Shown here: in pieces, positions 1 through 7,616 of the stretch | Numbering within the stretch: the stretch's first letter is position 1 | How the letters are laid out: each line of letters begins with the position of its first letter | Virus record (IMG/VR): IMGVR_UViG_2568526100_000007 | Source: a virus | Lineage: Duplodnaviria > Heunggongvirae > Uroviricota > Caudoviricetes | Direction: 5' to 3' (one strand) | DNA length: 7,616 nucleotides | The notes under the pieces: model-generated | The model's database searches: none | Seen by the model: only the letters and a program-made list of their open reading frames with translations | Told to the model about the DNA's origin: nothing | Position numbers and translations under genes: made by a program

Positions 1-9
1 GCGTTTATT

Positions 10-267
10 TTGAACAACAGAACAATCACTGTTTCACCGGAACAACTTCGTCGGCAGGCGCAGGAGATGCTTCGTTGTGCTGAACAGATGGAAAAAACGA
101 GCGTGAAAAAAGATACGCTCCGCAAGCAGCTTACTCCGGCGCTTCGTGATCTGCTGCAGGCAAAACACCGCACACAAAAGGCGGTGGATGAGCTGGTGGA
201 TTGCGTGGCGGAACTGGAAGGACAGGTAAGCCAGTTTGAAACGCTGGTGAAGGAGTTTACTGCGTGA
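10..267 (+). CDS. Hypothetical small phage protein (85 codons as drawn). Starts on TTG at the window edge and the frame is open to position 1, so the true start may lie upstream of the window.
   Basis: ORF in the same orientation as the downstream phage genes; stop TGA at 265-267; no in-frame stop upstream within the window; no family recognised. Confidence 0.45.
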   Translation: MNNRTITVSPEQLRRQAQEMLRCAEQMEKTSVKKDTLRKQLTPALRDLLQAKHRTQKAVDELVDCVAELEGQVSQFETLVKEFTA

Positions 268-313
268 TGGCTGAATTTTTTTCTCCTGCGTTCATGCAAT
301 ACCGTTCGCTGAG

Positions 314-1309
314 GTGACCGTGAGAGCACTGCTGACCCCTGAAATTGCCCCGCGTATGGGGATTGTATTGTTCAGGCCCGGTTCAGAGCTGATGCCCCTG
401 TTTATGCAGGGGCGTGTCCTGCTGGAGCCTGAGCCGGAACGTTATTCATCTTTCGCCAGCGGTGCCGTTCCGGCAGCATCACAACCGCTGGCGGATGATC
501 CTGCCGTTCGGGCCGTGTTCCGCCATGAGGCGGTGATCCGTCGTGCTGGTGGCGTGGAATGCCTTGAGAGCTGGTTACTTCGTGAAAAAGGCTGTCAGTG
601 GCCTCATTCCGACTGGCACAGCGAGAACATGACCACAATGCGGCACGCGCCAGGCGCAATCCGTCTGTGCTGGCACTGTGACAATCTTCTCCGTGACCAG
701 TTCACGGAACGGCTGGAAGCAATGGCAACGGATAACTGTGCCCGCTGGGTGTTGTCTGTTGTGCGCCGTGATCTTGGTTTTGATGACAGTCACGTTGTGA
801 CAATGCCGGAACTGTGCTGGTGGCTGATTCGTAATGACCTGGCGGATGCCTTACCGGAAAGTGCAGCCCGTAAGGCACTGAGATTACCGAAGCCTGTTGT
901 GCCGTCTGTCACCCGGGAAAGTGACCTTGTGCCTTCGGTTACTGCCACCAGCATCATCCAGGATAAGGCGAAAAAGGTGCTGGCGCTGAAAGTGGATCCG
1001 GAGTCGCCGGAGTCTTTTATGTTACGCCCAAAACGTCGTCGCTGGGTTAATGAAAAGTACACGCGCTGGGTTAAGACGCAGCCGTGTGCATGTTGTGGTA
1101 AGCCAGCCGACGATCCCCATCACCTGATTGGTCATGGTCAGGGCGGAATGGGGACAAAATCTCACGATATTTTCACGCTACCGCTGTGTCGGGAGCATCA
1201 CAACGAGCTTCATGCGGATCCTCTGGCGTTCGAAGAAAAGCATGGTTCTCAGGTTGATTTAATTTTTCGTTTTCTTGATCACGCCTTTGCAACTGGCGTG
1301 CTTGGGTAA
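314..1309 (+). CDS. DUF968-family prophage protein (YdfU-like) with a C-terminal Cys/His cluster. Start codon uncertain: GTG 314, GTG 320 or ATG 356.
   Basis: 331-aa ORF; C-terminal CACCG...DDPHH...C..HH..H motif (nt about 1084-1210) recalled as typical of DUF968 proteins that sit immediately upstream of rusA in lambdoid prophages; synteny with rusA and Q. Confidence 0.7.
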   Translation: MTVRALLTPEIAPRMGIVLFRPGSELMPLFMQGRVLLEPEPERYSSFASGAVPAASQPLADDPAVRAVFRHEAVIRRAGGVECLESWLLREKGCQWPHSDWHSENMTTMRHAPGAIRLCWHCDNLLRDQFTERLEAMATDNCARWVLSVVRRDLGFDDSHVVTMPELCWWLIRNDLADALPESAARKALRLPKPVVPSVTRESDLVPSVTATSIIQDKAKKVLALKVDPESPESFMLRPKRRRWVNEKYTRWVKTQPCACCGKPADDPHHLIGHGQGGMGTKSHDIFTLPLCREHHNELHADPLAFEEKHGSQVDLIFRFLDHAFATGVLG

Positions 1310-1321
1310 AAGAGGTGACTG

Positions 1322-1681
1322 ATGCTCATAGATTTGGTTTTACCTTACCCGCCGACGGTGAACACTTACTGGCGACGCCGTGGCAGCACATATTTTGTAT
1401 CAAAAGCCGGGGAGCGTTATCGCCGGGCAGTGGCGCTTATTGTTCGCCAGCAGCGGCTGAAATTAAGCCTGTCCGGAAGGCTGGCGATAAAGGTGATTGC
1501 AGAGCCACCGGATAAGCGCCGTCGTGACCTGGACAATATTCTGAAAGCACCACTGGATGCACTGACACATGCGGGGTTGCTTATCGACGACGAGCAGTTT
1601 GATGAAATCAATATTGTGCGCGGACTGCCTGTTCCTGGTGGTCGGTTGGGGATAAAAATCACAGAGCTGGAGTGCGCATGA
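1322..1681 (+). CDS. rusA: Crossover junction endodeoxyribonuclease RusA (Holliday junction resolvase), 119 aa.
   Basis: Protein MLIDLVLPYPPTVNTYWRRRG...DKRRRDLDNILKAPLDALTHAGLLIDDEQ...GGRLGIKITEL matches the recalled RusA pattern (PPS/TxN, RRRDLDN, DALT, GGRL); AAGAGG Shine-Dalgarno 5-6 nt upstream of ATG 1322; conserved position upstream of Q. Confidence 0.88.
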   Translation: MLIDLVLPYPPTVNTYWRRRGSTYFVSKAGERYRRAVALIVRQQRLKLSLSGRLAIKVIAEPPDKRRRDLDNILKAPLDALTHAGLLIDDEQFDEINIVRGLPVPGGRLGIKITELECA

Positions 1682-2367
1682 ATAACCAGTATTTACAGTT
1701 TGTTCGTGAGCAACTCATTATCGCCACCGCCGATTTGAGTGGGGCAACAAAAGGTCAGCTTGAAGCCTGGCAGGAGAATGCCATGTTTGATACAGGGCGT
1801 TACAGACGTAAAAAAATCCGGTACCGCGATAAGGTCACTGGAAAAATGGTAACGCTGGATAATCCACCGATCCCGGGAAAGCAATCGCTGGCGAAAGGTT
1901 CATCAATTGCCCTAGTCAGTCCGGTTGAGTTTTCGACATCATCATGGCGACGCGCCGTTCTGTCTCTTGAAGAGCATCAGAAGGCGTGGGTACTGTGGGT
2001 ATACAGTGAAAATCCGAGTTGGGATTATCAGGTGGTCATTGCGAAATGGGCGTGGGATAAGTTTCAGGTGCATTTTGGCACCAGAAAAATTACAGGGAAA
2101 ACGCTTGAGCGTCTGAAGAAATTAATCTGGCTGGCGGCGCAGGATGTCAGGGGGAGGATTACTGGGTGTGACGTCTACCAGCGACAGGAACTTGCCAGAC
2201 TGTGTGGAGTTAAGTCAGACAACTGGAGCCACAATTATGCGCACTACTGGCGTGATATGTGCGACATTTTTAAGAACCTCGACAACGAATCTTTGATTTA
2301 TACCATGAAAACAAGATCGCAACAAAAAGCGACCTTTTCGCGGCGGGTTATTGCAAAAGTCAATTAA
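1678..2367 (+). CDS. Phage antitermination protein Q-like (late gene regulator), 229 aa from ATG 1678; the track's alternative start is GTG 1672.
   Basis: ATG 1678 overlaps the rusA stop (ATGA at 1678-1681) with GGAG 7 nt upstream; size and position (rusA, then Q, then late region) are typical of lambdoid and Stx phages. The family call rests on synteny and general resemblance, not on a search. Confidence 0.65.
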   Translation: MNNQYLQFVREQLIIATADLSGATKGQLEAWQENAMFDTGRYRRKKIRYRDKVTGKMVTLDNPPIPGKQSLAKGSSIALVSPVEFSTSSWRRAVLSLEEHQKAWVLWVYSENPSWDYQVVIAKWAWDKFQVHFGTRKITGKTLERLKKLIWLAAQDVRGRITGCDVYQRQELARLCGVKSDNWSHNYAHYWRDMCDIFKNLDNESLIYTMKTRSQQKATFSRRVIAKVN

Positions 2368-2379
2368 ATCGCGTACATT
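2351..2379 (+). promoter_or_regulatory. Candidate Q-dependent late promoter (pR'-like): -35 TTGCAA (2351-2356), 17-bp spacer, -10 TACATT (2374-2379).
   Basis: Hexamers each 4/6 to the sigma70 consensus with a 17-bp spacer, overlapping the Q stop codon, which is where pR' lies in lambdoid phages. Confidence 0.2.
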
Positions 2380-2432
2380 TCGTGTAAATCTGATATTTTG
2401 CTGATTTTGTACACGATGGCAAACTAAACAAA

Positions 2433-2458
2433 GCCTGCTGCTGAGCGGGCTATCTTTT
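2433..2458 (+). terminator. Candidate tR'-like intrinsic terminator: stem GCCTGC / GCGGGC (one G-U pair), 6-nt loop, then TATCTTTTGT.
   Basis: Hairpin followed by a U-rich tract about 70 nt downstream of the Q stop; analogous to the pR'-tR' arrangement of lambda. Confidence 0.3.
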
Positions 2459-2639
2459 GTCGTAAGTTGAGCGAAAGACCATCGATTTTACCTTGCTAAA
2501 ACTATTCTGCTATTGCCGAGTTACCCTTTAGGTAATACACTCATCTTATAAAAGAAAGTGGTTGTTAGCCACATAGGTTAGGATGTGCGCATACTTTGTT
2601 TGTGTGCTTTTTGTGTTTTATCTGTTAACGGAGGGGAGC

Positions 2640-2867
2640 ATGCCGAAATATCTAACACTTGCCGCTCGCGCGATCCTCTCACCTGAGAAGATCATCAAAA
2701 AAATTGCAGATATAGCTTCCATGTGTGATGGAAAAGAAGCTAAGCATGAAAGTGACAAGTTTTTCATTGATAGTAATGGTTCGATGGTTTTGAATCGCAA
2801 CAACGCTGATGTGCAAAAGGCTTTCGCAGCCAATATTAAGGGATTGAGTACTAAGAAGAAGGGTTAG
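2640..2867 (+). CDS. Small basic hypothetical protein, 75 aa (cassette gene 1). Start chosen at ATG 2640 rather than the track's 2583.
   Basis: GGAGG at 2630-2634, 5 nt before ATG 2640; Lys-rich hydrophilic product (MPKYLTLAARAILSPEKIIKKIADI...STKKKG); low-GC; stop TAG 2865-2867 lies 6 nt before the next gene's ATG. Confidence 0.55.
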   Translation: MPKYLTLAARAILSPEKIIKKIADIASMCDGKEAKHESDKFFIDSNGSMVLNRNNADVQKAFAANIKGLSTKKKG

Positions 2868-2873
2868 TCTTCT

Positions 2874-3671
2874 ATGTGGGCTGCGCTGATTGTTATTGTT
2901 TTAGTTTGTGGTTATCACTATACCAACTGCCATTTGCCGTCACGATACCGTCAAAGCAAAGCGATCGGTTGGAATGCATACTTTGATGTTGCACTGAAAG
3001 GTGGTGAGTTTCTCATAAGTGGTATTCTTATCGCTGCCTTATTGGTTGTTGTTCTGTACGCTGGAATGTCACTTTGGAACATTCCAGCGTACTTGTTTGG
3101 TTGGTACGCTCCCTTTACTTTCGCCCATGACTTTCTCAAAATGCAAGTGTTTGGGTTGAGCATGTTCCCTGCTATGTCGATAGCTTTCACTATTATTGTA
3201 AGTATCGGGAAGGCATCAGAGGCAACCAAAAACCATAAAGACCCACAAAAGCGCAAGGCTATTTTTGAAGAAATTGCGGCTCATAGTGCCGTGGAAAATA
3301 TCCTTCTTGAATCAGTTGAGCGTGGATTGTTATTGTTGGTTACACTGAAGTCTCGCAAGGTCTATGTGGGGATGATTGATGAGGCACGTTTCAATCAGTT
3401 AGATACTAACACATTGGTGCTAATCCCTTTTATGTCCGGGTACAGAGATAAAGATACTCTGACTTTTTGTGTTGAGCATAATTATGTGGACTACTACCTT
3501 AGTCAGGGTATCACATTAACTTCTGAGCCATTGTCAGTTTATCAGTTTAGGCATGTGTTGCCCTTCGATCAGATCGAATCTTTTTCGCTGTTTAATGTTG
3601 AAACATTCGAGACTTTCAAGGCAGGTATTGAAGGGAAGAAGGCCACTGAAGTACAGAATCAAACAAGTTAA
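2874..3671 (+). CDS. Membrane protein of unknown function, 265 aa (cassette gene 2): about four predicted transmembrane helices in residues 1-115, then a roughly 150-aa soluble C-terminal domain.
   Basis: Hydrophobic stretches WAALIVIVLVCGY, FLISGILIAALLVVVLYAGMSLW, AYLFGWYAPFTFA and VFGLSMFPAMSIAFTIIVSIG; long ORF in AT-rich DNA, where chance ORFs are unlikely; tightly linked to gene 1; intrinsic terminator just downstream. Confidence 0.7.
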   Translation: MWAALIVIVLVCGYHYTNCHLPSRYRQSKAIGWNAYFDVALKGGEFLISGILIAALLVVVLYAGMSLWNIPAYLFGWYAPFTFAHDFLKMQVFGLSMFPAMSIAFTIIVSIGKASEATKNHKDPQKRKAIFEEIAAHSAVENILLESVERGLLLLVTLKSRKVYVGMIDEARFNQLDTNTLVLIPFMSGYRDKDTLTFCVEHNYVDYYLSQGITLTSEPLSVYQFRHVLPFDQIESFSLFNVETFETFKAGIEGKKATEVQNQTS

Positions 3672-3690
3672 GGTTGTTACCTCATTAATT

Positions 3691-3716
3691 AAACCCGCCA
3701 TTGAGCGGGTTTTTTG
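3691..3716 (+). terminator. Rho-independent terminator closing the two-gene cassette.
   Basis: Perfect 8-bp stem AAACCCGC / GCGGGTTT (3691-3698 and 3705-3712), 6-nt loop CATTGA, followed by a T-run; 20 nt after the stop at 3669-3671. Confidence 0.75.
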
Positions 3717-3833
3717 ATGCCCGAAGTGCGGTACATTAAACGCGCTGGTAGTTATTAATATCGGTCTTTCAGCTTGCTGGCTTTTTCGACAAGAGTTATT
3801 GGTATGTCACGTTAACCAGAAAAGGGAAAAGGC

Positions 3834-4031
3834 ATGCTAAAACAGCAGGATATGACCGAAACTGCCAGAGTGGTGTTTAATGAATTAAGCGTCACCGAAC
3901 CGGCGACCGTCGGGGAAATTGCGCATAATACTTACCTTTCACGCGAACGTTGCCAGTTAATACTGACCCAGCTTGTTATGGCGGGTCTGGCAGATTATCA
4001 GTTCGGTTGTTACAGACGCCTTCCTCAGTGA
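3834..4031 (+). CDS. Small hypothetical protein, 65 aa; possible winged-helix DNA-binding protein (a PapI/FaeA-like resemblance is tentative).
   Basis: ATG preceded by a purine-rich AAAAGGGAAAAGG; segment TVGEIAHNTYLSRERCQLILTQLVMAGLA resembles a helix-turn-helix recognition region; lies immediately upstream of the methyltransferase. Confidence 0.5.
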   Translation: MLKQQDMTETARVVFNELSVTEPATVGEIAHNTYLSRERCQLILTQLVMAGLADYQFGCYRRLPQ

Positions 4032-4180
4032 AGGCTTTTTTATTTGTGGTAATGGGCGGCTGGTGGGTGTTGGTAGCACCTGCCAGCCATTCGCTCATGC
4101 TTACTGGTCACAAGCGAACCACGGCCCACTGCTTTAGCGCAAAAGCAGAGTGAGCCTACCAGAGTTACGCTTACTGATCC

Positions 4181-5230
4181 ATGAAAAATACTGTAAAAAT
4201 AAACAGTGTTGATTTAATCAACGCTGATTGCCTGCATTTTATTCAGTCCCTGCCTGATGATTCCATTGACCTGATTGTTACCGATCCGCCGTATTTCAAA
4301 GTGAAACCCGAGGGCTGGGACAATCAGTGGAAGGGCGACGATGATTACCTGAAGTGGCTGGACCAGTGTCTGGCTCAGTTCTGGCGGGTGCTGAAACCTG
4401 CCGGAAGTCTTTACCTGTTCTGTGGCCATCGCCTGGCATCTGATATCGAAATCATGATGCGTGAGCGGTTTAACGTGCTGAACCATATCATCTGGGCAAA
4501 GCCGTCCGGACGCTGGAACGGGTGTAACAAGGAAAGCCTGCGGGCGTATTTTCCGGCCACAGAGCGCATTCTGTTCGCGGAACATTATCAGGGGCCGTAT
4601 CGCCCGAAAGATGATGGCTGTGAGGCGAAGGGCAGGGCACTGAAACAGCATGTGATGGCCCAGCTGATTGCTTACTTTCGTGATGCGCGCGCGGCCCTGG
4701 GGATAACGGCAAAACAGATTGCAGATGCCACAGGAAAGAAAAACATGGTGTCGCACTGGTTCAGTGCCAGTCAGTGGCAGCTACCGAACGAAAGCGATTA
4801 TCTGAAATTACAGTCGCTGTTTGCCCGGGTGGCAGAAGAGAAACATCAGCGGGGAGAACTGGAAAAGTCCCATTACCAACTGGTCAGCACATACAGTGAG
4901 CTGAACCGGCAGTATGCGGAGCTGCTGAGTGAATATAAACATCTGCGGCGGTATTTTGGCGTGACGGTGCAGGTGCCGTATACCGATGTGTGGACGCATA
5001 AACCGGTGCAGTTCTATCCCGGGAAACATCCGTGCGAAAAACCGGCAGAAATGCTGCAGCAGATAATCAGCGCGAGCAGTCGTCCTGGTGACATGGTGGC
5101 GGATTTCTTCATGGGTTCTGGCTCAACCATAAAGGCGGCTATGGCGCTTGGGCGTCGTGCAATTGGTGTTGAGCTGGAGACCGGACGTTTTGAGCAGACA
5201 GTCAGGGAAGTTCAGGATTTAATCGTTTGA
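4181..5230 (+). CDS. DNA methyltransferase, beta-class N6-adenine/N4-cytosine type (DPPY motif), 349 aa; apparently an orphan phage methylase.
   Basis: Catalytic motif IV IVTDPPYF (nt 4283-4294) near the N-terminus and SAM-binding motif I FFMGSGST near the C-terminus (nt about 5104-5127), the order typical of beta-class amino-MTases; no restriction endonuclease gene in the window. Confidence 0.85.
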   Translation: MKNTVKINSVDLINADCLHFIQSLPDDSIDLIVTDPPYFKVKPEGWDNQWKGDDDYLKWLDQCLAQFWRVLKPAGSLYLFCGHRLASDIEIMMRERFNVLNHIIWAKPSGRWNGCNKESLRAYFPATERILFAEHYQGPYRPKDDGCEAKGRALKQHVMAQLIAYFRDARAALGITAKQIADATGKKNMVSHWFSASQWQLPNESDYLKLQSLFARVAEEKHQRGELEKSHYQLVSTYSELNRQYAELLSEYKHLRRYFGVTVQVPYTDVWTHKPVQFYPGKHPCEKPAEMLQQIISASSRPGDMVADFFMGSGSTIKAAMALGRRAIGVELETGRFEQTVREVQDLIV

Positions 5231-5279
5231 AACGGATGAGATTGCAGAATTAATTACGCACCATTATTATTCTGCTCCC

Positions 5280-5355
5280 GGCCCTTTAGCTCAGTGGTGA
5301 GAGCGAGCGACTCATAATCGCCAGGTCGCTGGTTCAAATCCAGCAAGGGCCACCA
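5280..5355 (+). tRNA. ileZ: tRNA with CAU anticodon, ileX/ileZ-like (tRNA-Ile2 read via lysidine, or formally tRNA-Met), 76 nt.
   Basis: Hand-folded cloverleaf: acceptor GGCCCTT/AAGGGCC, D-stem GCTC/GAGC, anticodon loop CTCATAA, T-stem GCTGG/CCAGC, 3' ACCA; close to the recalled E. coli ileX sequence. Confidence 0.85.
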
Positions 5356-5362
5356 TCACATA

Positions 5363-5439
5363 CCGCCATTAGCTCATCAGGAAAGAGCGCCAGCCTTCGA
5401 AGCTGGCTGCGCGGGGTTCAAGTCCCCGATGGCGGTCCA
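5363..5439 (+). tRNA. argN: tRNA-Arg, anticodon UCG, 77 nt.
   Basis: Hand-folded cloverleaf: acceptor CCGCCAT/ATGGCGG, D-stem GCTC/GAGC, anticodon stem CCAGC/GCTGG with loop CTTCGAA, T-stem CGGGG/CCCCG, 3' CCA encoded. The symbol is assigned by position in the ileZ-argN-argO cluster of Stx phages. Confidence 0.85.
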
Positions 5440-5452
5440 TTATCTGCATCAT

Positions 5453-5529
5453 GCGTTGTTAGCTCAGCCGGACAGAGCAATTGCCTTCTAAGCAATCGGT
5501 CACTGGTTCGAATCCAGTACAACGCGCCA
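5453..5529 (+). tRNA. argO: tRNA-Arg, anticodon UCU, 77 nt.
   Basis: Hand-folded cloverleaf: acceptor GCGTTGT/ACAACGC, D-stem GCTC/GAGC, anticodon stem ATTGC/GCAAT with loop CTTCTAA, T-stem ACTGG/CCAGT, 3' CCA encoded. Confidence 0.85.
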
Positions 5530-5543
5530 CACTTATTTTCCCT

Positions 5544-5570
5544 GGCTCGCTTTTGCGGGCCTTTTTTTTT
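5544..5570 (+). terminator. Intrinsic terminator after the tRNA cluster.
   Basis: Stem GGCTCGC / GCGGGCC (7 bp, one G-U pair), loop TTTT, followed by nine T residues. Confidence 0.6.
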
Positions 5571-5767
5571 AAATGTCTCACAATTCAGACGGTTGACTGT
5601 TGTCTGGTTTGCGGGGAGTTTGTTAAAAGAAACTGGCATGGTGAATCCCCCTGTGCGGAGGGGCAATCAGCGAGTAGGTATATGGGATAATCGCGGATTC
5701 AGGTGCTGGTACTGAATTCACCGGGAGGCACCCGGTACCATGCAATGGCACATAGCGCCACTCTCCA

Positions 5768-5791
5768 GCCCCTCTCCGGAGGGGCTTTCTT
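5768..5791 (+). terminator. Terminator-like hairpin in the intergenic slot upstream of nanS-p.
   Basis: Perfect 7-bp stem GCCCCTC / GAGGGGC with loop TCCG, followed by TTTCTT. Confidence 0.4.
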
Positions 5792-5797
5792 GTGGGC

Positions 5798-5826
5798 AAA
5801 AAAAGCCCGCGCTGGGAGACGCGGGC
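5798..5826 (-). terminator. Minus-strand terminator-like hairpin.
   Basis: Seven A residues (a T-run on the minus strand) adjacent to a 7-bp stem GCCCGCG / CGCGGGC with an 8-nt loop; together with 5768-5791 it forms a back-to-back hairpin pair. Confidence 0.3.

Positions 5827-7616: not shown

Follow-up and report, generated by a model that had tools for sequence, protein, structure and literature searches.

A phage 82-type late promoter, pause element and first terminator predicted behind the Q gene of a lambdoid prophage with a two-gene cassette

The interval 2351–2460 of the 7,616-nt stretch of phage DNA analysed here (the window) very probably comprises the late promoter pR', the pause and Q-loading site and the first terminator of a lambdoid prophage that carries a Q gene of the phage 82 family. 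A sequence-only reading of the same DNA had proposed that this region mimics the pR'-tR' arrangement of lambda. A pR'-tR' module does appear to follow Q, but it is of the phage 82 type rather than the lambda type, as judged by the Q82 family of the antiterminator and by the geometry of the pause. Such a switch after Q is ordinary for prophages of this kind. We define the sequence elements of the module, their register and conservation, the covariation of the terminator, the family of Q and the boundaries of a two-gene cassette which lies immediately beyond. The elements of the module are as follows.

1678–2367 (+): Q antiterminator gene, Q82 family, full length (229 aa; PF06323, E 1.5e-83)
2351–2356 (+): -35 hexamer of pR', TTGCAA, in the last codons of Q; invariant in 22 of 22 distinct relatives
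2374–2379 (+): -10 hexamer of pR', TACATT, 17 nt from the -35 hexamer; key positions invariant
2386–2388 (+): AAA run on which transcription is predicted to start (+1 = A2386); 22 of 22 relatives have A at both +1 and +3, and 21 of 22 have it at +2
2391–2399 (+): predicted sigma70-dependent pause element, extended -10-like TGaTATTTT, at +6 to +14
2397–2423 (+): predicted leader hairpin in the nascent RNA, +12 to +38, from the minimum-free-energy fold of 2386–2460
2400–2411 (+): GCT (+15 to +17), a run rich in A and T (+18 to +24) and T/A (+25/+26) as the predicted pause site, after the phage 82 geometry
2432–2460 (+): first terminator T1, acting as tR'; stem-loop at 2432–2451 and tail ATCTTTTGT at 2452–2460

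The late control module behind Q

The Q protein is 68% identical to that of phage 82 (X92588; 100% coverage) and 63% identical to that of phage 434, and its gene is annotated as antitermination protein Q in NZ_CP027134. Its Pfam family, PF06323, is the Q82 family (PMC9388147), and a sequence search for a relative of Q in the PDB found none. The module was compared across relatives found at about 100 loci after Q82-family genes, which reduced to 22 distinct sequences from E. coli, phage 434, Gifsy-1, CobraSix and Atlantibacter.

The earlier suggestion that a sigma70-like promoter overlaps the Q stop is borne out by TTGCAA-17-TACATT, which is conserved in these 22 relatives and which holds the stop codon (TAA, 2365–2367) inside its spacer. 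Within the -10 hexamer, T-12, A-11 and T-7 are invariant in 22 of 22 relatives and the middle positions vary (TATATT, TACGTT, TATGTT and TATACT all occur). The TACATT of the window is weaker than the commonest form, TATATT (8 of 22), and a T at the third position is present in 11 of 22. With only 8 of 12 consensus positions, the promoter falls below the 9/12 threshold of a consensus scan and is missing from its list; by weight matrix it ranks third among all placements on both strands of the window, with 9.9 bits. The phage 82 record ends in ...ATATTGCAAAACTGGATTAA, with an identical TTGCAA at an identical distance from the Q stop.

Transcription is inferred to start at A2386. This register rests on positional statements for the phage 82 pR' together with homology, and it fits the published positional features of that promoter (PMC5001585), with GCT in place of GCC at +15 to +17. 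The Rfam isrJ model starts 3 nt upstream of the A homologous to A2386.

In the predicted pause element, TG occupies +6/+7 and the hexamer +9 to +14, with +6T, +7G, +9T, +10A, +11T and +14T invariant in 22 of 22 relatives. [quoted passage not shown] From +15 onward the window reads GCT, GATTTTG and T at +25, such that +17 is T where phage 82 has C. GCC is found at +15 to +17 in 17 of the 22 relatives and T at +25 in 20. TGaTATTTT is present as a sole copy in the 13.5-kb prophage segment. The element at 2391–2399 had been overlooked in the sequence-only reading. We also considered TGaTATTTT as a promoter in its own right and rejected it: there is no usable -35 hexamer (weight-matrix rank 295 or worse) and the element is contained in the homologous IsrJ RNA.

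T1 has a stem of 8 pairs, 5 of them G-C, with a free energy of -13.2 kcal/mol (terminator scan and fold). The hairpin begins 47 nt past the inferred start and 53 nt past the -10 hexamer, in rough agreement with the earlier placement of a hairpin and U-tract about 70 nt downstream of the promoter. A hairpin and T-run occupy the same region in nearly all of 44–45 distinct relatives, and compensatory double changes affect 6 of the 9 base pairs when relatives are compared.

Scanning of the DNA yielded 17 terminator-like sites where 8 were expected, and promoter matches at 8/12 positions occur often, so consensus matching alone could not separate the module from chance. The decisive support is comparative. 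The non-coding leader is 72–90% identical to its relatives, compared with 45–76% at third codon positions in the neighbouring Q gene, and identity falls to a background of about 45–50% beyond the terminator. Within the interval from -31 to +30, where a Q82 binding element would be expected, many of the positions between -23 and -1 are conserved in 19–22 of the 22 relatives. Together, these conservation and covariation results exclude a chance match.

On this basis, we propose the following course of events, in which start site, pausing, Q loading and read-through are taken over from phage 82 by homology. A sigma70 RNA polymerase would initiate constitutively at about A2386 from TTGCAA-17-TACATT, and sigma70, retained on the enzyme, would re-bind TGaTATTTT at +6 to +14, causing the complex to scrunch and to pause at +25/+26 (T2410/A2411). 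In a lysogen, Q being absent, the polymerase would escape and terminate at the hairpin and U-tract of 2432–2460, releasing an RNA of about 73 nt which would be related to the IsrJ sRNA, though divergent from it. Once the prophage is induced, Q (the product of 1678–2367) would bind a DNA site beside the paused complex and join the polymerase, with NusA expected to assist as it does with phage 82 Q. The Q-modified, terminator-resistant polymerase would then pass T1, the cassette, the second terminator (T2, 3691–3716) and later hairpins to reach the holin and lysozyme genes.

The holin, lysozyme and Rz-type genes downstream are all intact, and the module lies about 5.7 kb from the holin and lysozyme genes. 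It is the single module of its type within the 13.5-kb prophage segment running to the lysis genes. The prophage could be defective. The pR' region is common to about 1,850 of 5,426 complete E. coli genomes, so that the late switch now annotated at base level, with its promoter, pause element, predicted pause site and terminators, belongs to an E. coli prophage family of wide distribution. These coordinates should ease both RNA mapping and in vitro experiments with Q82 on natural variants.

The two-gene cassette and its expression

Beyond T1 lie a candidate promoter, two open reading frames and a second terminator.

2513–2541 (+): candidate cassette promoter, TTGCCG-17-TACACT, 98 nt upstream of the ORF1 ATG; 10.3 bits
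2640–3671 (+): two-gene cassette, encoding a 75-aa product (2640–2867) and a 265-aa membrane protein (2874–3671)
3691–3716 (+): second terminator T2, corresponding to the tR' of cassette-free relatives

Neither protein of the cassette has a match in Pfam or NCBIfam, nor in the PADLOC defence-system models at E up to 0.1. The 265-aa protein matches phrog_3630, and a fold search gave only weak Sm/LSm-like matches for its C-terminal domain, with no PDB match at E 0.001 or better. The two genes are conserved as a pair in Serratia, Yersinia, Proteus and Photorhabdus, in differing genomic contexts. Bracketed by terminators, the unit also occurs in clusters of phage tail genes, in P2-like phages and, in Photorhabdus, at a chromosomal site outside phage DNA; the small ORFs of the P2-like phage homologues have no detectable similarity to the small ORF of the window. 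The GC content of the cassette is about 0.40 compared with about 0.50 in its flanks, and among the E. coli genomes with this pR' region, about 1,850 in all, only 14 contain it. In all 14 loci with this version of T1 (13 with an identical leader-to-T1 sequence, and strain 41), the upstream sequence of the cassette follows the terminator. A search for direct repeats or transposition hallmarks flanking the cassette found none.

T2 had been described as the terminator of the cassette. It is not cassette-specific: the cassette-free relatives AR_0013, SCU-171 and O111 each have a single tR', which, together with the sequence 3' of it, can be aligned with T2 and the sequence that follows T2. Very similar hairpins are found 3' of the cassette in Serratia and Yersinia.

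These comparisons indicate that the cassette is a separate mobile two-gene unit, and for this reason an induction-dependent expression like that of Stx should not be assumed for it. Morons are accessory gene units of lambdoid phages with their own promoter and terminator. The cassette resembles them in its low GC content, in being bracketed by terminators, in its presence in a minority of otherwise homologous prophages and in occupying a slot which holds unrelated cargo in relatives. It differs in that its own promoter is a prediction, and in that its joints coincide with terminator hairpins, the unit appearing to carry tR'-like terminators with it, or to share them, at either end.

How the cassette is transcribed admits several answers. 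The one we rate highest, at about an even chance, accepts the pR'-tR' module as real and treats the cassette as an autonomous moron with lysogenic transcription from a promoter of its own (2513–2541 being the candidate), with T1 insulating it from pR' and late read-through being incidental. It had been stated that no convincing sigma70 promoter exists between 2460 and 2640. That statement is contradicted by the candidate at 2513–2541, which sits in the spacer between T1 and ORF1 and has the top weight-matrix sigma70 score of the whole window on both strands, a score that is reached in about 12% of shuffles of this AT-rich spacer. The site is unchanged in the diverged copy of strain 41, which at 96% identity is too similar to localise a promoter by conservation. 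In five other independent copies of the cassette, a site of 9–12 bits lies 64–117 nt upstream, and every copy places its site in an AT-rich spacer of 190–400 nt. Each of these sites is matched by 7–27% of shuffles, so that the promoter scores are individually non-significant, and the upstream spacers of the diverged copies do not align, such that no conserved promoter is demonstrable. The low GC content marks a separate acquisition, and the occurrence of the cassette as an autonomous, terminator-bracketed unit in other contexts argues for self-sufficient expression and against the Stx-like dependence on late read-through that had been put forward. Counting against the autonomous reading, the unit is mostly co-oriented with a late operon in phages, where read-through could serve as well, and the need for lysogenic expression is itself an assumption. 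Overall, the cassette probably also has its own promoter. Q-modified polymerase is known to be processive and, given this and the position of the cassette, Q-driven read-through into it is expected on induction.

A second reading, which we consider unlikely, is that a constitutive pR' and a deliberately leaky T1 (tail AUCUUUUGU) together give low expression of the cassette in the lysogen, such that the late promoter doubles as a lysogenic one. T1 has a U-tract score of 3.50, the lowest of 14 first terminators (the others score 4.40–6.23), with a normal hairpin energy, and every locus with this variant of T1 also has the cassette. Moreover, pR' promoters are constitutively active in lysogens (PMC7547250). 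The U-tract score is, however, a crude proxy for termination efficiency, which is uncertain for T1, and the IsrJ terminator of Gifsy-1 scores nearly as low (4.40) and yet yields a discrete RNA (PMC2330248).

The leader RNA and its relation to IsrJ

The predicted lysogenic transcript is related to the Salmonella sRNA IsrJ, an RNA of about 74 nt which was mapped by primer extension and which Salmonella lysogens make from its own promoter, with its end at its own terminator (PMC2330248). Against the Rfam isrJ model (RF01393), positions 2383–2453 of the window score 21.7 bits end-to-end (E 0.022), which is below the gathering score of 37 bits; passing scores are obtained for Gifsy-1 (100.3 bits), CobraSix (62.6 bits) and Atlantibacter (41.6 bits). 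The match falls on a module of this type in Gifsy-1 and directly past the Q stop in CobraSix. IsrJ of Gifsy-1 shares with the window the class of promoter and pause element, an identical first 14 nt, a two-hairpin layout that ends in an intrinsic terminator and a similar size (about 73–75 nt). About 24 nt in the middle differ, and an isrK-anrP insert lies between Q and the module of Gifsy-1, whereas the module of the window abuts Q. The isrJ consensus structure has a hairpin at the place equivalent to the predicted leader hairpin, with a different sequence. This hairpin occurs in sequence-distinct leader classes; in a single alignment for covariation, the three leader classes align out of register. 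The relationship links Salmonella IsrJ to the pR'-tR' by-product of Q82-type phages, and provides a natural family of leader variants for work on sigma-dependent pausing and on sRNAs from antiterminated promoters.

The leader might then have been kept chiefly because the RNA of about 73 nt acts in trans like IsrJ or StxS, with late control being only part of its role. We find this doubtful. The higher-scoring relatives of the transcript are IsrJ, which affects Salmonella invasion (PMC2330248), StxS is a by-product RNA of a pR'-tR' module that serves as an Hfq-dependent regulator (PMC7547250), and the recurrence of a leader hairpin in distinct leader classes also speaks for it. Nevertheless, the most conserved positions are promoter and pause elements acting at the level of DNA, which are enough to explain the conservation, and the middle of the RNA is where the window and IsrJ part.

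A further combination, which we regard as quite improbable, joins these ideas: pR' would be co-opted for a lysogenic leak into the cassette through T1, the short RNA would be an IsrJ-like regulator acting in trans, and hairpins of the tR' type would be joints at which unrelated cargo is swapped. If it were true, a fixed fraction of polymerases would leak past the degenerate U-tract of T1 into a two-gene membrane module, and tR'-type hairpins would be recombination joints behind pR' across phages with different Q families.

Finally, it is very improbable that the elements are inherited remnants without activity in a cryptic prophage, or that a promoter-like match and a hairpin lie side by side by chance: the promoter is indeed only 8/12 to consensus and missing from the consensus scan, and the window departs from the family majority at the third -10 position, at +17 and in the T1 tail, but it keeps all invariant family positions, has a full-length Q and intact lysis genes and occurs with exactly this sequence in at least 12 independent records, besides the conservation and covariation which exclude chance.

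Comparison with phage 82, lambda and Stx phages

The preferred reading, a late control module of the phage 82 type, is closest to phage 82 itself. The two share the Q family, the placement of TTGCAA across the Q stop, a predicted start on a run of A residues, the extended -10-like pause element at +6 to +14 and a short terminated transcript, which is predicted for the window. After the pause element, the window has GCT, GATTTTG and T where phage 82 has GCC, an AT-rich run and U at +25. The window differs from phage 82 in its -10 hexamer (TACATT), in T rather than C at +17, in a first terminator with an interrupted U-tract and in the 1.2-kb insertion of the two-gene cassette and second terminator between the leader and the remainder of the late operon.

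A prophage with a similar backbone, Qin of K-12, served as a control for specificity: its Q belongs to the lambda family (PF03589), and the element that comes after it, AACGATGGG, is of the lambda type. The K-12 maps of pauses and start sites were considered as a proxy by way of Qin and rejected, because its YdfT is a lambda-family Q.

The logic of the module is shared with the pR'-tR' regions of lambda (6S RNA) and of Stx phages (StxS), where the late promoter directly behind Q is constitutive and is followed by a promoter-proximal pause that depends on sigma70, a terminator gives rise to a short RNA in lysogens, and Q-dependent read-through extends transcription into accessory and lysis genes. 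The components are different. Lambda Q belongs to PF03589 and is unrelated to the PF06323 protein of the window, and lambda pausing occurs at +16/17, with AACGAT at +1 to +6 as the pause element in place of TGaTATTTT at +6 to +14; the window has neither a PF03589 Q nor an AACGAT-type element at +1 to +6. The predicted RNA is also shorter than those of both systems, since lambda tR' terminates at +193 (PMC4914094) and the distance from pR' to tR' in the Stx phage is 258 nt (PMC7547250). Lastly, unlike in lambda and the Stx phages, the accessory genes behind the first terminator of the window appear to be autonomous as a unit, for which there is a separate candidate promoter.

The region behind Q

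The sequence in the window is that of the late-control region of a lambdoid prophage from E. coli, and several complete genomes (e.g. NZ_CP027134) match it at 100% identity. The full record also has holin, lysozyme and Rz-type genes, which lie ~5.7 kb downstream of the module formed by the late promoter pR' and its terminator tR'. A sequence-only reading had placed a sigma70-like promoter over the Q stop codon, followed by a hairpin with a U-tract, and both are present, at 2351–2460.

Features of the window (coordinates, strand, description)
314–1309, +, DUF968/NinG-like gene
1322–1681, +, rusA
1678–2367, +, Q
2351–2356, +, -35 hexamer TTGCAA
2365–2367, +, Q stop codon TAA, inside the 17-nt promoter spacer
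2374–2379, +, -10 hexamer TACATT, followed by TCGTGT
2386–2411, +, leader AAATC TG A TATTTT GCT GATTTTG TA
2412–2431, +, 20 nt between leader elements and stem-loop
2432–2451, +, stem-loop of the first terminator, T1, AGCCTGCT-GCTG-AGCGGGCT, followed by the tail ATCTTTTGT
2640–2867 and 2874–3671, +, two-gene cassette
3834–4031, +, small winged-helix-like ORF
4181–5230, +, DNA methyltransferase
5280–5529, +, three tRNAs
5607–5797, +, STnc100 RNA
from 6020, +, SASA-type esterase

Taken alone, pR' and the hairpin are unremarkable sequence matches, and it is the comparison across relatives that makes the case. A consensus scan listed the T1 hairpin (dG -13.2 kcal/mol) and not pR', which matches 8/12 consensus positions and ranked third among all placements on both strands in a weight-matrix scan of the window. 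A promoter-like site on the minus strand points antisense into Q (TTGCCA-16-CAAAAT, 2422–2395; 9/12, tenth in the weight-matrix scan) and is made of two conserved leader elements in reverse complement, GGCAA and the tail of the pause element. Annotations in the phage 434 record include a CII site (TTGY-N6-TTGY) and a paQ -35 that overlap with the end of Q; the window equivalent of the CII site is TTGC-N6-CCGC, the second half-site being lost.

Further downstream, between the tRNAs and the esterase gene, is the STnc100 RNA, a strong Rfam match (134 bits) that relatives carry as well, AR_0013 having two or three tandem copies. ARAGORN calls the tRNAs as Met (CAT), Arg (TCG) and Arg (TCT), the first being Ile in the RefSeq record. 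Their position is that of ileZ-argN-argO, upstream of stx in Stx phages; stx genes are absent here.

Conservation of the promoter and leader among Q82-family loci

The Q protein belongs to PF06323 (E 1.5e-83), the Q82 family, which is one of three unrelated Q families (PMC9388147). It is 68% identical to phage 82 Q over the full length and 63% identical to the "Q82-like" protein of phage 434, and no solved structure is related to it by sequence. Window 2300–2460 is matched in ~1,850 of 5,426 complete E. coli genomes at roughly 75–90% identity, in every case under a gene that bears the annotation antitermination protein Q; the cassette is present in just 14 of the ~1,850. From annotated genomes, phages, species-representative genomes and viral contigs we gathered ~100 Q82-family loci, yielding 22 distinct promoter-leader sequences, including those of phage 434, Gifsy-1 (Salmonella), CobraSix (Enterobacter) and an Atlantibacter prophage. 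Positions are numbered with A2386 as +1.

Conservation among the 22 distinct promoter-leader sequences
-35 to -28, TTGCAAAA, 22/22
-10 hexamer, T-12, A-11 and T-7, 22/22, middle positions variable
+1 to +3, A, 21–22/22
T+6 and G+7, 22/22
T+9, A+10, T+11 and T+14, 22/22
+15 to +17, GCC, 17/22 (GCT in the window)
+25, T, 20/22

This pattern is the signature of two -10-type elements, the second with an extended TG. In relatives sharing the reading frame, the 60-nt non-coding leader is 72–90% identical to the window, while the last 99 Q codons have 45–76% identity at their third positions; past the terminator, identity drops to ~45–50%, which is background. The authentic phage 82 record extends no further than the Q stop codon; its last bases are ATATTGCAAAACTGGATTAA, with TTGCAA placed as in the window.

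A hairpin followed by a T-run ends between +49 and +79 in nearly every distinct relative. The stem cores vary (for example CCCGC/GCGGG, CTGCC/GGCGG, CCACC/GGTGG, CCTGTC/GGCAGG, GCCTCG/CGAGGC and GCCCGAGG/CCTTGGGC), and RNAalifold on 18 distinct leaders returned the terminator helix as the consensus, with compensatory double changes in 6 of its 9 pairs. A separate leader hairpin at about +12 to +38 (window 2397–2423) occurs in three sequence-distinct leader classes: TTGCC...GGCAA in the E. coli class, GTCG...CGAC in the isrJ-type class and GCTGCC...GGCGGC in the Klebsiella/Enterobacter class. The short leaders of phage 434 and VR50 are without it and terminate at +28 to +52.

The promoter-leader core of Gifsy-1 coincides with Rfam isrJ (100 bits, L016 3047–3121). 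The model also finds CobraSix directly after the Q stop (62.6 bits, L014 1581–1654) and passes its cut-off in Atlantibacter (41.6 bits, L018 2206–2285); it starts UGUAAAUCUGAUAU, 3 nt ahead of +1, and ends with the terminator. The Rfam family corresponds to the short RNA that runs from pR' to tR' in Q82-type phages. The IsrJ 5' end was mapped by primer extension and its length taken from the last terminator U, and in Salmonella IsrJ has a promoter of its own, from which it is expressed (PMC2330248). Promoters of this class therefore fire in lysogens, with termination at the first hairpin. Window 2383–2453 aligns to isrJ end to end at 21.7 bits, under the cut-off of 37, and is therefore a divergent relative and not a formal member. 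According to Sy et al. (PMC7547250), pR' promoters are constitutively active, and the tR'-terminated RNAs that arise from them as by-products can have regulatory roles; in two IsrJ/IsrK papers we found no passage describing IsrJ as a late-promoter by-product. In Gifsy-1, an isrK-orf45-anrP insert separates Q from isrJ, with a remnant of a Q 3' end, ATTGCAAAACTGGATTAA, still ahead of isrJ.

The cassette and its expression

Compared with the cassette-less relatives AR_0013, SCU-171 and O111, homology runs to ~2427–2449 and resumes from ~3691–3710, and the second terminator, T2 (3691–3716), with its 3' flank aligns with their single tR' and flank. An O113 prophage, with another insert, has the same terminator-insert-terminator layout. 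The slot that runs from the pR' leader to the tR' flank is filled differently from one prophage to another (window 3691–3716; L006, L013, L005, L011, L108, L110): relatives have a DUF5677 protein, a Ser/Thr kinase together with a PP2C phosphatase, tRNAs or, in phage 434, a membrane protein. Homology breaks in or beside terminator hairpins of the CCCGCC...GCGGG type, and these hairpins may act as recombination joints. The cassette has a GC content of ~0.40 against 0.50 in its flanks, with no flanking direct repeats found around it.

The two cassette ORFs, of 75 aa and 265 aa, travel together as a mobile conserved pair across Enterobacterales: in a Serratia prophage, where they follow a Q-like gene from another family (phrog_753), within tail-gene clusters in Yersinia and Proteus phages, and at a non-phage chromosomal site in Photorhabdus. 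P2-like phages carry distant (~30%) homologues of the large protein behind an unrelated small ORF. Terminators flank the cassette on both sides almost everywhere, the Yersinia spacer, which has none upstream, being the sole exception among the copies examined; the Serratia and Yersinia downstream hairpins resemble T2. The cassette has no Pfam, NCBIfam or PADLOC match, and the large protein belongs to an unannotated, Enterobacterales-only family (phrog_3630). Its model (pLDDT 86) has an N-terminal helical membrane region and a C-terminal beta domain with weak Sm/LSm-like structural matches, none in the PDB at E of 0.001 or better. Invariant residues are concentrated in a KSRKVYxG motif (159–166) and around P185, S188, G189, R191 and D194. 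The protein's coding sequence includes the two 14-bp arms of a perfect inverted repeat, GTACGCTGGAATGT/ACATTCCAGCGTAC, separated by a 9-nt loop (3056–3092).

Given its shared orientation and its place ahead of the lysis genes and behind pR', the cassette should be transcribed by Q-modified polymerase after induction. Expression mainly from its own promoter instead of late read-through is a live alternative. The view that 2460–2640 holds no convincing sigma70 promoter proved an unsafe premise: the top sigma70-like site of the whole window, TTGCCG-17-TACACT (2513–2541), lies there, 98 nt ahead of the small ORF, and is identical in a 96% cassette copy. Other copies have comparable sites 64–117 nt upstream, matched by 7–27% of each spacer's shuffles, and the upstream spacers of diverged copies do not align with one another, so a dedicated promoter is plausible, not proven. 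Leakage through a weak T1 is likewise a live alternative: the T1 hairpin is normal and its U-tract the poorest of 14 compared (score 3.50 against 4.40–6.23), the next lowest being that of IsrJ, whose terminator is known to function.

Comparison with lambda-type and phage 82 late promoters

The K-12 Qin prophage, of similar backbone, encodes a lambda-family Q (PF03589), and the element behind it is the lambda-type AACGATGGG instead of the Q82-type one; among related prophage backbones, the type of promoter-proximal element therefore goes with the family of Q. The lambda-type late promoter of Qin lies downstream of the Q gene ydfT, its AACGATGGG pause element accompanied by the terminator AAACCCGCTGATGAGCGGGTTTTGT (L115 4300–4500, minus strand).

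In phage 82, the pause-inducing element is closer to TATAAT than that of lambda and includes an extended -10 motif, an AT-rich stretch lies ahead of the pause, and pausing occurs at +25/+26, where the natural +25 base is U (PMC5001585). The window likewise has TG at +6/+7, TATTTT at +9 to +14, GATTTTG at +18 to +24 and T at +25, although at +15 to +17, adjoining the pause element, it has GCT in place of the phage 82 GCC (PMC5001585). Its AAA start is also like that of phage 82 pR', for which heterogeneous initiation by slippage is cited (PMC5001585). Every published phage 82 feature appears to fit the single register with A2386 as +1, and the interval -31 to +30, which holds the Q-binding and pause elements in phage 82 (PMC4914094), is conserved here. 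The late-control module proposed behind Q on a lambda-like pattern is thus real and of the phage 82 type, a kind that is well known.

Follow-up and report, generated by a model that had tools for sequence, protein, structure and literature searches.

The proteins of the Sm, LSm and Hfq families form hexameric or heptameric rings. CBASS Cap15 and the MscS-type channels have N-terminal transmembrane (TM) helices followed by a compact cytoplasmic beta-barrel, and RexA/RexB of phage lambda is a two-gene abortive-infection system with a membrane effector. In P2-like phages, the interval between gpA and the portal gene (gpA-gpQ) is an antiviral hotspot and the home of old/tin, and such hotspots also hold non-defence cargo, including partition systems and toxins (Rousset et al. 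2022, PMC9122126). In the sister hotspot of P4, six out of eight randomly chosen loci of unknown function conferred phage protection (PMC13586616).

Here we analyse a window of 7,616 nucleotides (nt) from a virus of the Caudoviricetes (IMG/VR record IMGVR_UViG_2568526100_000007), in which a first-pass annotation had drawn attention to a low-GC block with two genes, here called ORF75 and ORF265. Like prophage morons and hotspot cargo, this cassette is small (about 1.2 kb), foreign in composition, variably present and located between conserved anchors. The classical definition of a moron includes a promoter of its own, whereas no convincing promoter was found in the cassette. With lambdoid cargo such as stx, it shares a location downstream of the antiterminator gene Q. 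As in RexA/RexB, a soluble protein and a polytopic inner-membrane protein are encoded by a prophage, and loss of membrane integrity upon infection is an outcome that we propose for the ORF75/ORF265 pair too. In contrast to RexA/RexB, the size relation is reversed, with a tiny soluble partner and a membrane protein that has a folded cytoplasmic domain. The two also differ in location, with Rex being expressed from the immunity region and the pair lying in the late leader, and no sequence or fold relation between them was detected.

The Sm-like barrel predicted for ORF265 differs from described members of the Sm/LSm/Hfq fold in several respects. It is fused to three TM helices, Pfam and PDB searches revealed no sequence similarity to the LSM or Hfq families, and its invariant residues lie in the b1-b2 and b3-b4 hairpins (LKSRK, SGYRDKD) and not in Sm1 and Sm2 motifs. 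According to its structural model, ORF265 shares with Cap15 and MscS the combination of TM helices and a barrel that might serve in ligand binding and oligomerization, but both proteins were missing from its top structural matches. For CBASS, there was no PADLOC match at E ≤ 1, in a library expected to include CBASS effector models, and no cyclase or other signal-producing gene lies beside the pair. For MscS, ORF265 had no MS_channel match in Pfam, and the TM3-beta-domain unit was not among its top structural matches. Weak matches to DUF6338, an uncharacterised family of integral membrane proteins, occurred in two of 43 diverse family members (best E = 0.0012, below any curated threshold), whereas ORF265 and the other 41 members were unmatched. 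DUF6338 itself has no assigned function and received one incidental mention in the literature.

Results

Boundaries and prophage setting of the cassette

Judging from breakpoints of homology with other phages and genomes, the cassette spans ~2461-3688, which agrees very closely with the positions 2460-3716 given in the first-pass annotation, and homology to other phages resumed at ~3689 on the right. The GC content of 2461-3688 was 41.0%, against 48.3-56.2% in all 394 other 1228-nt segments of the window. The range 2583-3671, from which a foreign composition had originally been read, had 41.4% GC, which supports that claim. The onset of the GC dip was already visible near position 2200, within the 3' end of Q.

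The cassette is hosted by a stx-less, Stx-like lambdoid prophage of E. coli at yecE. Its slot is the region downstream of Q, upstream of the tRNA trio and of the stx position of Stx phages. The first-pass annotation had regarded this slot as a place for cargo and had proposed to check for variable presence at the same junction. Indeed, the cassette was found in 14 of the 5,426 complete E. coli genomes, whereas ~1,840 of them had the flanking backbone and 342 had the Q module. In related phages the slot was either empty or filled with unrelated cargo, such as a Ser/Thr kinase with a PP2C phosphatase, a DUF5677 protein or L22 of phiP27. The lysis genes are located ~3.5 kb farther downstream of the cassette, past an MTase, the tRNAs and an esterase.

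Within the cassette, a non-coding region of 179 nt (2461-2639, + strand) precedes the two genes, which are co-oriented, 6 nt apart, intact, each equipped with a strong Shine-Dalgarno sequence (SD), and annotated as hypothetical proteins in RefSeq. The initial description of a 75-aa basic protein followed by a 265-aa membrane protein proved correct, with a pI of 9.67 for the former and three hydrophobic helices in the latter. The 5' region contained no strong sigma-70 match; on the + strand of 2452-2640, none of the sigma-70-like sites reached at least 9 of 12 matches. Furthermore, a conserved cassette promoter was rejected, because the upstream regions of homologous pairs could be aligned with 2461-2639 at the SD only.

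Q module and flanking terminators

On its left, the cargo slot is anchored by the gene of antiterminator Q (1672-2367, + strand), which belongs to the 82-type family (PF06323; Pfam, 1.5e-83) and is listed as 'bacteriophage antitermination protein Q' in RefSeq. It is followed by a conserved, late-promoter-like leader (2368-2431, + strand) and a terminator, T1 (2432-2460, + strand), in agreement with the suggestion that the block lies just downstream of Q and a candidate pR'/tR'. The leader is part of the Q module and was nearly identical in two further Q modules with different downstream cargo. We infer from the sequence that it may act as the promoter pR'. Q alleles with 95-96% identity diverged at ~2401, and alleles with 85.6% identity extended to 2460. 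T1, the candidate tR' at the left edge of the cassette, comprises a hairpin (2432-2451) with an 8-bp GC-rich stem and an interrupted U-tract (-14.2 kcal/mol). The same two further Q modules had a hairpin with other stem sequences at this position.

At the right junction, terminator T2 (3691-3716, + strand) consists of a hairpin (3691-3712) and a T-run. The first-pass annotation had described it as a strong terminator closing the two-gene block. The hairpin is real (-12.0 kcal/mol), but T2 was rejected as a terminator owned by the cassette, because it is a conserved backbone element that is kept, with compensatory changes in the stem, in Stx2_EH2201, phiP27 and E24377A whatever the cargo. The cassette is bordered by terminators on both sides, each of which is part of a neighbouring module.

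Products of the two genes

ORF75 (2640-2867, + strand; 75 aa) encodes a small, basic and soluble protein, the presumed cytoplasmic partner of ORF265. The SD GGAGGGGAGC precedes its ATG at 2640. A reading of 94 aa from the ATG at 2583 was rejected, because this start lacks a usable SD and the homologues begin at the Met of 2640. Comparison of the homologues revealed a conserved core, D..G...LN..N..V. The AlphaFold (AF2) model had a pLDDT of 68, and only a conserved hairpin-helix core (residues 41-70) was predicted confidently.

ORF265 (2874-3671, + strand; 265 aa) encodes a predicted inner-membrane protein. Its AlphaFold model (pLDDT 90) combines three TM helices with a cytoplasmic beta-barrel of the Sm/LSm/Hfq type, which has the N-terminal helix and the five-stranded, strongly bent beta-sheet that define the Sm fold. 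According to the positive-inside rule, the protein is predicted to have its N-terminus outside and its C-terminus inside, which would place the barrel in the cytoplasm. The barrel bears the invariant charged loops of the family. Conservation peaked in barrel strands b1-b2 and b3-b4, in cytoplasmic loop 1 and in TM1, and the periplasmic loop was the least conserved part. In one member of the family, an H-NS DNA-binding domain is attached at the C-terminal end, which agrees with the placement of this end in the cytoplasm, where it can meet nucleic acid.

Distribution of the gene pair

The ORF265 family comprises ~2,700 clusters at 50% identity, ranges from Enterobacterales to Acidobacteriota and has no Pfam or NCBIfam model. 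A co-oriented ORF of 45-115 aa ended at most 45 nt upstream in 135 of 154 family loci, and in 120 of these 135 loci it was homologous to ORF75. Within the homologous pairs the median gap was 6 nt, and the median length of the non-coding DNA upstream was ~218 nt. The two genes are thus a conserved, tightly coupled pair across Proteobacteria and beyond.

The pair repeatedly occupied prophage cargo and defence slots. Q genes from three families unrelated to each other (PF06323, PF03589 and PF06530) were found immediately upstream of it. In eight of 68 representative loci, it lay between the P2 gpA and portal/terminase genes, a hotspot position that applies to homologues and not to the copy in our window. 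Pfam matches to GPA, portal, terminase and GPO confirmed the surroundings of these P2-type pairs. The pair of strain CFT073 appears as 'hypothetical + hypothetical' in Table S5A of PMC9122126, adjoining a Hypoth_Ymh protein, and no match in Table S2 of the same study places the pair among the systems assayed by Rousset et al.

The neighbours of the pair were mostly unrelated, with 85 Pfam families among 100 neighbours. A Drt3a-type (DRT) reverse transcriptase was the immediate neighbour in two representative loci and an integrase in three, and a defence-island signal among the 100 neighbours was rejected as weak, being limited to these cases. In four Bryobacterales genomes, the pair occurred in a repeated chromosomal setting adjoining a GT2 glycosyltransferase and ksgA, which looks more housekeeping-like than mobile cargo.

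Searches for a known function

We searched profile, structure and literature resources for a known function of the two proteins. The HMM and PDB sequence searches yielded no lysis, structural or known-defence-model match, so the initial impression that neither product belongs to a characterised family still stands. ORF75 had no family match in Pfam, NCBIfam or PADLOC, its PHROGs matches were weak and of unknown function only, and the HMM searches detected no known domain, be it that of an antitoxin, a DNA-binding protein or any other kind. Likewise, ORF265 had no match in Pfam (E ≤ 0.1), NCBIfam or PADLOC, and matched PHROGs of unknown function only. Neither its single sequence nor the family profile gave a usable sequence match in the PDB, and a structure search of BFVD returned only weak Sm-like matches.

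With respect to defence, none of the 5,027 models of PADLOC-DB v2.0.0 matched ORF75 or ORF265 at E ≤ 1, and the DefensePredictor supplements contained no accession match for the pair. Its protein accessions were not mentioned in the main texts of the papers searched, and literature on DUF6338 and on Sm-like proteins combined with anti-phage activity contained nothing relevant. The pair did not resemble the newly named P4-hotspot systems Bandua, Aernus, Toga, Reve, Crouga and Hailong. Profile and word searches for the family returned only the names 'hypothetical' and 'transmembrane protein', and the only matches of a tblastn search among cultured phages were in SEN4/SEN5 and a Klebsiella prophage, where each of them carries the annotation hypothetical. 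Neither protein had a functional match to holin, spanin, SieB or Imm in Pfam or PHROGs. A lysis or structural role was rejected in view of this lack of homology and of inconsistent positions. In P2-like phages, the pair lies at a large distance from the lysis genes.

Discussion

Our main reading, to which we assign a probability of roughly one half, is that 2461-3688 constitutes a mobile accessory module of two genes ('moron') that was acquired by horizontal transfer and probably acts at the membrane in phage exclusion or abortive infection. The module is inserted in the leader of the late operon, between tR' of the Q module and the backbone terminator. Its recurrence in cargo and defence hotspots of prophages makes the pair a good candidate for a new anti-phage system, and the genomic context, with pairs in the old/tin hotspot of P2 and a DRT neighbour, lends support to the defence idea.

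The module would act at the inner membrane and thereby protect the lysogen or the induced cell from other phages. ORF265 may oligomerize via its Sm-like domain, as rings of six or seven subunits are typical of Sm, LSm and Hfq proteins, and the resulting gated assembly would contain a bundle of 18-21 TM helices. ORF75 could be a sensor or inhibitor that docks on the conserved cytoplasmic face. Upon infection, the complex would then switch, such that either the membrane is depolarised or permeabilised (abortive infection) or genome entry is blocked (superinfection exclusion). The concentration of conservation on the cytoplasmic side speaks for sensing and gating in the cytoplasm rather than for masking of the surface. 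The oligomerization, pore formation and ORF75 binding that we infer here are purely conjectural. Transcription might start from the Q-antiterminated pR', supplemented in the lysogen by read-through of T1 or a weak internal promoter. Because no strong promoter was found in the cassette, expression may be confined to the late phase. It is possible, but rather doubtful, that the pair represents a new class of system, in which a membrane-anchored Sm-like ring would form a gated inner-membrane pore or a block to DNA entry, controlled by a dedicated partner of 60-90 aa that might detect the nucleic acid of a phage on the cytoplasmic side.

Several features of the pair would also suit other functions. 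The tight coupling of a small upstream ORF to a larger downstream ORF, the patchy, mobile distribution among unrelated neighbours and the embedding of the effector in the membrane recall a toxin-antitoxin or addiction module. The toxin, located in the membrane, would then be ORF265, with ORF75 as the antitoxin encoded upstream of it. Their primary role would be to stabilise the prophage or mobile element, although this could overlap with exclusion. We consider this reading unlikely. ORF75 has no domain typical of antitoxins and ORF265, with its three TM helices and folded cytoplasmic domain, is unlike the known small membrane toxins. To a similar degree improbable is a late function in service of the phage itself, in which the pair would be expressed only with Q during its own lytic cycle and would modulate the inner membrane, possibly to time lysis, to keep out superinfecting phages during growth, or to aid assembly or release. 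Such a role agrees with the position of the pair in the late operon, behind pR'/tR' and lacking a strong promoter of its own, with its recurrence directly after three families of Q genes and with a homologous pair within a late tail-gene cluster (locus L174). However, nearly all close relatives lack the pair and are viable phage types, P2-like phages carry it in the old/tin slot at a distance from lysis genes, other copies reside in chromosomal, non-phage-like settings, and similarity to the holin, spanin, SieB or Imm families is lacking.

Alternatively, the pair could be lysogenic-conversion cargo that serves host physiology at the membrane, for instance as a channel for ions or solutes, or as an envelope-stress device, with an MscS-like design. 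In overall architecture, the three TM helices and cytoplasmic Sm-like barrel recall the MscS-type channels, and the GT2 glycosyltransferase beside the pair in the four Bryobacterales genomes and the chromosomal-looking context of another locus (L172) point in the same direction. Nevertheless, we rate this reading as quite improbable. Finally, none of the sources searched offered an annotated function or experimental support for the pair, as would be the case for non-functional, hitch-hiking DNA with decaying or spurious ORFs. In contrast, both ORFs are intact with strong SDs, the AF2 model of ORF265 is of high confidence, and the pair is conserved from 100% down to ~25% identity across phyla, including its invariant motifs. 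This conservation effectively refutes the hitch-hiking explanation.

Returning to a membrane-acting defence module as the preferred reading, protection against phages by this pair would add a widespread and compact (~1.1 kb) system, with parts unlike those in current defence catalogues, and would provide a function for a large orphan family. If the new class exists as outlined above, ORF265 would be the first immune effector with an Sm fold. A membrane-tethered Sm-like domain would put a fold that is familiar chiefly from RNA biology to an uncommon use. Our results show that the lambdoid leader downstream of Q behaves as an exchange hotspot, like the gpA-portal locus of P2, and that the same cargo moves between both. 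The interval from Q to the backbone terminator offers a practical anchor for mining further systems in Stx-type phages.

Prophage context

A lambdoid prophage of E. coli AR_0372, integrated beside the DUF72 gene yecE, was 100% identical to the window over the region tested. A DUF968 gene (314-1309) and RusA (1322-1681) precede the antiterminator gene Q (1672-2367; PF06323, 1.5e-83 in Pfam). Q is followed by ORF75 (2640-2867) and ORF265 (2874-3671), the two cassette genes, and then by genes for a 65-aa winged-helix-like protein (3834-4031; phrog_331) and an N6/N4 DNA methyltransferase (4181-5230), three tRNAs (5280-5529; Met-CAT, Arg-TCG and Arg-TCT) and a nanS-p-type SASA esterase (6019-7616) truncated by the window end. 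Holin, lysozyme, Rz and terminase genes come after the esterase. This layout is that of Stx-converting phages, minus stx.

The tRNA trio and the nanS-p-type esterase are hallmarks of Stx phages, found here in an stx-less prophage; the Met-CAT tRNA is annotated in RefSeq as tRNA-Ile, i.e. as ileZ-like. Directly after the trio, at the stx position of Stx phages, lies an Rfam STnc100 sRNA (5607-5797, + strand; 134 bits; gathering score 47). At this site the RefSeq annotation instead has a partial, minus-strand pseudo-CDS (23226-23351 of locus L001, i.e. window 5625-5750).

Edges and distribution of the cassette

The low GC content noted in the first-pass annotation was confirmed, with 41.0% in 2461-3688 versus 48.3-56.2% in all other 1228-nt windows of the sequence. 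The cassette indeed holds two co-oriented genes separated by 6 nt, encoding a 75-aa basic protein (pI 9.67) and a 265-aa protein with three modelled membrane helices. A strong SD (GGAGGGGAGC) stands ahead of ORF75, and RefSeq labels both products hypothetical protein.

At the left edge, other E. coli Q modules with 85.6% identity could be aligned up to position 2460, while Q alleles with 95-96% identity diverge near 2401. At the right edge, Stx2 phages, phiP27 and ~1,840 E. coli genomes become homologous to the window again at ~3689. These breakpoints delimit a mobile unit of ~2461-3688, essentially the same as the interval 2460-3716 proposed earlier.

The sequence that follows Q (TAAATCGCGTACATTT.GTGTAAATCTGATATTTTGC...) is kept in two other Q modules with different cargo; each of these has a hairpin at the corresponding position after it, but with another sequence. 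Both observations support the candidate pR'/tR' assigned to this region, where the terminator T1 lies at 2432-2451 (-14.2 kcal/mol). The terminator T2 (AAACCCGCCATTGAGCGGGTTTTT; 3691-3716) is a strong hairpin (-12.0 kcal/mol), as annotated, but it does not belong to the cassette that it was thought to close. Stx2_EH2201, phiP27 and E24377A all retain it, with compensatory changes in the stem, whatever lies upstream; on this comparison T2 is a backbone element outside the cassette. Moreover, 24 nt of T2 are identical in locus L098 (about 5700-5735), directly after a lambda-type Q (PF03589) and upstream of a homologous gene pair, which suggests that terminators may act as recombination joints for cargo exchange.

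The cassette was present in only 14 of the 5,426 complete E. coli genomes, in line with the variable presence that had been proposed as a check. Thirteen copies were at least 99.6% identical; the remaining copy, with 96.4% identity, adjoins a Q region of only 87.5% identity. The position of the cassette is empty in Stx2_EH2201, carries a 409-aa gene of unknown function (L22) in phiP27, and a Ser/Thr kinase with a PP2C phosphatase in E24377A. The expected cargo slot downstream of Q is a genuine cargo hotspot, and the earlier interpretation of the cassette is supported.

A conserved gene pair in many settings

A profile search with ORF265 against 1.84 billion representative proteins recovered 2,733 clusters at E<=1e-3, including 1,698 at E<=1e-10, nearly all of 240-300 aa; the only names given to members are 'hypothetical' or 'transmembrane protein'. 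Pattern scanning yielded 121 confirmed loci from GTDB species genomes and 237 from IMG/VR, distributed over Enterobacterales, Vibrionales, Pseudomonadales, Neisseriales, Burkholderiales, Sphingomonadales, Acidobacteriota and others. Of 154 loci, 135 have a co-oriented ORF of 45-115 aa whose end is no more than 45 nt from the large gene. Iterated HMM searches identified 120 of these 135 small ORFs as homologues of ORF75, with the common core D..G...LN..N..V, and several of those without a match showed a similar pattern by eye. Across loci, the median gap within the pair was 6 nt, with a median of 218 nt of non-coding sequence upstream. Neighbours beyond the pair had almost nothing in common, with 85 Pfam families represented in 100 flanking proteins.

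The pair directly follows Q of three unrelated families, namely PF06323 in the window, PF03589 in L098 and PF06530 in locus L100. Eight of the 68 representative loci have the pair flanked by P2 replication gene A on one side and by portal, terminase and scaffold genes on the other. This interval is an antiviral hotspot as defined by Rousset et al. (PMC9122126), with old and tin as its cargo in P2. The pair of CFT073 (WP_001292590 and WP_000529102) is listed there as 'hypothetical + hypothetical' beside a Hypoth_Ymh protein (Table S5A, PMC9122126) and is absent from the table of tested systems (PMC9122126). In this P2-like hotspot (L171, 6307-7458), the pair is followed by the TIGR02391/Hypoth_Ymh family protein. 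The latter is probably a separate cargo unit, because it is found in the hotspot even where the pair is missing (Table S5A, PMC9122126).

A homologous pair (88 aa and 269 aa; L174, 6720-7810) lies inside a myovirus-like prophage, with baseplate J and UCP028438 genes on one side versus tail-fibre and tail-fibre-assembly genes on the other; an Ail/Lom outer-membrane protein gene lies just past these genes. Elsewhere the pair adjoins Drt3a-type reverse transcriptases (two loci) or integrases (three loci), and some settings look chromosomal. Four Bryobacterales MAGs (L057, L058, L064 and L071; about 2590-6730) share a repeated chromosomal neighbourhood, in which ksgA (RrnaAD), encoded on the opposite strand, comes before a double GT2 glycosyltransferase of 770-790 aa, then the small ORF and finally the large one. 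This arrangement is unlike the mobile contexts of the pair elsewhere.

Predicted proteins and expression

As first annotated, neither product matches a recognised family. ORF265 had no match in Pfam, NCBIfam or PADLOC and no PDB relative by sequence, and no family was assigned to ORF75. ORF265 matches phrog_3630 (function unknown; 1.6e-59). Its AlphaFold2 model, built from 51 homologues (mean pLDDT 89.7), has membrane helices at about 2-19, 46-66 and 97-117. Cytoplasmic helices come next, then a five-stranded barrel (153-240), and a helix forms the C-terminus. The charge distribution (positive-inside rule) predicts an outside N-terminus and a cytoplasmic barrel. Conservation peaks on the cytoplasmic side, with invariant residues in the b1-b2 (LKSRKVYxG) and b3-b4 (SGYRDKD) hairpins and a conserved GWxAYF motif in cytoplasmic loop 1, and is lowest in the periplasmic loop. 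The ORF75 model is confident only at its core (residues 41-70; a beta-hairpin and a helix). P0215, a distant ORF265 family member of 322 aa, has a C-terminal H-NS DNA-binding domain (residues 289-316; 38 bits, above the Pfam cut-off), a hint that contact with DNA is possible at the cytoplasmic end.

No sigma-70-like site with at least 9 of 12 matches was found on the + strand in 2452-2640, nor did we find conservation among upstream regions of homologous pairs. Transcription of the pair would be Q-dependent, passing through T1; for any expression in the lysogen, the polymerase would have to read through T1, which has an interrupted U-tract, or start at a weak promoter.

Possible function

The comparisons show a mobile pair of tightly coupled genes, one for a small, basic and soluble protein and the other for a polytopic membrane protein that has its conserved surface on the cytoplasmic side. 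The cassette is very probably a mobile accessory module, and we put the probability that the pair is anti-phage at about 0.5. ORF265 might oligomerise through its Sm-like domain, in the manner of Sm, LSm and Hfq proteins, gathering its transmembrane helices into a gated assembly, while ORF75 would bind the conserved ORF265 loops as sensor or inhibitor. Infection by another phage would then switch the complex, which would depolarise the membrane (abortive infection) or block genome entry (exclusion). Such a ring or pore mechanism specifically is doubtful.

A toxin-antitoxin or addiction module and a late membrane function serving the phage itself both seem unlikely, and a channel in host physiology slightly more so; none of these explains the hotspot positions better than an anti-phage role does. 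The prior for such a role is raised by the sister P4 hotspot, in which six of eight randomly chosen loci of unknown function were protective (PMC13586616).

By position and behaviour the pair is ordinary hotspot cargo of prophages, but its content matches no described system and bears no resemblance to the newly named P4-hotspot systems. It was not found in PADLOC or in the DefensePredictor supplements, nor were its accessions found in the main texts of an incomplete literature search, so that an earlier description is possible. Its unusual element is the membrane-tethered Sm-like domain. The pair is a candidate defence or exclusion system of novel families, and its function is a well-motivated and cheaply testable hypothesis.

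Follow-up and report, generated by a model that had tools for sequence, protein, structure and literature searches.

A two-gene prophage cassette downstream of the antiterminator gene Q is a candidate defence system that pairs a small basic protein with a membrane protein predicted to carry an Sm-like barrel

The short lysine-rich protein encoded by gene 1 of the window (the whole 7,616-nt stretch of DNA analysed, from IMG/VR virus record IMGVR_UViG_2568526100_000007) is a genuine gene product by the comparative evidence and the candidate partner of a larger membrane protein, encoded by gene 2 just downstream. Together the two genes form a compact cassette that belongs to no described family and is widespread: it occurs in Gamma- and Betaproteobacteria, its carriers include lambdoid and P2-like phages and satellite-like islands, and some copies form chromosomal islets. 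On evidence that is positional and structural, we consider it reasonable to regard the pair as a candidate new defence system. The probability that it constitutes an anti-phage module, acting by abortive infection or exclusion and with gene 1 in the partner role, we put at about one half; the broader reading, of a role against phages or in competition between mobile elements, is one that we are inclined to accept. It is location that points to defence, because neither PADLOC, Pfam nor NCBIfam provides a match that would do so.

The cassette and its insertion site

The window covers the late-regulatory region of a lambdoid prophage (Table 1), and the annotation of E. coli strain S4 shows the same order of genes, continuing into lysis and head genes. 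The cassette region is low in GC, at about 40-43% compared with about 50-60% in the flanks, and of 5426 complete E. coli genomes just 14 carry the cassette in full. The sequence from position 3688 onward is common to about 2000 E. coli genomes. On the other side, the sequence shared between the window and prophages with related Q genes ends at 2427-2460. In strain K_EC180 and in phage PhiR5_1 the slot is empty, with just one terminator hairpin between Q and the winged-helix gene. Alignment to the empty site of K_EC180 shows this hairpin to be doubled in the window, at 2432-2451 and 3691-3712, flanking the insert; the left hairpin folds with -14.2 kcal/mol (z -3.1) and the right with -12 kcal/mol (z -3.35). 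Because the hairpin is single in the empty site and double around the cassette, the insert can be delimited to approximately 2461-3687, and it appears to be a moron-type cassette of about 1.23 kb, comprising two genes and a promoter of their own. The presence of two hairpins, where K_EC180 has one, also points to recombination, at or beside the hairpin downstream of Q, as the way in which cargo is exchanged.

Table 1. Annotated features of the window, with positions counted from its first nucleotide
Feature	Position	Strand	Details
DUF968 protein gene	314-1309		
RusA gene	1322-1681		
Q gene (late antiterminator)	1672-2367	+	Pfam PF06323 Phage_antiter_Q, E 1.5e-83; RefSeq annotation
Left terminator hairpin (tR'-like)	2432-2460	+	Stem 2432-2439/2444-2451, then AUCUUUUGU; terminator scan
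Putative sigma-70-type promoter	2513-2541	+	TTGCCG 2513-2518, 17-nt spacer, TACACT 2536-2541
5' leader (inferred)	2548-2639	+	About 90 nt, T-rich; holds non-conserved ATG 2583 and SD 2630-2634
Gene 1	2640-2867	+	75-aa basic, Lys-rich cytoplasmic protein; PGAP CDS WP_001127354.1
Spacer	2868-2873	+	TCTTCT, 6 nt between gene 1 stop and ATG 2874
Gene 2	2874-3671	+	265-aa inner-membrane protein
Right terminator hairpin	3691-3716	+	AAACCCGC-N6-GCGGGUUU plus U-run; ends cassette
TrmB-like winged-helix gene (65 aa)	3834-4031		phrog_331, E 6e-37
N6/N4 DNA methyltransferase gene	4181-5230		
Three tRNA genes	5280-5529		ARAGORN anticodons CAT, TCG, TCT
sRNA STnc100	5607-5797		Rfam 134 bits (gathering score 47); between tRNA cluster and nanS-p-like gene

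The putative promoter has eight of the 12 consensus positions, which is under the scanning tool's threshold of nine, and was read by eye. Its layout of -35 hexamer, 17-nt spacer and -10 hexamer is kept upstream of gene 1 in K. aerogenes, Serratia, Pantoea and Citrobacter, with flanks that diverge. The spacer contains a palindrome, TTACC-N5-GGTAA (2521-2535), which has 7-bp arms in K. aerogenes and is also present in Citrobacter. A conserved operator is not supported at this site, however, since the Serratia and Pantoea copies keep the promoter hexamers but not the palindrome. The position of the palindrome over the promoter spacer, seen in three lineages, would suit a gene 1 product that binds DNA and regulates the cassette, rather than serving as a physical partner of gene 2, as would the basic, lysine-rich character of the protein; we regard such an autoregulator as improbable.

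A regulatory RNA in the T-rich leader was considered, given that the terminator scan reports a terminator-like hairpin at 2587-2607, and was rejected: the leader folds with a z-score of only -0.69, it has no match in Rfam, and K. aerogenes lacks a conserved counterpart of the hairpin.

Translation start and coding status of gene 1

Where does translation of gene 1 begin? The open reading frame at 2583-2867 could encode 94 residues and opens with MCAYFVCVLFVFYLLTEGS. The initial annotation had described this frame and its hydrophobic leader, as the translation confirms, but had taken as the real start ATG 2640, which follows a near-consensus GGAGG (2630-2634) after 5 nt. That choice is borne out both by comparison of related loci and by the RefSeq/PGAP coding sequence WP_001127354.1, whose 228 nt correspond to 2640-2867. 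In E. coli strain 41, which has a 96% identical cassette, a TAG stands directly after ATG 2583 and the 75-residue frame is intact. Two Citrobacter braakii prophages have lost the upstream ATG, which is changed to ATC in one (L107) and put out of frame by an indel in the other (L106), despite good conservation of the leader DNA. An in-frame ATG ahead of the SD-linked start is absent from 29 of 33 related loci, and the open frame found there extends for 1-24 codons. The feature that is conserved throughout the family is an ATG that follows AGGAGG or AGGAG, giving products of 62-77 residues. Because leader frames are broken and this arrangement is conserved, we conclude that translation of gene 1 very probably begins at ATG 2640. 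The region upstream is a T-rich 5' leader that is open by chance. The start call is by itself routine, and PGAP already makes the same one.

Translation from ATG 2583 would instead produce a 94-residue precursor, anchored in the membrane or secreted. The frame is open from that codon, which has a weak AGG 5 nt upstream, the leader is hydrophobic, and one Aeromonas homologue has been annotated with a hydrophobic N-terminus. A precursor of this kind would nevertheless have to be reconciled with a stop at codon 2 in strain 41, with the altered or displaced ATG in Citrobacter, with the lack of an in-frame upstream ATG in most related loci, and with the lengths of the 13 close homologues, all of which have 74-75 residues apart from a single one of 79. 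Read by eye, the leader lacks both a charged n-region and an L-[AS]-[GA]-C lipobox, and for this reason we reject the signal-peptide or lipoprotein precursor that had been named as the alternative to the shorter product. The 94-residue reading is effectively excluded.

The product from ATG 2640 has 75 residues, among them 12 lysines and two arginines compared with eight aspartates and glutamates, a pI of 9.67 and a GRAVY of -0.36, values which agree with the earlier description of a soluble, basic and lysine-rich protein. The dN/dS ratio is 0.06 against the 96%-identical copy, and the same against a copy of 73% identity, implying strong purifying selection. This low ratio, the existence of homologues and the RefSeq/PGAP annotation together indicate that gene 1 is in all probability a genuine coding gene rather than a chance open reading frame. 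An exhaustive profile search of 1.84 billion representative proteins gave a family of about 100 clusters at 50% identity, nearly all of them stand-alone proteins of 59-106 residues.

Matches of the gene 1 domain to proteins of 700-3500 residues in the representative search, which could have signified fusions, proved spurious, as they arise from cadherin-like or WG beta-hairpin repeats that are matched through many short stretches. A possible extension of the family into Acidobacteria was also set aside; a 60-residue open reading frame of Bryobacterales occupies the same position and has a similar hairpin-helix pattern, but the hhalign probability is 1.8% and homology is unproven. For the Aeromonas MAG homologue with the hydrophobic annotated N-terminus (P0102; L054, 5746-5991; MWIIALVLLLVAVLAV), either the family includes membrane-anchored members or the start has been miscalled.

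Coupling of gene 1 with gene 2

Gene 1 ends with TAG at 2865-2867, and, as had been reported, its stop precedes the membrane-protein gene by 6 nt. An SD-like AGAAGGG for gene 2 is located within the end of gene 1. In homologous loci the junction varies from a 4-nt overlap (TAATG/ATGA) to a gap of about 12 nt, and because spacers this short, or overlaps, recur across these loci, the junction has the geometry of translational coupling. The pairing is also recurrent. When 80 loci were retrieved with the 265-residue protein alone, from contigs that represent one genome per species, an iterative profile search placed a gene 1 homologue immediately before the large gene in 49. These paired loci span Enterobacterales, Vibrio, Aeromonas, Shewanella, Psychrobacter, Pseudomonas, Nitrincola, Advenella, Snodgrassella and Chromobacteriaceae (Paludibacterium and Pseudogulbenkiania). 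The two proteins have diverged at similar rates from their K. aerogenes counterparts (dN 0.16 and 0.15). The coupled expression suggested for the two genes in the initial annotation is thus supported by the pairing and by the range of junctions.

In the window itself (2865-2876) the two open reading frames lie in one frame and are separated only by TAG TCT TCT, an arrangement that is not conserved in homologues and is probably coincidental. Fusion of the two products by readthrough of the stop codon was rejected, given that homologous spacers are of 2-12 nt or are replaced by overlaps, and the frame relation is lost.

Type II toxin-antitoxin systems are likewise built as one operon in which a small first gene is closely coupled to a larger second one, within a compact, mobile unit that bears a promoter, and the pair shares this organisation. 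Could it be a plain addiction module, without an anti-phage role, in which gene 2 is the toxin, gene 1 the antitoxin, and the function is to stabilise the elements that carry it? The solitary two-gene islets found in some chromosomes would suit such a role, as would the putative promoter, whose spacer contains a short palindrome in E. coli, Citrobacter and K. aerogenes. The likeness is incomplete, however. The Serratia and Pantoea copies dispense with the palindrome while keeping the hexamers, so that the candidate operator is unconserved, and an antitoxin of the kind that binds DNA and shuts down its own promoter at a conserved operator was not found here. The gene 1 product has no recognisable DNA-binding fold and is basic rather than acidic, and the putative toxin would be a membrane protein with an Sm-like domain. 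The pair also turns up repeatedly in recognised defence hotspots, a placement more specific than addiction requires. We therefore think a plain toxin-antitoxin module unlikely, while noting that toxin-antitoxin and abortive-infection roles are not mutually exclusive and can coexist.

Predicted structures of the two proteins

The AlphaFold model of the gene 2 product is confident (pLDDT 88.1, pTM 0.70). It has three hydrophobic helices, at about residues 2-19, 45-66 and 95-113, followed by a helical linker, a five-stranded barrel at 153-240 and a C-terminal helix. The order of elements in the barrel domain, an N-terminal helix and then a strongly bent five-stranded antiparallel sheet, is that of the Sm/LSm/Hfq fold, and the model thus predicts that gene 2 carries an Sm/Hfq-like beta-barrel. 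Across 41 homologues, lysine and arginine are abundant in the loop 20-44 and in the stretch that follows the third helix, whereas the loop 67-94 is neutral. By the positive-inside rule, these loop charges would place the N-terminus outside and the C-terminus inside, with the Sm-like domain in the cytoplasm. The invariant motifs are GWxxYF, at what would be the cytoplasmic end of the second helix, and LKSRKVYxG and PxxSGYRDKD, both in the barrel.

This fold was not detected at the level of sequence. Although 82 homologues of gene 2 are present in the clustered protein database, and the protein matches phrog_3630, whose function is unassigned, no match was found in Pfam, NCBIfam, PADLOC or PDB sequences. 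The Pfam search gave nothing for the gene 2 product or for its 41 homologues even at E ≤ 10, and a search of PDB sequences with the gene 2 profile likewise gave no match, nor does the protein belong to the Pfam LSM or Hfq families. It differs from Hfq, LSm and WYL small beta-barrels in this lack of a sequence-profile match and in the fusion of the domain to a membrane anchor.

Two groups of membrane proteins offer parallels in architecture. MscS-type channels, like the gene 2 model, have three transmembrane helices followed by a cytoplasmic Sm-like beta-domain; MscS itself is a heptameric ring, and an Sm-like ring can thus template a membrane pore. An MS_channel (PF00924) match and an overall structural match to MscS were not, however, found for gene 2. 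The Cap15-type effectors of CBASS similarly combine N-terminal transmembrane helices with a small C-terminal cytoplasmic beta-barrel, and Cap15 is reportedly (in work of Duncan-Lowey and colleagues from 2021, cited in PMC9122126) a transmembrane effector whose small cytoplasmic beta-barrel acts as the sensor. The logic proposed for these effectors, in which binding of a ligand or partner leads to oligomerisation and then to membrane damage, is one that gene 2 could share.

The gene 1 model is of no more than moderate confidence (pLDDT 67.5). It begins with an amphipathic helix of low confidence (residues 1-30) and a variable linker (30-39), and the conserved core consists of a beta-hairpin (41-51) and a helix (56-73), followed by a KKKG tail. 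Neither a fold match nor a DNA-binding fold was found for this model.

Residence in defence hotspots

What else occupies the slot downstream of Q? In phage phiP27 and related Stx2 phages it holds PD-Lambda-1 (PADLOC, E 2e-89). The PADLOC match, a protein annotated as 'hypothetical protein L22' (L010, 2205-3434), lies between Q and the 65-residue winged-helix gene, and on this match the Stx2e phage phiP27 carries a known defence gene just upstream of stx. E. coli APEC 102026 has a DUF5677 protein in the same slot (L103, 4830-5690), for which PADLOC gives no match.

The pair itself is found in several other settings. In Citrobacter it follows an antiterminator of another family, PF03589. In the P2-like phages SEN4 and SEN5 and in Klebsiella ST15-OXA48phi14.1, a diverged pair (about 30% identity) lies between gpA and the portal gene, the interval that is the old/tin anti-phage hotspot of P2 (Rousset et al., PMC9122126), and in the Klebsiella phage a bSEFIR gene is found one 69-residue open reading frame downstream. 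In Pectobacterium and K. aerogenes the pair is downstream of the primase gene in satellite-like islands with the order integrase-AlpA-primase, with an Imm_superinfect gene alongside; in PICIs, the stretch that follows pri has been described as an immune accessory region (PMC11364771). Further copies are inserted within the tail-gene clusters of other prophages, and solitary chromosomal islets are found among housekeeping genes, for example in Psychrobacter. The pair thus seems to reside in three independent defence hotspots: the lambdoid Q slot, the P2 gpA-portal interval and the post-primase region of PICI-like islands. Its relation to PD-Lambda-1 and to old/tin, which occupy the same slots, is one of position and not of homology. 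A useful prior for a defence role comes from a recent survey of P4 hotspots, in which six of eight loci of unknown genes, picked at random, gave protection from phages (PMC13586616). In the K. aerogenes islands L008 and L009 the neighbouring gene (about 9524-9918) is T4 Imm-like (PF14373) and lies about 500 nt downstream of the pair.

None of the defence systems that we compared accounts for the pair. PADLOC-DB v2.0.0 has no model that matches the 94-residue open reading frame (which includes the whole 75-residue protein) or the 265-residue protein at E ≤ 1, or the homologues in P2-like phages at E ≤ 0.01; the latter search detected the neighbouring bSEFIR and the PD-Lambda-1 of phiP27 as positive controls. 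Neither product of the pair matches a Pfam family at E ≤ 0.1, and a literature search by accession, PHROG number and keyword returned nothing on either protein. The AC1 system, comprising a TIR and a transmembrane protein (Rousset et al.), was provisionally set apart on two grounds, namely that the TIR gene of the Klebsiella phage is a stand-alone bSEFIR and that the pair has no PADLOC match. The descriptions of the Tai system and of the newly named P4 systems do not fit the pair.

The pattern of locations also bears on whether the carrier phage itself needs the pair, for the timing of lysis or some other late function. Lying between Q and the lysis genes, and downstream of Q and tR', the pair would be transcribed with the late operon. 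In closely related prophages, however, the slot is empty or holds unrelated genes, and the pair is found also in satellites that have no lysis genes, at the P2-like gpA-portal locus and in chromosomal islets, so that a late function of this kind seems very unlikely.

Proposed mechanism and functional implications

How might an anti-phage module of this kind work? Because the cassette is inserted at a tR'-type terminator just downstream of Q, its own promoter would drive it in the lysogen, and in the lytic cycle polymerase modified by Q would transcribe through it. Such readthrough late in infection is established lambdoid biology, known for the stx genes. The gene 2 membrane protein would be the effector. 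Sm-like domains typically form hexameric or heptameric rings, and assembly of the gene 2 domains into such a ring would bring the transmembrane helices together, bundling 18-21 of them, and might then compromise the membrane or block a membrane step. The gene 1 protein would be an obligate cytoplasmic partner that docks through its hairpin-helix core on the cytoplasmic face of the effector, either holding it inactive until infection, in the manner of an antitoxin, or coupling it to a trigger. The suggestion that gene 1 acts as a regulator, antitoxin or sensor fits the genomic contexts, which are compatible with all three roles and do not discriminate between them. We infer the physical interaction, the ring assembly, the membrane action and the anti-phage phenotype alike from these contexts and models.

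Some features sit less easily with an anti-phage role. The isolated chromosomal islets, such as those of Psychrobacter, are just as compatible with a toxin-antitoxin or other role. The gene 1 protein is basic, unlike the usual type II antitoxin, which is acidic, and its model is of modest confidence, with no fold match.

A more specific version of the mechanism, in which a membrane-embedded Sm/Hfq-like ring senses nucleic acid or another cue of infection, gene 1 acts as the gate, and the ring of three-helix bundles opens a lethal or excluding pore, is a tentative reading that we would not favour as it stands. If true, it would make gene 2 the first membrane-anchored Sm-like immune effector; we found no description of a membrane anchor combined with an Sm/Hfq-like barrel for any defence or exclusion system.

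Among the nearest known parallels is RexA/RexB of lambda, an abortive-infection system. Like the present pair, these are two-gene prophage cargo expressed in the lysogen, and combine a soluble cytoplasmic partner with a polytopic inner-membrane protein whose presumed target is the membrane. RexA is a soluble protein of about 279 residues and RexB has about 144 residues and four transmembrane helices. The sizes are thus reversed in our pair, in which the soluble partner has only 75 residues and the membrane protein a cytoplasmic Sm-like domain, and the lack of any Pfam match for either protein extends to RexAB homology.

The module might alternatively act earlier, by superinfection exclusion at DNA entry. 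On the model of HK97 gp15, P22 SieA and T4 Imm, gene 2 would block injection at the inner membrane, with gene 1 as an assembly or stability factor, and the cell would survive. Gene 2 is predicted to be an inner-membrane protein, some copies of the pair are inside prophage tail-gene clusters, which are a classic site for morons of this type, and one copy is adjacent to the T4 Imm-like gene. The most conserved part of gene 2, however, is the cytoplasmic Sm-like domain and not a periplasmic face, and Pfam gives no similarity to the SieA, SieB or Imm families. Exclusion of this form is in our judgement an unlikely explanation, and an anti-phage module with a cytoplasmic-facing effector and gene 1 as its partner is the reading we prefer.

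If protection were demonstrated, the pair would bring to prophage-borne immunity a new type of effector, together with a very small and tractable partner protein, and would mark the slot just downstream of Q as a hotspot for defence cargo in E. coli prophages. This slot adjoins the site at which Shiga toxin genes reside.

Other features of the window

Several features further downstream deserve brief description. The 145 nt upstream of the winged-helix gene are common to about 2000 E. coli genomes and to Stx2 phages, and the gene itself is frameshifted in K_EC180. The methyltransferase has an insertion of about 130 residues in its N6_N4_Mtase domain, which extends over residues 29-340 compared with the 221 positions of the Pfam model, and within which a weak HTH_3 match is found at 167-195. 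RefSeq labels the first of the three tRNAs, that with the CAT anticodon, as tRNA-Ile; it is presumably of the lysidine-modified ileZ type, as in the ileZ-argN-argO cluster of Stx phages. Beyond the sRNA gene, a nanS-p-type esterase gene is truncated by the end of the window.

Follow-up and report, generated by a model that had tools for sequence, protein, structure and literature searches.

We identified a two-gene cassette in a lambdoid prophage of E. coli, the larger gene of which encodes a predicted inner-membrane protein with a cytoplasmic domain of predicted Sm/Hfq-like fold. The reading that we prefer, and to which we give slightly less than an even chance, is that the cassette is a prophage-borne phage-exclusion module, in which the membrane effector assembles and senses through its Sm-like domain while the small partner exerts control. 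The window, which is the whole stretch of 7,616 nucleotides analysed here (IMG/VR record IMGVR_UViG_2568526100_000007), contains the large gene as an ATG...TAA open reading frame of 265 amino acids at 2874-3671 on the + strand, exactly as described in the earlier note. The large gene is a real gene. It is present in RefSeq as a hypothetical protein (WP_021553036.1), and a profile search identified 2744 cluster representatives (E<=1e-3; clusters at 50% identity), nearly all of which are 240-290 amino acids long and share the same full-length architecture. Both cassette genes are, as judged from sequence comparison, under purifying selection; between the large gene and homologues at 73-80% identity, dN is ~0.2 and dS is saturated. 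The elements of the cassette and its borders are as follows.

2432..2461, + strand: intrinsic-terminator-like hairpin of the tR' type, 3' of gene Q, found by terminator scan as AGCCTGCTGCTGAGCGGGCT then ATCTTTTG
2513..2541, + strand: putative sigma-70 promoter of the cassette's own, TTGCCG-N17-TACACT, weak (8 of 12 consensus positions)
2630..2634, + strand: Shine-Dalgarno sequence GGAGG of the small partner gene, read in the sequence
2640..2867, + strand: small partner gene, RefSeq WP_001127354.1, 75 amino acids, basic
2874..3671, + strand: large gene, 265-amino-acid predicted inner-membrane protein with a cytoplasmic Sm-like domain
3691..3715, + strand: intrinsic terminator directly 3' of the cassette, AAACCCGCCATTGAGCGGGTTTTTT, read in the sequence

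The gene pair is a low-GC moron that lies between Q/tR' and the wHTH-methylase genes of the prophage, with a GC content of 40-43% compared to 50-58% in the flanks. The upstream edge of the low-GC insert is marked by the hairpin at 2432..2461, which aligns with the tR' terminator of SfV and phiP27 and also with a second copy at 3691-3715. This second copy aligns with the annotated rho-independent terminator of SfV and with phiP27, and similarity to phiP27, SfV and Stx2 phages resumes at window position 3689 (megablast). The same site between Q and the wHTH gene is empty in phage SfV and is occupied in phiP27 by a gene matching PD-Lambda-1 (2.1e-89). The window allele was found in 14 of 5426 complete E. 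coli genomes. The TTGCCG-N17-TACACT element scores below the threshold of the consensus scan; in the alignment it is in register with better matches that precede the Serratia copy and other copies (TTGCTT...TACAAT and TTGAAC...TACAAT). The GGAGG preceding the small gene is kept at equal distance in all seven aligned copies.

The earlier note had treated the large gene alone. Comparison of loci indicates instead that it is the distal member of a strictly conserved, co-inherited two-gene operon with the partner at 2640-2867. Every one of the ~150 loci in which the large gene is full-length, ranging from Enterobacterales to Acidobacteriota, has a small open reading frame immediately 5' of it, and the small-then-large order with a spacing of 0-17 nt was found in nearly all loci. 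The pairwise identities of the small and the large proteins are correlated (r=0.88, Mantel p=0.001). The small partners are ~55-90 amino acids long with a mean net charge of +4. A profile search with the small-partner alignment returned 13 close homologues only, and no Pfam match was obtained for the window copy or for any of 70 diverse partners. The AF2 model of the small partner (12 sequences; pLDDT 68, core 77-86) has helices at its N-terminus, then a beta-hairpin around G47, and a further helix at its C-terminus. In the window, the small and the large open reading frames share a reading frame and are separated by a short linker.

For the N-terminal half of the large protein, about four hydrophobic helices had been proposed in the earlier note. 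The hydrophobic membrane anchor is borne out, but Kyte-Doolittle analysis gave three membrane-spanning segments (residues 2-19, ~45-66 and ~93-112), with which the family-wide profile is concordant, and the fourth stretch (residues 67-92) most probably forms a loop that is periplasmic or interfacial, and which consists of short helices only in the predicted structure. Over 125 relatives, loop 1 has a K+R count of 3.7, loop 2 (residues 67-92) one of 1.6, compared to a D+E count of 2.2 across the family, and the segment after TM3 one of 5.2. Under the positive-inside rule this distribution predicts an N-out/C-in topology, in line with the earlier proposal that a membrane anchor is joined to a soluble domain in the cytoplasm. 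The segments of the protein are listed below.

2877..2930, + strand: TM1, residues 2-19, N-terminus predicted outside, G13 nearly invariant
2931..3005, + strand: predicted cytoplasmic loop 1, residues 20-44, basic; G32, Y36 and G43 nearly invariant, W33 in 71%
3006..3071, + strand: TM2, residues 45-66, the most hydrophobic segment
3072..3149, + strand: probable periplasmic or interfacial loop, residues 67-92, aromatic and mildly hydrophobic (mean KD 0.3)
3150..3209, + strand: TM3, residues 93-112; next come the basic stretch KASEATKNHKDPQKRK and, at 124-150, two linker helices
3288..3596, + strand: predicted Sm/LSm/Hfq-like domain, residues 139-241, a helix and five bent strands
3597..3665, + strand: C-terminal amphipathic helix, residues 242-264, from the structure model

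Sm and Hfq folds are small bent beta-barrels that classically bind RNA, in Sm proteins through the pore loops L3/L5, and that build rings by assembling into hexamers or heptamers via beta4-beta5 pairing. The structure of the large protein was predicted as an AF2 monomer (mean pLDDT 89.3, pTM 0.73), and the model agrees with the earlier description of the C-terminal half as hydrophilic and mixed alpha/beta. Structure prediction and fold comparison of this domain, which had been suggested at that stage, gave an Sm/Hfq-like fold: an N-terminal alpha-helix leads into an antiparallel sheet that has five strands and is strongly bent, and the cytoplasmic half is thus predicted to form an Sm/Hfq-like beta-barrel. 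The most conserved residues of the family fall in this domain (K162, Y164, G166, P185, S188, G189, Y190, R191, Y204 and F240), and the conserved edge strand IESFSLF (S236, S238, F240) is compatible with an interface. Compared to Sm, LSm and Hfq proteins, the large protein carries a 23-residue insertion between beta4 and beta5, and strand register places its top conserved residues on the beta1-beta2 and beta3-beta4 hairpins, not on pore loops L3/L5. Neither the window protein nor any of 125 relatives matched the LSM/Hfq Pfam models. Alignment of the family profile with hhalign to single sequences gave no significant match to Hfq (E 0.078) or AF-Sm1 (E 0.23), nor to MscS (see below), and the Sm assignment is therefore one of fold only. 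A PDB sequence search with two family profiles returned noise and a weak YaeO/Rof trace (E 0.33). Fold searches in BFVD yielded weak partial matches only, and no solved Sm protein with three fused TM helices was found in the fold searches. The C-terminal tails vary among relatives, and one relative ends in an H-NS DNA-binding domain, which places the C-terminus of that protein in the cytoplasm and near DNA.

Neither cassette gene matched any entry in Pfam, NCBIfam or PADLOC, in agreement with the earlier statement that nuclease, kinase, peptidase and NTP-binding signatures are absent, and no homology to a transporter or a lysis protein was found for the large protein. The PHROGs matches were of the unknown-function type only (phrog_3630 along the whole protein, phrog_23864 in the C-terminal domain). 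PADLOC-DB v2.0.0 gave no match for the window pair or for the alleles of SEN5, the Klebsiella phage, the Stx1d prophage and the E. coli P2-type prophage. The database does recognise the neighbouring bSEFIR, cll, PD-Lambda-2_C and PD-Lambda-1 genes, which makes the negative result for the cassette informative. DUF6338 (PF19865) was not matched by the window protein or by most relatives. Weak matches occurred in 5 of 125 distant relatives (best E 4.6e-5), and in one of these (P0187) the score of 14.8 bits lies below the Pfam gathering threshold of 26.5, with residues 3-195 aligning to profile positions 8-153 of 205, i.e., the TM region and the first strands. DUF6338 is itself an uncharacterised membrane-protein family, for which a literature search found a passing mention only and no function. 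A literature search for the family of the large protein found no characterisation.

Lambdoid and P2-like prophages both carry members of the family, and plasmids (Pantoea and Pseudomonas) account for two of 80 genome loci. Relatives occupy the P2 gpA-portal (old/tin) hotspot in the phages SEN4/SEN5, the same hotspot in a Klebsiella phage, where a stand-alone bSEFIR gene adjoins, and the gpA-portal hotspot of an E. coli P2-type prophage, beside a SieB-family gene; tail and nin regions are among the other sites. In the Stx1d prophage the relative adjoins hokD and is near genes matching the cll and PD-Lambda-2_C models (cII/beta-like defence genes), in Serratia it adjoins ParDE, and in Morganella an Arc/Ant immI-like region. 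In a survey of the genes that surround 37 diverse loci, Phage_GPA and portal were each found four times. The family behaves as hotspot cargo, being located at variable prophage sites beside validated defence genes or in their place. This genomic context, with moron sites, P2 old/tin, bSEFIR, SieB-family, cII/beta-like and hokD neighbours and the PD-Lambda-1 site, supports an exclusion or abortive-infection role, and we consider superinfection exclusion or abortive infection, both raised in the earlier note, plausible functions for the cassette.

Divergent alleles of the family in P2-like prophages were included in a catalogue of P2 hotspots as systems #43 and #57 (Rousset et al., 2022, Table S5B; PMC9122126), the window copy being a lambdoid-prophage allele. 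Full-length identity to system #43 is 37% (E 6e-66). In system #57, protein 1 and the family profile match at 99.9% probability, while protein 2 corresponds to the small partner and has the VVGRG hairpin motif. Both systems were listed without a Pfam match, as '2 TM' (PMC9122126), and the family motifs are absent from Table S2, which gives the systems tested in that study (Rousset et al., 2022; PMC9122126). We considered whether the family might represent the TM component of the AC1 TIR+TM system (Rst_2TM_1TM_TIR) and rejected this, as the TIR neighbour in the Klebsiella phage is the stand-alone bSEFIR; the AC1 sequences given in Table S2A of the catalogue are also unrelated, and Table S2 lacks the family motifs.

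Two-component exclusion systems with a membrane effector include RexA/RexB of lambda and gp30/gp31 of the mycobacteriophages Sbash and Butters, and single-protein inner-membrane Sie proteins include P22 SieA, HK97 gp15 and T4 Imm. Like the Rex, Sbash and Butters systems, the window pair is a prophage moron that combines a soluble partner with a multi-TM inner-membrane protein, and its relatives are found at classical exclusion-gene sites (the Morganella Arc/Ant immI-like region, P2 old/tin, and beside the SieB-family gene). The pair has no sequence or family relation to any of these systems or to the Sie proteins; the small partner (~75 amino acids) is far smaller than RexA, and the effector has a folded Sm-like domain which the known effectors do not have. 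The CBASS effector Cap15 is a TM protein with a small ligand-binding beta-barrel (Duncan-Lowey et al., 2021, via PMC9122126). The large protein resembles Cap15 in having N-terminal TM helices and a compact cytoplasmic beta-barrel, and possibly in a nucleotide-like ligand, oligomerisation and membrane damage. Unlike Cap15, the window cassette has no signal-producing enzyme and no PADLOC match, and its barrel is Sm-like.

In a phage-exclusion module of this kind, the large gene would be the effector half of a mobile two-gene moron that protects the lysogen from other phages. The Sm-like domains would assemble into a ring, as in Sm/Hfq proteins and the beta-domain of MscS, and the ring would gather the TM helices, three from each subunit, into an assembly within the membrane. 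The invariant Lys/Arg/Tyr patch (K162, Y164, P185, S188-R191, Y204) may bind an anionic ligand, for which nucleic acid, a nucleotide and a lipid head group are candidates. This patch, the H-NS domain of one relative and the basic charge of the small partner are indirect hints of nucleic-acid binding. The small partner would keep the assembly inactive or relay an infection signal, and upon infection the assembly would either block genome entry at the inner membrane or permeabilise the membrane, thereby aborting infection. The transmembrane proteins of known systems are thought to be suicide effectors (PMC9122126). A more specific form of the model seems rather doubtful to us: an Hfq-like toroid on ~18-21 TM helices, of which the patch binds a phage genome end or transcript and the small partner serves as latch or co-sensor, would gate a pore or block entry.

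A function outside defence appears unlikely to us. The large protein would then be a membrane-tethered Sm-like nucleic-acid binder in phage or host physiology, acting in RNA/DNA anchoring or regulation, lysogenic conversion or stress tolerance. The classical RNA binding of Sm/Hfq folds, the H-NS domain in one relative and the basic small partner agree with this, and many homologues in distant taxa are located amid housekeeping genes (FtsK, glycosyltransferases, an oxidoreductase, an autotransporter). P2 hotspots also carry non-defence cargo such as partition systems and toxins (PMC9122126). This cargo and the housekeeping neighbours speak against the phage-exclusion reading too, as do the lack of a match to any defence-system model and the weak promoter. 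The spread of the cassette is patchy, however, as the low number of E. coli genomes with the window allele illustrates; it has moved between unrelated prophage sites, and known defence genes adjoin it. Patchiness, mobility and defence neighbours fit conflict genes better than physiological regulators.

Somewhat less credit is given to a toxin-antitoxin or addiction module, in which a membrane-damaging toxin with a small upstream antitoxin would mainly stabilise the prophage or island, a reading that overlaps with abortive infection. The gene order and spacing and the strict co-inheritance of both genes correspond to the coupled small upstream gene of a Type II-like module, and hokD and ParDE are among the neighbours. 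In two decayed loci (L101 and L118) the small gene is intact while the adjoining large gene is truncated or frameshifted, and every intact large gene among the surveyed loci had a small open reading frame upstream; operon polarity or chance would yield the same decay pattern, however. Neither the Pfam searches nor the low-confidence AF2 model revealed a recognisable antitoxin or DNA-binding fold in the small protein, and its basic charge offers no complement to the basic patch on the Sm-like domain.

It is very improbable that the large protein is a holin- or antiholin-like lysis-timing protein. As a small multi-TM protein it is encoded after Q/tR' and ahead of the holin-endolysin-spanin genes, where it would be on the late transcript between Q and the lysis genes. 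We rejected this reading since the prophage in the window holds its own complete lysis cassette downstream (class II holin, lysozyme and lysis protein), no match to holin families was found for the large protein, relatives are located at the non-lysis sites mentioned above, and a length of 265 amino acids with a folded cytoplasmic domain is unlike holins.

MscS has three TM helices, an N-out orientation and a cytoplasmic Sm-like beta-domain that lacks the N-terminal Sm helix and forms a heptameric ring. The large protein shares this gross layout, a resemblance at the level of architecture only, and its barrel could likewise join subunits into a ring on a common axis with the membrane part. It differs from MscS in having two linker helices and the canonical N-terminal Sm helix, in the absence of the alpha-beta domain, and in being phage-borne and tied to a small partner. 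A distant housekeeping mechanosensitive or ion channel of the MscS type is disfavoured as hardly credible and was rejected, as the MS_channel Pfam model found no match in the window protein or 125 relatives, MscS was not among the top structural matches, hhalign of the family profile with an E. coli MscS sequence gave a probability of 0.1%, and the N-terminal Sm helix, the obligatory small partner and the prophage location do not fit such a channel.

A large multi-phylum family located in the best-validated defence hotspots of E. coli phages, earlier catalogued without fold or partner, is here given both. With the predicted Sm/Hfq-like fold and the obligatory small partner, what had been an anonymous '2 TM hypothetical' becomes a two-component system that can be tested. 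To our knowledge, Sm proteins have so far been known as soluble RNA chaperones. If the cassette is defensive, the known membrane effectors would gain one whose fold is of a kind that forms rings and binds nucleic acid, which would link Sm proteins to immunity at the level of the membrane. Should the doubtful toroid model hold, a nucleic-acid-binding toroid would be the first membrane-integrated Sm-ring machine, and membrane immune effectors gated by nucleic acid would form a new class, with conservation that reaches from Enterobacterales to Acidobacteriota. Even if the cassette is not defensive, the large protein would, MscS aside, be the first membrane-anchored protein of Sm-like fold to be characterised.

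The ORF encoding the 265-aa protein is a real gene, and together with a small gene directly upstream it forms the cassette described here:

2640-2867, plus strand: small partner gene, 75 aa (WP_001127354.1), with a GGAGG ribosome-binding site, ending six bases before the large-gene ATG
2874-3671 exactly, plus strand: large gene, an ORF (ATG...TAA) of 265 aa

One search returned 82 relatives of the large protein. Searching 1.84 billion cluster representatives with a profile yielded 2744 relatives at E <= 1e-3 (1709 of them at E <= 1e-10), of 240-290 aa and matching end to end in almost all cases. Compared with relatives that are 73-80% identical, the large gene shows a dN of about 0.2 and saturated synonymous sites, and the small upstream ORF shows the same pattern. 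The earlier note had read the large gene without a partner; the small gene is directly upstream in the 85 of 85 loci first examined and in all genome loci with a full-length large gene. It is an ORF of 53-111 aa (mostly <95) on the same strand, separated by -15 to +36 nt. Taxa with the pair include Serratia, Morganella, Photorhabdus, Pantoea, Shewanella, Pseudomonas, Legionella, Psychrobacter, Snodgrassella and Novosphingobium, and also in Bryobacteraceae (Acidobacteriota), Balneolaceae and Binatia. Pairwise identities among the small proteins are correlated with those among the large ones (r = 0.88, Mantel p = 0.001). The large gene is thus the second of two genes that are passed on as a unit.

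The small proteins share a core of a strand, a Gly-containing turn (D.NG or GRG; G47 in >90%), a strand and a helix, and 90% of them are net basic (mean charge +4). The AF2 model of the E. coli small protein has an overall pLDDT of 68 and is moderately confident in the core (77-86; hairpin 41-51, helix 56-73). No Pfam family matched any of 70 diverse small partners. Decayed copies, in which the large gene is frameshifted or truncated, make up about one in eight genome loci (L094, L101, L110, L118, L122, L124, L125, L131, L136, L145). In L101 and L118 the small gene is intact beside a truncated large gene; the L101 large gene has lost its TM half, and the small gene therefore abuts a stand-alone Sm-like domain.

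The hydrophobic N-terminal half noticed earlier is present, with three rather than four membrane helices. Hydropathy places the membrane-spanning segments at residues 2-19, ~45-66 and ~93-112, and residues 67-92, which are aromatic and only mildly hydrophobic, are probably the stretch that had been counted as a fourth helix.

Hydropathy and charge of segments of the large protein, averaged over 125 diverse relatives
TM1: mean KD 1.87
TM2: mean KD 1.73
TM3: mean KD 1.37
Loop 1: K+R 3.7, D+E 1.3
Loop 2: K+R 1.6, D+E 2.2
Segment after TM3: K+R 5.2

Almost no residues precede TM1. By the positive-inside rule, the loop charges indicate an N-out/C-in protein with three TM helices. In the membrane part, four residues are >90% conserved in the 125 distant relatives: G13, G32, Y36 and G43, located where TM1 ends on the cytoplasmic side and where TM2 starts.

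The soluble domain, left unassigned in the earlier note, was modeled confidently with AlphaFold2 from 43 relatives (mean pLDDT 89.3, pTM 0.73), with the following elements:

Residues 124-137 and 139-150: linker helices after TM3
Residues 153-158, 162-168, 180-191, 198-203 and 227-240: strands
Residues 242-264: C-terminal helix

In Foldseek searches of the PDB, Sm/LSm chains made up nearly all of the best 50 matches (probability ~1.0), and the domain is therefore assigned to the Sm/LSm/Hfq fold. No solved chain in the PDB matched the full-length TM-plus-Sm layout. The large protein is thus an inner-membrane protein with three TM helices and a cytoplasmic Sm-like domain, a member of the Sm-like superfamily at the fold level. 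This kinship is structural only: the LSM and Hfq Pfam models matched neither the window protein nor the 125 relatives, profile comparisons of the family with AF-Sm1, Hfq and MscS were not significant, and the sole trace in sequence is a weak match to the Sm-like protein YaeO/Rof (E 0.33). Five of the 125 relatives showed a faint sequence link to DUF6338, an uncharacterised Pfam family (best E 4.6e-5). Overall, the earlier observation holds, with two corrections (three TM helices, an Sm-like domain) and the addition of the partner gene.

In the barrel, K162, Y164, G166, P185, S188, G189, Y190, R191, Y204 and F240 are >90% conserved in the 125 distant relatives. Judged by strand register, these barrel residues fall on the beta1-beta2 (LKSRKVYVG) and beta3-beta4 (PxxSGYRDKD) hairpins and should form one surface patch. 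The relative P0213 ends in an H-NS DNA-binding domain (residues 289-316; PF00816, 1.2e-9; TWSGKGRRPKW), which supports a cytoplasmic, DNA-proximal C-terminus. Other long relatives (P0162, P0203) have Trp-rich or basic amphipathic tails, and short ones (P0125, P0193, P0217; phrog_23864) consist of the C-terminal domain alone.

The window is a portion of an E. coli lambdoid prophage. Among 5426 genomes searched, 13 complete E. coli chromosomes match region 2400-3750 at 99.6-100% identity and a 14th at 96.9%. In strain AR_0372 the annotated order is replication genes, DUF968, RusA, antiterminator Q, two hypothetical proteins, a 65-aa hypothetical protein, DNA methyltransferase, three tRNAs, SASA esterase, holin/lysozyme/lysis protein and terminase. 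Pfam matches in the window are:

314-1309: DUF968
1322-1681: RusA
1672-2367: Q
4181-5230: N6/N4 methylase, 349 aa

The 65-aa ORF (3834-4031) is wHTH-like (phrog_331 at 6e-37; weak TrmB, DprA_WH and SWIM_XIII matches) and followed by a terminator (4018-4035). Wherever it is present in phiP27, SfV and many Stx2 phages, the downstream methylase accompanies it. This methylase is an orphan enzyme carried on the late transcript, and the 65-aa protein may be its regulator. The Pfam domain of the methylase (221 positions) is spread over residues 29-340, and the enzyme therefore contains a large insertion; a weak HTH_3 match lies at residues 167-195. ARAGORN identified tRNAs at 5280-5529, namely CAT (Met; tRNA-Ile per RefSeq), Arg-TCG and Arg-TCT. 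Such tRNA clusters occur in Stx phages; in the window no stx genes follow, and a SASA-family (NanS-p-like) esterase ORF, starting at ~6019 and running past the window end (7616), takes their place.

GC content is 40-43% in 2200-3800 versus 50-58% in both flanks, and homology with phages phiP27 and SfV, as with many Stx2 phages, begins only at 3689. The flanking elements are:

2432-2461, plus strand: tR'-type terminator after Q, a diverged copy of 3691-3715
2513-2541, plus strand: promoter-like element TTGCCG-N17-TACACT, with only 8 of 12 consensus positions, aligning with TTGCTT...TACAAT in Serratia copies
3691-3715, plus strand: intrinsic terminator AAACCCGCCATTGAGCGGGTTTTTT at the homology start, counterpart of the annotated SfV tR'-type terminator

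The promoter-like element and the two genes are all that lies between the two terminators (AAAGCCTGCTGCTGAGCGGGCT and AAACCCGCCATTGAGCGGGTT). This bracketing by diverged copies suggests that the cassette was inserted through recombination, at the terminator or beside it; the cassette is a mobile, low-GC, terminator-flanked unit. In one locus (L020) the same terminator sequence stands upstream of the cassette instead. A terminator-like hairpin in the leader (2587-2607; GCGCATACTTTGTTTGTGTGC then TTTTTGTG), ~30 nt before the small-gene ribosome-binding site and missing from the copies in Serratia and L019, may be an attenuator or a mere remnant creating a longer 94-aa ORF from 2583. At the same site between Q and the wHTH-like ORF, SfV carries no cargo and phiP27 (L168, 2205-3434) carries L22, annotated as a GIY-YIG nuclease family protein and matching the PADLOC model of the validated defence protein PD-Lambda-1 (2.1e-89).

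The cassette resides in prophage cargo sites that hold validated defence genes elsewhere. In the Stx1d prophage of E. coli C311 (L170, 4203-7820), the nin region contains a cII-like gene (PADLOC cll, 1.2e-28), a PD-Lambda-2_C/beta-like gene (3.7e-41) and hokD, followed by an adjoining divergent cassette copy ~1 kb from the cll and PD-Lambda-2_C matches; this is a small, defence-type cluster. In Salmonella phages SEN4 and SEN5 and Klebsiella phage ST15-OXA48phi14.1, the cassette has replication gene A on one side and the portal/cos end on the other, and in the Klebsiella phage it lies two genes upstream of a bSEFIR-matching gene (6.9e-103). A relative in an E. coli P2-like prophage occupies the gpA-portal hotspot beside a gene annotated superinfection exclusion B family. 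The Morganella relative adjoins an Arc/P22-antirepressor region within a tail-gene block, and the Serratia relative lies between NinG and a ParD/ParE pair with a methylase. The 149 neighbours of 37 diverse loci include Phage_GPA (four), portal (four), terminase (three) and integrase (three). Elsewhere, a 1186-aa CHAT-AAA/NB-ARC-TPR protein is encoded immediately upstream of the cassette in an Acidobacteriaceae MAG (L138, 1921-5478), and in Nitrincola (L121, 6804-10073) the cassette adjoins a 1090-aa PLD-SNF2 helicase; both neighbours look like defence-island genes. The cassette itself belongs to none of the PADLOC systems.

Rousset et al. (2022; PMC9122126) defined the gpA-portal interval as a defence hotspot, and their Table S5B lists the family as two systems, #43 (93 loci) and #57 (75 loci), both marked as no Pfam match and "2 TM". 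System #43 shares 37% identity with the window protein (E 6e-66); protein 1 of system #57 matches the family profile with 99.9% probability, and that system includes the small partner. The family motifs are absent from that paper's table of tested systems, and our literature searches found no paper characterising the family.

This genomic context supports the earlier suggestion of an abortive-infection or superinfection-exclusion role, to which we give a little under an even chance, and we tentatively infer that the cassette is a phage-exclusion module. Distant members also occur among housekeeping genes, and a membrane-tethered nucleic-acid-binding function outside defence is an unlikely alternative reading of the large protein. 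The small basic partner is obligatory; that the two genes form a maintenance-type toxin-antitoxin pair is somewhat less likely again. The large protein is not a holin, and a lysis-timing role is highly improbable. An MscS-type channel is the least credible reading; the protein is no member of the MscS family, and MscS was absent among the Foldseek matches listed.

As a phage-exclusion module, the cassette may act through a ring. Ring formation is characteristic of Sm-fold domains, and the MscS channel consists of seven three-TM subunits held together by an Sm-like beta-domain; this habit and this precedent suggest that the large proteins would assemble into an Sm-like ring with the TM bundle above. 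The conserved Lys/Arg/Tyr patch is a candidate site for an anionic ligand (nucleic acid, nucleotide or lipid head group), the small partner would serve as a latch on the assembly or as a sensor of infection, and the output may be a barrier at the inner membrane to genome entry or a permeabilised membrane. We propose that the cassette works like prophage exclusion systems of the RexAB type, which have two components and a membrane effector, and the large protein like Cap15-type TM effectors with a small ligand-binding barrel. To our knowledge, the Sm-like fold has not previously been seen in prophage membrane-effector modules; the cassette would be a module of this known kind, as a variant built on the Sm-like fold.

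What the first reader, a model, noticed from the sequence alone, without database searches (positions are those of the whole stretch)
3834..5230. Orphan DPPY methyltransferase preceded by a small winged-helix-like ORF
The methylase has motif IV before motif I (beta class) and no restriction endonuclease partner in the window, as expected for a phage-borne orphan methylase that protects progeny DNA or has an epigenetic role. The 65-aa ORF about 150 bp upstream has a helix-turn-helix-like segment and could be a controller of the methylase, or an unrelated small regulator.
Basis: partly seen in the sequence, partly recalled or inferred. Interest (0 to 1): 0.4.

Follow-up and report, generated by a model that had tools for sequence, protein, structure and literature searches.

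The report
Promiscuous phage adenine methylase with RNA leader

Summary
There is a 65-aa ORF (3834-4031), a 149-nt spacer, and a 349-aa beta-class methyltransferase (4181-5230, DPPY before FxGxG). No endonuclease lies nearby.

The methylase is not an unknown orphan. It is about 92% identical over its full length to M.EcoGII, the characterised non-specific adenine methyltransferase of E. coli prophages. It sits downstream of antiterminator Q, behind three terminator-like hairpins. The likely role is broad anti-restriction methylation of progeny DNA during lytic growth, with silence in the lysogen.

The small ORF is a real gene under purifying selection and folds as a minimal winged helix. It accompanies the methylase in many relatives, as far out as Vibrio. 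Each also occurs without the other, so a controller role is unproven.

The new result is the spacer. It is more conserved than either flanking gene. It carries helices with compensatory changes and two mutually exclusive pairings. It lies directly upstream of the methylase in 70 of 90 retrieved loci. It matches no Rfam family. In four Vibrio relatives a Mu Com-like zinc-finger ORF lies between this leader and the methylase, which echoes phage Mu com-mom control.

The parts
1672..2367 (+). Antiterminator Q gene. This is context: it defines the start of the late operon that contains the module.
   Evidence: Pfam PF06323 Phage_antiter_Q, E=1.5e-83. Annotated as Q in the 95%-identical E. coli prophage.
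2432..2451 (+). Terminator-like hairpin just downstream of Q, at the position expected for tR'.
   Evidence: Terminator scan. Fold -14.2 kcal/mol, z=-3.6. Assignment as tR' is inferred from lambdoid gene order.
3691..3715 (+). Strong intrinsic terminator (AAACCCGC-loop-GCGGGUUUUUU) at the left edge of the conserved module.
   Evidence: Fold -12 kcal/mol, z=-3.3. An equivalent hairpin with a T run is present upstream of the small ORF in most related loci.
3773..3807 (+). Conserved motif CTTGCTG-N13-(C/A)AGAGTTAY-N-TGTRTGT upstream of the small ORF. Function unexplained.
   Evidence: Nearly invariant across 41 loci from Escherichia to Proteus and Xenorhabdus. It is not called as a sigma-70 promoter.
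3834..4031 (+). 65-aa stand-alone winged-helix protein (phrog_331).
   Evidence: dN/dS 0.05-0.13. A purine-rich AAGG about 8 nt before the ATG is conserved.
4018..4041 (+). Hairpin enclosing the small ORF's stop codon, followed by a T run. It is terminator-like in this window.
   Evidence: Terminator scan. Fold -8.9 kcal/mol, z=-2.65, with 3 of 200 shuffles folding at least as well. A hairpin is kept at this place in relatives with different stem sequences, but the T tail is present only in some.
4039..4186 (+). Conserved structured leader RNA of the methylase. P1 is 4058-4069/4077-4088. P2 is 4091-4099/4109-4117. P3 is 4123-4129/4150-4156 with inner hairpin 4131-4136/4141-4146. Alternative long-range helices are P0 (4045-4049/4108-4112) and P1a (4052-4056/4094-4098). 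A possible junction helix is 4053-4057/4124-4128.
   Evidence: More conserved than the flanking genes. 86-96% of cells are paired against 25-49% in slid controls, and 9-10 pairs show compensatory change. The covariance model finds one copy per locus, on the + strand, directly upstream of the methylase or com in 70 of 90 retrieved loci. MFE z=-4.0. No Rfam match.
4181..5230 (+). 349-aa beta-class N6-adenine methyltransferase of the M.EcoGII family. DPPY is at 4283-4294 and FxGxG at 5108-5122.
   Evidence: 323/350 identical to the M.EcoGII sequence from PMC11551740 supplement file 5.

Best explanation
The window is the early part of the late operon of a lambdoid prophage: DUF968, RusA, Q, cargo genes, three tRNAs, then a sialate-esterase-like gene. 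In a near-identical E. coli prophage, lysis and terminase genes follow.

The 349-aa gene is a member of the M.EcoGII family. These are beta-class enzymes that put N6-methyl groups on adenines in any sequence context. By homology (inferred, not assayed here), it methylates replicating phage DNA heavily once Q lets RNA polymerase read through the terminators at about 2450, 3715 and 4040. Progeny genomes would then resist many adenine-sensitive restriction systems in the next host. In the lysogen the terminators would keep it off, which matters because constitutive expression of M.EcoGII slows host growth.

Two conserved accessories travel with it. The first is a roughly 140-nt structured leader RNA fused directly to its start codon. 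This is shown by conservation, covariation and strict linkage. It most likely tunes translation or stability of the toxic enzyme's message. That role is inferred, and the trigger is unknown. The second is an upstream 65-aa winged-helix protein. It is a real, selected gene and a frequent but dispensable neighbour. It may bind DNA or this RNA, but that is speculative.

Four of the five Vibrio relatives that carry a Mu Com-like zinc-finger ORF have it between the same leader and the methylase. This suggests the cassette is controlled in the manner of phage Mu com-mom.
For: Identity. The protein is 92% identical over 349 aa, including the central target-recognition region, to M.EcoGII. The best phage match is 1720a-02, which the M.EcoGII paper names as carrying a very similar enzyme. 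Homologues at about 93% similarity are listed as 'nonspecific' and gave no methylation motif in lysogens. Reconstructed ancestors of the clade kept non-site-specific activity.

Context. Q lies upstream and tRNAs downstream, with lysis genes following in the related E. coli prophage. The same Q, small ORF, methylase, lysis order is seen in SfV, mEp460, Hafnia, Morganella, Providencia and Citrobacter phages. Terminators are documented.

Leader. Conservation. Structure counts. Covariance model hits. All 43 full-length copies in viral contigs are followed by the methylase. The Vibrio homologues are followed by com-like ORFs.

Small ORF..
Against: No activity or expression data exist for this locus. 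Non-specificity is inferred from 92% identity, and the 26 differences include several in the central domain. The M.EcoGII reference was taken from a machine-read supplement and contains probable reading errors.

The late promoter was not located, so control by Q is inferred from gene order. The hairpin at 4018-4035 is only modestly stable (-8.9 kcal/mol, z=-2.65).

For the leader, forcing either fold did not change the predicted accessibility of the start codon (0.62 against 0.60). No mechanism linking structure to expression was found.

Most leader sequences come from related prophages. Cell counts therefore overstate the number of independent events, and the shuffle control is not a probability.
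Confidence: 0.75

Rival explanations
1. The enzyme is a sequence-specific orphan methylase that is active in the lysogen and has an epigenetic role.
For: Orphan methylases such as Dam and CcrM do have such roles (background in PMC5778455). The closest solved structures are sequence-specific enzymes.
Against: It is 92% identical to M.EcoGII through the central domain. Family members gave no motif in lysogen methylomes. It sits behind three terminator-like hairpins in a late operon.
Confidence: 0.05
2. The winged-helix ORF is the dedicated controller of the methylase. It would repress or activate it by binding DNA near 3773-3807 or the leader RNA.
For: Synteny persists down to 46-53% protein identity, with a constant spacing of 138-153 nt. 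A winged-helix-like ORF also precedes the leader in Vibrio. The ORF is present in 45 of 48 leader-bearing viral contigs. Some winged helices bind RNA or unusual nucleic acids, for example SelB and Z-alpha among the fold matches.
Against: At least 16 loci have leader and methylase with unrelated cargo upstream instead. Three contigs keep the ORF after deletion of the methylase and tRNAs. It is not an Xre-type C protein. No palindromic operator was seen. In this window a terminator-like hairpin separates it from the methylase.
Confidence: 0.3
3. The spacer is conserved for a reason other than RNA structure, such as a promoter or operator, a small peptide, or recent horizontal spread.
For: An ATG at 4052 is invariant and opens a 33-codon ORF in this window. 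The minus strand also folds well, z=-3.0. Many loci are related prophages.
Against: The ORF from that ATG varies from 3 to 45 codons, and single-base indels are common. No promoter-like site was found on the + strand. Helices keep pairing through both-sided changes and through G-U pairs, which would not pair on the other strand. The element is recognisable in Vibrio, where the methylase is only 55-58% identical.
Confidence: 0.1
4. The leader is a static element, such as a processing or stability site or a ribosome standby platform, and not a two-state switch.
For: Forcing either fold gives no consistent change in start-codon accessibility. P0 and P1a vary on one side only in the enteric sequences. 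The P2 covariation alone could explain those changes.
Against: P0 and P1a stay 96-100% paired through those changes, and P0 shows a G-C to A-U change in Vibrio. Vibrio has a different local hairpin that again competes with P0/P1a (read from the sequences). The two folds are close in energy across 64 sequences, mean difference 1.1 kcal/mol.
Confidence: 0.4

Closest known systems
M.EcoGII / M.EcoGI, the non-specific beta-class adenine methyltransferases of E. coli O104:H4 prophages (Murray et al. 2018, PMC5778455)
   Same: Same length (349 aa) and same motif order. About 92% identity over the whole protein. Same kind of prophage. Close similarity to the phage 1720a-02 enzyme that the paper names.
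   Different: There are 26 residue differences, some probably reading errors in the reference I used. Activity was not measured for this allele. The published work does not describe the upstream small ORF or the leader; the term 'upstream' does not occur in the main text.
Phage Mu com-mom: the Com zinc finger binds mom mRNA and activates translation of a toxic DNA-modification enzyme (PMC6483171; PMC3378877)
   Same: A toxic, broad-spectrum adenine-modifying anti-restriction enzyme expressed late and held under tight control. There is a structured mRNA region in front of the modification gene. Vibrio and Shewanella relatives of this methylase have a Com-like ORF immediately upstream.
   Different: This window has no com gene. 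The enzyme is a methyltransferase unrelated to Mom. The leader lies upstream of com in Vibrio, so it is not the Com-binding hairpin. Homology of the RNA elements was not tested.
Hia5, Hin1523 and Nma1821: alpha-class promiscuous adenine methyltransferases that replace mom in Mu-like prophages (Drozdz et al. 2012, PMC3299994)
   Same: Phage-borne, near non-specific m6A methylation that gives resistance to many restriction enzymes.
   Different: The motif order is opposite (alpha class), the sequences are unrelated, and the phage type differs.
Controller (C) proteins of restriction-modification systems
   Same: A small DNA-binding-type protein encoded just upstream of a methylase.
   Different: C proteins are Xre-type helix-turn-helix proteins. 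They bind palindromic C-boxes and time the expression of an endonuclease. Here the fold is a winged helix, there is no endonuclease, no C-box was seen, and the association is not obligatory.
Dam-like GATC methylases of Stx and other lambdoid phages
   Same: Orphan adenine methylases carried by the same phage group.
   Different: They are sequence-specific and belong to a different family. In phage 1720a-02, the separate 'DNA adenine methyltransferase' gene lies in the replication region and not downstream of Q.

Membership tests
M.EcoGII family (beta-class non-specific N6-adenine methyltransferases) | Motif IV (DPPY) N-terminal, central recognition region, motif I (FxGxG) C-terminal | tested here: met
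   DPPY at residues 35-38 and FMGSG at 310-314. PF01555 E=6e-43.
M.EcoGII family (beta-class non-specific N6-adenine methyltransferases) | Full-length similarity to M.EcoGII, including the central domain | tested here: met
   323/350 identical with 2 gap positions. Both proteins are 349 aa. The reference came from a machine-read supplement.
M.EcoGII family (beta-class non-specific N6-adenine methyltransferases) | Encoded on a lambdoid prophage or phage | tested here: met
M.EcoGII family (beta-class non-specific N6-adenine methyltransferases) | [quoted passage not shown] | not testable with these tools
   Needs expression of the gene followed by SMRT, nanopore or LC-MS analysis.
M.EcoGII family (beta-class non-specific N6-adenine methyltransferases) | Silent in the lysogen | not testable with these tools
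   Only inferred, from the position behind Q and three terminator-like hairpins.
R-M controller (C) protein | Xre-type helix-turn-helix fold (Pfam HTH_3 and relatives) | tested here: not met
   The small ORF has no HTH_3 hit. The model is a winged helix.
R-M controller (C) protein | Part of a system with a restriction endonuclease | tested here: not met
   No endonuclease in the window or in the 19.6-kb related locus.
R-M controller (C) protein | Palindromic C-box operator upstream | tested here: inconclusive
   The conserved upstream motif at 3773-3807 is not an evident inverted repeat. Binding was not tested.
TrmB family transcriptional regulators (PF01978), the name NCBI gives many homologues of the small ORF | Score above Pfam's gathering threshold | tested here: not met
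   18.3 bits against a cut-off of 25.6. No NCBIfam hit. Only the general winged-helix fold is shared.
Mu com-mom type control | Com zinc-ribbon ORF directly upstream of the modification gene | tested here: not met
   Absent in the window. Present in 6 of 80 related loci: five Vibrio and one Shewanella. PF10122 scores 33.5 bits for the Shewanella ORF, above the cut-off, and is below the cut-off for the two Vibrio ORFs scanned (18.3 and 13.9 bits).
Any described RNA family (Rfam 15) | Match of 4032-4180 to a covariance model | tested here: not met
   No match with E up to 1 in the window or in four related loci.
Riboswitch-like or other two-state cis-regulatory leader | Conserved structure with covariation in the 5' leader of one gene family | tested here: met
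Riboswitch-like or other two-state cis-regulatory leader | Mutually exclusive conserved folds coupled to an expression platform | tested here: inconclusive
   Two exclusive sets of helices are both conserved and close in energy. No coupling to the start codon was found.
Riboswitch-like or other two-state cis-regulatory leader | A ligand or trans-factor that shifts the fold | not testable with these tools
   Needs in-line or SHAPE probing with SAM, SAH, the winged-helix protein or the methylase.

The most novel reading that the evidence does not exclude
The 140-nt leader is a new class of two-state regulatory RNA dedicated to promiscuous phage adenine methylases. It would switch between a long-range fold (P0/P1a) and a local hairpin (P2). 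The trigger could be the upstream winged-helix protein, SAM/SAH, or methylation of its own adenines by the enzyme it controls. M.EcoGII does methylate RNA. The effect would be to cap production of a toxic enzyme.
Probability: 0.25. Interest if true: 0.7.

Novelty: new member of a known kind. Interest (0 to 1): 0.42.

Why it matters
The methylase itself adds little. It is one more allele of an enzyme already sold as a reagent.

The value lies around it. M.EcoGII-type enzymes are toxic when expressed freely, and how phages restrain them has not been described. A conserved structured leader fused to the gene was found from Escherichia to Vibrio. It is joined in some Vibrio relatives by a Com-like zinc finger and in many lineages by a small winged-helix protein. 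Together these give a concrete, testable regulatory cassette.

If the leader is a switch, it would be a new cis-regulatory RNA class in very common prophages, including Shiga-toxin phages. It might also help explain why clones that express the gene constitutively are unstable.

Tried and rejected
1. Solved structures by sequence gave only distant beta-class methylases, none with the central domain.
2. NCBIfam gave no family-level assignment for either protein.
3. PADLOC gave a generic Type II methylase model only. The small ORF and the two upstream cargo ORFs had no credible defence-system hit: none for the cargo ORFs, and one negligible 13-bit match for the small ORF.
4. The sigma-70 scan found no + strand promoter between Q and the tRNAs. 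Neither the late promoter nor a promoter for the small ORF could be placed. By-eye attempts to read 3773-3807 as a sigma-70, sigma-54, LexA or IHF site failed.
5. A peptide encoded in the spacer was rejected. The ORF from the invariant ATG is 3-45 codons long across relatives.
6. A transcription attenuator in the leader was rejected by eye. No leader helix is followed by a U run.
7. Start-codon masking by one of the two folds was tested with constrained partition functions on 64 sequences and showed no consistent difference. The pairing of UUGUGG with the start codon in this window's MFE fold did not appear conserved when checked by eye in relatives.
8. A repeated CAGAGTTA box upstream of both genes is absent in Morganellaceae and varies elsewhere, so it was dropped (by eye).
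9. Fold searches for the small protein gave only generic winged-helix matches, and DpnI was not among the matches listed. They neither support nor exclude an m6A-sensing role.
10. Text searches for the leader sequence and for the methylase sequence found no paper. The Pas sRNA preprint concerns other prophage regions.

Full report
**What is in the window.** The window is the region around the antiterminator of a lambdoid prophage. On the + strand it carries:
- a DUF968/HNH-like gene (314-1309), RusA (1322-1681) and antiterminator Q (1672-2367, PF06323, E=1.5e-83);
- two low-GC ORFs without Pfam hits (about 2583-2867 and 2874-3671);
- the 65-aa ORF (3834-4031) and the 349-aa methyltransferase (4181-5230);
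- three tRNAs (5280-5529) and an STnc100 sRNA match (5607-5797);
- an esterase gene that runs off the window's end.

The best E. coli genome match is 95% identical over the whole window. There the region continues into holin, lysozyme, spanin and terminase genes. The finding therefore lies at the start of the late operon.

**Check of the observation.** DPPY is at residues 35-38 and FMGSG at 310-314, which is the beta-class order. Pfam N6_N4_Mtase matches at E=6e-43. No endonuclease is present in the window or in the 19.6-kb related locus. The small ORF ends 149 nt before the methylase start.

**What the methylase is.** The best phage match of 3700-5300 is Escherichia phage 1720a-02, followed by many Stx2 phages, phiP27 and others, always annotated as a DNA methylase. 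The paper describing M.EcoGII states that it has 349 residues, lies on a prophage, belongs to a very large family in E. coli prophages, and has a very similar relative in phage 1720a-02 (PMC5778455).
- I took the M.EcoGII sequence from a supplement of PMC11551740. The window's protein is 323/350 identical to it across the whole length, central domain included.
- That supplement was read by machine and shows likely errors. For example, it gives NHHIWA where every natural homologue here has NHIIWA. The true identity is probably a little higher.
- M.EcoGI and M.EcoGII are 333/349 identical and both non-specific. O111 homologues at about 93% similarity are listed as non-specific and gave no motif in lysogen methylomes (PMC6602927).
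- Reconstructed ancestors of the clade kept non-site-specific activity (PMC11551740).

So the enzyme is a new allele of a known, characterised kind. Its non-specificity here is inferred, not shown.

**How it is probably expressed.** Between Q and the methylase there are three hairpins followed by T runs:
- 2432-2451, -14.2 kcal/mol;
- 3691-3715, -12 kcal/mol;
- 4018-4035, -8.9 kcal/mol, z=-2.65, the weakest of the three.

A fourth follows the tRNAs (5544-5561). By the established logic of lambdoid late operons, only Q-modified polymerase would pass these. This fits the reported silence of M.EcoGII in lysogens and its toxicity when expressed constitutively. I could not locate the late promoter, so this step is inference.

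**The small ORF.** It is a real gene.
- Homologues occur in 57 phage records, down to 48% identity in Morganella and Providencia phages.
- More than 300 protein clusters match it. Many are labelled 'TrmB family transcriptional regulator' by NCBI, although the Pfam score is below threshold.
- It belongs to phrog_331, function unknown.
- dN/dS against close relatives is 0.05-0.13.

In SfV, mEp460, Hafnia yong2, Morganella IME1369_02, Providencia PSTRCR_117lys, Citrobacter phiNP and others the order is always Q, small ORF, a spacer of 138-153 nt, then the methylase.

The link is not obligatory. Of 80 methylase loci from one genome per species, 40 have a detectable homologue upstream. At least 16 loci that have the methylase and its leader carry unrelated cargo there instead. 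Three viral contigs keep the ORF although the methylase and tRNAs are deleted. It is not a C protein: the fold is wrong, there is no endonuclease, and no palindromic operator is evident.

**The spacer is the unexpected part.** In a first alignment of ten phages, the 149-nt spacer was visibly better conserved than either flanking gene. Against the Morganella phage, the core of the spacer is 75% identical. The small ORF is 47% and the methylase gene 62% identical at the nucleotide level.
- A profile of the spacer finds it directly upstream of the methylase start in 55 of the 80 genome loci, whether or not the small ORF is present.
- In viral contigs, all 43 full-length copies are followed by the methylase.
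- A 64-sequence alignment shows helices that keep pairing through changes on both sides. P1 has G-C in 54 sequences and A-U in 7. One P2 pair has C-G 26, A-U 11, U-A 10 and U-G 4; another has U-A 47 and C-G 15. P3 has G-C 43, A-U 9 and G-U 9.
- 86-90% of cells are paired, against 25-49% when partners are slid by one to three columns.
- G-U pairs indicate that the + strand is the folded one. The + strand also folds better than the minus strand (z=-4.0 against -3.0).

A covariance model built from 66 sequences finds exactly one strong hit per locus in 70 of 90 retrieved loci. All hits are on the + strand and end at the start codon. On its alignment 96% of cells pair, and nine pairs show compensatory change. 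That alignment is fitted to the structure, which inflates the figure somewhat.

Rfam has no match at E up to 1 in the window or in four relatives. No paper in the library contains the sequence. The ORF opened by the invariant ATG at 4052 is 3-45 codons long in relatives, so the conservation is not due to coding.

**Two folds.** RNAalifold proposed long-range helices P0 (UGUGR with UCACR) and P1a (AUGGG with CUCAU), which extend P1. They cannot coexist with P2, which uses the same 3' segments.
- P0 and P1a are 99-100% paired in the enteric alignment, but vary on one side only, always in wobble-compatible ways.
- In the Vibrio sequences one P0 pair changes from G-C to A-U.
- Read from the sequences, Vibrio carries a different local hairpin that again overlaps the P0/P1a partners.
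- With either fold enforced, the ensemble energies differ by only 1.1 ± 3.1 kcal/mol across 64 sequences.

This pattern is what a switch would look like. However, the one-sided changes may be by-products of P2 covariation. I also found no consistent effect of either fold on the accessibility of the start codon. I therefore regard the structured leader as well supported and the switch as a hypothesis.

**The Vibrio clue.** In four Vibrio loci, the same leader (60-68 bits with the model) is followed not by the methylase but by a 36-42-aa ORF with two CxxC pairs. The methylase comes after that, and a winged-helix-like ORF lies upstream of the leader. The equivalent Shewanella ORF matches Pfam 'Mu-like prophage protein Com' above threshold, at 33.5 bits. 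Two of the Vibrio ORFs were scanned and score below the cut-off (18.3 and 13.9 bits). Six of the 80 loci have such an ORF.

In phage Mu, Com binds mom mRNA and activates translation of Mom. Mom is a toxic adenine-modifying enzyme that protects phage DNA from many restriction enzymes (PMC6483171, PMC3378877). In Mu-like prophages of Haemophilus and Neisseria, promiscuous alpha-class adenine methylases sit in mom's place (PMC3299994). The M.EcoGII family therefore looks like a functional counterpart of Mom. At least in some lineages it has comparable post-transcriptional control. This is an analogy. The window has no com gene, and the leader is not the Com-binding site.

**Verdict.** The finding as written is confirmed but ordinary. 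It is an M.EcoGII-family orphan methylase in the late operon of a lambdoid prophage. The 'controller' idea for the small ORF remains open and is weakened by the cases where each gene occurs alone. The result worth following up is the undescribed structured leader, strictly linked to this methylase family from Enterobacterales to Vibrionaceae.

Noticed in passing
window 5607-5797 (+): Full-length match to the STnc100 sRNA family (RF02076, 134 bits, E=3e-30), just downstream of the tRNA cluster and its terminator.
   Followed up: no
window 5280-5529 (+): Three tRNA genes with anticodons CAT, TCG and TCT. The first is called Met by ARAGORN but is annotated tRNA-Ile in RefSeq and phage records. 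This is the tRNA trio seen in the matching Stx phage records.
   Followed up: partly
window 2583-2867 and 2874-3671 (+): Two low-GC (about 41%) ORFs inserted between Q's terminator and the conserved module. The 265-aa one is phrog_3630 (unknown function), has a hydrophobic N-terminal half, and has no Pfam, NCBIfam or PADLOC hit. It looks like a moron cargo gene. Related phages carry other cargo, or none, at this place.
   Followed up: partly
window 3773-3807 (+): Motif CTTGCTG-N13-(C/A)AGAGTTAY-N-TGTRTGT, nearly invariant upstream of the small ORF in 41 loci from Escherichia to Proteus and Xenorhabdus. It always lies shortly after an intrinsic terminator. It does not fit a sigma-70 promoter and is not an obvious palindrome.
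   Followed up: partly
window 4176-4179; alignment A2 columns about 206-209: A GATC (Dam site) lies one or two bases before the methylase start codon in most leaders. There is no Shine-Dalgarno sequence at normal spacing in the enteric versions. Morganellaceae versions have AAGG 13-15 nt upstream.
   Followed up: no
window 4052-4075; 25 of 66 leaders in A4: The invariant ATG opens a 7-codon frame, MGGWWVL-stop, with two adjacent Trp codons in 25 of the 66 aligned leaders. This is probably a by-product of the P1 stem sequence, and there is no ribosome-binding site in front of it.
   Followed up: partly
L095, L139, L165 (viral contigs): Deletion variants. The small ORF, its hairpin and the first 30 or so bases of the leader are kept. 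The sequence then jumps, after about 70 unrelated bases, to the region downstream of the tRNAs (window 5566 onward). The methylase and tRNAs are lost together.
   Followed up: partly
L071, L073, L077, L078, about 2650-2900: A second conserved stretch, CCTTGAGTACCTGAGAC...GAGAGGAAGC, occurs in Vibrio and Psychromonas loci. It lies upstream of the leader in L071 and L073, and upstream of the methylase in L077 and L078, which lack the leader.
   Followed up: no
L015 2002-2129: A weak second partial copy of the leader's 5' half (nhmmer 24.8 bits; covariance model E=0.73) lies about 830 nt upstream of the real one in Trabulsiella.
   Followed up: no
window about 6019 to the window end (+): An ORF that runs off the window end, so it is not listed by the ORF tool. 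It corresponds to the SASA-family carbohydrate esterase (NanS-p-like) of the related E. coli prophage.
   Followed up: partly
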